Of a DNA stretch of 64,000 bases, positions 1 to 64,000 are shown one piece after another. Source of the DNA: an uncultured archaeon (GTDB taxonomy: Archaea > Thermoplasmatota > Thermoplasmata > Thermoplasmatales > Thermoplasmataceae); the NCBI GenBank assembly GCA_000965745.1, contig CP009479.1, forward strand, positions 672,001 through 736,000. Direction: 5' to 3'. Position numbers and translations under genes: made by a program. The notes under the pieces were generated by a model, which saw only the letters and a list, made by a program, of their open reading frames with translations, was not told the DNA's origin and made no database searches. Position 1 is the stretch's first letter; every line of letters begins with the position of its first letter.

Positions 1-293
1 ATTCCGGATGCGACCAAGACCGTTTCCGGAATACTGCCAGAAAGAAGAGCTTCAGGACCCGGAACCGTGGAGTAGTAGTTTACATTGCCGTTGATGACCT
101 TTGAGCTGTTCAGGTATTCTGTATATTTGACGTAGTACTTCCCGCCTGCTGCAGTGGAGGCCATATAGTCTGAAGCGTTGACACTACTGGTGTCATTCCT
201 GCCGTTTCCGGTGTGCATAATGAGCGGTAGAATCATGCCCGATGCCATTATCAGCACGATTATCAGAGGAGCCAGCCTCATCAGATCTGGCAT
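1..293 (-). CDS. Secreted/surface protein, N-terminal part (runs off the window start)
   Basis: Manual translation from ATG at 293: MPDLMRLAPLIIVLIMASGMILPLIMHTGNGRNDTSSVNAS..., a hydrophobic signal/anchor then Asn/Ser/Tyr-rich sequence; open to position 1. Confidence 0.65.
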   Translation of the reverse strand, partial: MPDLMRLAPLIIVLIMASGMILPLIMHTGNGRNDTSSVNASDYMASTAAGGKYYVKYTEYLNSSKVINGNVNYYSTVPGPEALLSGSIPETVLVASG

Positions 294-375
294 TGCTTCA
301 ATATATTTTAACCCGAAGAGAATGTATGGATTTTTTATTCATAATAGTTGATAAACCCTGAAGTACTGGAAATCT

Positions 376-897
376 ATGATTCCAGATTATGAAAAAGTAC
401 TGTCTATATTCCCGACCTTCTTTTTCATAGTCATGTTTCTGATAATGAGTGCCCTGTATTACAACAGGTACCACACTGAAGAATCCGACGAGAAAGCTAC
501 CAGGCATTTCAGGGACTACATCGCAATTATGAACAGCCAGTCGGTTCTGATTTCATCGATTAATGGCATGATCCTGATAATCCTTTACAACCAGCTCATG
601 GTTGGTGTAACTCTTCTCCTGATCACCCAGGCACTTGCCACATACGTTTTCGTCTCGCTGTATATGAAGTCTCACTACGATTCCCTGTTTTTCCTCATCT
701 TTTCGGTTCTTGCATACGTGTTTGAGTTTCTATACTTTCTGTTCGCAGGCATTCAGACAGAAATATTCGGCAGATCAATGGGTGGCCTTGAAGTCGCCCT
801 TATAGTGTTCGTAATAATCATCGCAGTCCTGTCCCTGATCCTGGCATCACTTGCTGCGTATGTTAACAGAACTTCATCGGACGACGGTATATACTGA
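376..897 (+). CDS. Hypothetical multi-pass membrane protein
   Basis: 173-aa ORF with about 5 hydrophobic segments. Confidence 0.75.
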   Translation: MIPDYEKVLSIFPTFFFIVMFLIMSALYYNRYHTEESDEKATRHFRDYIAIMNSQSVLISSINGMILIILYNQLMVGVTLLLITQALATYVFVSLYMKSHYDSLFFLIFSVLAYVFEFLYFLFAGIQTEIFGRSMGGLEVALIVFVIIIAVLSLILASLAAYVNRTSSDDGIY

Positions 898-917
898 AAA
901 AATGGTGGGGTTGGATT

Positions 918-2216
918 TTACTCCCCAGGGTTGAAGAGTTCTATGTAGGAATACGGCTTGTGTTTCCCGAAACAGTATTTTGTCTCCGTGAACCTTGACT
1001 TGAGATCAAGGACCCTGCTCTTCACCTGATCCACCTCCCTGTTGTCAACTATGGCCATAGAGATTATATCAGCAATCTCCTTCATTTCGGAGGGCCCCAT
1101 ACCGATTCTTGTCACTTCCTGGGTGCCTATCCTTATTCCACTCGGGTCCTGTGACTTCTTGTTGTCGTCCCATGGGAGCAGGTTCTTGTTAAGCACAACG
1201 CCGCAGGACTCAAGATACTCCGAGACGTGCCTTCCGCCACCCTGTGCCCTTATATCTGCCACGATGGTATGTGATTTTGTAAAGCCGTGCTTTTCTCCAA
1301 GAACCTTTATCCCGAGTGATGAAAGGGACTCGCCAAGGGCCTGTGCATTTCTTATTGTCTTATCTGCATACTCCGCGCCATACTCTATCTCTTCGGCGAT
1401 TGTCACGCCGAGGGCAGCCATGGAGTTCAGGTGATGGTTGCTCAGCACTCCAGGGAACACTCCTCTCTGAACTTTCTTCCAGGTGTCGTCATCCGTGTTT
1501 CCAAGTATTATGCCATGCTGGGGCCCCGGGAAAGTTTTGTGGGTGCTGCCCGAAATTACATCTGCTCCTTCTCTCAATGGGTCCTGGAACTTTCCTCCGG
1601 CAATCAGGCCAAGGACATGGGCAGCATCATACCATACTTTTGTTCCAACTTCCTTGAAGGCCTCATTCAATTCTTTCAGAGGCTCAGGGAAGAGAAAGAC
1701 TGATTTTCCGAAAAGGCACAGTTTTGGCTTCTCCTTCTTGATCAGTTTTATCGAACCGTCAATGTCAATGTTCATATCATCAACATCAAAGGGGTAGTTG
1801 AACAGGTTCAGCCCCCTCAGGCCAACTGCACCGAATTTTGCAGCACTGATGTGGCCTCCGCCTGAAAGTGGCGGGGCAGTGATTGTGTCCCCGGGTTTGG
1901 ACAGTCCGAAAAGGATTGCTGTATTGGCATTTGTGCCAGATACCGGCCTCGGGTCTGCCTGCTTGGCGTTGAAAAGCCTCTTGGCAAGGTCGATTGTCAG
2001 GTCTTCAACCTGGTCAACATAATAATTGCCCTGGTAGTACCTGTGGTGCGGGAGTCCCTCTGCATACCTGGAGCCAAAATCCGTGACCAGCATCTCCATG
2101 GCAAGAGGGCTCATTATATTCTCAGAAGCTATGAGTGGGATGCTTTCCTCAAAAAATTTGTTGTGTTTTACCGCAAGATCTCTAATCTTAAGTGCCTCGT
2201 CATAAGGATTGCTCAT
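918..2216 (-). CDS. glyA: Serine hydroxymethyltransferase
   Basis: LIASEN, YAEGLP..RYYQG, GGHISA and PLP lysine motif GSTHKTFPGPQHG. Confidence 0.97.
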   Translation of the reverse strand: MSNPYDEALKIRDLAVKHNKFFEESIPLIASENIMSPLAMEMLVTDFGSRYAEGLPHHRYYQGNYYVDQVEDLTIDLAKRLFNAKQADPRPVSGTNANTAILFGLSKPGDTITAPPLSGGGHISAAKFGAVGLRGLNLFNYPFDVDDMNIDIDGSIKLIKKEKPKLCLFGKSVFLFPEPLKELNEAFKEVGTKVWYDAAHVLGLIAGGKFQDPLREGADVISGSTHKTFPGPQHGIILGNTDDDTWKKVQRGVFPGVLSNHHLNSMAALGVTIAEEIEYGAEYADKTIRNAQALGESLSSLGIKVLGEKHGFTKSHTIVADIRAQGGGRHVSEYLESCGVVLNKNLLPWDDNKKSQDPSGIRIGTQEVTRIGMGPSEMKEIADIISMAIVDNREVDQVKSRVLDLKSRFTETKYCFGKHKPYSYIELFNPGE

Positions 2217-2975
2217 GGATAGTCATCTTGTGAGCATATTTTTACGTTCCGCAATCGTTATAGTTCGAAATGTGAAATGTTTGGTCAAAAACCCTAAGTC
2301 TAAGTAATCTTTGGTATAACGTTCTATTTTTTATGTTGCGCCACAAGGCAGGATCATTGTCACTTTCCCAGTAGTAATCAAATCTGCACTTACATCTCCG
2401 AAATCTTCCACAAGTCCCTGGAAAAAGGAATCAAAGTGAGGTCATAATCCTAAGATATTACAGGTGTTTATCGCTTACATACTGTTTTTATACAATAAAA
2501 GTCAAAGAAATATCTCTTGCCGCCATCATTTATTTCCAGGTCAATTGTCGCGTTCCATTCATTTAAAGTTGAATTTGTGGTATCACAATCAAATTCACCT
2601 CCAATCGGCGGGTAGATATATGTCTAGTTGTTGATTTCTATATGGACAGGAAACTGAAAACACTCATTGCCATAACCGGTGCAGCACTGTTAACTGCACC
2701 ATTGAATTATCTCAATGTTACCAGGATGTTTCGATGACATTCTGGATGCACAATTTTCTTTTTGAAATCAGGGTCATAGCAATGGAATCCCACGGAAAGT
2801 AATTTCTGCCTTTCTGAGGGCATTTGGATTATTGCTCCATGAACAAGGTTCCTTGATCTGTATTCATGGCTCAGCCTTTTCTCTTACACGAAACCGGTTA
2901 ATTTGGGTCAGTTTTTGTTCTATGCAAAATAAAGCTGTAAGCGGAAAATGGAGAAATGTTGGAAAAATTTCCTCC

Positions 2976-3932
2976 TTATTTTCCTATTATATCCACCAGG
3001 TCAGTCAAAGCAGCCTGTGCTGTCTCAACTCTCCCTGCTCCAGGTCCGGCTACAGTCACCTCTCCCAGTGTATCGGTGTCAAACTGGATTGCATTTGTAA
3101 CTCCTGTCACATGGTAGAGAAGGTCTGTTTCGTCGAGTTTCACTGGCCTTACGTATGCATCATTCTTGTCGGCGTATCCTATCAGCTTGTAACCCTTCCT
3201 GTCCCTCGAATCCTTCAGGGACCTTATTCCCTCGATCCTGACATCAGAGAAGGTTCGTTTCCATCCGAACAGGCTGCTGAGTATCGCAACCTTCGCTCCT
3301 GCATCATACCCGTCAACATCGTTAGTTGGGTCTGCTTCAGCATAGCCTTTGCTCTGCGCTTCCTGCAGAGCCTTGTCGAAGTTCTCTCCAGCATCGAGCC
3401 TTGAGAGTATGAAATTGGTCGTCCCGTTGAAAATTCCCCTTACAGACTTTACCTCACTTCCAGGAAGGAGATCCATAACATTGAATGAAGGGGTTCCGGC
3501 CATCACAGTGCCCTTGATCCTGAGATTCCTTCCATTCTTGTCGGCCAGTTCCTTCAGCTCATTGTAGAATAGTGCTATTGGTCCCTTATTGGTTGTTATC
3601 ACGTCTTTTCCTGTTGTCAGAGCTTTTCTTATATGGGACACTCCAGGCTCTCCATCCTTGAAATTTACCCAGGTAAACTCGCAAACGATATCTGCATCTG
3701 ATTTCTGTATGATATCAAGAACATCAATTTTGGAACCATCTTCAACCGGTTTGAGGTTTGAAATAAGATCATCCTGGGGATTGACAATATGCCCGTATTT
3801 CAGATCTACAATCTCACTGATGCTTACATTATCAAGAGCAAGTGACTTTTTCTTGCTGTTGAACAGCTCAAAGAAACCCTGGCCAACTGTCCCGAATCCG
3901 AGAATTGCCACCTTAACATTATCTGAAGACAT
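2976..3932 (-). CDS. hom: Homoserine dehydrogenase (no ACT domain)
   Basis: GFGTVG Rossmann motif, TTNKGP, GIFNGTTNFIL, GYAEADPTNDVDGYDAGAK, GPGAG. Confidence 0.92.
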   Translation of the reverse strand: MSSDNVKVAILGFGTVGQGFFELFNSKKKSLALDNVSISEIVDLKYGHIVNPQDDLISNLKPVEDGSKIDVLDIIQKSDADIVCEFTWVNFKDGEPGVSHIRKALTTGKDVITTNKGPIALFYNELKELADKNGRNLRIKGTVMAGTPSFNVMDLLPGSEVKSVRGIFNGTTNFILSRLDAGENFDKALQEAQSKGYAEADPTNDVDGYDAGAKVAILSSLFGWKRTFSDVRIEGIRSLKDSRDRKGYKLIGYADKNDAYVRPVKLDETDLLYHVTGVTNAIQFDTDTLGEVTVAGPGAGRVETAQAALTDLVDIIGK

Positions 3933-4181
3933 GAGCAATTTATTCTATTCAATTTATTAAATTTAGCTCTGCCTTGACCGTAATAATTTGAATATGGCAA
4001 AGGTCCTTTTGAATTCTTTTGGCAAATTGGGTTATTTTCCGACAAATTTTCAAGACAGGGAGGCAAATAGATTCAACTTGACTTATGAAAGATTAAAAGC
4101 CCGACAAAGGGCTGGATAGGTCCGTGAAGAAGAACAGTGAGTCACGACAAAGACTAAATATGGTGCGGGCGTTGCGATAGC

Positions 4182-4547
4182 ATGGCAAACGCAACCAAGA
4201 CGAGCTGGGATGGTGTCGAGTCGGAACAGCTTTCAGAAACAATTTCCAGGAAATTTATACACGGAGAGAAAGTGATGGTGGCTGAGATAAGGCTGAAGAA
4301 GGGTACCGTTGTTCCTGAGCATCACCACGAAAGTGAGCAGGTCACATGGATAATGAAGGGAGAACTTATCTTTGAAATAGATGGAAAGGAGATAAGCGTA
4401 AAAGCTGGAGAAGTTCTGGTTATACCCTCAAACAAGCCTCACAAGGCAACGGCCGTCGAGGACACAATAGATATGGATCTGTTCAGTCCCATAAGGCAGG
4501 ACTGGATCACAGGAAATGACCAGTATCTAAGAGGAAAGCAGGCTTAA
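4182..4547 (+). CDS. Cupin-domain protein
   Basis: PEHHHESEQ...G and IPSNKPH cupin motifs. Confidence 0.9.
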   Translation: MANATKTSWDGVESEQLSETISRKFIHGEKVMVAEIRLKKGTVVPEHHHESEQVTWIMKGELIFEIDGKEISVKAGEVLVIPSNKPHKATAVEDTIDMDLFSPIRQDWITGNDQYLRGKQA

Positions 4548-5047
4548 ACCTGCTTTACATCTGTTTTTATAGCATGGGAAATTGAATAAAGGGCGGGACA
4601 TCTTCTGGACGCCTTAAGAATTTCCTCAATATCCTTGTCAGACTCAACTTCCAGTTTCAGTTCCTTTATCAGTGGCTCATCACTGTCAGTAAGCATTGGC
4701 CCTATGTCATAGTAAAGGTGCCCCTTTATCTTCAATTTTCCAAGTTTTACGCCCCTTCTGCCAGCCTGTATCACCACTGTTGATGCGAAGCAGGACATTA
4801 CACCAAACATGAGGTAATTCAGCGGTGTTGCATGAACTCCCCTTCCACCGAGCAGTCCGGGTTCATCCGCCCCCATGGTGAATTTAGCCTTTTCCGACAT
4901 CAGTTCTGCAGTAAACATTGGGCTCCCTTCAAAATGAAACTCGCCCTCTATGTGCTTCTCTACGTCAAAATGCCCATTGTTTTCCTCAGCTTTCCTGGCT
5001 GTGCTGTCTACTATGGTTAAATCTACATTATTCACAAGTTCTGCCAT
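4544..5047 (-). CDS. OsmC-family protein
   Basis: ADEPGLLGG..ATP, SCF and RCP two-Cys pattern. Confidence 0.8.
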   Translation of the reverse strand: MAELVNNVDLTIVDSTARKAEENNGHFDVEKHIEGEFHFEGSPMFTAELMSEKAKFTMGADEPGLLGGRGVHATPLNYLMFGVMSCFASTVVIQAGRRGVKLGKLKIKGHLYYDIGPMLTDSDEPLIKELKLEVESDKDIEEILKASRRCPALYSISHAIKTDVKQV

Positions 5048-5177
5048 ATAAAATCACATGCAATCTAAATCTCCAGCCTATTTAAAAGTTGTTTAGAAAT
5101 AATGAATGTGAAATACACGTTTCACCGATTTTTTTAAAAAAATGACAGAATGATCGTGGAAAAATTGGGGAAAGAGG

Positions 5178-6386
5178 TTAGCTCTTCCTCTTCTTGTTGA
5201 GGAATTCTGCAAGCCTCTTCATTCCCTCATCAACGGCATCATCAGATGTTGCGAATGAGATCCTAATGTAATTCTTCCCGGATTCTCCGAACAGGTATCC
5301 CGGCATAACCCCAACTTTGTAGTCTCTAAGCAGTCCTGATGAGACTTCTTTGCCGGTCATTCCCGATCCTGAAACGTCTATCCACCCATAGAATGTTCCC
5401 TGGGGAGCTACTATGGACATTACCGACTGGTTGTCGTTTATGTATTTCAGAACCATGTCGCGCCTCTTTGACCAGGTGGACACCATTGTATTGACGTAAT
5501 CTCTCGATTTCTGGCTCTCCAGTGCTTCAATGGCGGCTTTTTGAGCTACACTTCCAGCACAGACTAGTGTGTATCCGAGCAATGACGTCATCTTCTGAGT
5601 GAGTTCAGGTGATGATGCGGCAAAACCAACTCTCCAGCCCATCATGGCGTATCCCTTCGAAAGGCCGTTCACGGTGACAGTCCTTTCTCGCATTCCCGGC
5701 AGGGAAGCTATGCTGGTGTGCTTGCTGTTACCGTAGAGGATCTTCTCGTAAATTTCATCAGAAACCACTATTATGTTGTTTCTTTCTGCAACTCCTGCTA
5801 TGCCCTCGAGCTCGTCACGCGTGAGAACATGCCCAGTGGGGTTCTGCGGTGTATTAAGTATGAGCATCTTGGTTTTCCCGGTCACTTTCTTCTCAAGATC
5901 CTCTGCGTCGAGCCTGAACCCCTCGTCTTTTCTCTGCGGGACTCTTACTGGAACATTTCCTGCCAACCCCGACAGTATGTGGTAGTGGAACCATGCCGGG
6001 TCCGGGATGAGTATTTCATCTCCCCTGTCCGCGAGGGCAAACAGAAGCAGGAATATTGAAGACGAACTTCCAGGCGAAACTATGATCTCGCTCGGGTCAT
6101 AGTCCAGCTTATTGTCTTCCCTCAGTTTCCTTGAAATCGCTTCCCTTAGGGGAAGTATGCCTGTTGAACTTGTGTAGTGTGTAAAATCCTCGTCCATTGC
6201 TCTCTTGGCCGCCATGTTTACAAAATCGGCAGTCGGAAAATCAGGCTCTCCTGCTGTGAGGCTGATCACATCAGGGGGGAGCCCCAAGGCGAGTTTAAAA
6301 ACCTCATCGTCTATCTGCTGCGCTCTCTGGGATACCTGAAAATTACTTTCCCCGGCTCCTTTCGGTTTTTCGGATACTTTGTCCAT
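5178..6386 (-). CDS. PLP-dependent aminotransferase class I/II (AspC-like)
   Basis: GEPDF, NTPQNPTG, SDEIY, SKGYAMMGWRVG. Confidence 0.93.
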   Translation of the reverse strand: MDKVSEKPKGAGESNFQVSQRAQQIDDEVFKLALGLPPDVISLTAGEPDFPTADFVNMAAKRAMDEDFTHYTSSTGILPLREAISRKLREDNKLDYDPSEIIVSPGSSSSIFLLLFALADRGDEILIPDPAWFHYHILSGLAGNVPVRVPQRKDEGFRLDAEDLEKKVTGKTKMLILNTPQNPTGHVLTRDELEGIAGVAERNNIIVVSDEIYEKILYGNSKHTSIASLPGMRERTVTVNGLSKGYAMMGWRVGFAASSPELTQKMTSLLGYTLVCAGSVAQKAAIEALESQKSRDYVNTMVSTWSKRRDMVLKYINDNQSVMSIVAPQGTFYGWIDVSGSGMTGKEVSSGLLRDYKVGVMPGYLFGESGKNYIRISFATSDDAVDEGMKRLAEFLNKKRKS

Positions 6387-6515
6387 TTCAATCCTCCTCT
6401 GTTATCGATCTTAACTGAAAAATAGGTAAATACTTGTCCATGGAAAATCCGGAAAAATGGATTTTCACGAACAAAAAAATGTTTAGGTGTTTAAATTAAA
6501 AACCTAAAATTAAGA

Positions 6516-8141
6516 TTATGCGAGTTCCTCATCCTCTTTAATCGGAACGAGCCTCTTGACCTTCCTGTTCTTGTGGTATGCAATGCCTGCGTAGTATCCC
6601 CAGTAGTAGAATACCAGTGATACTGCCACGAATATGGCTGTTCCAAAGAACACTCCGTTGTTGGGATACCAGACAGCTAGGTAGAACTGGTCGAAATATG
6701 TCACTGCAAGCATTGCCAGCAGGAATATTGGCAGCCATACACCATACTTGATATCTCCAGGCTGGAGCCCCTTGCCTCTCTGGTATTCTATCAGGAAGAC
6801 AAGGCCCACGAACATTGCAACAACTATGACAAGTGTTGCCTCCCAACCTGACCAGAATACTAGCAGACTGGCTATTGCGAACGAGAATGGTGAAGATATC
6901 TTCACAAGAGGTATCTTGTAAGGCCTCTTCTCATCAGGGAATACTTTCCTGAGGATAGCAACACTCAGCGCACCCGGCATGTATGATATGACGAGCCCGA
7001 CTGCCACAAGGAGTGCAAGAGCCTTGAATGACGGCATGATCAGGATGAATATTATGGATATGATAAGTACAAGCACATTGCTTGCGAACGGGATTCCCAC
7101 TTTGTTCATCTTGCTCAGTGTTGGAGGGAAGAACCTTCCATCTCTGGCGAGATTATGCCCTACTCTTGAACCTCCTCCGAAGAAGAGGACACCATCCTTG
7201 AATGAAGCTATAAGGGTAGCTATAAGAGCGACTATTGCAACTGCCACGAAGGCTGGGCCTGCAAATCCCTTTGCTGCATCAACGTAAGGGCTCGTGTTAA
7301 GGGCAAGTGAAGACCAATCGCCGGTGAAACTGAAACCGCTGCCGCTAGATGAAAGAACACCAAGGAATGCAAGGCTCTCCACGATGTATATGATAGCTAC
7401 TATTATCATGGTTCCGGAAACAGCTCTGGGAATGGATCTTCCCGGATCCTTCACTTCCTCAGCATAGTCTACAGGATGCCTGAACCCTCCATATCCGTAT
7501 ATCGTGGCTGTTATTGCAATGAAGAAACCACTTGCGCCGAGGGGGGCAACTCCTTTCCACTCAACCCTGTTGAAGTTGGCTGGGTTATAGTGAATGAGGA
7601 AAGCCCCGGCGAACACAATGATCAGGATAATCGTCAGTATTGTCATGATATTGTTGATTTGTCCAAGGTGCTTGATCCTGAAGTTATTGATGACGAATAT
7701 GATCAGCAGTGTGATTATCGTGATAATGATACCAAGCGTTGTCAGGTTCCCGTTTGACGCGGTAAGCGGAGCATAGACTGATCCCAGGTAATCCACAAGT
7801 GCCACCACTATGGAAGGCACTGCAAGGGTATATCCGAAGAAATTACCCCATCCATTTAGCACGCCGACCAAGGGACCGTTGCTCTCCAGTGGATAGTAAG
7901 CAAGACCTCCACCCCTGGGCCACATTGTGCCCATTTCCGCATAGATCATAGCAAGGGGATATATCAATATCAACGCAACAATCCAAGCTATGACTCCAGC
8001 CGGCCCACCGTAACCTAACACCTGAACAGGTGAAAAGGCGATAGCAGGTCCGAGAATTGCACCAACTGCCAAGAACATTGCAGTCCATGTGCTCATTTCT
8101 TTCCTGTATCCTGTCTCATTCTTTTTTTGACCTTCAGTCAT
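6516..8141 (-). CDS. APC-family amino acid permease
   Basis: GAILGPAI TM1 motif, PRGGG, YGGF..AEEVKDP; about 14 TM segments; likely start ATG 8141. Confidence 0.9.
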   Translation of the reverse strand: MTEGQKKNETGYRKEMSTWTAMFLAVGAILGPAIAFSPVQVLGYGGPAGVIAWIVALILIYPLAMIYAEMGTMWPRGGGLAYYPLESNGPLVGVLNGWGNFFGYTLAVPSIVVALVDYLGSVYAPLTASNGNLTTLGIIITIITLLIIFVINNFRIKHLGQINNIMTILTIILIIVFAGAFLIHYNPANFNRVEWKGVAPLGASGFFIAITATIYGYGGFRHPVDYAEEVKDPGRSIPRAVSGTMIIVAIIYIVESLAFLGVLSSSGSGFSFTGDWSSLALNTSPYVDAAKGFAGPAFVAVAIVALIATLIASFKDGVLFFGGGSRVGHNLARDGRFFPPTLSKMNKVGIPFASNVLVLIISIIFILIMPSFKALALLVAVGLVISYMPGALSVAILRKVFPDEKRPYKIPLVKISSPFSFAIASLLVFWSGWEATLVIVVAMFVGLVFLIEYQRGKGLQPGDIKYGVWLPIFLLAMLAVTYFDQFYLAVWYPNNGVFFGTAIFVAVSLVFYYWGYYAGIAYHKNRKVKRLVPIKEDEELA

Positions 8142-8599
8142 TTGACTTCCAATGTTATACAATCACATGCTATTTAAAAGTTATTCGCTGAAAACACAGC
8201 ATTTTAGCGATTTTGCCATATTTATTTATAAAAACATGTTTATATGTGTGTATTTTAGAATAAGTTTGTGACGGCTTGCATAATTGCTCTTTCCAACGCC
8301 ATTAAGGAGGATGCATTGGATAGACCCCACACCGTATTATATCTAAATGTTATCATGTCCAATTTCGCATTTCTTGTGTTTTTTTAGAAAAAGTAAAAAT
8401 TATAGTTTTTGGTATTATTGGTAACAATCTAATACTGAAATTACACCTTCTGCGACATGGGTCATTGATAGACATTCTCAAACAGCATATTCCCGCCGAT
8501 TCCACTCGCATTCAAAATGTTCTAATACCCCAATTTTCAAAGGCTGCAGAAAACACATGACAGAAACAAATAATAGCATCCGTACCGATGGGTTTATCC

Positions 8600-9256
8600 A
8601 TGGACATAAAACGAGTAATAGATCTGACAAATGAAGTCAAGACCTTTATGCCGGTATGGCCAAGCGCACCTTTGCCGGAAATAAAGCCAGTAGGTATAGT
8701 CAGCAGGGACAGTTACAACGTAGAGACCATTTCAGCTCTTTCACACAGCGGTACGCACATTGACGCTCCTTACCATTTTGATGAGAAGGGAGATACCGTG
8801 GACAGGATAGACCTTAAGACACTGGTAGGAGAAGGATACTGCCTCATAGTGAAGGAGGACGAAAAGCACGAGATAAAACTCTCCGAGATTAAAGACAAGT
8901 GGAAAAGTGAATACGACGGAAAAATAATACTCCTAAATACCGGCTGGAGCAAAAAGAGAGCATTCACCAAGGAATGGCTATACGAATTTCCCGGCCTCAG
9001 CATGGAAGCTGCGGAATTTCTGTACGACCACAAGATAAAACTTGTTGGTATAGACACTCTTGGAATGGACCCTTACGTCCACGAGGGATTCGACGTGCAC
9101 CACTTCCTTCTGAAGAAAGGAGTAGTTTTCATTGAAGACATGGCCCACCTCGAGGACCTCGAAGAGGGGAAAAAATACTTGATTTCAGCCCTGCCTCTGA
9201 AACTCTACGAGGGGAGCGGTTCAATGGCCAGGGTCGTTGCAATAGAAACGTCTTAG
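8600..9256 (+). CDS. Cyclase family metal hydrolase (kynurenine formamidase KynB-like)
   Basis: HSGTHIDAPYH signature, GIDTLG, IED. Confidence 0.88.
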   Translation: MDIKRVIDLTNEVKTFMPVWPSAPLPEIKPVGIVSRDSYNVETISALSHSGTHIDAPYHFDEKGDTVDRIDLKTLVGEGYCLIVKEDEKHEIKLSEIKDKWKSEYDGKIILLNTGWSKKRAFTKEWLYEFPGLSMEAAEFLYDHKIKLVGIDTLGMDPYVHEGFDVHHFLLKKGVVFIEDMAHLEDLEEGKKYLISALPLKLYEGSGSMARVVAIETS

Positions 9257-9335
9257 GAAAACCCATAATTTATTCCTTTTTTGCACATAAGCGTCTATAG
9301 ACAGACTTTATATAGCACGCTGAAAATCCATATCT

Positions 9336-10124
9336 GTGAAAGGCTTATCAAATAAGGTGGCTCTGATAAGTGCCGCCAGTTCTGGAATAGGGAAGGCAAT
9401 AGCAAAGGTAATGGCATCAGAAGGATGCAAGGTGCACATTTTCTCGCGCGATGAAGAAAAGATTAGGAAAAGTGCAGAGGAAATATCAAAGGAAACTGGA
9501 GGGAAGGTGAAGTACAGTGTAGGAGACCTTAGCAAAACGGAAGATGTAAAAAGGGTACTTTCAGAGGTAAAGAAAGAATCCGGCGAAATCGACTTTCTGA
9601 TCGTCAACTACGGGGACCCGAAAGTTGCACCTTTCATGGACATATCTGAAGAAGAATGGGATACGAGCATAAACATGATAGTAAAAAGCTCGGTCATAAT
9701 GGCAAGAAACGTTCTCCCAGGAATGTCTGAAAAGGGGGATGGGCGCATAGTGTTTGTAACTTCCCTGACAACAAAACAGCCGCTGGAGAATTTTGCCATA
9801 TCAGCTTCACTGAGGGCTGCTGTTGTTAGCCTCTCAAAAGTTCTGTCGATTGAATTTGCTGAGAAGGGGATTACTTCAAACAGCATATCTCAGGGTTACA
9901 TAATGACGCCAAGGCTTGAAAGCATTGCAGAGAAGAACGCAAAGAAATTCAACATATCAGTGGAACAGGCATACGATGCTCTGAAGCAGGGGATTCCCGC
10001 CAAGAGATTCGGAAATCCTGAAGAGATTGGATATCTTGTATCATTCCTGTGTTCCGATGAAGCATCATACATCAACGGGACAAATATTCAGATTGATGGG
10101 GGAGTTGTAAGATTCCCATTCTGA
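9336..10124 (+). CDS. SDR oxidoreductase
   Basis: SAASSGIG, RFGNPEEIG..FLCS..ASYING..IDGG; catalytic Tyr position occupied by Ser (S-x3-R subtype). Confidence 0.9.
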   Translation: MKGLSNKVALISAASSGIGKAIAKVMASEGCKVHIFSRDEEKIRKSAEEISKETGGKVKYSVGDLSKTEDVKRVLSEVKKESGEIDFLIVNYGDPKVAPFMDISEEEWDTSINMIVKSSVIMARNVLPGMSEKGDGRIVFVTSLTTKQPLENFAISASLRAAVVSLSKVLSIEFAEKGITSNSISQGYIMTPRLESIAEKNAKKFNISVEQAYDALKQGIPAKRFGNPEEIGYLVSFLCSDEASYINGTNIQIDGGVVRFPF

Positions 10125-10152
10125 CCCCGCACATTTCAATTTGAGAATAACC

Positions 10153-11043
10153 CTACTTTTTATTCTCGTAATTTTCAAGCCAGTACCTGGCTATCTCTTC
10201 CCGTGTGGCAATCCACACATCCTTTTTTGAAAGCACGTAATCCAGGAACTTGACAAGCGCAGGGAATCTTCCAGGCCTTCCGGACACTCTTATGTGGAAA
10301 GCTGCAGACATCATCTTCGGGACCTCCCTGGACTCTTCATAGAGCACGTCAAACGTGTTAGTTATGTATTCAAGGAACTGGCTGCTTGTGGCAAATCTGT
10401 GCATGGGCGAAAGGAAGTGGAAATCATTTGCATCGGGGGTGTAGGGAACTATCAGAAGCCTGTTGTTCTTGTACTTATGCGGTAGATCATCATCATAGGA
10501 ATCTGAATCGTAAATGAAATTGTCAAACTCTGCCAGAATGTCTATGGTGTTCTCGCTAGGTTCTCTTGCATAAAACCCTACAGGCTTTTTGCCCGTTATG
10601 CGCTCTATTGTCTCCACGGATTTTCTTATCTCTTCCCTCTCCTCTTCATACGTCATCTTGAACGTCTCTGTCCACCTATAACCATGATCGCATATTTCAT
10701 GGCCATCTGAGACGATCATTTTTGCTGCTGCAGGATTCACCTCCAGGGCTTTTGCAGCGGCATAGAATGTTGCTTTCACCTTTTTCTTCTTCAGCAGGTT
10801 AAGGATCCTCCAGATCCCGACTCTCTGCCCGTATTCATAAACCGTTTCCATTCCGACATCTCTGGTGCCCATATCCACGGGACCGAATTCCCCTATGGAT
10901 TCCACAACGCCATCCACAGGGTATGAATGCTCCCCTCCCTCTTCGTAGTTGAAAACTAGTGACAGGGCCAGCGTCTTGCCATCGGGCCATTTGACATCAG
11001 GTGGATTCTGGCCATAACCGATAAAGTCTCTTTCATAGACCAT
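10153..11043 (-). CDS. Polysaccharide deacetylase family, PuuE (allantoinase)-like
   Basis: RDFIGYG..PP..WP, NYEEGGE, YEYGQRVG, HGYRW, YDSDSYDDDLP, GRPGR. Confidence 0.85.
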   Translation of the reverse strand: MVYERDFIGYGQNPPDVKWPDGKTLALSLVFNYEEGGEHSYPVDGVVESIGEFGPVDMGTRDVGMETVYEYGQRVGIWRILNLLKKKKVKATFYAAAKALEVNPAAAKMIVSDGHEICDHGYRWTETFKMTYEEEREEIRKSVETIERITGKKPVGFYAREPSENTIDILAEFDNFIYDSDSYDDDLPHKYKNNRLLIVPYTPDANDFHFLSPMHRFATSSQFLEYITNTFDVLYEESREVPKMMSAAFHIRVSGRPGRFPALVKFLDYVLSKKDVWIATREEIARYWLENYENKK

Positions 11044-11166
11044 GCGATCTAATGTTTTACATGCGATATGAATTTTTGTCCGAAAACTCCTAGAAAAATA
11101 CCGGTGTTTTGAATAAAATGTCAGAAAAAATATGGTCTGGTTTAATTAACATGTGCTTAATTAATC

Positions 11167-11928
11167 ATGATTCCAATGATAGGCGAATTCAGGGAAAAAG
11201 TCAAGAGTTCCAGGGACCTCCTTGGACCCTTAGTGAGCATTTATGATCCGTCAGTTGCGGAGACTTTGTTGCCATTGCATCCAGATTTGCTGGTTGTGGA
11301 CATGGAACATTCAGTTATTGATGTGAGGTCATTGCAGAGTATTGTAATGGCTTCCGGCGAGACGCCCATTCTTGCAAGAATAAGGGGGCTTGAAAAGAAC
11401 GAGATTAAGAAAGTGCTTGACACCGGTGTGGCAGGCATCATAATACCCGGCATAAGGACTGTTGAGGAAGCCGAGCAGGCCGTCATGTTCTCAAAGCTGC
11501 CTCCAGAGGGAATAAGGGGAGCAGGTCCGGGAAGGGCATCCGGTTACGGATACCAATTTCAGGATTACGCTGGAAAAGCAAACAAATCCCTTGTTATAAT
11601 TCAGATAGAGACAAGGAAGGCATTCAGCGATCTGGAAGAAATTCTTTCCGTGAAGGGCCTGGATGGCTATTTCATCGGGCCAATGGATCTCTCCATAAGC
11701 CTTGGAATGGAATATTCATGGAACAATCCAACCTTCGTTGAGGCTATAGACAAAGTGGTCAGGGAAGGCAAGAAGAGAAACCTCATAAGTGGAATATACA
11801 CCCCATTGAACGGAAAAGACTTCAAGAGAGTGAAAGAGAGGGGCTTCAACTTCATCATGTTCGGGTCGGACAGGCAGGCAATGACCATAACCTACGAAAA
11901 TTCACTGAACGGGTACAGGGACCTGTGA
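11167..11928 (+). CDS. HpcH/HpaI aldolase family
   Basis: DMEH, LDTG, PPEGIRG, IQIET, FIGPMDLS. Confidence 0.9.
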   Translation: MIPMIGEFREKVKSSRDLLGPLVSIYDPSVAETLLPLHPDLLVVDMEHSVIDVRSLQSIVMASGETPILARIRGLEKNEIKKVLDTGVAGIIIPGIRTVEEAEQAVMFSKLPPEGIRGAGPGRASGYGYQFQDYAGKANKSLVIIQIETRKAFSDLEEILSVKGLDGYFIGPMDLSISLGMEYSWNNPTFVEAIDKVVREGKKRNLISGIYTPLNGKDFKRVKERGFNFIMFGSDRQAMTITYENSLNGYRDL

Positions 11929-11978
11929 GCCTTTAAGGCACGCACTGATAATAAAATTTTTAAAAGGTGAGTAAAAAA

Positions 11979-13595
11979 CTACTCACCAAACTGTGTTCTT
12001 CTGTATATTTTTACGATTGCACCGGCGATGAGAAACAGTATCGCAAGCCCTATTCCGTATAATGCCCCGTTTGTAAGGGAATTGTCCGGAATTCCCGAAA
12101 TCACGTATATTATCGCTACCGATGACATGGCAAACCCACCTGAGTATGCCACGTAGTACCTGCTTCTCATCATTCTGGGACTCTCTTCTTCAACGATTTC
12201 TGGCTTTTCATTCAGAATTATGAACAGAGAGATGAAAGAAATGCTCGCTGCCATAGCGAGGAGTACAAGGGGGATCTCATACATCATCGCCCTGCTTGTC
12301 AGAAAAGCTGACAGCAGCATTCCAAGGCCAAAGGACGAAAGCCCCAGGAACGTGAAATTTATGAATATACGCTCCGGATGGGGATGCTTTAGCCTACCTC
12401 TTTTTATCCATCCAGTCACAGAGTACACCAGGAGGAACACCACAACAGCAGGTATCAGAAAGAAGAGCAGAACCTCCCAGTCAGGTATTATTACACCTGG
12501 TGTGAGCGCTCCCCATATTGAAAGCCCCATCATGTATATGAGACCAACAATCCCGAGGGAAACGGTGAGTGGCCTTTCAACCAGTTTAAGGCTGCTTCCA
12601 CGATCCAGTATCGGCAGAAGGAGCAGATAGATAAGGGGCGCACCTCCAAACAGGACTGTTCCCCAGAAAGTGCCTATTACTGATACCATGTTAAAGTCCA
12701 TCGCCTTGTAGACAAACAGCAGGAACCACGGGGGGTATGGAGGTACTATCGAAGCAAGGGGGCTGCTCGGCGATACCTGCGGCAGTGGGGAGAAGAGCGC
12801 AGGGACATTCGAAATAAGTGTCAGCACTGATGGGATAAGCAATATCATGAAGAACATGAAGAAGGTGAGCTCAACCATGTACAGTATGTTATACGGGTAC
12901 CATGGCTTGTAATCCGGCTTCTCATGGTCTATCAATGGAGCTTTGAACTCTTTTTTGGTGATCTTGGGCATGATGGTGTTGAACTCCGCAATTATGAAAT
13001 GTACCATGAAGAGCACGCCAATAAGTGCTGTCAGAACAATGTGCCATCCAAGCATCCTTTGAAACAGTGACAATGCCGTGCCATCCCCGAAAAAGATCCT
13101 CTCTATGTATCCACCAATAAGTGGGGCTCCCTGGGCAATACCCCTGCCAACATCAGTTGCGTCTGCTGACAGGACATCCCCGCTCATGGAATACCCGAAG
13201 AACCCTACTCCTATTGTAAGCAGAAGGAGCAGAATACCGGTAAACCATTGCGTCATCCTCGGCTTTTTGAAGGCTCCCACAAAGAGATTTCTCAGAAGAT
13301 GCGCATAAAGAAGCACAATCATTGCATAGGCGCCGTAAAGGTGGGTGGTAAGTATCACTGAACCAAAAGGCGTGGAATTAAGAAAATTCGTTGTGCTGCC
13401 ATACGCATTTGCAGGCTGATAGTAGAACAGTATAACCAGGCCAGTCAGAGCCTCATAAAGAAAAGCTATTGTAACCAGCGCACCCGTCCAGTACCATATT
13501 CCACCCTTTTTCCTCATGTAGTCAGGAACCCTTCTTGGTATCGGCTGGGGGTCATTCATCATTTTTACAAAAACAGGATCATTCTTTTCTGTCAT
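11979..13595 (-). CDS. Cytochrome b subunit of a bc-type complex (extended archaeal type)
   Basis: Heme His pairs HLYGA..HLLR and WHI..VHF; PPYPPWF (PEWY-equivalent); extra C-terminal TMs. Confidence 0.9.
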   Translation of the reverse strand: MTEKNDPVFVKMMNDPQPIPRRVPDYMRKKGGIWYWTGALVTIAFLYEALTGLVILFYYQPANAYGSTTNFLNSTPFGSVILTTHLYGAYAMIVLLYAHLLRNLFVGAFKKPRMTQWFTGILLLLLTIGVGFFGYSMSGDVLSADATDVGRGIAQGAPLIGGYIERIFFGDGTALSLFQRMLGWHIVLTALIGVLFMVHFIIAEFNTIMPKITKKEFKAPLIDHEKPDYKPWYPYNILYMVELTFFMFFMILLIPSVLTLISNVPALFSPLPQVSPSSPLASIVPPYPPWFLLFVYKAMDFNMVSVIGTFWGTVLFGGAPLIYLLLLPILDRGSSLKLVERPLTVSLGIVGLIYMMGLSIWGALTPGVIIPDWEVLLFFLIPAVVVFLLVYSVTGWIKRGRLKHPHPERIFINFTFLGLSSFGLGMLLSAFLTSRAMMYEIPLVLLAMAASISFISLFIILNEKPEIVEEESPRMMRSRYYVAYSGGFAMSSVAIIYVISGIPDNSLTNGALYGIGLAILFLIAGAIVKIYRRTQFGE

Positions 13596-13605
13596 TTCTT
13601 GCCTC

Positions 13606-14367
13606 CTACTTTGGTGTCCCCGAATTAGATACCTGAGTTTGCGTGTCCGACGACAGGGGGGAGTTTCCTTTCAGGTCATCTGTCTGGCCATAAATCGTTG
13701 GCCCAACCATCGACACTGCCTTGTATGTATCTGAAGTTGAATCATAGTTCAGGACAATATTCGGAAGAGGTTTCTGCGTGGGCCCGCTTAATATGCCGAA
13801 TCCGTTTAGCGGATCATAAGTGCTGCCATGGCAATTGCAGTGAACAAAGCCTTTGTTGCTCGCCCCGGAATAAGAAGTCCCGGGAATGCTGGATCCTGGC
13901 TTGTAGAAGTGAATCATAGGGGGTACGCAACCCAGATGTTCACAGATTGCGCTGGCTGCAACCACAGATTTGTACGGCCCAACCCCGCCTGGAGACTGGA
14001 ATTTCTTGCCTGAGGAAGGGACTGACACATTTACCGATTTTACTTCAACATCTCTGTTGCTGGAATCTCCCATTCTGAGGAGAAAATTTGGCTCTCCCTG
14101 AAGAGGATATTCGAAAAGCACAACTGACGGATCGTTTACCTTGATGTCTGAGGTAGACACCGGCTGCCCCGACGCCGAATTCACGAGTGTCAGGGACGGG
14201 AAACCTGTTATACCCACATCTTTTGGTATTATGTTCTGAACAAGCCCCCTGCCGACTCCCCCTACAGCTGCTGCTACAGCTACTACGGACATGGCCTTTA
14301 AGAAATTTCGTTTGGAAGGATCCCGTATCTCTATGTCAACAGGATTCTCCTTCACATTTTCATCCAT
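13606..14367 (-). CDS. Rieske 2Fe-2S protein (SoxL-like), Tat-type signal
   Basis: KRNFLK Tat-like motif, CEHLGC and CNCHGS. Confidence 0.93.
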   Translation of the reverse strand: MDENVKENPVDIEIRDPSKRNFLKAMSVVAVAAAVGGVGRGLVQNIIPKDVGITGFPSLTLVNSASGQPVSTSDIKVNDPSVVLFEYPLQGEPNFLLRMGDSSNRDVEVKSVNVSVPSSGKKFQSPGGVGPYKSVVAASAICEHLGCVPPMIHFYKPGSSIPGTSYSGASNKGFVHCNCHGSTYDPLNGFGILSGPTQKPLPNIVLNYDSTSDTYKAVSMVGPTIYGQTDDLKGNSPLSSDTQTQVSNSGTPK

Positions 14368-14383
14368 TGAGACATGCCTCCGA

Positions 14384-15601
14384 TTACTGTGCGAATACTG
14401 TACCGGTCATCCATCCCGGAGTTGACATCGCACCGTTCCATCCAGCATTGCCGGAACCACAAGCTGCTTCACACTGCCACGTGTAGCTTCCTGAATTGAG
14501 AGTGAACGAAGTCTGTATCACGCTTGATGGTGTGACAGGTATGTTGATCACTGTGCTTGCCCCACTCAGGAGAGTGAATGTGTGGGCGATGTTCGTGTCA
14601 GGAACATTTGAGACAGGGGCAGTTCCATTCACTACTATCCCATTGGATCCCTGGCTCGAATTGACGTTGGTCTCATTTACTATAGTGATCTGGTTGTTCG
14701 TAGTTCCAGTTACGTTTGCGTATGTAGCTGCTGTATCGGCTGGCCCATCATCATAGTTAACTATTGTGGCAACTATCTTCTTTCCTGCTGGGAGTGTTAT
14801 GTTCTCTGTCGATACCAGCTTTCCATTGTCAAGCACGTAGTAAGCCGGCTGATCTGTTACTGTGTTGTTAAACCAGTTGCTGGTGGATATGAGAAGTGTG
14901 AGTGAGTAGTAGTTCTGTGCCGGAACTGAGCTGGAGACATATACTGCACCGGTCATCCATCCCGGAGTTGACATCGCACCGTTCCATCCAGCATTGCCGG
15001 AACCACAAGCTGCTTCACACTGCCACGTGTAGCTTCCTGAATTGAGAGTGAAGGATGCCTGAATTGTGGATGACGGTGTTATGGGAAGGTTAACGACCTC
15101 CTTTGTACCACTGAATACTGTGAATGTATGGGCAATATTCGAATCGGGAACATGGGTGACTGTCTGGCTTCCGGATACGCTTATTCCGTTTCCGCTGTAG
15201 CTTGAATTTATATTTGTCTCATTGAAAATTGTCATTTCATTGTTCGTAGTTCCGGTGACGTTTGCATAGGCTTGGGCTGTTGTTGCTGGCCCATCATCAT
15301 AATTGATTATGGTCAAATCAATCTGAGTGTTTGACGGAAGCGTTATGTTGGCAGACGATTGCAGCTGTCCGTCATTCAGAACATAAAAGGCTGGCTGATC
15401 TCCTACAGTGCTGTTATAGATGTTGCTTGTTGTTATTACCAAGGTAAGGGAATATGGTGCAACAGTGGCTGGCTGACTGTTGCCGGGATTTCCCGGACCT
15501 TTGGCGCTCTGGCTGATTTCCTGATCATAGACGGCTCCTATGGAGATGCCGCCTATGATTATAACAGCGGCTATTAAAGCATATAGTACATTATCTTGCA
15601 T
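14384..15601 (-). CDS. Membrane-anchored tandem two-domain cupredoxin-like protein
   Basis: N-terminal TM; two homologous ~180-aa domains, each with NYDDG..AHTFT..WQCEAACG..GAM..GWMTG; first gene of the Rieske/cyt b operon. Confidence 0.7.
   Translation of the reverse strand: MQDNVLYALIAAVIIIGGISIGAVYDQEISQSAKGPGNPGNSQPATVAPYSLTLVITTSNIYNSTVGDQPAFYVLNDGQLQSSANITLPSNTQIDLTIINYDDGPATTAQAYANVTGTTNNEMTIFNETNINSSYSGNGISVSGSQTVTHVPDSNIAHTFTVFSGTKEVVNLPITPSSTIQASFTLNSGSYTWQCEAACGSGNAGWNGAMSTPGWMTGAVYVSSSVPAQNYYSLTLLISTSNWFNNTVTDQPAYYVLDNGKLVSTENITLPAGKKIVATIVNYDDGPADTAATYANVTGTTNNQITIVNETNVNSSQGSNGIVVNGTAPVSNVPDTNIAHTFTLLSGASTVINIPVTPSSVIQTSFTLNSGSYTWQCEAACGSGNAGWNGAMSTPGWMTGTVFAQ
14402..15052. repeat. 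105-bp perfect direct repeat (14402-14506 and 14948-15052)
   Basis: Base-by-base identity; offset 546 bp (182 codons). Confidence 0.95.
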
Positions 15602-16030
15602 ACCGATACGCTAATGATCTTCGGGTGTGAAAAAAGGGGTTCCTAAAATATTAGTACTTCCTACAAAGGACAAGAGAGTTACTATCAAGTCAGCGACTGT
15701 CTTGAGACTTATTTTCATTCACATGTTAAACCTTATATTTAAGGCTTCAGTTGAAAAAAGTGCATGGAAAATCACTCTTTTAGGCTATTTTGACTTAGAA
15801 ACCATTTCAGGAAGAACCACAGATTAAAATACAATTATTAGGCAGGAATTTGCTAGTTCCAAAGTTCGTGCGTTTTCTCCTCAGAATCCTAGTTTCAGAG
15901 GATCTTGCAGCTATTCTGCAATGTCCCAACAAAAAACAGGAAGATATGCATGCCTTCAGGAGGCATTGTTTCAGGCAATTTTAAGAGAATGAACAAAAAA
16001 GGAGGGTATTTAACCCATATCTCGTAAGAG

Positions 16031-17173
16031 TTAAGACACATCCTTTAATAGATAGTCCTCAAAACGGTCAATTCCCGTTTCAAGCGTTTCCTTCGTGCCC
16101 GAAAATGATATCCTAACGCGGTGTTCTCCCTGATCCCCGAACGCTGTGCCTGGGAGCAGGGCAACATCGTATTTATTCAAAAGCCCCTTAGCCAGGTCCC
16201 CCGCTTCCACATTTTTGTCGTATGTGGGGAAAGCATAGAATGCTCCCTCCATTGGGCCACACTCAACACCCTCAATCTCGTTGAGCCTCTTGTATACAAA
16301 ATCCCTCTTTTCCCGGAACTCGTCCCTGAATTTCTTTATGAACCCGTCTCCGTTCTCAAGAGCATATGCAGAAGCCTTCTGTATGAAAGGGGGGGCGCAT
16401 GTGTACGTGTGCTCAATCACTCTTGCCATGTTCTTAATGATATCTTCACCTGCCACAGTGTATCCTGATCTCCAGCCTGTCATTGAGTAGCTTTTCGACA
16501 ACGTGAAAATGCTTATGACATGTTCTGGCGCATCTTCCAAGGAGCCAATTGAAACATGCTTCTTCTCGTATACCAGATCTTCGTATGCTTCATCACTAAT
16601 GATCTTGAAATTGTGTTCCTTTGCAAGCTCAATAAGCTCCTCCAGACTTTTTCTTTCCAGAACTCTTCCTGTAGGATTGGATGGAGTATTGAGGAAGACA
16701 GCAGAGGTGTCAGGCGTTATCTTCTCTTCGATTTTGGAAACATCCAGTGAGTTATCTTCCGAAAGGTTGTACACGACCGGTTCAAATCCGGCAAGTTTTG
16801 CAGGATCTCCATAAAAATAACCGGGATCAGGCATGAGGATTTCCCTCTTCTTCCCCGCAATTGCCAGCATTGCGGCGTATATTGCCTGCTTTGATGTCAT
16901 GAAAATTGTATTTTTGATCTCTGCATTGATGGAATTCTTCTTTGAAGTCTTGTTCACAACTGCATTCCTGAAGTCTGCTATTCCATAGGAAGAAGTGTAG
17001 TGCGTGTTTCCATTCAGCATCTCCCTGTTTGCAACGTCTATTATCTCCTTTGGGGTATCATACATTGGCTCCCCTATTGCGAGGGATATAAGCTTGTCCC
17101 CCCGTGCCAGCCTTTCAAGGACAATATTCACTACTTCAAGGGATGGTGACCCTTCGAGCTCACTGACATACAT
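16031..17173 (-). CDS. PLP-dependent aminotransferase class I/II
   Basis: IGEP, NTPSNPTG, SDEAY, SKSYSMTGWRSG; likely start ATG 17173. Confidence 0.92.
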   Translation of the reverse strand: MYVSELEGSPSLEVVNIVLERLARGDKLISLAIGEPMYDTPKEIIDVANREMLNGNTHYTSSYGIADFRNAVVNKTSKKNSINAEIKNTIFMTSKQAIYAAMLAIAGKKREILMPDPGYFYGDPAKLAGFEPVVYNLSEDNSLDVSKIEEKITPDTSAVFLNTPSNPTGRVLERKSLEELIELAKEHNFKIISDEAYEDLVYEKKHVSIGSLEDAPEHVISIFTLSKSYSMTGWRSGYTVAGEDIIKNMARVIEHTYTCAPPFIQKASAYALENGDGFIKKFRDEFREKRDFVYKRLNEIEGVECGPMEGAFYAFPTYDKNVEAGDLAKGLLNKYDVALLPGTAFGDQGEHRVRISFSGTKETLETGIDRFEDYLLKDVS

Positions 17174-17289
17174 GGTTTGAAGATATGGCATTTTTATTAT
17201 AAAACAATTCGAGTCATTATCTATCATGCCTTTGCCAGAGAATTTCCCTGAAAATTAATCATCTTTTCTAGCTTCACCAAGGGATAGTA

Positions 17290-17754
17290 TTGAAAGGAAC
17301 GCGAATTGACTACGGAAGCATAGAGCCTGAAGCAAGAAAGATCATATCACTTATTTCCAGATACGTGCGGAATTCCACACTGGAGCCTAAATTAGTGGAG
17401 CTTGTAAGGATCAGGGTCTCACAGATTAATGGGTGCGCGTTCTGCATTGACATGCACACACAGAATGCAAGGGCTGCAGGGGAAACAGAACAGAGATTGT
17501 ATTGTCTCAGTGCGTGGGTAGATTCTCCATTCTACAGCGAAAGAGAGAAAACCGCCCTGGAATTCGCCGAATATCTTTCGGATATTGGCAGGTCCGGAAT
17601 TCCTGACCACCTCTACCACAGGGTTCTCTCCCAATTCAATGAAAATGAGTACATAGCAATAGTCATGCTTGTCAACGAGATAAGCAGCTGGAACAGGCTT
17701 TCCATCTCTTGCGGTGCAACATCCGGAATGTATAAGGGAAAGAACACTGTTTGA
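17290..17754 (+). CDS. Carboxymuconolactone decarboxylase/AhpD-like protein
   Basis: ELVRIRVSQINGCAFCIDMH, WNRL. Confidence 0.9.
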   Translation: MKGTRIDYGSIEPEARKIISLISRYVRNSTLEPKLVELVRIRVSQINGCAFCIDMHTQNARAAGETEQRLYCLSAWVDSPFYSEREKTALEFAEYLSDIGRSGIPDHLYHRVLSQFNENEYIAIVMLVNEISSWNRLSISCGATSGMYKGKNTV

Positions 17755-17806
17755 CTGGATTCCATTCAGAAATCCAATTTATAATACTAAATGCGATAAC
17801 CGGTGT

Positions 17807-19465
17807 ATGCAGGTTGATGAAGAGGGAAGGATAGGAAATCTCACCATAAAGAACAGGATAGTTATGGCTCCCATGATATCCAATCTGGGGAATCCTGACG
17901 GGAGCACCAACAACAATCACATTGCTTATCTGGAGGAAAGGGCAAAGGGCGGAGCAGGACTCATCATCACCGAATACACTTACATCGACAGAATAAACAG
18001 CAGGGGTTCACGGAACCAGCTGGGAATGTACTCCACGAATCTTGTGCCGAAACTGAAAAGGCTTACTGAGAGGGTTCACGGCCATGGGTCCAGGATATTC
18101 ATGCAGCTTGTCCATGCGGGAGGAAAAGCCTCTAGCAGCATAAATGGGGTAGAACCCATGGCTCCTTCTGCAGTGGACTATATAGGCCACACTCCAAGGG
18201 AAATGTCCGGCGATGACATCGAAAATGTGATTGAATCATTCACAAAGGCAGCAAGGTACGCGTATCAGGCAAATTTTGACGGGATCGAGCTGCATGGAGC
18301 ACATGGATACCTCCTTCAGGAATTCATGTCTCCAGCACTTAACAAAAGGAATGACAGATTCGGCGGAAGTTTCGAGAACAGGCTCCGAATATCCCAGGAG
18401 ATAATTGACAGGATAAAAAGTGAACTCGACTTTACGGTGGGGATAAGGCTCAGCTTGTATGAGGATGACCTGGACGGGTACGATCCAGACTATGGCGTGA
18501 GAATCGCAGAGACTCTGAGAAATATTGATTATGCCCATTTCTCAGCAGGCAGGTTTGCACCTCCCGGCTCCTCCGCATCATTCTATGACAGTAGGACCCA
18601 TATACTCAACAGGCTTCCACGGAAGCCGGGTGTGGCAACAATGGTCGTGGGATCTGTGATCGGAAGGCAGGATGCTGAGGCCGTACTGAAGAAGGCTGAT
18701 TTTGTTTCGGTAGGAAGGGCAATGCTCGCTGACCCTTATTTTGCAAGCAAAGTGATGCACGATCCCTCATCTATTAGGCCCTGTATAAGGTGCAACCAGG
18801 GATGCAGAGATCTTGCCTATGGAGAAGTTAGATGTACTGTAAATCCCGACGTTGGGCATGAGAATTTCAAGCGTTTTTCCCGTTTCACAGGAAAAGTAAC
18901 CATAGTAGGGGCAGGAGTCAAAGGGCTGGAAGCGGCACTTACGGCGGCCAAGATTGGCCTCGATGTAACACTTTATGAAAAGAGAGAAGAAGTGGGTGGC
19001 CAGCTTCTTGATATATCCGACGAGAAGAAGAAAGCCGAATTTCTGCCCCTCCTGGAATACTACAGGACAGCACTTGCGAGGTTGGGCGTAGAGGTTGTCA
19101 CGGGTGAAGAGTATAGTGGTGAAGGGCTGTACTGCCTCCCCGACAGCATATATCCTGAGATTCAGGAGAAAGAAGAGGTTGCAATCGATTCCAATGTATT
19201 TCAGTACCATGATCTTGCCCTCAAACTATCGAGAAACCACAAAGTGTTTCTGTCAGAAAGAAGCCTTTCTAGCCTGGATAGGTCCAGGCAGATGAGATAC
19301 AGGGAATGTGCTGAAAACCTGGGAATCGAGATTGTGGATCACAGGGGCAGGACTTTCGACATCGTGCGATTTGAAAAGAGCCAGTATGACATTTCCAAGG
19401 CGATGTTATCTGGAAGGAATGCTATATTGGGGTATATTGAGGGGATAAACAGCTATCCCCTCTAA
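17807..19465 (+). CDS. NADH:flavin oxidoreductase (old yellow enzyme family) with Fe-S and FAD domains
   Basis: NRIVMAPM, ELHGAHGYL, CIRCNQGC..C, VGAGVKG; start ATG 17807. Confidence 0.92.
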   Translation: MQVDEEGRIGNLTIKNRIVMAPMISNLGNPDGSTNNNHIAYLEERAKGGAGLIITEYTYIDRINSRGSRNQLGMYSTNLVPKLKRLTERVHGHGSRIFMQLVHAGGKASSSINGVEPMAPSAVDYIGHTPREMSGDDIENVIESFTKAARYAYQANFDGIELHGAHGYLLQEFMSPALNKRNDRFGGSFENRLRISQEIIDRIKSELDFTVGIRLSLYEDDLDGYDPDYGVRIAETLRNIDYAHFSAGRFAPPGSSASFYDSRTHILNRLPRKPGVATMVVGSVIGRQDAEAVLKKADFVSVGRAMLADPYFASKVMHDPSSIRPCIRCNQGCRDLAYGEVRCTVNPDVGHENFKRFSRFTGKVTIVGAGVKGLEAALTAAKIGLDVTLYEKREEVGGQLLDISDEKKKAEFLPLLEYYRTALARLGVEVVTGEEYSGEGLYCLPDSIYPEIQEKEEVAIDSNVFQYHDLALKLSRNHKVFLSERSLSSLDRSRQMRYRECAENLGIEIVDHRGRTFDIVRFEKSQYDISKAMLSGRNAILGYIEGINSYPL

Positions 19466-20199
19466 AACTCATTTTTTCTTAGTCTTTTTTCTCTTTTTTC
19501 CTTTACTCTCTCCACGTCCTTCTTCTCCTGATCGGTAAGTTCAACTTCTTCCTCTGGAACCTCAACCACGAATTCTGGAGGGATCTCCCTTACAAGAAAA
19601 ACATCTTCTGTTGCCCTGTAGACGGGGTAGCCTGCTTCAGCAAGCTTGACAGTATCAACACCGACAATAGTGGGGGAATCTACGTGGTACAGACCCGATA
19701 CAAAAGCCTGTCTGTAAGTATGTGAAAGGTGTATCCAGGTCTTGTCTGATGGGCTTATGCCGGTCTCGTTGATTAATTCAAGTTCCTCCTCAGTGGTCTG
19801 ATAATATAGAACTTCCGGGACACCATCCGTGGGAAGATCATCCATCTCTATGGGTATAGTGTGCCCATAGGCTGCCCTTATCTCATGATTGCCGCTTACC
19901 TGGTATCGTTCTTTTGGGTCTGTGAGAGCCATGGACTCGATATGCCTCGCTGTCAACCAGCCGAAACTCTTCCTTCTCGCCCTAATTGCCGGCACTATTG
20001 AGTATATCCTCACCCATCCATGGTCATCGAGCCTGACCCCATAATTCTCAGGAAAATGTCTCAGCATACCGGCCAGGATTCTTCCAAGGCCCTCTATCTC
20101 ATACTCATTCATCAGTCTTTTGCCGCGGTCACCGCACTGGGGGCACCCGCTTCCTCTGAATACCCCGTGCTCAAAACATTCCCTAAGATCCTCTCCCAT
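19462..20199 (-). CDS. kptA: RNA 2'-phosphotransferase (Tpt1/KptA) with N-terminal Zn-ribbon
   Basis: LRHFP, KERY, IRAAYGHT, IHLS; CFEH..CPQC. Confidence 0.9.
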   Translation of the reverse strand: MGEDLRECFEHGVFRGSGCPQCGDRGKRLMNEYEIEGLGRILAGMLRHFPENYGVRLDDHGWVRIYSIVPAIRARRKSFGWLTARHIESMALTDPKERYQVSGNHEIRAAYGHTIPIEMDDLPTDGVPEVLYYQTTEEELELINETGISPSDKTWIHLSHTYRQAFVSGLYHVDSPTIVGVDTVKLAEAGYPVYRATEDVFLVREIPPEFVVEVPEEEVELTDQEKKDVERVKEKREKRLRKNEF

Positions 20200-21056
20200 T
20201 AGAGACCCCCTCTCAATCTTTCCGCCACTTCCTCTGCTATGCTAATGGTGCTGTACTCACTCTGAATGGTGTCCGTGACAGCAACCTCGTCAGCTGCATC
20301 CTTTATTCTGGCAGCTGAGTTGTTGGTGAATATGCCATGGACGGCGGAAATGTAAACATTGGTCGCGCCTTTCTCGCGCATAATAGATGCTGACTTCATT
20401 ATTGTGCCTCCTGTTGAAATGATATCGTCAACAAGGAGAACTTTTTTCCCTTTAAGCTCAACATCAGGAACTTCCATCCTCACTGTCCTTGAATCCACCC
20501 TCACTTTGTTCAGATAAAAGGTCTTGACACCAAGAACCCTCGATATTTCTTCTGCCCTTACTGATCCCCCGTCATCGGGGGAAACAACGTAATCTATGCC
20601 ATAGCTGTTGAAATGCTTGGCTATGGACTTGATGATGCTGATGTTTTCAAACGGTACCGGGGAGTAGCCCAATGTCTCCTCATCATGTATGTCCACCACG
20701 TACATCCTGTCTGCCGATGAGGCAAGAGATTGTGTAAAAACCTTGGAAGAGATTGCTTCTCCCGGATTGTATACCCGGTGCTGCCTTGAATACCCGAAAT
20801 AAGGGAAAACAACAGTCAGTTCATCTGGTGAAGCCTCTCTGACCGCATTCAAAGTGAGAAGCATTTCAATAATGTCAGCATCCATACTGGTGTTTCCTAC
20901 CACTGCAACATCGTGCCCTGATATCTCTTCATTGATTCGAACGTAAAGCTCACCGTCGGGGAATCGCTTGACAGTCTTGTCTGCAACTTTTGCATTGAGC
21001 TCCCTGCCCAAATCATCGCTGAGTTTCTGACCGGATGAGGTAGGTATGATAAGCAT
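20199..21056 (-). CDS. prs: Ribose-phosphate pyrophosphokinase
   Basis: FPDGE, PYFGYSRQ, VSPDDGG, VDDIISTGGT. Confidence 0.95.
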   Translation of the reverse strand: MLIIPTSSGQKLSDDLGRELNAKVADKTVKRFPDGELYVRINEEISGHDVAVVGNTSMDADIIEMLLTLNAVREASPDELTVVFPYFGYSRQHRVYNPGEAISSKVFTQSLASSADRMYVVDIHDEETLGYSPVPFENISIIKSIAKHFNSYGIDYVVSPDDGGSVRAEEISRVLGVKTFYLNKVRVDSRTVRMEVPDVELKGKKVLLVDDIISTGGTIMKSASIMREKGATNVYISAVHGIFTNNSAARIKDAADEVAVTDTIQSEYSTISIAEEVAERLRGGL

Positions 21057-21222
21057 GTGAAACGAAGTGGTTATGTTCTTTACTTTTAAAAAATCTTTTG
21101 AGGACGCCGTTGAATTTTTTCATAGAAAGTGTTCTCCTTCTGAAAACCCACACGATGACAGGAGAGATGGCTGGAATGATGGATTGTAAATGTTTATTAT
21201 CAAATACCTGGATTAGGCTATT

Positions 21223-22881
21223 ATGAACTCCACAGTTTCAGATGTTGTAATCGAGACACTGGTCAGTCTCGGGGTAGAACGAATCTACGGAATACCCGGA
21301 GACTCAATCGATCCACTGGTAGATTCCATAAGAAAGAATGGTAAAATTCAATATGTCCAGGTCAGGCATGAGGAGGGGGCTGCACTTGAGGCTGCTTTTG
21401 AAGCAAAGCTTACTGGTAAACCTGCAGCCTGCATGGGAACTTCAGGCCCTGGCTCGATTCACCTTCTCAACGGACTCTACGAAGCTAAGACCGCTCACGT
21501 TCCTGTAATTGCTCTAACAGGCCAGGTTGAGACTGACCTTCTTGGCCATGACTTCTTCCAGGAAGTCAACCTCAACAGGCTTTTTGATGACGTATCCCTC
21601 TTCAACAGCCAGATAATGCATCCGGATAATGCGGAATACATCATATGGAGGGCGTTCAGGGAATCACAAGTAGGGAGGGGGGTATCGCATGTGACTTTGC
21701 CCGTTGATGTTCTGAGAATGGAATCAAAAAAAGACAGAAGCTTGAACTACGTTGGAGAGCCTCCAATAGATTTCAGCATAGATCCATCTGGAGCGGAGAG
21801 GATGATCAACAGCAGCAAAAAGCCCGTTCTGTTTATCGGAAAGGGTGCAGCGGGTTTGACAGATGAAATCAACTCCTTGTCGGAAAGGATTGGTGCTCCT
21901 GTTATATACGCACTCAATGGAAAGGGGATAGTCGATGACAATGATCGGAAGGTTCTTGGCGGACTTGGCCTCCTCGGCTCTAAGGCATCGGTTGAAGCGG
22001 TGAGGAAGGCAGACCTCCTTATAATGATTGGGACCTCCTTCCCTTACGAAGATTTCCTGCCAGATGGTGTAAAGACAATCCAGGTGGACATAAACCGCCT
22101 CAATCTGGGAAAGCGCTTTCATGCAGACTTAGCATTAGTGTGCACAGCCGAACATTTCCTGAAATCAGTTAAACCAGATTCTAAGGACGAGAAGTTCTAC
22201 GACGACTTTCAGGATGAAAAAGAAAGCTGGATAAACGACCTGAAAAAGAGTGAGGAAAGCCAGGAAAACCCTATAAAGCCTGAGAGAGTGGCTGCAACGC
22301 TTGAAAAATACTCGGACGAAAATTCGGTCGTTGTCATAGACACAGGCAACGTAACTGTCTGGGGCATGAGGAATTTCAGGAGCGGGACGAAACACACTTA
22401 CCTTTTCTCGCCATGGCTCGGCAGCATGGGCGTTGGAATCCCGGGAGCGGTTGGAGCATCATTTGCAACCGACAGGCAGGTTATTGCCATGGTAGGTGAC
22501 GGAAGCTTTGCAATGACCATGATGGAGCTTATAACAGCAAGGAAGTACTCAAGGCCGATAAAGGTGGTTGTATTCAACAATTCTAAACTTGGAATGATAA
22601 AGTTTGAGCAGGAAGTAATGGGATTTCCTGAATGGGGTGTTGATCTGCTGAATCCTGATTTTGCACAACTTGCCAGGAGTATGGGAATTGAGGGCTTAAA
22701 GGTGGAAGAAAGCAACCAGTTGGATGAAGGCGTAAAGAAACTTCTGGCCACTAAAGGCCCTGCAGTTCTTGAGGTGATAGTGAACGGAGAAGAAAGGCCC
22801 ATGCCGCCAAGGCTTACTTTCAAGCAGGTGAGGGGTTATATAACATCACTTTTCAGAGAAGAACTAATGGAGCATTTCTGA
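21223..22881 (+). CDS. ThDP-dependent pyruvate oxidase/dehydrogenase (PoxB-like)
   Basis: GIPGDS, VRHEE, GPGSIHLLNGL, GDGSFAM..NN. Confidence 0.9.
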   Translation: MNSTVSDVVIETLVSLGVERIYGIPGDSIDPLVDSIRKNGKIQYVQVRHEEGAALEAAFEAKLTGKPAACMGTSGPGSIHLLNGLYEAKTAHVPVIALTGQVETDLLGHDFFQEVNLNRLFDDVSLFNSQIMHPDNAEYIIWRAFRESQVGRGVSHVTLPVDVLRMESKKDRSLNYVGEPPIDFSIDPSGAERMINSSKKPVLFIGKGAAGLTDEINSLSERIGAPVIYALNGKGIVDDNDRKVLGGLGLLGSKASVEAVRKADLLIMIGTSFPYEDFLPDGVKTIQVDINRLNLGKRFHADLALVCTAEHFLKSVKPDSKDEKFYDDFQDEKESWINDLKKSEESQENPIKPERVAATLEKYSDENSVVVIDTGNVTVWGMRNFRSGTKHTYLFSPWLGSMGVGIPGAVGASFATDRQVIAMVGDGSFAMTMMELITARKYSRPIKVVVFNNSKLGMIKFEQEVMGFPEWGVDLLNPDFAQLARSMGIEGLKVEESNQLDEGVKKLLATKGPAVLEVIVNGEERPMPPRLTFKQVRGYITSLFREELMEHF

Positions 22882-22908
22882 AAATTCAAGACCTCATTTC
22901 TATTCGAA

Positions 22909-23883
22909 TCATAAGACCAGGTAGATGTACAGGACAAAGAAAACGAGGCCGAAGGAAAGCGCGAATAGCGGGAACCTGCCTCTTCTTATGAAGAAAATGT
23001 ACACTAGGGAAATAACCTCAGCTGTAATCACGCTAACTACCGCACTTTCGTTTATGCTCCAAGGTATCAGAAGAAGCGCAAGTCCTGGGTAGAGCGTAGT
23101 ATAAAGCACCTTTTCCCCAACAAGTGAGGCGACGGCAAAGGTATCTTTGCCCTGGTATCCCCATATCATGGCAGTCAAAGTTTCAGGTATTGCTGTGGCA
23201 AAAGGAATGATAATTATTGAAAGGGTCAGCGCGTCTATGCCTATACTGAGGGAAAGATCGCTTATTGAGTGCACAATGAGTTCTGATCCGTAATAAAGCA
23301 GCACTATTGCAACAGCGAGTTGTAGAACTGATGCAACCTTCGCGTTCATAAATCGTCCCAGAAAGGGCTCTTCCTGCTCCTCCCCAAGAAGTGAGGACTC
23401 TTCTTTGTACATTATGTAAACATAAATCACGTACGCCGCAAGAAATACGATTCCGAGCGCATAGTTAAGGGTCCTTGTCAGGTACCCCGCAAGAATAAGG
23501 AATGGATAAAGTATTGAAACGAAAATGTACGGATATGCCAGTCCCTTGTCGACATCCATGTATCTCTTCTTTTTTTTCTTGATGAACAGGGACCCGATTA
23601 TTGCAGCCAATACAAGGGTATACGCCAGAGAGGAGGAGATAAAGGGTTCACCAAATATCACTCCAATTGCAATGTCGTTTCCCTGGACATGGTCTGCAGA
23701 TAAAATCGCAACAACAAAAACTATCAGTTCTGGAAAAGAGGTGAAGAATGGTGATATTATGGCGCCTACAAAGGATCTGGACCAGTTAAAGAGCCCCCCT
23801 ACATATTCAATTGCGTTGACGAAGATGAGAGACCCAAAGAAGACTGTAAGGATACTGATTGTGAGCAGGAACAGGATATTCAT
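22909..23883 (-). CDS. Sodium:calcium (CaCA) antiporter family
   Basis: Two alpha repeats TSFPE and TAIPE; about 10 TMs. Confidence 0.85.
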   Translation of the reverse strand: MNILFLLTISILTVFFGSLIFVNAIEYVGGLFNWSRSFVGAIISPFFTSFPELIVFVVAILSADHVQGNDIAIGVIFGEPFISSSLAYTLVLAAIIGSLFIKKKKKRYMDVDKGLAYPYIFVSILYPFLILAGYLTRTLNYALGIVFLAAYVIYVYIMYKEESSLLGEEQEEPFLGRFMNAKVASVLQLAVAIVLLYYGSELIVHSISDLSLSIGIDALTLSIIIIPFATAIPETLTAMIWGYQGKDTFAVASLVGEKVLYTTLYPGLALLLIPWSINESAVVSVITAEVISLVYIFFIRRGRFPLFALSFGLVFFVLYIYLVL

Positions 23884-24027
23884 TGGCCAGACCCCTATTG
23901 CCTGAGGTATAATTAAATTCTTATTGTGCGAAGCGAGATCTTGCTTTTACCGCGGAGATCGTTCCGTTATATCCAGTATATAGCATATGTAAGATAGTAT
24001 TATATTCGCAGGTAGTCATAAACCTCC

Positions 24028-24702
24028 ATGAAATATGAGATCATCAATCCTCAGGGCGGATATGCAGTCCTGAAGACAAGACTTGCCCATGGGGAAGAAT
24101 TCTATTCCATGCCCGGAACAGTCACAAGTCTCCACGGCGTTAATTTTGCATCACAGAGAAAGGGAGGGCTTCTCGGCGGATTGAAAAGGTCCCTCTTGAC
24201 AGGTACAAATATGTACAAGGACAAGCTCTATTTTGAATCCGATCCGGGTGAGGCTGTCGTAGCGCCAAGGTTTCCCGGGCAGATAGCAGAAGTCCAGCTT
24301 GAACAGGACATGTTTGCTCACAGTCACAGTTTTCTCGCAGCCGAAAATGAAGTAGAAATCGGCTCTAAATCTCTTGGGGTAAGATCACTGCTTGCAAACG
24401 ACACCCTATTCTGGGTATCACTCCAGAGAAATCCCGGCAAGAAGGTCTGGCTTTCATTCTTCGGTGACGTGATCAAAATGGATGTTAAAGCGAATGAAAG
24501 AGTTTCTATTGAGCATGGGCATTTCGTTGCTATAAATGCGGATGCCAAATTCAACATCAGGTTTCTTGGCATAAAGAGAGCCTTGCTTGGTGGAGAGGGG
24601 CTATACATGGTGGACATAGAAGGACCAGCTCAGGTTTGGCTTCAGACAAGGAATCTGGAAGCATTCATCCAGATGGTTGCTGCACAGGTTCCAAGGAGGT
24701 GA
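24028..24702 (+). CDS. AIM24/TIGR00266 family protein
   Basis: GGLKRSLLTG, APRFPG, GGEGL..GP..VWLQTR. Confidence 0.85.
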   Translation: MKYEIINPQGGYAVLKTRLAHGEEFYSMPGTVTSLHGVNFASQRKGGLLGGLKRSLLTGTNMYKDKLYFESDPGEAVVAPRFPGQIAEVQLEQDMFAHSHSFLAAENEVEIGSKSLGVRSLLANDTLFWVSLQRNPGKKVWLSFFGDVIKMDVKANERVSIEHGHFVAINADAKFNIRFLGIKRALLGGEGLYMVDIEGPAQVWLQTRNLEAFIQMVAAQVPRR

Positions 24703-24957
24703 AAAAGAGGAAGATCCGAAGAGAAATGCGAAAGGGGCTGCCCGAATCTTCTCTTCATACCTCTAATTTCTCCCAGCAATTTCCAGCCCTCAGTACGGGG
24801 TGGTATTTTGACTTTTAACGCTAATGAAGTCGAAAGAACGCTTGTTAGAAGAGGGAGAAGGCTTGGGGACCTCTTCTGATCCCTGTCTATTTGAAATCTA
24901 TTATTCGGAGCATCTCAGGCTTCCTAGAATTATAGGCGATCTCCTGGAGGTGTTGGA

Positions 24958-25194
24958 GTGGTTTCGCCACAGGACTCACAGATCCATTCTAAAATCGACA
25001 GTTACCTTGAGATCAGAAATGGTATGGACGTTTCAGCATCAGAGTTCCTCGAGTCGGTTGACTTCGATCCTTCGGAAGCTGAAAGACAGATCTCGATATG
25101 GATGGAAAGGCACCCCAACGATTTTCATGTGCTTGACAGAAACCCTATAGTTCTGAAGATCTATGGAACGGTCATTTATTCCAGGAGGAGATAG
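24958..25194 (+). CDS. Small hypothetical protein
   Basis: 78-aa ORF, GTG start preceded by GGAGGTG. Confidence 0.55.
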   Translation: MVSPQDSQIHSKIDSYLEIRNGMDVSASEFLESVDFDPSEAERQISIWMERHPNDFHVLDRNPIVLKIYGTVIYSRRR

Positions 25195-25365
25195 CTGTGT
25201 TCCATTCTCTTAACAATGATTTCTCTTCATTTTCAGACCAATCAATAGCACAGAGAACCGCTATTTTCAACGATGGGATAATTTTCTTAATAAGAAAATT
25301 CAGAAGGCACAGGGGATCATATCCCCTGGAAATCTCGCAAAGTAAGACATCTCTATTTTTCTTTA

Positions 25366-26624
25366 GATGGTGTGTGCAAAGTGCTGTAAAAGTTGAAAAG
25401 GGTCCTGCGAGATTTGGATGTGAGTTGACCCAAAAATGCAGGACCAATTGAACATGGTGGAGGATCTAATAAGTCATTTCCTCAAGGACAACAGAGAAGG
25501 CAAGAAGCAGCTGATCGAGTGGTTTTGAACTCGGTCATGGACAAAGAGATGATGGATCAGATCAGGGCGGAGTGGTATGAAAGATCTGAGCAGAGGAAAG
25601 CGCACAGGAATGGCAAGAGAAAGAGATCTCTGAAAACATCGGACGGCGATCTGATGCTGGAGAAGCCCCAGATACGTGAGTTTCCCCTTGAAACTCAGGT
25701 ATTCGATCGCTATTCCAGGGTTGAAAGAGCAGTTGAATCAGCTATCCTGGAATCGTATATACAAGGTGTCTCAACAAGGAAGGTGAAGAAAATAGTTGAG
25801 ACCCTTGGGATACGAAAAGTATCCCCGTCATATGTCTCATCACTCTCCTCCGAGCTGGATGAGAAGGTGAAGGAATTCCTTGAGCGTCCTATCGAACAGG
25901 GGATCAGGTACATGTATGTGGATGCCACATACATCAAGGTACGCCAGGATTCCAGATACAAAAGCATGGCGCTGTACATTGCTGCTGGCGTCAGGGAGGA
26001 TGGGTACAGGGAAATCCTGGGGGCAAGGCTGTACGACTCTGAGACAGAGATAGATTATGAATCATTCTTCGATGATCTGAAGGAAAGAGGACTGAAAGGC
26101 CTTGGTCTCGTCATATCCGACGGCCATAAGGGCATAAGAGAGGCTGTACTCCGATCATTCCCGGGTGCATCATGGCAGTTCTGCCATGTGCATTTCATCA
26201 GGAACCTGATGAAGAAGGTCTCCAGGAAAAAGTGGGGATCAGTATCACTCATAGTGAAGGAATCTCTCGAAAATCCTTCACTCATGCCGCTGGCACAGCA
26301 GGCCTTGATCGATAATGGGATGGACAGGGCTGCTGAGATGTACGATAGATGGTCGGATTCGCTGTACAATTATCAGTCTTCTCCAAGGGAGCATTGGATA
26401 AGGATCAGGACAACAAACATGATGGAGCGGTTGAACTATGAGGTCAAGAGACGCACAAAGAAAGTTGGTGCGTTTCCATCTGAGAAAGCATTGATCAGGT
26501 TAGCAGGTTCCATTCTAATGGACATGAATGAAGAATGGATCACTGGGAGAAAGTATTTGAGGATCGAGGATTTGCACGATCAGTAGGACTCTGATCAATT
26601 CTACAGCAGTCTCTGCACATGACC
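25366..26624 (+). mobile_element. IS256-family element, copy 1
   Basis: Imperfect IRs; 8-bp TSD TTTCTTTA (25358-25365 and 26625-26632). Confidence 0.93.
25436..26586 (+). pseudogene. IS256 transposase, frameshifted near 25525
   Basis: TGG TTT TGA here versus TGG TTT CTG AAC in copy 2; YVDATY, SDGHKG, RTTNMMER motifs. Confidence 0.88.
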
Positions 26625-26639
26625 TTTCTTTATAATTAA

Positions 26640-27941
26640 GGTTCATCCTAGAAATGTGTGGGTATTTTTATCCTTCTTTTCATTATATTTGCCATGCAGG
26701 ATGCTGAACAGTTGTACTCCGAGCTCTTAGGGCTCAAGAACCCCTGGAGGGTTGAGAGTGTTTCACTTGATTCAAATGACAAGGTTGTTGAAGTCTTCAT
26801 AGCACACGACAGGGGAGCTAAGCTCCCATGTCCCGAGTGCAGGAGGGAGTGCATGGTCTACGATCATCTGAGGGAAAGGGTCTGGAGGGATCTTGACAGC
26901 ATAGGGTTCAAGACATTCATTCATGCCAGATCACCAAGGATACAGTGTCCGGAGCATGGCATAAGAGAGGCGGTCATGCCCCTCTCCGAGAAGAGATCAA
27001 GGTTCACTCTCAGATTCGAATCAAGATCCATAAGGATGCTCCAGAACATGGATGTTGAGAATTTCACCCGGGTAATGGACATTTCCTGGAGCCGGGCATG
27101 GAACATCATCGATCATGCGGTTAAGAGAGGACTGTCAAGGAAAACATCAAGGCCAAGGATCATAGGCGTTGATGACAAATCGTACAGGAAGGGGCACAAG
27201 TACATCACGCTGGTGATGGACATGGAGAACAGCGGTGTTGAGTTCATCTCCATGGACAGGAGGAAATCATCACTCGATGAGTATTACAAAACGATGAGTG
27301 ATGATGAATTATCTCGCATAGATGCGGTATCAATGGACATGTGGGATCCGTACATATCATCCACGCTTGAGCATGTACCACAGGCTCATTCAAAGATCGT
27401 CTTCGACAGGTTTCATGTCATGCGCCATGTGAATGAAGCGGTTGATGCGGTGAGGAAGGAGGAGAATCGTGAACTGGTGAAGAAGGGTATCATGGACCTC
27501 AAAGGATCAAGGTACATATGGCTCTATTCCGGCGATCGCCTTCCCGAAAGGTACAGGGAGCGGTACAATGAGCTAAGGAATTCAGATCTAAGGACGGGCA
27601 AGGCGTACTCCATGAAGGAGAACATAAGGAACCTGTGGAATCTCCCCTCAATGGAGGATGCAATGGATTACTGGAAGAGATGGCACTCCTGGATCGTGCA
27701 CTCCTCGATTGATGCAATGAAGAAGGTGGCGAAGATGATGCGAATGCACATCGACAAGATACTGAACTATTTCATCCACAGGATAACAAACGCAAAGGCA
27801 GAGGGAATCAATTCAAAGATCGCGCTGATAGAGAAGATGGCGTATGGATTCAGGAACAGAGGCCATCTCAAGACAGCAATATATTTCAAATGCGGAAATC
27901 TGGAGCTTTATCCATGAGCCCACACAAAACTAGGAAGAACC
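26640..27941 (+). mobile_element. ISL3-family element with intact transposase (26694-27917)
   Basis: IRs GGTTCATCCTAGAAATGTGTGGG and CCCACACAAAACTAGGAAGAACC; zf-ISL3 CPEC..CPEH, GVDD, SMDMW, DRFH, TNAKAEGIN; TSD ATAATTAA. Confidence 0.93.
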
Positions 27942-27944
27942 ATA

Positions 27945-29063
27945 GAGGATTTCCCAAAACTATTCGTTATACTTCAACAGTGTTGATGAGTGTCTTCAAT
28001 TATGCCTGATTCATGGAAAACAGCTCCTTTGAGCTGTATTTTTACTGTTTATTTCCTTTGTTTTCCCTAAAACTCGAGGGCTTACGCTATCCTGTCAAGA
28101 TATCTTGCCCTGACAAGGTTGTAGCATATTGCAGTGAAGTATGTCTTCACACGCACTCTCTGTACCGTTGTGACCATCACATGTGAGAAGTGGAACATTC
28201 GCTTGAAGAATGCATATGGATGTTCCACCAGCGATCTGATGCGAGATATCCTCAGGTTTCGCCGTATGCTTTTCATGGGAAGCTTGTGATTCCTCACTGC
28301 CCTGTCCATGGTGGCATCGATTCCCCTGCAACCGGAGCCGAAGTATCCCTTGTCCCTGTACACCACAATTCCGGGAATGCTCAGATCTATCTGTGAGTCA
28401 TGCACGTTGGCAGGTGTCACAGACAGCCTCTCCAGGATCTTGATCTCGTTCACAAGCGAGTGAGTCTTGTACCCGAAATGCTTCTCATGGTTCTTCGTAG
28501 CGGATGCACCGTCCTTAGATCTGCGAGTCTTTGCATCCTCGCCTCTGGGTTTTCCGTATTCTCCCCTGTCGGATTCGGTGAAGGATGCGTCCTGCATCGT
28601 TCCCGGTCTTACACTTATCTTACGCGCCATGATCTGGTCCCTTATCTCGTTGAAAACCAGGCGATCCTTACCTGTCTCTGAGAGGCGCTCCTTGAAGTAC
28701 CAGATCGTGTTCCTGTCCGGTAATTTTTCTGGATATCCGAGAAAGTTCAGGAATGATATCCTGTCTCTTATCTCCCTTTCAACTTGCGGATCTGAAAGGT
28801 TGTACCACTGCTGAAGCAACAGTATCTTCACCATCAGTATGGGATCATAATTTGGCCTTCCCCCTTTCTCAGTGTTGTTTTCATACAGGTCTGAGAGGAT
28901 CGGCCTGATCCTCTCAAAGTCAATGCGGTCTGTAATGCCTGAAAGTGGGTCTCCAAGTGACTCAACTTCCCTGTACCACTCTGGGAAACTTGATTGCAGC
29001 AGGTTCATGCTATTTGATCATGAGGTCATGAAAAAGGTTTGCGGTGGGTTTTTGGAAAAGCTC
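27945..29063 (-). mobile_element. IS5-family element, transposase 28082-29008
   Basis: IRs GAGGATTTCCCAAAAC and GTTTTTGGAAAAGCTC; 4-bp TSD CATA; LQQWYNLSD, FGYK, DKGY, R..VEH. Confidence 0.92.
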
Positions 29064-29070
29064 CATAATT

Positions 29071-29095
29071 AATTTAATAATTAAATTATTAAATT
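29071..29095. promoter_or_regulatory. Perfect 25-bp AT-only palindrome, candidate operator/origin element
   Basis: AATTTAATAATT-A-AATTATTAAATT upstream of the RHH-like gene; function inferred. Confidence 0.45.
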
Positions 29096-29161
29096 CTAAT
29101 TCTAGATTAGATTATAGATACTCTATTCTGAGAAATTCCAGAAGAAGAGGAGGTGTCTCTT

Positions 29162-29521
29162 TTGCCCAAAGCTAAAGGTGCTGGCAGACCCTCTCTCCAG
29201 AAGAAAGACCCAAAAAGGAAAGTTCCAGTATCAGCATCCCTAGAGCAGGGACTACTCTGGAAACTTGAAGAACTCGGCATATCGCCAACAGAACTTCTCT
29301 CTGCAGCAGCTCAAACTGTTGAAACCGACGAACACGGTTTAACGCAGAAGGATTTCCTGAAACTCATCCTGGATCTTCCAATAAATGACATGAGCGAGGA
29401 CCAAAATCAACGGGTAAGAAAGGAAGTCATGGAAATGAGCTTCAGTCCAGGAGAAGATATCCAGGACATATATGACCAGGCAAGGTATAGAAAAAGGAAA
29501 ATTCTGAAAAGGGATATGTGA
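29162..29521 (+). CDS. Putative ribbon-helix-helix-type DNA-binding protein
   Basis: GAGGAGGTG SD, TTG start; GAGRP followed by KVPVSASL strand and two predicted helices. Confidence 0.55.
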   Translation: MPKAKGAGRPSLQKKDPKRKVPVSASLEQGLLWKLEELGISPTELLSAAAQTVETDEHGLTQKDFLKLILDLPINDMSEDQNQRVRKEVMEMSFSPGEDIQDIYDQARYRKRKILKRDM

Positions 29522-29660
29522 CGACGCATTTATTTCCGAACCATACACAGTCAACGGATTCACATTCATTCTATCACGATAAGGTGAACAGCAACGAGTG
29601 GCGAATTTTTTTCATTAACTTCTGTTTATCAGAAGTATAATCAACTGAATGTGAAAAGGG

Positions 29661-29903
29661 ATGTACAACCACGAGGGCTGCATTAAGATCGAAGATCCGC
29701 ATTTTACTGAGAGATCAGACGCTCGTTTTCTGCCTAAAAACACTATCGACAATATTCTGTCCCGAGGAAGGTGGATGCCTGACGGAAAGAAGGTTAACAA
29801 TCAGCAAGACTTTCGAGTAGTACTGGGCAAATGGACGCTGAAAATCACCATAAAATTCGGAAATCCCTGTACAATTACATTTTGGACTGCTTATTTTAAA
29901 TAG
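29661..29903 (+). CDS. Small DUF4258/RelE-like putative toxin
   Basis: 80 aa, HFTER..R near the N-terminus, beta-rich C-terminus ending TAY; upstream of a YgiT-type Zn finger. Confidence 0.5.
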   Translation: MYNHEGCIKIEDPHFTERSDARFLPKNTIDNILSRGRWMPDGKKVNNQQDFRVVLGKWTLKITIKFGNPCTITFWTAYFK

Positions 29904-29965
29904 CGAAAAATGGCAGTGCAAAGTAACAACACAAAAACTTTTATCATGACACCTATTCTAATACT

Positions 29966-30331
29966 ATGGACGAACCTCTAAGTTCAATCGAATGTCCCGT
30001 TTGTGGTTCTGGCATGGTTAAAGGTAAGATGCCATTCAGTATAGATAGGGTGTTCGTTGACTTCTATAAAGCATGGCGCTGCACAAGTTGTGGGAACTCT
30101 TTTTTCATAACTGAAGAGAGGGATATAAGAATTAGAGACGCCACAATATTGGGAATAATTCAATCAGAAAGTGTGCAGGAAGAGCTTGTTTATAAGTCGG
30201 ATGAGACGAATCATCAAGACATTGAGGTTTCGACAGATGTGCCCAAAATAATATCGCTCCCTCGAGAATTTAAAAAGGACAAAGAACAGTTATCAGATAA
30301 TTTCTCTGAGGTTACAGCGATTGTGAGTTAG
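29966..30331 (+). CDS. YgiT/MqsA-type zinc finger protein
   Basis: CPVCG...AWRCTSCGNSFF; acidic C-terminal tail with no obvious HTH. Confidence 0.75.
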   Translation: MDEPLSSIECPVCGSGMVKGKMPFSIDRVFVDFYKAWRCTSCGNSFFITEERDIRIRDATILGIIQSESVQEELVYKSDETNHQDIEVSTDVPKIISLPREFKKDKEQLSDNFSEVTAIVS

Positions 30332-30332
30332 T

Positions 30333-30857
30333 ATGTACCAACCTATTGATTTTCGCAAATATCCTGAAAAGGACTTTCGTACTAGGGGCCAATTTCAATG
30401 GGCAATTTATGATATTGAGCATCCAGATTGTACCGGTACGTTAAAGGTGGCAAATCTTCCGGTCAAAGTCTTGGAGGTACCGGAATATCTGGCCCCTCCA
30501 GGCGCATTTGATGATAATAACCCTCCCTTCATGGTAATGTGGGCGCCGTTAGTGGTATCATTTAGGAACAAAGGCGTTAGGAAGAAAGCGGGAGTTCCTT
30601 TGACAAGGGAAGATTACAACGAAGCGGACAAAGTGGATCTATTTTCCGGAGACCTAGTAACGAGATATGAACCAGATAACGAGTATACGGTTATAGATAG
30701 ATCTTCTTACATTCTAAGAGCGAGGTTAGTCGCCACTAAACTTGAGTTGCTCCAAAACAAAGTAGATCAGTTTGGAGATCCAGGTTTATGGGTAACTTGT
30801 AACAATAACATTAGTTTCACGAAGTTTACTCCAGGAGTTCCAGGGGTTCACCAATAG
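30333..30857 (+). CDS. Hypothetical protein with apparent internal duplication
   Basis: 174 aa, starts 1 nt after the previous stop. Confidence 0.7.
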   Translation: MYQPIDFRKYPEKDFRTRGQFQWAIYDIEHPDCTGTLKVANLPVKVLEVPEYLAPPGAFDDNNPPFMVMWAPLVVSFRNKGVRKKAGVPLTREDYNEADKVDLFSGDLVTRYEPDNEYTVIDRSSYILRARLVATKLELLQNKVDQFGDPGLWVTCNNNISFTKFTPGVPGVHQ

Positions 30858-30931
30858 ATTATCGAGTGATGGCTATTTGTGTTTGTTCTCAAGACATCAT
30901 TCTTGTAAGTGAATATCTCTACACATCTCAA

Positions 30932-31041
30932 GTTAAGTTTTACGCTAAAACTTAACGCCATTTATATATGACTTTGATTAAACACCCTTGATTATATAGT
31001 CGATCTATGCGAAAGACGTTAAGTTTTGACACAATCTTAAC
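30932..31041. promoter_or_regulatory. Two related palindromic sites flanking a TATA box upstream of the integrase remnant
   Basis: GTTAAGTTTTA-CGC-TAAAACTTAAC (30932-30956), TTTATATA (30961), GTTAAGTTTTGACACAATCTTAAC (31018-31041). Confidence 0.6.
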
Positions 31042-31047
31042 ATCACC

Positions 31048-31305
31048 TTGAGGCCGATAGTAAGATCATCCAACAAATTCCAGGTCAGGATCCTCAGGCC
31101 ATCTGAATGGGAAATCTTGAGAGATAAACTGGACATTAACATGAAAAGAATTTGTGCATCATGCCTGGTAACTGGAATGAGATACGCAGAATTGCGGAGA
31201 TTCAAGGAAAATCCAGACTGGTTGGAAGGAAGGTTTGTATATCTCCCCAGGGAATCCACGGTGAAATTCCAGACAAAGTTTGGTGTCAAGGAAGAAGACA
31301 TTTAA
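31048..31305 (+). pseudogene. Truncated tyrosine recombinase/integrase
   Basis: Box I TGMRYAEL present; HxxR and catalytic Tyr region absent. Confidence 0.7.
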
Positions 31306-31513
31306 GGGTTCTACGAGGGAGAAGGGGGAATCAATCTGAAAGGGGATTATATGGGGGCAGCTTGTACCATCGCATGGGGAAATAAAAGACCGTTTTCATT
31401 GAAGCGTGTATAAAGCCTGATCTGAGATCAGAGACCATGCCGAGGTCTACGCATAGAATAGAAATATGCAATAGAATAAACAAATTAATAAGCAGGAGCT
31501 ATTTTATTTTTTT

Positions 31514-31882
31514 ATGGCCGGAAACTACTATTATGATAAACTTACTCATTGGATGCAAATAACCAACGGAGACTACAGACCCTACATCAGAAACAAGGGA
31601 AAATCTGGAATTTCAAATGAGTTTAAGAATGACCCAAGATTCACGAGGGAAGTTTGCGGATATCTGAAGACTTATGCAAAGGGGAAGGAAAGAGATTCCG
31701 TTTCGACGATTATTAAAGGTATTTCAAATCCAGAGAGTGATGTGCTGGACATTCTGGTAGGTGCCACATTAGATGCTTGCGGTTACACAGATACTGGGAA
31801 TACCTTGATTGGCTTGGCTGTTGCGGGCTTAATTGGTGTTGGCATAATATCAATCCTTGCTGCCCTGACTTCAAAGAGGTGA
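31514..31882 (+). CDS. Hypothetical protein with C-terminal Gly-rich TM helix
   Basis: 122 aa ending LIGLAVAGLIGVGIISILAAL. Confidence 0.7.
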   Translation: MAGNYYYDKLTHWMQITNGDYRPYIRNKGKSGISNEFKNDPRFTREVCGYLKTYAKGKERDSVSTIIKGISNPESDVLDILVGATLDACGYTDTGNTLIGLAVAGLIGVGIISILAALTSKR

Positions 31883-32166
31883 TGACAATAAACCCATTTA
31901 TTCCGGACCTATCTTTCTTTGACACTTATATAATTCCCTTGATGTCTGCTTGTTTGGCTCTTTACGGAACGTTACTAGCACGAAAAGAGAAACTGAACGG
32001 TTCAGAGAGGATGTTACAGGGACTAAAAGACCAATTCATGGTCAATGATATGCTACTTAAAGTATTAGAACACAGCGTTGCTTTAGCCGAAGACGGTTTT
32101 AAGAAATCCCTATTAGGCCAAATTGAACTAATTAGGATTGTATTACAACATTCACATTATAGTTAA
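31882..32166 (+). CDS. Hypothetical protein with N-terminal TM; IS630 inserted at its stop codon
   Basis: TGATG coupling to the upstream gene; reconstructed empty site reads CAT TAA. Confidence 0.6.
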   Translation: MTINPFIPDLSFFDTYIIPLMSACLALYGTLLARKEKLNGSERMLQGLKDQFMVNDMLLKVLEHSVALAEDGFKKSLLGQIELIRIVLQHSHYS

Positions 32167-33243
32167 ATACCTAACTTTCTATACTTATTATACTCCTCCG
32201 GAATGAACTTCCTGATCCAGCCTATCGAGAAGGAATTGAACGGTGACAGTTCCTGGAAACTCTTAGAAATGAGGGATTTCATGTGATGTTCCGATGCAAT
32301 GAAATTTCTCGATACAACTCTCTTTATGCTCTTCCATATGAATTCAATTGGGTTGAGATCAGGCGAGTATGGCGGCAGGAAAATGAGTTCTATTCTGAGT
32401 TCTAGGGATAATTCCATCACCTTTGCTGCATGATGTGATGCAAAATTATCCAGCACCACCTTGATCTTCTTTTCAGGATTGTTCCTCCTTATCTCAACCA
32501 GAAACGCGCAGATATCCTCCTTCCTTGATCGCTCCATGAAGCTGCATGTACTTGTGCCATTGATTGCATAGAACCCTATGCAATTGATTCTGTACTTAGC
32601 TGTGTTCTTTATCTTCTCTGACCTTTTGAAGGACCACATCCTTACAGTGTTGGATGTGTTCTGTGGAGATGACTCATCCAGGAATCCTATGATCTCATCA
32701 TCCATGCTGATCTGGCCTAAGTTTTTTTTAGCCTTTCCTCAGCGTCCTTTGGACGCCTGAAGTCATGCGGATATGGCTTTGAGTACTTCATGCCCATCTG
32801 CCTGAGGATCGTGCGTACATGCTTCTGTGAGAACCTGATTCCGAATCTCTTCTCAATGAGTTTCTGTACCTCCTCTGTGGTCCAGTCATCCCTTTCCTGC
32901 AATATTGTCCTGAGGCGTTCTTTCTTCTCCCCGGAGAGCTTAGCGGGCTTGCCGCCTGCAAATCTAGGTGCAAGGCCGTCATATCCATCCTCATTCCACC
33001 GGTCCTGCCACTGGTACCCGACCATCTTGTACACTCCGACCTTGGATGCAGCCTCTTCCACTGAATCTCCGTTGTAACGGTGCCTGACAAAGTACAGGCG
33101 CTTGAGGATCCGAGTGTCCTTCTCCAGTGTCTTGATACGCTTTTCAAGCTCTTCCACACTCATTTTTCTGTCAATTGGTATGGTCTCCTTCCTGCCCATG
33201 GTTGTATAATACTAATACGTATTAAAAGTATGGTATTTAACTA
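32160..33243 (-). mobile_element. IS630-family element, two ORFs (33199-32717 and 32705-32163) joined by a -1 frameshift
   Basis: IRs TAGTTAAATACC and GGTATTTAACTA, TA duplication; A8C slippery run; FLDE, LDN, LPPYSPDLNPIE. Confidence 0.93.
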
Positions 33244-33276
33244 TAATTTGAACCGGAGAAAAATGGAAACACAACA

Positions 33277-33605
33277 TCACTTTCGCCGATCATGTGAAAT
33301 TAAAAAATCTCTGAGTTTGTTGAAAGCCAATTTCCCCTTCTCCATGATTCCAATAAGATACCTGTTCTGATAACTTGTCTTGTCGATCCTCAAGGAGACA
33401 ACTTCTAGTTCATGCCCTTCTCAATACACGCAAATAGTCGATCCACGGATATGCCGGATCCGTTAAGTATTTCCGTTATTGATTGTTCGCCCTTCTTATC
33501 TAGGTAAAGCAGAGTCTCTGAAAGTCGGACTACCTTCCTATTATCACTGCAATAACTGAAATTACGTATGAATCTGGCGGGGCCGGCATTTTGACTTGTC
33601 ACCAT
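33277..33605 (-). pseudogene. Frameshifted winged-helix regulator
   Basis: TLLYLDKKGEQSITEIL..., stop at 33405, continues in a shifted frame as LEVVSLRIDK..IMEKGKLAFNKL. Confidence 0.5.
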
Positions 33606-33687
33606 AGGAATAGGTCGATTTTAAATCAGAAGGAATTAAATGGATGGGGATTCAGTATCTATTGATATTAGCAGAATTAGTTGAGTT

Positions 33688-34722
33688 CTACTTAATTCCT
33701 CTAATTATTGCATGATCATGCATGTCTAAAGCGATCCTCGTGATATCTTTCCACCTAATGACTTCCACCAGCCCATCATTTCTCTTTATACTTAAGTATG
33801 GTCCAATTGACACAACCGAACCGACAATAGTTGATAGACCCTTACTTTGTGGGACATTGTCAACTTCCGGTTGATAAGTACCGGTGATACCAGTAGGATG
33901 TCCGCAGGAGACCTTCTTCAGTCTTGAACCGGTGCTTAAAAAGCCATGACTGTACTGAGAAATGCTGTTCCGCCTTGTCTGAGGTCTTCTCCACATCAGG
34001 ATTCTCAAGATACTTTGTGGCATCTTGAAAGTTATCTCCACTTTGAACCATTTCTGATTGGATAGCACTTCTGTTTTGAATAGGAAATTCTCCAAATATG
34101 GATATAATCCTTTTTGGGAGAATACGACTGCGAATGAAAAAATCACTAAAAAGTCCCCAAGAAGGCTTATCGGCGTAAATTTACCAACGGGATAAACAAC
34201 CGTGGGTATATTCGTGTAGAAGTTGGATGAGATAAATAATGGAAGAAGCACCGAAATAAAGAAGATTTTGTGTATCTTAATTTTAGAATATAAGTCTGCG
34301 AACACACTAATGTCTCCTCCACTAGGGTTCACTTCTTTTGAAGTATATTCAATCAGACTGGTTGCTTTATAATGCAGACTTACAAATAATCTAACCCAGA
34401 CTATACTCTGAATGAAAAATGTAAACCACCACAATAATCCCACGATTGAGTTTGGGTGCTGAACATTCAAAGGAAAAAGTGATTGAAAGTACAGAGTTAC
34501 CGCTAGAACAAAAGGCACTGCATAATATAGATCTGAAAATTGCGTTTTATTCACCAACTCAAAGAAATTTCTCATTTCTTTATTGGCTGAAGTGAAAATT
34601 TGAATCGACTTCTTTCTATTGAATGGTGATAATGGTAGAGCTCCGGTTCTGTTCTGCAAAATCTGCAAAGTGGGAAGCAAAATAGTTGCCCCCAGAGTAA
34701 TTTCCGCGAAAGTGCTTACCAT
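33688..34722 (-). CDS. Membrane protein carrying a 168-bp in-frame IS scar
   Basis: 344-aa ORF, about 5 TMs, AT-rich apart from the insert. Confidence 0.7.
   Translation of the reverse strand: MVSTFAEITLGATILLPTLQILQNRTGALPLSPFNRKKSIQIFTSANKEMRNFFELVNKTQFSDLYYAVPFVLAVTLYFQSLFPLNVQHPNSIVGLLWWFTFFIQSIVWVRLFVSLHYKATSLIEYTSKEVNPSGGDISVFADLYSKIKIHKIFFISVLLPLFISSNFYTNIPTVVYPVGKFTPISLLGDFLVIFSFAVVFSQKGLYPYLENFLFKTEVLSNQKWFKVEITFKMPQSILRILMWRRPQTRRNSISQYSHGFLSTGSRLKKVSCGHPTGITGTYQPEVDNVPQSKGLSTIVGSVVSIGPYLSIKRNDGLVEVIRWKDITRIALDMHDHAIIRGIK
33853..34010 (-). mobile_element. Remnant 3' end of an IS transposase (family not determined)
   Basis: YLENPDVEKTSDKAEQHFSVQSWLFKHRFKTEEGLLRTSYWYHRYLSTGS* between 10-bp direct repeats CCACAAAGTA. 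Confidence 0.7.
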
Positions 34723-34926
34723 CTTAAAGTGACAAAACCTTTAGGGAGAAATTATTTTCGGACTGCAGCAAGCTCTCTTACTTTTCAGTTCTCCCGTAAT
34801 TAAAATTTGCCTTCGTAGAATCGATTACTTTGAAGTTGTAAAAGTATTTAATTGATTAAATAATATGGTTGAATATGTTATATTCTGTAAGATATTTCTT
34901 ATCTTATCATACTCACATTGGTGAGG

Positions 34927-36145
34927 CTAGATTATCGTTCGCTTAATAATTAGTCTATTATTATATACCATCTTTTCATATCTTATGGATATAAATGGTG
35001 TTCAGGAGGAATTTTCCGAAACCGAAGTTCACTGAAGAACAGCTTGCAGATCTTGGAAAGATAAGGAATTCAAGGAGCGAGGAAAGAAGGCGTGTAATCA
35101 GGGCAGGAATAATTCTTGACTACATCGCTGATCTCAGCGACGAAGTCATAGCAAGGAAGAACCATGTAAATAAGAACACCGTAAAGAACACCCTCTCCAA
35201 GTTAAGAGAATTCGGCGTTGATTCTGCTCTTGCTGATCTTCCAAGGCCAGGAAAGCCACGCAGGATCACCGACGACGATAAGGCATGGATCCTGAATCTT
35301 GCCTGCACAAAACCATCGGAACATGGATATCCCAATGAACTCTGGACATATTCCCTGCTCACATCCCATGCAAGGATGAGCAGGCCATCATTGAGAGACG
35401 TGAGCCGTTCCACAATTCACGATATACTGACACTTGCAGCGATCAGGCCGCACAAGATCCGGTATTACGTAGAGAACAGGGATGAGGATTTCGAGAACAA
35501 GATGGCAACCATTCTTCATGTTTACAAGGAGGTCGAAATTATCAACTCCGGATCTGCAGAGGATGACCTGAAGGATACCATAACAATATCATTCGACGAG
35601 AAGCCTGGAATACAGGCACTGTCACTGAAATCTGAGGAGCTTCCTCCTGTTCCCGGAAAATACCCATCTGTAACGAGGGATTATGAATACAGGAGACTGG
35701 GCACGTTATCACTTCTTGCAGGATTGAATCTTCACAGTGGAAAGGTTACGGAGATTACCTCCAGAACACACAATAGCGACGACTTCATAAGATTCCTGAA
35801 GAAGCTTGATTCCTCATATCCAAAAGAGATAACCCTGAGGCTGATCCTGGACAACCTCAGGGTTCACACATCAGAGAAGACAAGGAAGTATCTCGCAACC
35901 GTTCCGAACAGGTTCGTGTTTGTGTTCACCCCCAAACATGGATCATGGCTCAACATCGTTGAAACGCTGTTCAGCAAGATCACAAGGACACTCCTGAAAG
36001 AGATAAGAGTGAAGAGATTTGAAGAGCTCAAAGAACGCATAGACCAGTATTTCGATGAGCTGAACAGGTCACCAGTCATATTCAGGTGGACCTACAAAAT
36101 GGATGAAACTGTAATAGCATAGAAATTAAGAGAACGCTCATCTAG
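34927..36145 (+). mobile_element. IS630-family element, single-ORF transposase 34995-36122
   Basis: Ends CTAGATTATCGTTCGCTTAA and TTAAGAGAACGCTCATCTAG; FDEKPGIQ, EYRRLGT, LDNL, TPKHGSWLNIVE. Confidence 0.92.
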
Positions 36146-36262
36146 TTAGTCTGATCAATTTTTATCGTGAACCCATTCCTGATACCAGTCAAACCTATTA
36201 TACAACATGAGGTTTCTTGTTACAAAGTTTGGTCACCAAGCAACTACTAAGAGTGTATAAAT

Positions 36263-37180
36263 ATGTATCCTGAAGAGATAATTATAGGAATATTTTCATA
36301 CAATGAGGGAAATAATTTAAAGAGGATAGTTCAGCATATTTTGAGTGAGGAACCACGACTTTCCAATCAAATTCTCCTTTTGGATGACAGTGATGATCCT
36401 TACAGTCTACAGGTCTTGAAAGAACTAACAGAGAAATACGGTATAAGAAAAATATCAAACAAAGAAAGAAAAGGGAAAATCTTTTCCTACAATACTCTTT
36501 TAAAATACTTTTTAGAATCCAATGCAGATGTACTAGTACATTTTGATGCGGATTTGATTCTCGAATCTGGAGTAATCAAAAAGCTCTACAATAATATTGC
36601 TAGTGGAATATTCGATGTCACTGGATGCATGAATAGATCACTTCTAGGACGAACCCTATTTGAAAGATCGGTGAGGTTGTTATCAGTTATGGGGGAAAGA
36701 GCTAGAATGGATGGTACAATGGATTTGCCACTGGTAGGCCATAACGGAGCTTATAGCAGAAGGGCTGCCAATATTATTTACCCTGTTCCTACAGGGGGGA
36801 TAAACGAGGAACTTTATGTTGTTTCCATAATGTTATCCAATGGCCTGAAAGCTGGCTTGACCAGGGATGCACTTTCATACTTCAGAGTTCCATCTAACAT
36901 GAATGATTATATCATGTCTCACAGGAGACTCGCCGCTCAGACCAAGAAATTCATGAGCATAAACGAGAGTCGATCTGGGGGGAAAATCCTTGAAAAGGCT
37001 TTAGAGAAGACAAGAATAAGAATGTCGATGAGGCATGTGTATGCTTCAGTAAGTAAGGATATAGCAGGACTCATTTTGTCTCCATACATACTTGCCATCA
37101 GAAAAGCAGCAATTTGGAGTTCGGGAATCAGTAATGAAGATGAATGGGAAATAGTCAGCAGCACTAAGAATCTGGATTAA
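36263..37180 (+). CDS. Glycosyltransferase family 2
   Basis: SYNEG, LDDSDD, HFDAD. Confidence 0.85.
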   Translation: MYPEEIIIGIFSYNEGNNLKRIVQHILSEEPRLSNQILLLDDSDDPYSLQVLKELTEKYGIRKISNKERKGKIFSYNTLLKYFLESNADVLVHFDADLILESGVIKKLYNNIASGIFDVTGCMNRSLLGRTLFERSVRLLSVMGERARMDGTMDLPLVGHNGAYSRRAANIIYPVPTGGINEELYVVSIMLSNGLKAGLTRDALSYFRVPSNMNDYIMSHRRLAAQTKKFMSINESRSGGKILEKALEKTRIRMSMRHVYASVSKDIAGLILSPYILAIRKAAIWSSGISNEDEWEIVSSTKNLD

Positions 37181-37434
37181 GAATTCTCAACGTATGTGGT
37201 TTCTCCATATAAATTCTAAATCGTTTTTTTATCTAATCTATTTGCCTCACCTATGAGATTCCATAAATACGAGTAATATTACCGTCTGCTTTTTCAATGA
37301 TGTTGAAGGGACTAAAATTTAGAGTTGTTTTTAATTTGACTTTATCGATCACCAATCACTGAAGATCCACTTACTTCGTTGAAGTGAATTTTGGTTTGGA
37401 CCCCTATTGTGGGAGTAGATTGTCTTCTTAGCTA

Positions 37435-38636
37435 TCATCTCTCTTCTATTAGATTTTCCTTCCATGTTTCATAAACCTCCTTTGGTGCTCTGTATCCGAT
37501 CGCCGAATGCAGTCTCTCATTGTTGTAGAATGCAATGAACCTGTCGATTGTGCCATCTGAATCCTTGAACGATGAGAACTCAAACCTTCTGATCACTTCC
37601 TTCTCCAGGATAGAGTTGAACGACTCGATGTGCGCATCTTCCTTTGGTGTGGCGGGATGAATCCTCTCATGCTCGATGTTCGAGGAGGAGAGGAACTGTT
37701 CCACCATCCTGGATACAAACTGCGTGCCATTGTCGCTCCTTATTCTGACCTTTGATACTGCATTCCCTCCTCGATCCAGGAAAGCGAAGTCCATCGCCAT
37801 CTTCACATCCCTTGAGGTGCAGTGATATCCCATGTAATGGCCGACAACCTCCCTGGTGAAGCAATCAATTATGGCGAACAGGTAGGCTGTCCTGTTCTCT
37901 CCCTGTATGTAGACATACTTGATGTCCATCTCCCAGACTTCATTTGGTGCATGAACATCCACAACGGACTCAACAACCCTCTTTGCAGGACTGCGATAGT
38001 TGTATGTGTGGTTGAGAAGGTTATTCTCCTTCATGAGACGGAAAACCTTCTTCCTGTTGATCCTGTACCCGGATCTCTGAAGGTGCTTTGTCACCTTCTT
38101 GTATCCATAGCAGACAAACTCCCTTGAGAGCAGTTCCCTGATCTCATCGAGTACCTGATTGTCAGGAACAATGATCTTACCGGCAGTGGAGGAGAGTTCC
38201 GTTTTCACAGTACGTTTCCTCCCTCTCCTCATTCCGATCATTGAAGGCTTCCGGTAATAGGTGCTCTCAGGAATGTGGAGAAGTTCCAGAATCCTTGAGA
38301 CATTGAGGCCTCTGGTTCTATATTGTTGGATCAGGACTGCCGCCTCCTTCTTTTTTTATATGCTTCCTGCAGCATTTCCACCTCGAGTTCCCTCTCGGCA
38401 AGCATCTTCTTCAACCGTTCATTCTCCTTCTTCAGCTTCCTCACGCTTGGATCCGAGTGCCTGGTTCTCGATCTGAGGCCTTCCACACCATACGTGTCGA
38501 ATATCTCCTTCCAGCGGTAGAACATTGTTGGATCCGCACCATATTTCCTGCATGTCTCAACAACCTGGCCCTTCTCCTTGATCTCGTTGATCAGTGCGAG
38601 TTTCTCCTCTGCCTTCCATCGTCTCCGCTCGGTCAT
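37435..38636 (-). CDS. IS3-type transposase OrfA (38636-38331) and OrfB via -1 frameshift
   Basis: A-AAA-AAG at 38357-38350; WEMDIKY, RSDNGTQF, IESF, YNNERLHSAIGY. Confidence 0.9.
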
Positions 38637-38642
38637 TGTTCC

Positions 38643-40540
38643 GTAGGGTAAAAACCTGGATTTCTCCAGGCCCTTCCACATCAAACCGTACGGTCGGTTT
38701 TCCCGAATACGGCTTTCCGGTGCGCTTCACCACGCGGCATTCGACCTGGATAGGAGATTCTGCCTGTCATTTTCATAAGACCCGTTTTTCGTGCGACACT
38801 CTTAGTATCTCCTTTCCAGGAGACCCTTGGGATCTTATGCTGATGGCTGTAGAACTTAGAGACCTTCCACTCGACAAACATGTGCAGGGTGGAGTACTGT
38901 TTGCTAGCATTTGTATGGTTGAAGTAGTTTGTCCATCCCCTGATCAGGGAGTTCAACTCATCGATCAGAGTGTTCATCGATTTGATGTGCGTCAGGTGTA
39001 TCGATGTGAGTGCTTTCACCTTTTCCCTGAATTTTCTCATGGATCCAGCGGAAGGATAGACCTTTGTAACTGGCTTGCCCGATACATGGGACACTTTCCT
39101 GATGAAGTGGAATCCCAGAAAATCAAAACCATCTTCGGCAGTGATCACACTGGACTTCTCCCTGTTCGGTTCAAGTCCGAGAAGGGATATTATCCTTTCC
39201 AGCGTTTCTGCCACTGCCTGTGGATCCTTGTTCGTCAGTGCGAGAAGATCGTCTGCATATCGAACAAGATGGGCGCTATGCTTGAGCGGGCTTTCCATTC
39301 CCCTCCTTGTCCAGAGTGAGTCAAGCTCATTGAGGTATATGTTAGCCAGAAGAGGCGAGATAACGCCTCCCTGCGGAGTGCCCTGTTCAGGATAACTCGT
39401 GTTCCCCTGGAAGACGATACCTGCCCTGAGCCATTCCCTGATGAGCTTGATCACATATGGATCAGTGATTCGCTTCATGACGGAGAAGACCATCTTCTCG
39501 TGATCAATGTGGTCAAAGAACCCCTTGATATCCATGTCCACTATGTTCGTGTATCCAAGGTTGAGCAGATGACGGATCTTCTCCGAGGCCTGCATTGCAG
39601 ATCTTCCGGGTCGGTACCCGAAGCTGCAGTCCTTGAAATCCGCTTCGAATATTGGCTCTATGATGGATTTCACCGCCTGCTGAACCACCCTGTCCCGGAT
39701 CGTTGGAATACCCAGAGGCCGAAGCTTTCCATCGCCCTTGGGTATGAAGACCCGCTTCACTTTTGGTATCCTGTATGTCTTCATTCGAAGCTGCTGCTGT
39801 ATCTCTGTTAGGAATTGATCGACTCCGCGATTTTCTATGTCCTCTATTGTCTCGCCATCAACGCCAGGTGCTCCATCATTCCCTGCAACTGCTTTCCATG
39901 CGGCTCTCAAAACATCGAGCCTGCACACCTTGTCGTGTAGGGAATAAAATCTTCTTTGTTCGTCCGTCTTGGCCGCGTGGTAGAGCCCATTCTGCAGGGA
40001 TTCGAGTGTTTTCAATCTTCGTACCCCCTTTCGAGAGAATAGAATACTCCTCCCCTGTAAATGGGCATGCACAGAGCAGGGTTCCTTCCCTTGTCTGGAG
40101 TTGTGCTGTCTCCGGATTCATTGGTACTATTAACCCCTCCGACTCCTTGCATCTCATTGCGATCCCTTTCCCTTACGGTTATAGGATCAGCTACCACTAC
40201 TCAACCCTCCAAGGCATGTTCGTGGAAGCTGCAAGGTCTCCCGATTTAGCGCATATGACATTCCTCTCTTGCCGTCGGCAGGACACCGGGAAGGCGGGTA
40301 TTCCAATGTGGCTGTACAGAATACCCATGGCAGTCTTCGCCTTTTGGGGACGGGCTCGACCCTTCCATTTGGGCTCACGGTGCTATGTTCCGTTCTCTCT
40401 CGATGCGGCCAGAGATTTTGCAGAATGGATAACTTCACACCACCCATCACTGGGAAGCATGTATCCTCTGCTATGTGGCTGAACCACTGATTTCCACAGT
40501 AAGACTTACACTCACTTGCCATATGTTTTCCTCGGCGTGC
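38643..40540 (-). ncRNA. Group II intron (about 1.9 kb)
   Basis: 34-nt domain V AAAGCCGUAUUCGGGAAAACCGACCGUACGGUUU (38716-38683), domain VI hairpin ending CCCUAC, internal RT gene; removal restores an IS leader matching the intron-free copy at 63223. Confidence 0.92.
38681..40015 (-). CDS. Group II intron reverse transcriptase/maturase without HNH domain
   Basis: [45 protein letters not shown]-domain LIRGWTNYF; likely TTG start 40015 after AAGGGG (track ORF starts at 40072). Confidence 0.95.
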
Positions 40541-40730
40541 CCCCAGACCCTCTTCAATATGGTCTTTAATATATTAATATCACTATTAGTCAATCTTCTC
40601 CATTGATTTAAGGGGCCAGACCAATTTGTTGGTAAGGTAATTCATATTCACTTGTAAATATGACTTGTTGTTTATGAATGTTTGATGATGTAAACACACT
40701 TACGGTATTGCTCAAATTCCATTTTGGGGT

Positions 40731-41645
40731 ATGTGTGAGTCTTCTTACTTATTGAAAGTAGAAGAAAATTTTTATCTTATATATTCTCATGGAAATGTTG
40801 TGTTTTCCATAGGTCATATAACCTCAGTAATAAGGTATAGAAAAGCCTTTAGAAATTACCCCACTGTTTTTATTAAGTTGTTGAAAGGAAAATATGATTT
40901 TCAGGTAATTATGAGAAAAGATAAAAACAGAATTAGAACATATAGTCAATCGTTATTATATTTCTTGTCTTTTGCACCCGAGGGTTACTATTACGATAGT
41001 AAAGACGATATTCTAAGATTTAATTTCAATGGGAGGTCTGTTTATCTCAAAGGTACACTTAAAAACGGCGACGTAGGTGGCATTTTTGGGGATATGAGTT
41101 ATGATATTAATGTTAGGGATAAAGTAGTCCTTGATGTTGGTGCAAACATTGGGGACAGTGCCGTTTTTTTCGCCTTAAGTGGTGCAAAGAGAGTAATAGC
41201 AATCGAACCAATAAAGAAGAACTTTGACTTGTTAACTGAAAATGTACGAGTTAATAACCTAGAAGGAATAATAATTCCCATTTTTGGCGGGCTCGGTGCT
41301 CAAAGATCTCAAATCTTCATTGATCAAGACAATCTTGTTGGGACAAACATTAATCTTTCGGAAAGTGCGTATATTGAAGGTTTTAAGACCGAGATCTATT
41401 CATTCGGTGAAATTTTGACTAGATATGAATGCTCAGTAATGAAAATTGACTGTGAAGGGTGTGAATATGACTTATTTGAAAAAGTCTCACTTTCCGATGT
41501 TCATCTACTTGATATTATAGTGGGCGAATATCACTCGAATGGGGTCTCGGAGATTGAGAAAATATTGGGAGAAAAAGCAGGCTTCCATGTTGACATTAGA
41601 GGCAACTCCAAGAATGGTATCTTCAAAGCAACTAAAGAAAATTGA
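40731..41645 (+). CDS. FkbM-family methyltransferase
   Basis: LDVGANIGD, IEP, KIDCEGCEY. Confidence 0.9.
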   Translation: MCESSYLLKVEENFYLIYSHGNVVFSIGHITSVIRYRKAFRNYPTVFIKLLKGKYDFQVIMRKDKNRIRTYSQSLLYFLSFAPEGYYYDSKDDILRFNFNGRSVYLKGTLKNGDVGGIFGDMSYDINVRDKVVLDVGANIGDSAVFFALSGAKRVIAIEPIKKNFDLLTENVRVNNLEGIIIPIFGGLGAQRSQIFIDQDNLVGTNINLSESAYIEGFKTEIYSFGEILTRYECSVMKIDCEGCEYDLFEKVSLSDVHLLDIIVGEYHSNGVSEIEKILGEKAGFHVDIRGNSKNGIFKATKEN

Positions 41646-41674
41646 GTAGATAATTGATTTTTGAATAACATGCT

Positions 41675-42871
41675 TTGTATACCTTTTTTTGTACCATACA
41701 CCCAATAAAGGTAGAGAATAATTTATACTACCACAGATTTCCAAACGTGGATCTTGCCCTAAAAAAAAAGCTTATAAACCCTAGTATTTGCATAATGATC
41801 CCGAGACTTTCATCGATAGATGGTCAGGCCATAAGGGTGATTGATATGGCCGAAAGCCTAAAAGATTACCGTGTATCCTTTGTAACTCACACAGTAGATA
41901 GGGTTGATGAAATATCAACAAAATATGATATATATGTCTCAAATAGGTACTACTTATCAATCATAGACGGGAAGTTGATATCGCACTTGAAAGATTACGA
42001 TCAGATAATAGTACAAGGAGCTATTCCTTTCCTATTAGCCACCATGGTAACAAGGAAGAGAGTAATTTACAGCAGTCCTGGACCAGACCCCCTTTTTCTA
42101 TTCAGGTTTCCCGGGAAAATCAAAATGTTCATTTCCAGGATCTTAGAAAGATTTTTAGTCAAAAAAGCTCGCCTTCTTATATGCAACTCAGAATGGATGG
42201 GTGGATATTACGAGAAAATAAAAGTTCACCCAACAATAGTACCATCTTCAATAGACAATTCAGTTTTTTTTCCTACTAGTAATTCTAAGTGCATTTCCAA
42301 AATGGGCAAAATTAAATTGATATTAGTGGGAGATTGGGATGGTTGGTATGGTAGGAAAAGGCAACATGAGTTTATATCCCTCCTCCCTGAAGTTTTTTTA
42401 GAGTACCCAGAGGTAGATGTAGAGCTTATTGGACTGTCCGAAGAGTCCATAAGGGAACTGCATAAGTTTGTTGAAAGATTATCAATAAGTTCCAAGGTAA
42501 AACTCCGAGGTAGGATGAGCAGTAAGGAAGTTGCAAATAGACTAAGGCAATCTGACATTTTTGTATCATCCACGATAAGCGACACTTTTTATCGCCCAAT
42601 TGTTGAGGCATTTGCCTGTGGGCTACCTGCTCTGGTCCGAATTCCACCTACTTTTGTTCCAAGAGAAAATATCGCCCAAATTCATCATGCAAAAAAATCG
42701 GGTGGAGCTGTTTTATTTAACCTAAACCCATCAAGTTTTCTAGATGCATTATATCATGTTATTCAAAATTATCAAAATCTACGCTCAAATTCGTTAGAAT
42801 ATTCAAATCTATTCAAAAGAAAGTTAATCAGGGATGAATATAGGGCTTTATTTAATGAGATAATGGGGTGA
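41675..42871 (+). CDS. Glycosyltransferase family 4 (true start probably downstream)
   Basis: SDIFVSSTISDTF..IVEAFACGLP. Confidence 0.85.
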   Translation: MYTFFCTIHPIKVENNLYYHRFPNVDLALKKKLINPSICIMIPRLSSIDGQAIRVIDMAESLKDYRVSFVTHTVDRVDEISTKYDIYVSNRYYLSIIDGKLISHLKDYDQIIVQGAIPFLLATMVTRKRVIYSSPGPDPLFLFRFPGKIKMFISRILERFLVKKARLLICNSEWMGGYYEKIKVHPTIVPSSIDNSVFFPTSNSKCISKMGKIKLILVGDWDGWYGRKRQHEFISLLPEVFLEYPEVDVELIGLSEESIRELHKFVERLSISSKVKLRGRMSSKEVANRLRQSDIFVSSTISDTFYRPIVEAFACGLPALVRIPPTFVPRENIAQIHHAKKSGGAVLFNLNPSSFLDALYHVIQNYQNLRSNSLEYSNLFKRKLIRDEYRALFNEIMG

Positions 42872-42880
42872 TCATAATAA

Positions 42881-45193
42881 GTGGAAACTCTTAATTCAAT
42901 TATACATAGAAACTGCAAGTACCCTAGTAAATGGGCAAAATACATTCTTCTGGTCGTTATTTTAATTATATCGGCTGTTCTCAGAATCTACTCCCTTTCT
43001 AACATCCCTCCTTCCCTATACTTTGACGAGATGAATAATCTTCAAAGCACACAATTCACTTTATCACACATTGGTTCGTACGTCAGTTCTCTCTCGTCTT
43101 TTAGAGTTTTATTTGATCAATTACTAAACGGCGACATTCTTAGCACAATATTGTTTGGTGGAAACATCAATTTTGCGGCTAGAATACCTACTGCAATCTA
43201 CGGAACAATTATGCCAATTTCAATTTATCTCTTTACCAAAGAGCTTCTTGGTAGCTCACGATATGGTTACTTTGCAGCACTCTTGTGGGCAATCTCTCCA
43301 CTTTCTATCATTAGTTCCCGGTATGAGCCTTCAAATGCGATATTTCCTGCTTTTATCTTTCTTATTTTCGTCTATTCTTTAACTAGGCTTAGAAATAGGA
43401 ATTATGCATTGAAGGATTATGCTTGGTTTCTACTAGTATTCTCACTATCAGTTGCTTTAGTTGCGAGACAAGTGACTGTATGGGCCGGTATCCCTATATT
43501 CTTAGTCTCTTATTTTTGGGTATTTACAGAACTCTATGTTAGATTAAAAAGAGTCGGAAAACAAAAATACCTGATATTGACATACCTACTTATAAGCATA
43601 ACCCTTGCTTTCTTGGTTTACGACTTACGGGATGCCATAACACAAAGCATTGGAATACCTGCTCAAATTGACCCCTTAAACTTAGGTATAGTGGGTGCAA
43701 TTTCATCATTATCCGTTAGGGCCTATTTTTTCATGAGGCCTCAGAACATGGTCGTAATTGATATATTCCCAACGAGTTATTTATCACACTCTCCAGACTT
43801 GACTCCAGTACTGTTTATCTCCGAGGCCATATTTTTCTATGCTTCTGTAGTATATCTGTTGTACAGATTTTACAAAGGTCACCAAAGATACGAAATATTG
43901 CTCTTATTTGTAATCTTTGTTGGTGGTTATTCGACTGCAATCTTGAATCAAGCCAATTCCCCTGACTTCACCAACCAGACTGAAGCCATTATTTCCGAGC
44001 CAATTATATTCATAATTACTTCCATCCTCTTTTTTAGACTATTTAAATCTCCCCTCATAGAACCTTCGATAGGTCTAGAATCCAATAAATCGCGCAAAAA
44101 AAATAAATTTTCCAACATAGCTCGAATCTTATCAGTATTATTCATTGCCCTATTAGTAGTTAATTTTACAGGTTTTGTGATTGATCTCTTTGACCATTAT
44201 GACGTTACTATGGAAACCAATACAAATTTTAACCCGTTTTATGCAACATATGGAATTGATGCGGTATCTAACTACATAGTCGCGAATAACTTATCCCAAG
44301 ACACAGTATACTATTACCCTTATGGAGACTTGGGCAACTATATCAACCTTACATCTAAGCCAAATATAGACTATTATTATTATCACCTTCATTTTCCTTC
44401 TCTTTGGTTAAAGGAGTATTCACATGATAAGATTAACAAGACCTCATTGTTGTATCCAGGACAATTTCCAACCCTTATCAATAATAGTGCAATTGTCATA
44501 ACTCAAAACAAAACTTACCAAAATCTACTCTCCTCAAATGGTTTCTCATATGAAGTTCTCAAACGTTTTTATCGCCCTAGTGGAATTACAGCATTCATAG
44601 TGTTAAAGGTCTACGGTAGAAATTCCCTCAATTACACCGGTTTTTATGAAAAGCACGTTCTATATCACCAAAAGTATTCTTATCTTACCATATCACAGAG
44701 AATATTAATCAATGAGAGTAGGGAATTCGGACATAATGGTAGTATTGTGATTGACGTCAACTCTTCAAACCTAAGAAATATCGGGAGGGTAACTGGCATT
44801 ATTACTTGGAATTTAAATTCAAGTTTGATCGGTTACGGTTACGCAAGTGATTTTCCATGGGTTAATGGAGGCAACCACTCTGTTCCAGTTTTGCGAGAAG
44901 TTCCCTTTTACAATAAAAGTCTACAGTTCAATATGACCCGGTACTTTGTACCTAATATTGACATTAAAAATAATATGACATACATGATGACAGTAACTTG
45001 GTCCCATTCAAAAATCTCGTGTTATTACAACAATTTTCTAGTTGGAAGTTACACCTATCCTCATAGTATGGTATTTAATCAAGGAGATATTTATTTCCAT
45101 AATCTAGGCATTACTTCCAACATTTACATTTTTAACTCGAGCATGCTACCTGGTTATGTGGCTGATATGTACTCCAATTTGATTTATCAATGA
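42881..45193 (+). CDS. GT-C (PMT/ArnT-like) membrane glycosyltransferase with C-terminal LamG-like beta domain
   Basis: LRIYSL..PP.LYFDE, FAARIP, AALLWAISP; C-terminal MTVTW..ISCYYNN. Confidence 0.8.
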   Translation: METLNSIIHRNCKYPSKWAKYILLVVILIISAVLRIYSLSNIPPSLYFDEMNNLQSTQFTLSHIGSYVSSLSSFRVLFDQLLNGDILSTILFGGNINFAARIPTAIYGTIMPISIYLFTKELLGSSRYGYFAALLWAISPLSIISSRYEPSNAIFPAFIFLIFVYSLTRLRNRNYALKDYAWFLLVFSLSVALVARQVTVWAGIPIFLVSYFWVFTELYVRLKRVGKQKYLILTYLLISITLAFLVYDLRDAITQSIGIPAQIDPLNLGIVGAISSLSVRAYFFMRPQNMVVIDIFPTSYLSHSPDLTPVLFISEAIFFYASVVYLLYRFYKGHQRYEILLLFVIFVGGYSTAILNQANSPDFTNQTEAIISEPIIFIITSILFFRLFKSPLIEPSIGLESNKSRKKNKFSNIARILSVLFIALLVVNFTGFVIDLFDHYDVTMETNTNFNPFYATYGIDAVSNYIVANNLSQDTVYYYPYGDLGNYINLTSKPNIDYYYYHLHFPSLWLKEYSHDKINKTSLLYPGQFPTLINNSAIVITQNKTYQNLLSSNGFSYEVLKRFYRPSGITAFIVLKVYGRNSLNYTGFYEKHVLYHQKYSYLTISQRILINESREFGHNGSIVIDVNSSNLRNIGRVTGIITWNLNSSLIGYGYASDFPWVNGGNHSVPVLREVPFYNKSLQFNMTRYFVPNIDIKNNMTYMMTVTWSHSKISCYYNNFLVGSYTYPHSMVFNQGDIYFHNLGITSNIYIFNSSMLPGYVADMYSNLIYQ

Positions 45194-45303
45194 GTTGCCT
45201 CAGAAATGATAGAATCAGAGTAATATTTTAGAAGTGATTGGCATGGCTCTGGTTTTGTGTGGTGTATCCTCCTATCAACAGTAAGGTCATCATCGAAGTC
45301 GGA

Positions 45304-46434
45304 TTAATCATAAGTGCGTGTCATTCTTAAACGACTCATGGCGTCACTTAGTGCTTTGCAATGTTTATCCCAGGTGTATCCTTTCGAAAGCTCAACGTTA
45401 TAATTTGAAATTTGATCCCACAAAGTGCGGTTCGTAAAAAGCTCATCGATTTTATCAGATACTTCTGAAGATCTTTCTTCGTCAAACTTGAATCCCGAAT
45501 GCCCCTCACAAAAAATCTCTTTTATACCAATACCGTCGTTTATTATAAGGGGAATTCCATATGATAGGGCTTCCATTGAACCCATGCCGGGACCCTTCTC
45601 GTTATATCCAAACCTGATAAATACCTTTGCTGAATTGTATAGCTGCTTAAGGTTCTCTTCACTTAAATCGCCAGTAACGCCAATTTTACTCCCCAGGTCA
45701 AGCTTAACTATAAGTTTCTTGAAAGAAGCCATGTATTCGTAATCGGCCCAGCTTCCAACGAGAAGTATTTTCCCGTGGGATAGGTTTTTAGCTATTTCTA
45801 ATAAGGTTTCAGGATGTCTACCATAATCCCACATCGTTACAGATATCGCAATATTTTCTCGCTCTTCAAACCTAGAGGTTGCACCCACATATTTTAGACC
45901 TGGCCTTAGCACAACTGATTCTTTCCCATAATACTTTTTGACTAAATTGGCATTGTCTTCTGAATTGGTTATAACACCAGATGCTGATGATAGTGAACGT
46001 TTAATGATCCAACTCCATAGTTTGCTCTTATCATGGACTTCATGTATTACAACAAAATTTTGATCGTTGTTTAGGATTTTTCCTTTCTTAGAGAAGAACG
46101 CTGCAAATTCATCAAAATATATTACGATATCATATCTATGCCTATTCTTTTCGAACTTCCATATAAGATCAAGATCGATAGTCGCATCTTTTCCTCTTTC
46201 AGGAGCGTACTGCCGAGTTATCAAGTGAAGAATCTTATTTAAAAACCTTTTTTGCACCGATTTATTATTCAGTATTCTGAAATTTATAGTCGATTCACTT
46301 AGAACTCTTTCAGTATCTCTTATGAATATCAAATCCACATCATGTCCCAATTTTCCCAGACCATCAGCTTCAGCAAAAGCAGTTCTCTGGACACCTCCGG
46401 GCCATAGTATTCTAACAACTATTGCGATATACAT
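45304..46434 (-). CDS. Glycosyltransferase family 4
   Basis: PGGVQR, EKGPGMGSMEALSYGIP. Confidence 0.88.
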   Translation of the reverse strand: MYIAIVVRILWPGGVQRTAFAEADGLGKLGHDVDLIFIRDTERVLSESTINFRILNNKSVQKRFLNKILHLITRQYAPERGKDATIDLDLIWKFEKNRHRYDIVIYFDEFAAFFSKKGKILNNDQNFVVIHEVHDKSKLWSWIIKRSLSSASGVITNSEDNANLVKKYYGKESVVLRPGLKYVGATSRFEERENIAISVTMWDYGRHPETLLEIAKNLSHGKILLVGSWADYEYMASFKKLIVKLDLGSKIGVTGDLSEENLKQLYNSAKVFIRFGYNEKGPGMGSMEALSYGIPLIINDGIGIKEIFCEGHSGFKFDEERSSEVSDKIDELFTNRTLWDQISNYNVELSKGYTWDKHCKALSDAMSRLRMTRTYD

Positions 46435-46489
46435 TTATTGTACTGTGAAAGGTATGTCACTTAAACATTAAGTATTTTATTCAAGACTT

Positions 46490-47490
46490 TAGTGCGTTGC
46501 ACAATTCAATAGGCATGTGTCATCTCTCTCATGATGTTGTAGTACTGCACCTTCAGGGCGATCTCCTGAACTATGTAATCAGACCTGACAGCCTTGATCA
46601 CCTCACCCATTGTTCTCTTGAGACCTGAGAAATATATCTCTACATTCCACCGTTTCCCATACTGTACCGATTCCTTCCACCTCTTCTCAGATGTCCTTCT
46701 GATCTGTCTGACAACCTTAGCCCTTGCCGGTGATCCCCTGGATTGTGTGGAGGCGTTCTTCCTTGGCGGTATTATTGTGCCATGCCCAAAGTCATTGAAT
46801 ATCTTCTTTGAATCATATCCCTTGTCTCCGTATATCCTCAGTATTCTGTCCCTGACAGATTCCAGTATCTTTCTGCCCTCCTTCGCATCATGGACATGCT
46901 CATCGGTGATGGAGAAGGAGAGCACCGAGACATCATGTATTGAGATGACCGCATGGAGCTTGTTCCATCCTCTTCTGCGGCGATTCCATTTAGTACCCAG
47001 ATAATCGCCCCTGATAGTGATCTTGAAACCGGTGGAATCAATGGCACAGTCCACCGGTTTCCCATCAGTATGGGGAAGAGTTGGCACGATCTTCCTGATC
47101 CTCCTGAATATGTTGGTATAGCACACTGTCCTGATTCCCGAGATCCTGGAGAATACCCTGGCAATTCCTTCAAGAGACCTGAAGGGAACGCTGTACAGTG
47201 CTCTCAGCTTCGCAAGGAATGTTATGAACGCATTTGGTGTTTTGAAGGGATGTCCTCTCTTTCCTCTGTTGTTATCCTGCAGCAGGTTCTTCCAGTTCAT
47301 GAGGAATGAAGGGTCCATGAGGTCTTCAACCCTGTTCACCAAGGATCGGTTGTACCTGTCATGCCTTCGGTTAGAACCAACCCAATATCTTCTTGTGCTT
47401 CTATTGCCTATTGCAGTGATTTGTTGTGGTGTCATAACAACAAATCGTTCCCCTGTATTTCATTATACAGGGGAATTATGCAACACACTA
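46490..47490 (-). mobile_element. IS5-family (IS903-like) element, transposase 46506-47435
   Basis: IRs TAGTGCGTTGCACAATT and AATTATGCAACACACTA; 9-bp TSD TCAAGACTT; IDSTG, WNKLH, GDKGYD, YGKRWNVE. Confidence 0.93.
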
Positions 47491-47548
47491 TCAAGACTTT
47501 AAAACAGATGGATTTGTATAATCATTCACACAGAGAATTCTACCTCTT

Positions 47549-48807
47549 GATGGTGTGCGTGAATTGCTGTAAAAATTGAAAAGGGTCCTGCAAGATTTGG
47601 ATGTGAGTTGACCCAAAAATGCAGGACCAATTGAACATGGTGGAGGACCTAATTAGAGGTTTCCTCAAGGACAACAGAGAAGGCAAGAAACAGCTGATCG
47701 AGTGGTTTCTGAACGAAGTCATGGACAGGGAAGCGATGGATCAGATCAGGGCGAAATGGTACGAGAGATCTGAGCAGAGGAAAGCACACAGGAATGGCAA
47801 GAGGAAGAGATCACTGAAGACATCGGACGGCGATCTCACTCTGGAGAAGCCTCAGATACGCGAGTTTCCATTCGAAACTCAGGTATTTAACCGGTACAGC
47901 AGAGTCGAGAGAGCAGTTGAATCAGCAATCCTAGAATCGTACATACAGGGTGTCTCAACAAGGAGAGTGAAGAGCATTGTTGAGAGCCTGGGAGCGGGGA
48001 AGGTATCCCCGTCCTATGTCTCATCACTCTCCTCCGATCTGGATCAAAAGGTGAAGGAATTCCTTGAGCGTCCCATCGAACAGCCGATAATGTACATGTA
48101 TGTGGATGCCACATACATCAAGGTACGCCAGGACTCAAGGTACAGAAGCATGGCCTTGTACATAGCCGCCGGTGTGAGAGAGGATGGATATCGTGAAATT
48201 CTAGGCGCAAGACTGTACGATTCTGAAACTGAGATAGATTATGAGTCATTCTTCGATGATCTGAAGGAAAGGGACTGAGAGGATTAGAGCTGGTGATATC
48301 AGATGGCCATAAAGGAATCAGGGAAGCAGTACTCCGATCATTTCCAGGTGCATCATGGCAGTTCTGCCATGTGCATTTCATCAGGAATCTGATGAAGAAG
48401 GTCTCCAGGAAAAGATGGTCATCAGTCTCACTTATCGTGAAGGAATCACTGGAGAATCCCTCACTCATGCCACTGGCACAGCAGGCCTTGATCGATAATG
48501 GGATGGACAGAGCTGCTGAGATGTACGATAGATGGTCGGATTCACTGTACAACTATCAGTCCTGTCCACAGCAGCACTGGCGCAGGATAAGGACAACAAA
48601 CATGATGGAGCGGTTGAACTATGAGGTCAAGCGACGCACAAAGAAGGTTGGTGCGTTTCCATCTGAGAAAGCATTGATCAGGTTAGCAGGTTCCATTCTA
48701 ATGGACATGAATGAAGAATGGATCACTAGGAGAAAGTATTTGAGGATCGAGGATTTGCACGATCAGTAGGACTCTGATCAATTCTACAGCAGTCTCTGCA
48801 CATGACC
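47549..48807 (+). mobile_element. IS256-family element, copy 2
   Basis: Same ends as copy 1; 8-bp TSD TACCTCTT (47541-47548 and 48808-48815). Confidence 0.93.
47619..48769 (+). pseudogene. IS256 transposase, frameshifted near 48271
   Basis: GAAAGGGACTG here versus GAAAGAGGACTG in copy 1. Confidence 0.88.
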
Positions 48808-48886
48808 TACCTCTTTGTGTTTGATATGATTTTCTTAACAGTTAAGTAGCTTAAGTTATATTACGTCCTTTAACATCGTATGTTAG

Positions 48887-50053
48887 ATGCATGAGGATTT
48901 TAGACCAAGTGTAAACATCTATTCGGAGGCCCCACTTTCTTTCTTCGGAGGAGGAGAGAGAATAGCTGCAAAAATAGGGAACTATCTCGTATCTAAAGGC
49001 TACAAAGTTACATATTACGAGCCTAATAATTCTAAAAATGTAAAACGCATAAGCGAAGAGGAAGTTAGTAAAATGATTAATTTTGACATAGATCAAATTA
49101 CCTTTAAGAAAGCTCCCTTTTTCTTTGGTCAATCGTTACCTGACCCTTCTGCTTTTGACATCCGGGCAATATCTTTGGTTCTCCTCAGGCGATTCCCTTC
49201 GAAGTCTTATATGAGAAAAATAGCCAGTGTTGGATCGAAAGTGGTCTTTTGCCTTCATGGAACTGCTATGGAACCAAAAATCCACCTAAACCCTATTGTA
49301 CTGGCGCATCAACTTGTAATGAGGAATGGTCTTTCAAAATTTGCTTCAGAAGTGAAAAAGAATCACTTGATATATGTACAATTTTTTTCGGAAACTATCC
49401 AATCCATATTACAAAGGAAAGGTGTGCAAGACGATCAAATTTTTAAAATCAAAAACGGTGTTGAAACATCGCACTATCAACCTAAGAGAAACGACGACTG
49501 TTTTACGGTCCTTTTTGCCGGAAGAATTGAAAATCTAAGTAAAGGAATTAAAAGATTGAAAAAAACCATAAAAATGACTTATAAGATAGACAAAAATATT
49601 CAATTCGCCGTAATTGGGACCGGAAAAGATAAACATTTGCTAAACAATTTGCCTCCAAATTCAAGTTATCTGGGTTTTGTTACGGAAATCGAACGCCTGA
49701 ATGCTTTTCATAATTCAAACTTGTTGATTGTGACTTCCAACCTTGAACCTTACGGGATCGTTGTTGTAGAGGGTCTTTTTTCAGGCTTACCAGTAGTAAC
49801 GTCTCCTGCTGATGGGCCAAAGAATATAGTAGAACATAATGGAATTTTCGGGAAGGTCTCCTCATTCAGACCCAGAACGCTAGCCGAAACAATATCTGAA
49901 TATTATCATCTTTGGGACGAGGATAAAAAAGCTTATTTTGACTTAAAGACAACCATATCCATTGAAGCAAAGAGGTCATTCGACGAAGAACTGATGACAG
50001 AAAGTTATCATTCCATGATTGCTGATCTCTGGGAAAAGGGCAACGGTGTTTAG
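48887..50053 (+). CDS. Glycosyltransferase family 4
   Basis: GGGER, FAGRI..KG, EPYGIVVVEGLFSGLPVV. Confidence 0.9.
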   Translation: MHEDFRPSVNIYSEAPLSFFGGGERIAAKIGNYLVSKGYKVTYYEPNNSKNVKRISEEEVSKMINFDIDQITFKKAPFFFGQSLPDPSAFDIRAISLVLLRRFPSKSYMRKIASVGSKVVFCLHGTAMEPKIHLNPIVLAHQLVMRNGLSKFASEVKKNHLIYVQFFSETIQSILQRKGVQDDQIFKIKNGVETSHYQPKRNDDCFTVLFAGRIENLSKGIKRLKKTIKMTYKIDKNIQFAVIGTGKDKHLLNNLPPNSSYLGFVTEIERLNAFHNSNLLIVTSNLEPYGIVVVEGLFSGLPVVTSPADGPKNIVEHNGIFGKVSSFRPRTLAETISEYYHLWDEDKKAYFDLKTTISIEAKRSFDEELMTESYHSMIADLWEKGNGV

Positions 50054-50060
50054 AAAGCAT

Positions 50061-51218
50061 TTAAGTTTGCAACAGTATGTCGATGTTGTCTAACACCTCA
50101 TCAAGTTTTCGTTTAATCCTTAATCTGTACCTATTCCTTCTATACATCAGAACGGTTCTTATTGCATCTTGTAGGTTATCCCTTTTGCAAAGATGGACAA
50201 ATTCTAATCCATTTGCCTGTTCTCTATACTCAGCAAAATCTATTGCTACAGTTTCAACTTCAAAGAATATTGCTTGTTCTAGTACTCCAGAGTGGCCGCC
50301 AGGAGTGTTATATGGAAGTATCAACAGATCAGATTTCGTATAAAGCGACAAAATTTTCTTTTCGTCAATATATCCTAAGTAGCTACCAATTATATCGGAG
50401 AATTCATCTATAATTTTCATGAACTGCTTTTCGTATAACGGGAAGTGTTTATTGATCCCTCCTGATATTATAAGATTGAATATTAGTCCTTCATCACTAA
50501 TTTTTGACAACGCTTCCAATGCAGCTCTTAGGTTCTTTTGTGGCCCCCAGAAGCCGTGCAAGAGAACCGTTGGAACATCATCATTTCTCTTGTTTTGAAA
50601 TTCAACAGTATCTAGTAGATCATTTAAGAACAAGGTGGGAATCGCCTCAAGATACCTGCCACTTGAATATCTCACACGGTTTAAGCCAATCCTCTCGTCA
50701 ATCGCCTTCTTATAAAGCTCTACTAGCACAATGGTATCAATGAGCTTGAACATCGCTTTTTCAATAAAACCTAAGACCCTAGACCTAACTCTATCATAGA
50801 AGGTGTCATAACCAAGAAGCGCGACATTGTTCGTATACACTGAGTTGTGGTAGACGACCCTCAGGCCAGGCGTGCGAAAAATGGCGGCCATGGTGATGGG
50901 AACGAGAAGGCCGAATAGATTGGGGAGTGATGTGGAACCGAAACCGGTCGGAAGTATGTTGAAAATAATCCTGTCGTAGTTAATTCTCCTTATCTTGAAT
51001 AAGGTCAGAACAGATAGGGCGTCACCATACCGATAAGTCTCAATGACCCTGATTTTCTTGTGATGATTCTTTACGTGGGAACCTTTGTCCGAATAGGGAC
51101 AGAATACATCAATGCTCTCCACCTCCTCATTCAGGGCCAGGAGAAACACTATCGATGCTCCCACCGTATTAAGGCCCCTACCGTGATCGAGAAAGTCACC
51201 CACGTATGCTATCCTCAA
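50061..51218 (-). CDS. Glycosyltransferase family 4-like
   Basis: HGFWGPQKN, SDLLILPY..SGVLEQA. Confidence 0.82.
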   Translation of the reverse strand: MRIAYVGDFLDHGRGLNTVGASIVFLLALNEEVESIDVFCPYSDKGSHVKNHHKKIRVIETYRYGDALSVLTLFKIRRINYDRIIFNILPTGFGSTSLPNLFGLLVPITMAAIFRTPGLRVVYHNSVYTNNVALLGYDTFYDRVRSRVLGFIEKAMFKLIDTIVLVELYKKAIDERIGLNRVRYSSGRYLEAIPTLFLNDLLDTVEFQNKRNDDVPTVLLHGFWGPQKNLRAALEALSKISDEGLIFNLIISGGINKHFPLYEKQFMKIIDEFSDIIGSYLGYIDEKKILSLYTKSDLLILPYNTPGGHSGVLEQAIFFEVETVAIDFAEYREQANGLEFVHLCKRDNLQDAIRTVLMYRRNRYRLRIKRKLDEVLDNIDILLQT

Positions 51219-51313
51219 TAGAGGGATAAAGAGACACAGTGATTAAAATATTCCTCTTGAGAAATACTTAAATATATAGGTGTCCGGTAGCGCATGAATA
51301 TCCACTCATGATC

Positions 51314-51366
51314 GTCCGGATTCATGTCCGGAACCCCGTCCGATATACTGTCCGTGTTGATGTCCG
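51314..51366. repeat. Five GTCCG motifs at an exact 12-bp period
   Basis: GTCCG at 51314, 51326, 51338, 51350, 51362; one extra at 51282. Confidence 0.85.
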
Positions 51367-51660
51367 AGCGTACGGATCATGGCTGATCGATCCCATTTCA
51401 ATGTGATGAAAGATCATGGGAAATTTCTGTTTTCTCCATTTGATAACTCAGAAGTGTCCTTGCAGAATCCCAAAAGATTCCACGAGGTTTCTCACCATAC
51501 TACCCCTCCTGTTTGAGTTTAACTCTGAAAAAGCTGCCCAAGCTGGACATCAAAGAGTGGATGTATGAAAGGCAAGTTGCGTGGGACGTTTTCCGGAAAA
51601 ATGGAAAAGTCTGTTTATCGCAGTAATAGAGCGTGTGGCCAAACAAATTAGTGAAAAAGT

Positions 51661-51689
51661 GGCTACACAGTGGCAGCCCATGTGTAGCC
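51661..51689. promoter_or_regulatory. 9-bp inverted repeat just upstream of the HTH gene, candidate operator
   Basis: GGCTACACA-N11-TGTGTAGCC, 10 nt before ATG 51700. Confidence 0.45.
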
Positions 51690-51699
51690 CAATCTTAAT

Positions 51700-53745
51700 A
51701 TGAATAATTTTGATGTTAATCTTTATGGAAAAATAGCCAAAATAATATCCCTTCATATCCAGGGATTTTCAGTAAGAGAAATAACTCAAAAGACCGGCAA
51801 GGCAAAGAGCACAGTGCAGGACTACATCAATAGATGGCGTAGTCACCAGCTGTCAGCCCTCAGTGACGCCGTGCCACTCGAGGAGGAGCTTATCGAGCTA
51901 TCAAGATACACCAAGGAGAATGGCATCCCCCTAGAGAGTGTGAAAGAAGCCCTCACGCATCAGGGGATAGTCTCAGACCTCGGTATTGATTCAGAGCCAT
52001 ACTACAAGATACTTCTTTTCCTCAAGGACCAGCGGGAGCCTGTTGCAGTTATAAGTGAGCTGTTCTCGGTCATCCACGAGCTTGCATTGTCGGGGATAAC
52101 GCCTTCCAAGCTGGCTGAGGATGTGCGTGCTGCTAATGAAGGGATCAATGACGATAAGAAGCTTCTGAGAGATCTTCAGTCTGAGAACTCAAGGCTGACA
52201 GAGGAGAACGCGAAACGGAAGGAGGAGAACAGGAAAGGTATGGAAGAATACTCAGAACTCAAAGGCTGTATCCGGGAGAAGCAACAGTCCCTTAATGACA
52301 TTGAAAAAAGGCTACTGGATAAGAATGATACCGTTGAGAGGGTGACAAAACTTGAAGAATTCATGTCCAGGCATCACATAGAAGGTGAGGAGCTGATAAA
52401 ATTTTCAGACAATGCAAAGGCCATGGGATACGATGTCCGCCTCCTGTCCGGCATGAAGTACATGAACGTGGTGGGGGACAAGAATGGCCTAACTCATGAG
52501 GAGCTGGGGTCGCTTGTAGAGGACTGGAAATACCTGTCTAACCATGGTGTAAACAGCAGCGGAATAAGGCATATGGCCAATAAAATGAGGTCTTCGGGCG
52601 TCCAGGAATCCGACGTCGTGAAGAGATTCGTTGAATATTGCCGGAACATGGAGGCGCATGAAGATGAGCTGCGTGATGTCAATGGACAGGTTGCCACGGC
52701 ACGCAAAGAGCTGAAGAAACTAGAATGGGATAGAACTAGGGAGAAGGAGAAATGGGTGAAGGAGATTGCCACCCTGGACCTAGAGAAGAAAGAGTATGAG
52801 GGGGAGATAGAATCTTTGAAGGCCGAGCGCGACGAACTGTCCGACGCAATGGACTTTAGGAACAGCCAATACCAGGAGGCTGAGAATAGGGCCGCTGATG
52901 CCCTTGAGAGGCTAGGTGTAGTTTCCGATTACAGTAGGGGGATCTCAGACCTTCAGAAGAGGATTGAATCCCTTGAGAGTGAACGTGACAATCTAGTTTC
53001 AGGAAACCCCGAGCTAAAGAAGATTCGTGACGAATTAAACGATGGCATCACCCTCGGGAGGAGCATCAGGAAGGTCTTCAGGTCTGCTGGCTCAAATGCA
53101 GGATACCTTCTCGAGGGAGGCGCAAACATTCCGGAGGAGGAGGGCGTAATACATGTTTCCCTTAACAGCAATAAGAACAGGAAGGCGGCGAACGAGGTCT
53201 TCAAGATCCTGTTTGAAATAGTATCACGCTACGATGTAATCATTTCACATGGAGGGATTCCATCCGGTTTTCCTGAAAATGCTGAACTTCAGAAGCTTCA
53301 CAGCTGCTGAAAGGATGCGGATAAGCTTGAGGAGACTCTTGAAGAAATGTCTGGAGACAGTATCACGATAATAATGAGGATAATGAACACATCTGATTCA
53401 GTGCCGGAGTGGTTCCGCCCAGCGATGGATCAGGCTGGTCGGAGGACCTTAGAAGAAAACATCAGAAAGAAGGCGAGTAAGGCATTTGAAAGACAAATCG
53501 ATGAAGGCATGATTACGGTTGCAGGAGGCGGCACCATTAGTATTCATGATAAATTTAACGTAGAGTACCCTACAGAAGAAGACACCCCAGTATCTATCGC
53601 CATGGTCTCTGTGTCCTCGGTACCGCAGTCACTCAAGAACGGTCGTGATTATGTGGAAGCCATCACTCCATCTGAGATCAGGATAGAGTTGTGCAACGCA
53701 ATCATATCCATGATGAGATTGTGGCTGAAATTTCAGAGTAACTGA
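51700..53745 (+). pseudogene. N-terminal HTH plus long coiled-coil protein, interrupted by one in-frame TGA (53308-53310)
   Basis: GFSVREITQKTGKAKSTVQDYI HTH; heptad E/K/L-rich body; ORF 53347-53745 is in the same frame with no other stop. Confidence 0.65.
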
Positions 53746-53932
53746 AGCATCAGGGTGGAGCAATATCGGGCTGAATCATGTTCTCACAAGGCATCGTTAT
53801 CTCAGAAGTGCAGGAGTAGCGGCGTAAGAACGATTGTCCCACTCTTGCTCTATCAGAACCAGCCCGTCCGCCTTTTGTTGAAGTTCAATGTGCAGTTCCG
53901 AGCGTGAACCGTTGAGAAATGTAGGTGTAAAA

Positions 53933-54169
53933 CTACGCCTCATTGTATCGAGTACCGTTCAAGACCATACAGTCAAACCTGACCACGCAGAATGGCTCAT
54001 CTTCTTCACATAAGTAGAATTTTGCCGTTTCATTTTCAATGCTGTAGCTTTCAAACTGGTACTCCTCGGTGTATTCATTACCACCAGCAATATGGTACTC
54101 CAATGCGATGTAGGAGATGTCCTCAACCTTGAACCTACCTTCATACTTTGAGATAGTGAGGTTTATCAT
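53933..54169 (-). CDS. Small hypothetical protein
   Basis: 78-aa acidic, beta-rich ORF. Confidence 0.55.
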   Translation of the reverse strand: MINLTISKYEGRFKVEDISYIALEYHIAGGNEYTEEYQFESYSIENETAKFYLCEEDEPFCVVRFDCMVLNGTRYNEA

Positions 54170-54266
54170 TTTTACCAGATAATTGTACCCGTAGATGCTT
54201 CATTACATTATCCGTGAGGGTGAAAAATGAGGAATGACATGGTTCAGTCCCTTAACCTATAAGATT

Positions 54267-55625
54267 TTAATTTCCTGGAACAATAAAATCTTCATTTCCG
54301 GTAAAAATAGACATTTCTTCTAGGAGGTCTGATGATGCTTCCCTGCGTTCTTTGGGACTGGTAGCTATTCCGTCAACTTCAAATTCTTCAACTATCCCTC
54401 TTGTTCCATCCACAACAAGCTTGATCCCATTCTTTAGCACTGCCTTCCTCTTGACGTTGAGGTCCTCAACGTTATCAATCCGTCCATCTGTTACACGGGA
54501 CAGGCCGTCATGTCCAGAACCAAATTCTTCAGAGAATACGACATCTCTTGAAGGAAATGGGATCTTATTACCATTTGACCAAACAGTCAAAAAATCGCGC
54601 ATATCTATTGTAGTCTGATATCCATTTTCTACTTTGAATTTCTTGGACTGAGGGTACTTTATCATTAGTGGGATATTTATTAGAGTGTTATGCAGGAATA
54701 CTCCGTGACCCACAAACTTATTCTCTTTTAATGCCTCACCATGGTCGGAAGTAATCACCAGCAGCGTGTCATCATACAGGTCTTTCTCTTCCAACTTTCG
54801 GACGAGCTTAGACAATTGGGTGTCCATCACTTGGACAGAGTTATGGTAACTTCTCCTATATCTTTGAACTTCTTTACCTTTGAAGGGTCTATCTCCAGTA
54901 TAGTCCTCTATGGTCCTCTTGGTGAGTTTTCTTTCCCATAGCAAAACATTGGAAGGGAGTCTGTCGTGAGGCCCGTGCGACTCCATGAAATTCATGAAGA
55001 CAAAGGATGGTGAGTTTTTGAGATAGGTAGTAGCAGTTTCGACAATATCAGTCCCACCCTTATCCACTGGAAAATTCTTCGCTTTCAATTGTTTTCTAAG
55101 GCTACTGTTGATGGAGAGGATTTTCCTTATTTCGTCAAATTTAAGATTTAAGATAAGGTGCTTCAACGCAGCGCTAGTTTGAGTATCCACATCTCCCAGG
55201 ATATCTTTAATAGATTTCCCGGCTGCAGATATCCACTCGAATGGACCTATCGACAGGCAGTTGTCAAATCCGACATCGAAGCCACTACCTCCTGAAAGGA
55301 GAACATTCGCATGAAGTGAAGTGGTCTCATAACCAGCTGAATACATCCTCTCTGGAAGTGTGTCCTTCATACTATGTGCCCTATCCATGCTCTCCATTAC
55401 ACCTTCTTCCTGCCTTCTGTGGACTCCATGTTCGGAGGGGTATAGTCCAGAAAATATAGACGCATGGGATGGTACTGTCCAAGACGCCGGGGAAATGGCG
55501 TTATCATACAGTACACCATCGTTCGCAATCTTCTTGAAGGCCACAGTACTGTTAATCTGATCGTAGAGTGTGCTCCTCCGCAATGTATCAAGCACAACGA
55601 GAACTATGTTTGGCGGTTCTGTCAC
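54267..55625 (-). CDS. Sulfatase-like (alkaline phosphatase superfamily) hydrolase/transferase
   Basis: PNIVLVVLDTLR, WTVPSHASIFSG, ESHGPH, TSDHGE, GHG. Confidence 0.85.
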   Translation of the reverse strand: MTEPPNIVLVVLDTLRRSTLYDQINSTVAFKKIANDGVLYDNAISPASWTVPSHASIFSGLYPSEHGVHRRQEEGVMESMDRAHSMKDTLPERMYSAGYETTSLHANVLLSGGSGFDVGFDNCLSIGPFEWISAAGKSIKDILGDVDTQTSAALKHLILNLKFDEIRKILSINSSLRKQLKAKNFPVDKGGTDIVETATTYLKNSPSFVFMNFMESHGPHDRLPSNVLLWERKLTKRTIEDYTGDRPFKGKEVQRYRRSYHNSVQVMDTQLSKLVRKLEEKDLYDDTLLVITSDHGEALKENKFVGHGVFLHNTLINIPLMIKYPQSKKFKVENGYQTTIDMRDFLTVWSNGNKIPFPSRDVVFSEEFGSGHDGLSRVTDGRIDNVEDLNVKRKAVLKNGIKLVVDGTRGIVEEFEVDGIATSPKERREASSDLLEEMSIFTGNEDFIVPGN

Positions 55626-56425
55626 ATGTATCCCAAAGCCCGCAGCTTTTCCATCATTCCTTCTTTATCTTGTGATCTGCCAGCCCTTTCCTTTGTTTGG
55701 TCGAGATCCTGCTCCCATGCTGGCTTATCAGAGACCTTCTTTGAATCATGTATCCCATCTATTGAGCGGTAACCTTCGTAATATTTAGGGTGTATGGGCA
55801 ACTTGTTCTTGAAAATGTAATCCCAGATATCCTTCTCAAGCATGGGCAATATTGGCTGAACTCGTACATGGGGTGGCTCATCCCGTGGTGATATGAACAC
55901 CTCACTGCCCCTCGCATCGTTTTCGTCCCACCTAACCCCAGTCAAAAGTGCATCGAATCTGTACCTCTTTATTGTGTTGTTCATAGCGACGGTCTTCAAT
56001 AGGTGGTTTCCCACGTCAGTTTCCAGAGAGTACTCAAATTCACCTCCTTCGAAGCCTATCCTCTTGACCTCTAGCTTGTTTTCCTCATTAAGATCTGCAA
56101 CTTCAATGCTGCCATCCTTAAGACTTTTCAACAGGTCATCATTCCTTGCAAATATTATTTTGAAATTCCAGTCTCGGCTGACCTTATTCAAGATTTCAAG
56201 AGTCTCAGGATAATGGTCACCGTGGTCGATGAATAGAGAGGGCGGCATCTTCATACCTCTGGACTCACAGACAGATCGCACAAGATTCAACACCACAGTG
56301 CTATCCTTTCCGCCACTCCAAACAACAACGGGCCTTCTGTAATGTGAGAATGCGTCTTCAATAACAGCTTCAGCAATTGAGACCTTCGCATCAAGGCTCA
56401 ACAGTAATTCCCTTTTTTCGGTCAT
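55622..56425 (-). CDS. PAPS-reductase family, sulfate adenylyltransferase subunit 2 (CysD)-like
   Basis: SGGKDS, LKT, GVRWDE..R, RVQPI, GYRS, ERAGRSQDKE..LRALGYM. Confidence 0.8.
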   Translation of the reverse strand: MTEKRELLLSLDAKVSIAEAVIEDAFSHYRRPVVVWSGGKDSTVVLNLVRSVCESRGMKMPPSLFIDHGDHYPETLEILNKVSRDWNFKIIFARNDDLLKSLKDGSIEVADLNEENKLEVKRIGFEGGEFEYSLETDVGNHLLKTVAMNNTIKRYRFDALLTGVRWDENDARGSEVFISPRDEPPHVRVQPILPMLEKDIWDYIFKNKLPIHPKYYEGYRSIDGIHDSKKVSDKPAWEQDLDQTKERAGRSQDKEGMMEKLRALGYM

Positions 56426-56537
56426 TCTAAATCCTTAAGGTAGCAAATATAAAAAATTATTTCTGAAGGACGTGTGGTGTTGAAAATCCATGGTAACGAG
56501 AATTTTTAATGGTAGTAAACGTTTATCTACCCGTCTC

Positions 56538-57518
56538 ATGGAAACTTTAGAACAAGTAAATATACGGAGCAGGAGTCCTAGGGTCGTCGTGCTAGTGCTA
56601 AACTGGAACGGCCTTCTGATAAAGTACCAAGATGAACCCATCCTGAAGCAATGTCTGGATAATCTACGCAGCACCAACTACTCCAATCTTGATGTCGTTC
56701 TCGTGGATGCTTCGAGTAGTGACGGATCGAAGGAATATGTAGAACAAAACTTCGAAACAGTACATGTTCTTACTGTAGACAATATCAGTTGGTCCTATAA
56801 CAATAACAGAGGTTTAGAGCACATTTTCGGTAACTTTCCAGATGCCGAATACGTAGTGATGATGAGTAATGACATCATCGCCTATGACAGAAATTGGTTG
56901 AGCAGATTTCTGGACCCCATAGAAGGAAATGATTCCATTGGTATAGCAAGTTGCAAGCTGGTAGATACCGAAGGGCGGACCCAATACACGGGACTTAGGC
57001 TCGCAAAATATGGCGGGTTTGAACCCGTAACTTCCAGAGGAACTGGATTCATCTCTGGGGATGGCTACATTGTTGGAGCATTCTTTTTGATGAATGCGAG
57101 AATGCTCAGAAAAATTGGCTTTTTAGATGAGAGTTATGTTATGATGGGATCGGAGGATACTGATATCTGCGAGAGAGCTAGATTAGCTGGTTACAAGATT
57201 TTTTATGAAGATGATGTGGTTCTGTCACATATCGGGAGTGCTTCCACGTTCTCTTTATCCGATGAGATTGAAGGTAGATGGGACCTTAAGGAACTGAAAT
57301 TCAACATGCGGGTGAACAACTATGTTTTCCTTTTAAGATGGAGAAAAAGCCGGGTACCTTTTTTTCTCCTCTACGACGCTGCAAGCACTATAATCCGGAT
57401 TAAACCTAAAATTCATTTGAATAGGCCACTGTTTTCTGGAATAGTCGAGTCCTTTACATCACTACTTCGAGCTGTACAACTTTATAGGACGACGAAAATT
57501 AAGTTTCCTAAGAACTGA
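56538..57518 (+). CDS. Glycosyltransferase family 2
   Basis: VLNWNG, VDASSSDGS, SND, GFLDE..EDTD. Confidence 0.9.
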   Translation: METLEQVNIRSRSPRVVVLVLNWNGLLIKYQDEPILKQCLDNLRSTNYSNLDVVLVDASSSDGSKEYVEQNFETVHVLTVDNISWSYNNNRGLEHIFGNFPDAEYVVMMSNDIIAYDRNWLSRFLDPIEGNDSIGIASCKLVDTEGRTQYTGLRLAKYGGFEPVTSRGTGFISGDGYIVGAFFLMNARMLRKIGFLDESYVMMGSEDTDICERARLAGYKIFYEDDVVLSHIGSASTFSLSDEIEGRWDLKELKFNMRVNNYVFLLRWRKSRVPFFLLYDAASTIIRIKPKIHLNRPLFSGIVESFTSLLRAVQLYRTTKIKFPKN

Positions 57519-57523
57519 TTGAA

Positions 57524-58267
57524 ATGGAAAAACGTTCATTTGAAATCAACGCTGCAGTTATTTTGGCAGCTGGAAGAGGAAAAAGACTTGAATCACCCTA
57601 CAAAGACTTGCTTCCTAAACCCTTAATTCCGGTAAGGGATAGGCCAATACTCAGTTACGTTATAGATAACATTGTTAGTCTTGGCATCAGTAGAGTTTTT
57701 GTCGTTGTAAATTACAAAGAGCATTTGATCAAAGAATTTATTGAAAATGCATACCCCCATCTGAATGTAACCTTCATAAGACAGGATAAACTTGGTGGAA
57801 TTGCAGAAGCCATACTCCTGACTGAGCCATATCTGCCCAAAGAGCCTTTTATGGTTCATCTAGGCGACGAAATAGATATTGCGGAAAACCTCGGAGAACT
57901 CCTTGAAGTATTTGATGAGAGGAAGGCAAAGGCCGTAACTGGAACGGTGTGTGAAGACGATATGGATGTGATAAAGAGGACGTGCGAACTAAAATTTGAT
58001 CGCGACCTCAAAATAGAGTACATATCCGAAAAGCCCAAAGAACCTATTTCTTCTTATCGTGGAACAGGAGTTTACATTTTTTCTCGTGACATATTTGCCT
58101 ACATTCGTAGAACCCCGGTTTCAGAAAAAAGAAACGAAAAAGAAATCACAGACACCATTGGGATTCTGGCAAGTGAAAACTTTGCGTATGCAGTTCCATT
58201 AAAGGGGAAAAGCTACAATATAAATACAAAGAGTGACTTAATGCGTGCCAAGACTGAGATAACCTGA
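57524..58267 (+). CDS. Sugar-phosphate nucleotidyltransferase (RmlA-like)
   Basis: ILAAGRGKRL..PKPL, LGD, EKP, RNEKEITD. Confidence 0.9.
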   Translation: MEKRSFEINAAVILAAGRGKRLESPYKDLLPKPLIPVRDRPILSYVIDNIVSLGISRVFVVVNYKEHLIKEFIENAYPHLNVTFIRQDKLGGIAEAILLTEPYLPKEPFMVHLGDEIDIAENLGELLEVFDERKAKAVTGTVCEDDMDVIKRTCELKFDRDLKIEYISEKPKEPISSYRGTGVYIFSRDIFAYIRRTPVSEKRNEKEITDTIGILASENFAYAVPLKGKSYNINTKSDLMRAKTEIT

Positions 58268-58282
58268 TAATTTTGGTGCGGA

Positions 58283-59458
58283 ATGATGAACCAGCGCGAT
58301 AAACTAAAGATATCAATAGCCATAAACTCAAATCTCTTACTGGGTGGCGGGGGGGAAAGGACTTTAATAAATTACATCCTCTCAATCCCTGAAAGTTATT
58401 TCGAAATTTTTGATATTCAAATTCTTCAAACAGGTTATTATGACAGGATCAGGCTCAATAGAAGCATAATTGATGACCTCAGGGAAAAAGTGACAATATT
58501 GGACTTTCCTGACTATGAGGAGAGACTAAAAAGGTACAAGGATAGGAACAGTCTATTTTCCATAATCTTGTACCGCGCGTTTCTGCAAAGAATACTAGAA
58601 AGAGGTACAGTTAAACGCCTTAAGAGTCAACTATCAGATAGCGATATAGTCTATCTGTTCCATAACGGGTTCAGCAAATATGTGAGTTCGAATAAAACCG
58701 TCGTTATTGGAACACTGCATGAATGGCAACCAAATACACTATCTTTAGCCGGAAGAATTCAAAATTTTCTTGTGGGGCATAATCTCGTATGGAGAAGAGT
58801 CAACATCTTCCATGCCACCACGCAAAGGGGATTTGAATATCTGCCCAAATGTAAGAAAGAAAATAGTTTTGTCCTTAGAAGCGGCATAGATACGGAGAAT
58901 TTTTGTCTTTTGACTGACGAATCAAACCAACCTCAAATAAAAGTGCTTTATGTCGGGAGAATGCTCCCATGCAAAGGGGCGAATATAGTATTGAAAGCCG
59001 TCAATATGTTGAGGAACTCTGTGGACGTAGAGCTAACAGTGATAGGTTCCGGAGAGATGGAGCAACTTCTGGAACAAGGAAGGTATAACTGGGTAAAACA
59101 CTACCCAAACGTTTCAATACTCGAGCTTGTTAGTTATTACAATTCTTCTGACATTTTCCTTTTTCCATCTCAGTGTGATAATTTTGGCCTTGTCGTCCTT
59201 GAATCTGTAGCATGCGGCTGCTATCCGATACTGGATGAATCGATGAAAGGATTTTTCCCGGACTTAGAAGAACGTGGATATCTTCATTTTGCGAGCCACA
59301 ACTCCGAGGCTGTCTTCAACCGGCTTAAGGAGGCTGCCGATAATATAGGCGCCATAAGAGCAACGAGGGGGGAGGCCTCCGAATACGTGAGAGAACATTA
59401 TAGTTGGAGTAATGTTACCAATGAACTTCTTGGCCAAATAGTATCAAGAATCAACTAA
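58283..59458 (+). CDS. Glycosyltransferase family 4
   Basis: GGGER, YVGR..KG, DNFGLVVLESVACG. Confidence 0.9.
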   Translation: MMNQRDKLKISIAINSNLLLGGGGERTLINYILSIPESYFEIFDIQILQTGYYDRIRLNRSIIDDLREKVTILDFPDYEERLKRYKDRNSLFSIILYRAFLQRILERGTVKRLKSQLSDSDIVYLFHNGFSKYVSSNKTVVIGTLHEWQPNTLSLAGRIQNFLVGHNLVWRRVNIFHATTQRGFEYLPKCKKENSFVLRSGIDTENFCLLTDESNQPQIKVLYVGRMLPCKGANIVLKAVNMLRNSVDVELTVIGSGEMEQLLEQGRYNWVKHYPNVSILELVSYYNSSDIFLFPSQCDNFGLVVLESVACGCYPILDESMKGFFPDLEERGYLHFASHNSEAVFNRLKEAADNIGAIRATRGEASEYVREHYSWSNVTNELLGQIVSRIN

Positions 59459-61341
59459 ACAAACTTTTCCAATGCTGCGGAGTTAACCTTGTACAGGGTC
59501 AGCTCCTTGTACGACTTCACTTCTTGGGTTACATTGTGATCTGACAAGAAATGAATGGCAGTGTGAACATAGGTTTCGGAAGACGATGGTTCATTAATAT
59601 ATTCGTCGACTAAAATATAACTCACATTGTTTTTGATCATCAGATTCGCCCAGTTAGAGCTAACCTCAATAGTGTTGTTCACGTTGACAACTGGATGTGT
59701 TATGTTGAAGTACACGTTCTTGTTTGCGGATGAAATGTAATCACCACCGTAGTTAAACTGGTTAATCAGCTTAACTGGGGAGAAGTAGAGCTGATAAAAA
59801 GATGCGGAACCTGTATAGTTCCAAGCAGTGCTCAAGTATGTCCCTGTCTGTGGTAACAATAGCACTGGTCCATTCTTGGGGATAAGATACGACCTTGCAG
59901 AAGAATAGCCTGCCGGAACATGAAATGTAGTGTTTATGGAAGAGTTGTATGGTTGAGTTTCAGCCTCTCCCGTAAATATTGGCAACATAGAGAAAGATAG
60001 AAGAGCGACTATCACAGCTATCACGGAAAACTTCATGTATCCCCTTCTTTTGAATGATTTTATCCTCCGAGCCCCCCATCCAGATATGAACACAACTGCG
60101 AAAGCTACAAAAGGATAGTAAATCAGTTCAATGTAGAAACTGAAGGAATTCGGCGGAATGAATTGATACCCTTGAGGTGGAAAAGAATTGATGTCCCACC
60201 ACAAGCTTCCCAATGGAGGATTTCCACCCTTATACCAGAAAAACATGATGACTGCTGGCAGCAAGAGTGATGGCAGAACAAGGTTCTTCCTATTCTTAAA
60301 AACAACAGCGAATGATACGATGAATAGAAATGGCCATAGATAAGAGGCTAGGGCAATTGGATTACTCCCGATGTAGAGGACGTGATATGAAGTGTAGGGA
60401 AACAACCAGTTTCCAAATAATCTCAGTGAGTTGTGAATCGTATTAAACTCCCCCGTGTAAAAACCTAAGTATGCATTAGCTGAAGCGCCTGAATCTGCAA
60501 CTCCCATATAGAACGATAAGTTTCTAAAGACGGGGAGAAAGGAATAAAAAGAGAAGATGGAGATTGATATGATTGAGGCTGCAAATTTTTTTGCTGCAGC
60601 CCAAGACCAACCCCGTTCTTTCGGGAATCTCAACTTCCTGACAAGAGCAGACGATAAATATATCATAACGAAGATAAGAGTTTGAATGACTGCTATTCTA
60701 ATGTTATTTGGAAATTTAGGGAGTGATAATGCAAAGCCGACTCCCATAAGAATAAGTGACGGAACCATCCCTAGCAGCGCTCTGCGGTCTGACCTGATCA
60801 CCATGACGGTTCCGATGAAGAATAGCACGGTGAATATCAGATGTGGGCTCACAATATTTCCGGCGAATGAGTATCTGGCTTCTGTTATTGACGAAGGGCC
60901 AACTACATAGAAGAATGAAGAAATTACAGACGCGATTCTAGTGTTTCTTGGGGAAAGTGCATCGAATACAATCAGTCTGGTTAAGTTATAGAAAAGGAAT
61001 AGTATCATAAACATTATCAGAAAAAGTGCAATGTAGTCACCAGCATAAAAGTTGAACCCTCCCAAAACGTTTCCAATGAAGTAAAAGAAAGAGGCAGTGG
61101 TTGGATCTAGGGTAAAATCGTAAACGTTGTAGAAACCAGCGTTATCTCCACCAAAGAATAATCTTCCATGACTGAAAAAAAGCATAAGACCAATGTAGAA
61201 CAGAGATAGAGAGACTGATGAAAGTGTAGCGTTTATCAGTGTTCTCTTGTCTAGTTTGAAATCCTCTTTGATAAAGGTTGAGATGCTGCTTTTAAAACTG
61301 TCGATAGACTTACTTTTAGACTGCATTTTGTTCTCCTTCAA
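59455..61341 (-). CDS. Large polytopic membrane protein, probable GT-C (AftD-like) glycosyltransferase
   Basis: About 12 TMs, GD near the N-terminus, LRLFGNW, KGGNPPLG, VLLLP, NVSYILVD. Confidence 0.65.
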   Translation of the reverse strand: MKENKMQSKSKSIDSFKSSISTFIKEDFKLDKRTLINATLSSVSLSLFYIGLMLFFSHGRLFFGGDNAGFYNVYDFTLDPTTASFFYFIGNVLGGFNFYAGDYIALFLIMFMILFLFYNLTRLIVFDALSPRNTRIASVISSFFYVVGPSSITEARYSFAGNIVSPHLIFTVLFFIGTVMVIRSDRRALLGMVPSLILMGVGFALSLPKFPNNIRIAVIQTLIFVMIYLSSALVRKLRFPKERGWSWAAAKKFAASIISISIFSFYSFLPVFRNLSFYMGVADSGASANAYLGFYTGEFNTIHNSLRLFGNWLFPYTSYHVLYIGSNPIALASYLWPFLFIVSFAVVFKNRKNLVLPSLLLPAVIMFFWYKGGNPPLGSLWWDINSFPPQGYQFIPPNSFSFYIELIYYPFVAFAVVFISGWGARRIKSFKRRGYMKFSVIAVIVALLSFSMLPIFTGEAETQPYNSSINTTFHVPAGYSSARSYLIPKNGPVLLLPQTGTYLSTAWNYTGSASFYQLYFSPVKLINQFNYGGDYISSANKNVYFNITHPVVNVNNTIEVSSNWANLMIKNNVSYILVDEYINEPSSSETYVHTAIHFLSDHNVTQEVKSYKELTLYKVNSAALEKFV

Positions 61342-61454
61342 TCGGCTTCTTCTACTACTTTGGAAGTAATTGATGCCAGATCAAACACTTCTAATCAGTA
61401 TCCGAATGGGCTTCTGTCAAGCTGCTAAATTCATAGAGTGGAGTGTTTTGTCCT

Positions 61455-62546
61455 TCATTCGGACCCTCGTTCACAACCCTTGATGAACATATCCAATATA
61501 CTTTCCATGATCTTTTCCTTATCGTACTTTCGAAATGCTTCTGACTGTATCCTTTTCTTAACATCAAAGTAATTTCCCCTATCCTGTGACCATTTTTTAT
61601 GATGTTTTCGTATTTCAGATTCAATATCAGTTACATTGGGTTTACACTCCGTTATTCCATAAGTTTGGAAAGAGGCTTTTGCGAATTTCCAGGTCGTAAC
61701 AATTGGCAAACCACATGATAAGGCTTCGAGCATAACAAACGGAAAGACGTCTCGGCTCGAAAGAAAGATGAGTAGAGAGGAATTTTGAAGAATTTTGAAC
61801 TTCTCGTACTCTCCCACCCTACCTAAAACCCTTATGTTTGAAACTTTAGACAATGAATTCATTATTGGAATGTAACTCTGAGGAACAGAACCCGCTATGT
61901 CTATGTAAAAACCAGGCTTCTCCTTAAAGAGATTGGATATCTTGATAAGTACGTCTGCACCCTTTCTCTTTTCCACTCTACCTAAAAAGACTATCCTGAA
62001 TTCGTTGGTGTCCATTACATTGCATTTAGCACCGGGGATGAAATTTGGAACAGTAAAAAACCTTTCTTTCGGAAGATTGAATTTACCTTCTACCACCTTG
62101 CTCAGAGCGTGGACAGATAACATTGCCCCCGACACTCTCATGGCAAGTCTAGAAATTGTCTGGAATGAATCTATCCCTAGTTTTCTATTTGAAAGAAAAG
62201 CATCGTGTGTACCGACTATCAACTTGGTCTTGCATTTCATGAGAATTCTGATAGGCTGCATTGAGGTGGTGTATACGATGTCAAAGTTGTCGAGTTCTCT
62301 GTTGTATGGTATCATAGGAGGAAAGAAGTTTAACTTATTAATGTGTTTGAGAAAATTATAAATAAGCGATTTGTAAGCTTTAACGCCGTGATCTCTGGCA
62401 ATTCTCACATCTTCTTCTGAAACCTCAGGCAAAAAGAATGTGACTTTCCATCCTTTTCTTCTTAACCGATCAGCTACCTCGACTGACCAGACCTCAGCAC
62501 CTCCTCTGAATGATAATGGTCCGGGGAGCACAATCGCAACTTTCAT
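61455..62546 (-). CDS. Glycosyltransferase family 4
   Basis: GGAE, FLGRVEKRKG, DVFPFVMLEALSCGLP. Confidence 0.9.
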   Translation of the reverse strand: MKVAIVLPGPLSFRGGAEVWSVEVADRLRRKGWKVTFFLPEVSEEDVRIARDHGVKAYKSLIYNFLKHINKLNFFPPMIPYNRELDNFDIVYTTSMQPIRILMKCKTKLIVGTHDAFLSNRKLGIDSFQTISRLAMRVSGAMLSVHALSKVVEGKFNLPKERFFTVPNFIPGAKCNVMDTNEFRIVFLGRVEKRKGADVLIKISNLFKEKPGFYIDIAGSVPQSYIPIMNSLSKVSNIRVLGRVGEYEKFKILQNSSLLIFLSSRDVFPFVMLEALSCGLPIVTTWKFAKASFQTYGITECKPNVTDIESEIRKHHKKWSQDRGNYFDVKKRIQSEAFRKYDKEKIMESILDMFIKGCERGSE

Positions 62547-62704
62547 TATGCAGTCATATTCTGTCTATTATTAATGATTCCTGCAGAACACCGTATGCAA
62601 CGCACCTTCCACACTCCCCGAGATGAGATAATCTGTTTGCCTGATAAGAAAATAGTATTTTGTAATCTCATAGAAAATTAATAATTGGTCGGGTCAATTC
62701 TGCG

Positions 62705-63222
62705 ATGATAAGAGTGAAAATTCTTTGGCTGTCCCATCGTGATATAAGACACCCGAGAGCCGGTGGTGCAGAACTAACAATATATGAAGTTGGTAAGAGA
62801 CTTGTTGCCGATGGTCATAAAGTAAACTGGATAACTCCTAGACCTATTGCAAGCCCAAAAAAAGAGTTAATTGATGGGATAATAATAAGCAGAATTGGTG
62901 GGAATTTAATTGTGCATGTAGCATCTATAATTTACATTCTAACTATGCGCCAAGATTATGATATCATAATTGATGACATGGGCCATGCAATGCCTTGGTT
63001 TTCAAGACTCATCACTAGAAAACCTGTCATCGTATATTTCAGACACCGGCATTCCAGAACCTTGAAAGGACAGGTGAACAGAATATTGGCGAGTTTTCTT
63101 ACCTTGATGGAGAGGGGGTATAGAATCTTCTATAGAGGATGCGCTTTTGTGACAGAGTCTGAAAGCTCCTTGCAGGATTTGATATCGATGGGAATTCCAG
63201 AAACGAAAATATTTCTTAATCC
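62705..63222 (+). pseudogene. GT4 glycosyltransferase, N-terminal half only, truncated by IS
   Basis: RDIRHPRAGGAE; reading frame runs into the IS end at 63223. Confidence 0.8.
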
Positions 63223-63690
63223 TGTGCTGGCCCCTTAAATAATTGGACAACATTGGCTTATAGTAATAGAAAAGTATATATAGGGGGGTTCTAGGGGGAA
63301 ATGACTCGCAGATACTGGAAAGCGGAAGAGAAACTGGCACTCATCAACGAGATCAAAGAAAGCGGACATGTCGTTGAAACCTGCAGAAAATATTCTGTGG
63401 ATCCATCCATGTTCTACCGTTGGAAACAGGCCTTCGATGCACTAGGCATGGATGGGCTCAGATCCCGTACAAGGTCCTTGGAACCAGGCCTCAGAAAGCT
63501 GAAGAAGGAGAACGAGAGATTGAAGAAGATGCTTGCAGAGAAGGAACTGGAGGTATCACTGCTCCAGGAAGCATATAAAAAAACGAGGAGGAAACCGCGT
63601 TGATCAATGAGTATGCTGGACGTGGGCTCTCAACGACCAGAATCCTGGAACTTCTAAGGATACCACGGAGCACATTCTATCATACAAAAA
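63223..63690 (+). mobile_element. Truncated IS3-type element (left IR, orfA 63301-63603, start of orfB)
   Basis: TGTGCTGGCCCCTTAAAT end; OrfA similar to 38636-38331; A-AAA-AAC slippery site; right boundary approximate. Confidence 0.85.
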
Positions 63691-63726
63691 TTCATATTAC
63701 TTTAAGAATATAAACGTTCGACTATA

Positions 63727-64000
63727 TTGGAATCGCAAAACCTTGCTGCTCAAGAATTTGAGCTTCCTGCTAATGTTTCTATAATCATTCCAGCATACAA
63801 CGAAGAAGAACGGATCGGGCCTGTCCTAAACGAAATCCTGGATTTTTGCAAACTAAATTCCTTGAATTTGCAAGTTATAGTATCCATCGACGGTGATGAC
63901 AGCACTGAGCAGATTGTATCCGATTTGTTTGATGATGGAATGAATACTCTTGCCATCGTAAATAGAAAGAGAATGGGCAAGGGAAGGGCGATCAAAAGAG
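63727..64000 (+). CDS. Glycosyltransferase family 2 (partial, runs off the window end)
   Basis: VSIIIPAYNEEERI..SIDGDDST..GKGRAIK. Confidence 0.85.
   Translation, partial: MESQNLAAQEFELPANVSIIIPAYNEEERIGPVLNEILDFCKLNSLNLQVIVSIDGDDSTEQIVSDLFDDGMNTLAIVNRKRMGKGRAIKR

Follow-up and report, generated by a model that had tools for sequence, protein, structure and literature searches.

Group II introns nested in transposable elements are well known in bacteria. For RmInt1, a class D intron carried by ISRm2011-2 of Sinorhizobium meliloti, the accepted view is that splicing is needed for transposase expression (PMC4238363), and the intron has been proposed to limit spread of its host insertion sequence (IS) (PMC4238363, PMC3035460). 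Endonuclease-less introns of class F and g2-g4 occupy comparable hosts, with Ni.ha.I1 in an IS4 transposase and B.th.I3 and Ma.sp.I2 in transposases (PMC3552965 Table S2; PMC3753933). A survey of Archaea reported group II introns in 9% of genomes and in 15% of Thermoplasmatota genomes, with intron-encoded proteins (IEPs) of classes C, D, CL1A and CL1B (PMC8919778). The only Thermoplasmatota entry found in that survey is a class C intron of the methanogen ISO4-H5. Group II introns of Methanosarcina and other archaea are also known, as is the nesting of introns in other introns (PMC8919778; Dai and Zimmerly 2003 as cited there). Here we describe a group II intron within an IS3-family element of a member of the Thermoplasmataceae, located on a 64,000-nucleotide stretch of contig CP009479.1 (the window). 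Like RmInt1, it encodes an RT-X protein devoid of an endonuclease domain, has its homing site in an insertion sequence and lies in sense orientation. From sequence comparisons, we consider it probable that an intact, endonuclease-less Thermoplasmata intron retrohomed into the 5' leader of the IS and that transposase production from this copy would be gated by splicing.

The host IS spans 37392–40623 on the minus strand and measures 1334 nt without the intron. Its inverted repeats, read directly as TGGTCTGGCCCCTT and TGGTTTGGACCCCT, are imperfect. The left repeat, TGGTCTGGCCCCTTAAAT (40606–40623, minus strand), is kept across nine relatives, and the right repeat, the reverse complement of TGGTTTGGACCCCTATTG (37392–37409, minus strand), equals the left at 12 of the first 15 positions. 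The element is bounded by a 4-bp target site duplication (TSD), ATTT, at 40624–40627 and 37388–37391. Ends of the form TGG...CCA with this duplication agree with the repeats starting TG and the 3-5 bp TSD expected of the IS3 family. Both transposase frames lie on the minus strand. OrfA (38331–38636, 101 aa) begins with the ATG at 38636 and matches HTH_Tnp_1 at 1.6e-13, while the orfB frame (37435–38355, 306 codons, open from 38355) carries HTH_21 and rve domains, the latter at 3.9e-21. An A7 run at 38351–38357 (minus strand), found in relatives too, is the candidate slippery site for a predicted -1 frameshift from orfA to orfB. The helix-turn-helix OrfA, the DDE rve OrfB in the -1 frame and the A-rich slippery site together assign the element to the IS3 family. 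Exact-sequence look-ups of the 268-aa OrfB and the 101-aa OrfA returned no record. Both frames equal in length those of an intron-free copy described below, and no indel was found anywhere in the IS; the coding region is intact and the intron splits the leader only. An earlier note on this DNA had described an intact IS3-type element with both repeats, a 4-bp TSD and a slippery site, and all of these features were recovered.

The intron (38643–40540, minus strand) is 1898 nt long and runs from 5' GCACG to 3' CUAC. It is inserted in sense with the IS, 83 nt from the left end of the element; its 3' end, ...ACCCUAC, stops 6 nt ahead of the orfA ATG, and the 3' exon begins at 38642 and reads GGAACA-ATG. 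Two Rfam models match. Group-II-D1D4-6 (RF02005) aligned over its full length (model positions 1-225) at 40277–40508 with 63.3 bits (E 7.8e-17), and Intron_gpII (RF00029), which describes domains V and VI (D5 and D6), matched 38643–38717 with 40.9 bits, just above its gathering score of 40. Domain V (38683–38715, minus strand) has the AGC triad, a 2-nt bulge and a 5-nt loop in both the Rfam alignment and a consensus fold of 11 related introns. In the same fold, domain VI (38646–38679, minus strand) forms a long stem from which the branch-site A bulges at 38649, 7 nt before the intron's 3' end, and compensatory changes occur in 13 of the 27 D5/D6 pairs. The final 5 nt of the 5' exon, UGGGG (40541–40545, minus strand), constitute IBS1 and are complementary to EBS1, the sequence CCCCA in the loop of a domain I hairpin (40345–40349, minus strand). 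This loop covaries, with 5-6 of 6 positions matching the 5' exon in 10 related introns that have different targets. A complementarity scan of domain I against positions -5 to -20 of four 5' exons returned no consistent EBS2/IBS2 site.

The 3' AC fits the AY consensus, whereas the 5' end, GCACG, departs from GUGYG. GCACG is kept in six relatives, and more distant relatives show GCGCG and GUGCG. We judge the odd 5' end to be real, given its conservation and the covariation of the EBS1 loop across ten distinct 5' exons. It is a deviation from consensus in an otherwise complete ribozyme and no ground for excluding group II membership. Three lines of evidence define the boundaries: the empty site, GCACGCCGAGG being conserved among relatives, and EBS1/IBS1 covariation. 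Epsilon-epsilon' covariation accounting for the A3 change is no more than a lead, as a single column (U versus C) tracks it and an intermediate GCGCG intron misfits. Two further candidates were rejected: a 5' exon hairpin (AGACC...GGTCT) as a mimic of class C-like targeting, which is not conserved in relatives; and a freshwater-1 RNA match inside the intron, whose 24 bits fall far below the gathering score of 72 and were taken as chance.

The intron encodes a 444-aa RT/maturase (38681–40015, minus strand) with the motif RYADDLL and no D/En domain. Pfam matches were RVT_1 (E 2.2e-38) and GIIM (maturase X; 8.5e-13), and an identical protein is present in public data (P0001). Translation is assigned to a TTG where relatives have ATG and begin MK.LE at the same place. 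Domains V and VI, a domain I-IV architecture, an RT with YADD and an X domain encoded in domain IV, and the EBS1-IBS1 pairing that defines the 5' splice site are thus all present, as expected of a group II intron. Rfam, Pfam and the consensus fold bear out domains V and VI and the YADD RT, as claimed before. The archaeal host, also claimed, is corroborated by an SSU_rRNA_archaea match of 1524 bits and by RT relatives named Cuniculiplasma, E-plasma and Thermoplasmataceae.

In a 20-row RT tree, the intron's clade is separate, well supported and archaeal, and its RT groups with that of Ni.ha.I1 (SH-aLRT 97; 38% identity). Its D5 loop of 5 nt and its D6 of about 15 bp match the 5-nt loop and long D6 stem given as IIE/IIF traits in PMC3753933. 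Against PDB structures, the RT scored 204 and 199 bits with class C RTs, 159 with TeI4h and 132 with LtrA. A search of genome contigs with conserved RT peptides yielded, among the matches listed, only bacterial relatives (38-47% identity), which served as tree rows only. A class D, RmInt1-like affiliation was rejected: the RT is 33% identical to E.c.I9 and to the B. pseudofirmus class D IEP, the alignments stop before the C-terminus, and class D RTs sit apart on a branch 2.15 long. An RT phylogeny had been suggested in the earlier note. The one run here groups this RT-X protein, which has no endonuclease, with class F-like introns, a provisional call since the reference set comprised no class A, B, C, E, CL or ML sequences.

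When the intron is deleted in silico, the remaining 1334-nt IS aligns over its whole length at 98.4% identity, and without a gap at the junction, with an intron-free copy (L198:4912-6245). That copy lies on a contig of a metagenome-assembled genome, and 4.8 kb of its flank matches this genome at 100% identity. The ligated junction, GGTCTGGGG joined to GGAACAATG, is identical in this empty copy and in intron-free relatives from other genomes, and the ligated sequence TCTGGGGGGAACAATG likewise occurs in relatives that lack the intron elsewhere in the family. Splicing is predicted to produce the same kind of join, GGUCUGGGG to GGAACAAUG. Anatomy, sense orientation, boundaries and rebuilt junction agree with the earlier description at the coordinates it gave, all on the minus strand. 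That description had relied on an intron-free relative at 63223, which does exist as a partial copy (63223–63591, plus strand) of a 75%-identical sister IS with three full copies elsewhere in the genome; the ligated junction in other genomes is the stronger comparison. As read from these alleles, the empty/occupied pair shows a precise past insertion only.

A second occupied copy, from a metagenome, has the same junction, with identities of 88.2% for its intron and 88.3% for its IS part. A pattern scan of metagenomes for the 3' junction was noisy, with 40 of 41 matches due to chance. The locus itself was recovered at 99.95% identity on independent metagenome contigs from three samples and is for this reason not an assembly artefact. 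A chimera of intron and IS would have to recur with the same junctions in all three samples and share its 3' junction with the diverged second copy; nothing was found in its support, and we regard its probability as negligible. Values of dN/dS between the two occupied copies were low (0.14 for the RT C-terminus, 0.24 for orfA and 0.11 for the orfB N-terminus). In an IS tree, the intron-free copy is the sister of the window's IS, so the purifying selection may mostly reflect intron-free ancestors, and dN/dS was downgraded as a sign of selection on the composite.

The earlier note proposed that the intron hitchhikes on an IS family and that all genomic copies be mapped. Mapping revealed just one copy each of the composite, of the host IS and of the intact intron in the 2.23-Mb genome, where none of them has visible recent mobility, against three full copies of the intron-free sister IS, two of them flanked by 4-bp TSDs (AAAG and CCTT). 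Related introns occupy the leader of a separate IS3-family element (L213) and a position ahead of an IS110 transposase (L205), and other members of the clade lie upstream of ordinary genes. A second locus of this genome shows an intron nested in an intron. The hitchhiking claim survives in part. The same site is occupied in an 88%-identical IS lineage and introns sit in two other IS-type leaders; on the other side stand the single-copy state, the intron-free closest IS and the clade members upstream of ordinary genes, and the overall pattern fits repeated retrohoming and co-transposition alike. In its strong form, the proposal holds that an old intron-plus-IS unit transposes or transfers whole and that intron-free copies arose by precise intron loss. 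Equal divergence of intron and IS between the occupied copies, the intact TSD around the composite and the lack of a donor intron elsewhere in the genome are compatible with such a unit, as is a sister lineage in which an identical intron and IS110-side flank appear in two different contexts (L205 and L207). At least two precise losses would be required, however, because the window's IS is far closer to the intron-free copy (98.2% identity) than to the other occupied copy (88.3%). Retrohoming is a well-known, efficient process, and its action on a conserved site would give the same pattern. We therefore consider transfer of a whole unit somewhat unlikely and favor retrohoming into the leader.

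The position of the insertion bears on how the composite could be expressed. An invariant ATATATTA block (40567–40574, minus strand), shared by nine IS relatives, is a candidate archaeal TATA box; we infer a promoter role for it. It ends 26 nt ahead of the insertion point, and the intron places 1.9 kb between it and the start codon. Archaeal TATA boxes have a usual spacing to the transcription start, from which we roughly estimate a start about 2-5 nt upstream of the insertion, possibly leaving a 5' exon too short for IBS1 pairing. A G6 run of the leader can pair with CCUCC at the 16S 3' end, and this conserved run, split by the intron, may be a Shine-Dalgarno element. The earlier placement of the intron in the ribosome-binding region is thus plausible, with the qualification that the same site approximately coincides with the predicted transcript start.

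Such a location raises the prospect of a dead-end insertion at or beside the start of the orfA transcript, with too little 5' exon to splice, the IS copy silenced and transposase needed in trans, possibly from the sister IS. The nearby predicted start is what such a failure would entail, and the single-copy composite contrasts with a sister IS present in three full copies, with TSDs. Inverted repeats of the host and sister elements are nearly alike, so the sister could supply transposase, and no read-through from a neighboring gene is evident, since the gene lying upstream of the element's left end is encoded on the opposite strand and points away from it. Against this, the intron, its RT and the two transposase frames have stayed intact, comparison with the empty copy shows no indels, and the start estimate is rough. 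In other leaders, too, the spacing between related introns and TATA-like boxes is similar, an unexpected pattern if the position were lethal to the intron. On balance, a dead end is possible but not what we expect.

Transposase might also be made without splicing, by termination-reinitiation at an AUG overlapping the RT stop (UGAUG, 38679–38683), giving OrfA a 15-aa N-terminal extension. The orfA frame is indeed open back through domain VI, forming a 117-aa ORF (38331–38684), and gene callers give a 116-aa product on the metagenome contigs. The extension is not conserved, however: the second occupied copy has no in-frame AUG overlapping the RT stop, its extension frame runs into a stop in D6, and its RT ends upstream of D5. 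The stretch itself consists of the D5-D6 linker and the D6 stem, which are RNA-constrained and strongly structured. This route is therefore very unlikely.

The reading that we favor is retrohoming followed by splicing-gated transposase expression. The intron would have inserted by reverse splicing into the sense strand of an intact IS leader, with the target chosen by pairing of the EBS1 loop (CCCCA) with the exon end UGGGG, at a site that is strongly conserved in the IS family and appears to have been used repeatedly by this intron lineage. The element presumably still splices, and transposase would come from this IS copy only via spliced RNA; the intron would then throttle IS mobility, as proposed for RmInt1 in ISRm2011-2. 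Weighing against this reading are the predicted start near the insertion, the non-GUGYG 5' end, the failure of the scan to find EBS2/IBS2, the TTG start of the RT, the single-copy state and the intron-free sister IS. More speculatively, the GCACG clade may be specialized for the first transcribed nucleotides of genes, often transposase genes, inserting between TATA box and start codon and splitting a Shine-Dalgarno-like G run. The intron would in that case take the promoter and leave a splicing-gated IS with a 5' exon barely longer than IBS1, an archaeal, leader-located version of the RmInt1 strategy. We hold this extension to be doubtful.

The locus leaves the principles of group II intron knowledge unchanged, and coupling of splicing to IS expression is already established for RmInt1/ISRm2011-2 (PMC4238363). 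What it offers is a clean natural case, within one species, of an archaeal group II intron whose homing site is found both occupied and empty, an intron lineage with a conserved, covariation-backed, non-canonical 5' end, and an unusual location in a leader, at or next to a predicted transcription start, as opposed to a coding region. If splicing occurs, it would be a compact system for asking how a single promoter serves both a retro-intron and a DNA transposon in an archaeon, what minimum 5' exon length such introns tolerate, and whether the spread of ISs in Archaea is limited by introns in the way suggested for bacterial RmInt1. RmInt1 differs in interrupting the transposase coding region, whereas this intron lies in untranslated leader, 6 nt before the start codon; this intron also has an archaeal host, a GCACG 5' end, and an RT that is 33% identical to class D references and distant from them in the tree. 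Class F and g2-g4 introns share with it an RT-X protein of about 430-445 aa, an intron length of about 1.9-2.0 kb, frequent IS hosts, an RT near that of Ni.ha.I1 (38%) and a 5-nt D5 loop with a long D6, given as IIE/IIF traits. It is set apart from them by its separate archaeal clade, its non-canonical 5' end and the failure of the domain I scan to find an EBS2/IBS2 pairing. Like the introns of Methanosarcina and other archaea, it is a predicted mobile group II intron in Archaea; unlike the surveyed archaeal introns, it belongs to a clade found in IS leaders whose RTs provisionally group with class F-like ones.

The group II intron described from sequence in the earlier note, with domains V and VI, a YADD reverse transcriptase (RT) and sense orientation 6 nt upstream of the orfA ATG, was confirmed by Rfam, by RVT_1 and GIIM matches and by the sequence itself. 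It occupies 1898 nt of the minus strand (40540-38643) between the left end and orfA of an IS3-family element, ends in ...ACCCUAC, and is recognized by the Rfam models group-II-D1D4-6 (63.3 bits, E 7.8e-17) and Intron_gpII (D5/D6; 40.9 bits). The intact RT frame, running on the minus strand from TTG 40015 to a stop at 38681, encodes 444 aa with RVT_1, GIIM and YADD, in which no DNA-binding or endonuclease domain was found. Close relatives carry ATG at the codon (40013-40015) where this RT starts with TTG. Across 11 related introns, a consensus D5/D6 fold retained 27 pairs; compensatory changes occur in 13 of these, and a bulged A sits 7 nt from the intron 3' end. The same intron junctions were present in three samples at 99.95% identity; thus, the intron-in-IS locus is not an artefact.

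The element itself (40623-37392, minus strand) is, as had been proposed, an intact IS with both inverted repeats (IRs), a 4-bp target site duplication (TSD) and a slippery site. Its ends, read from the sequence, are TGGTCTGGCCCCTT... on the left and the reverse complement of TGGTTTGGACCCCT... on the right, with ATTT on either side. The product of orfA (38636-38331, minus strand, 101 aa) matches HTH_Tnp_1 and OrfB matches HTH_21 and rve. An A7 run (38351-38357, minus strand) and a -1 frame open for 306 codons from 38355 fit the pattern expected of an OrfAB frameshift fusion. The host genome, which is one contig of 2.23 Mb and carries an archaeal 16S gene, contains this IS once and the intact intron once. 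A sister IS, 75% identical and with nearly the same IRs, is present as three identical full copies (full-contig positions 2219320, 1640866 and 1110162), two of them with 4-bp TSDs (AAAG, CCTT), and one truncated copy (window 63223-63591). All sister copies are intron-free, and their site is near-cognate (AGGGG versus UGGGG). A second group II intron (L011:3352-5299; full contig 1299851-1301798) is 69-81% identical and has an RT broken by a frameshift. Its insertion point immediately follows domain V of a third, truncated intron, and the maturase tail of that third intron adjoins a P-loop (helicase-like) ORF fragment. The EBS1 of the second intron, CGAACC, matches flanking GGTTTG.

The intron begins with GCACG, as opposed to GUGYG, and three independent lines fix this boundary: conservation, covariation and an empty site. 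The block GCACGCCGAGGA begins at the same position in six related introns with unrelated upstream sequences. In domain I, a hairpin loop (GU-CCCCAA, 40345-40349) base-pairs with the terminal 5-6 nt of the 5' exon, and the homologous loop matches its own 5' exon at 5-6 of 6 positions in ten introns with differing exons. Introns of more distant archaeal relatives begin GCGCG or canonical GUGCG. The 5' ends form a graded series (window 40536-40540; L101, L106, L109 and L110), from GUGCG (RT ~42% identical) through GCGCG (54%) to GCACG (57-100%). The G3-to-A change is followed by a single column of domain I (U versus C), but the intermediate intron does not fit simple pairing.

The empty copy of the host IS lies on contig DATFKY010000276.1 of MAG GCA_035268245.1. 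It is 98.4% identical to the in-silico spliced host IS over all 1334 nt, with 21 substitutions, no indels, identical leader positions 22-188 and transposase frames of equal length. The claim that splicing would rebuild the intron-free junction is therefore upheld, and TCTGGGGGGAACAATG is identical in intron-free relatives from other genomes of the family. Of the 21 substitutions, eight cluster in a 12-nt stretch of orfB (window 38177-38188), perhaps a short patch of conversion or recombination. Because 4.8 kb adjoining the empty copy is 100% identical to our genome, the occupied/empty pair is a polymorphism within one species, on a MAG contig with rearranged flanks that could be chimeric. On that contig (L198), 98 nt preceding the IS (4815-4911) are unmatched at the corresponding position of our genome, 32 nt following it (6246-6277) map ~0.9 kb off and inverted, and no clean TSD was found around the IS. 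This pattern reflects either local rearrangement or a chimeric contig.

The RT phylogeny proposed in the earlier note was run as a quick ML tree. The RT belongs to an archaeal clade (nine rows, full support) nested in a 20-row group with Ni.ha.I1 (SH-aLRT 97), and class D lies far outside. Nearest named relatives are Cuniculiplasma, E-plasma and Thermoplasmataceae RTs (58-62% identity). Two class D references listed in Table S1 of PMC3552965, E.c.I9 and a B. pseudofirmus plasmid intron, share 33% identity with the RT; the figure is 38% for Ni.ha.I1 (g3, class F) and 40-44% for numerous bacterial RTs that bear no class label. Among solved structures, class C RTs scored 204 and 199 bits, the CL-type TeI4h RT 159 and LtrA 132. 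A D5 loop of 5 nt, a long D6 and a ribozyme that is small (~520 nt ahead of the ORF) agree with the features that PMC3753933 gives for IIE/IIF introns. We provisionally call the intron class F-like, since the tree was built without classes A, B, C and E.

A pattern scan of metagenome data for the 3' junction returned one real match, a 1389-nt contig carrying a second occupied copy. Its intron portion is 88.2% identical to the window and its IS portion 88.3%; D6 shows compensatory changes, and the frames are intact. Values of dN/dS between the two occupied copies are 0.14 (RT C-terminus), 0.24 (orfA) and 0.11 (orfB N-terminus). In the IS tree, an intron-free copy (98.2% identity) is sister to the window's IS, so this selection signal cannot be credited to an intron-IS composite. 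A further copy without the intron, at 89.6%, is no more distant from the window's IS than the second occupied copy. Given this placement of intron-free among occupied copies, the tree implies either at least two invasions of the site or at least two precise intron losses; retrohoming is the simpler reading.

Related introns occur in the leaders of other IS types. One GCACG intron (L213:2472-4359; RT 62% identical) lies 77 nt inside the left end and 30 nt ahead of orfA of a different IS3-family element (L213:2395-5715), whose OrfA is only 27% identical to that of the window; the intron follows a AATATATA box by ~30 nt. Another (L205:2474-4356) precedes an IS110-family transposase gene by 82 nt. 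This intron and the 79 nt upstream of it recur at 100% identity in a second assembly (L207), where the sequence beyond differs, and its RT protein is found in identical form on 22 contigs. The 5' exons of the window, L213, L205, L102 and L100 introns end ~20-32 nt past an AT-rich TATA-like motif, and several clade members thus appear, in these few cases, to sit near a predicted transcription start. RT relatives were found in 16 of 301 genomes sampled from the class, our genome included; the RT was absent from two same-genus genomes sampled, and the host IS had no match in three. The proposal that the intron hitchhikes on an IS family finds partial support in the shared junction of the 88%-identical copy and in the introns within leaders of other IS types. 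Against it stand the single-copy state of host IS and intron, the intron-free nearest IS copy, and other clade members upstream of ordinary genes. Overall, the earlier interpretation of the locus is partly supported.

We propose that the intron RNP would recognize UGGGG via EBS1 and reverse-splice into the IS leader where, given no endonuclease, a nascent DNA strand would prime the RT. Such priming has been shown for RmInt1 (PMC8914252). In the occupied copy, the intron splits a conserved G6 run into 4 G and 2 G. The run, located 4 nt ahead of the start codon, is able to form G-C and G-U pairs with the 3' terminus of the 16S rRNA (...CACCUCCU) and would be restored only through exon ligation. 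The IS leader also contains an invariant ATATATTA box, ending 26 nt before the insertion point. With the usual archaeal TATA-to-start spacing, transcription would start ~2-5 nt upstream of the intron, and the 5' exon may therefore scarcely reach the length of IBS1. This is the weak point of the idea of splicing-dependent transposase expression; a rival reading is that insertion simply silences this IS copy. Splicing would still be possible, since EBS1-IBS1 alone suffices for IIE/IIF introns in vitro (PMC3753933). Judged from sequence, a further route to transposase exists in this copy only, from unspliced RNA. The RT stop overlaps an in-frame AUG (UGAUG, window 38679-38684) from which the orfA frame is open through domain VI, allowing a possible 15-aa N-terminal OrfA extension; gene callers give a 116-aa product. 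However, the second occupied copy does not share this open frame.

A splicing-dependent IS has precedent in RmInt1, for which the published view is that the IS needs splicing in order to move and that splicing also restrains its spread (PMC4238363). Introns in IS elements are common among endonuclease-less classes (PMC3552965), and Tables S1 and S2 of that study name IS66, IS3/IS911, IS4, ISRm25, an 'integrase catalytic region' and 'RNA domain 6 of B.t.I3' as hosts. One survey found group II introns in 9% of archaeal and 15% of Thermoplasmatota genomes (PMC8919778), and Ferroplasma transcriptomes also contain them (bioRxiv 10.1101/538918). Particular to this locus are the leader position beside a predicted transcription start, a class F-like archaeal intron clade with a GCACG 5' end, and an occupied and empty site pair in one species.
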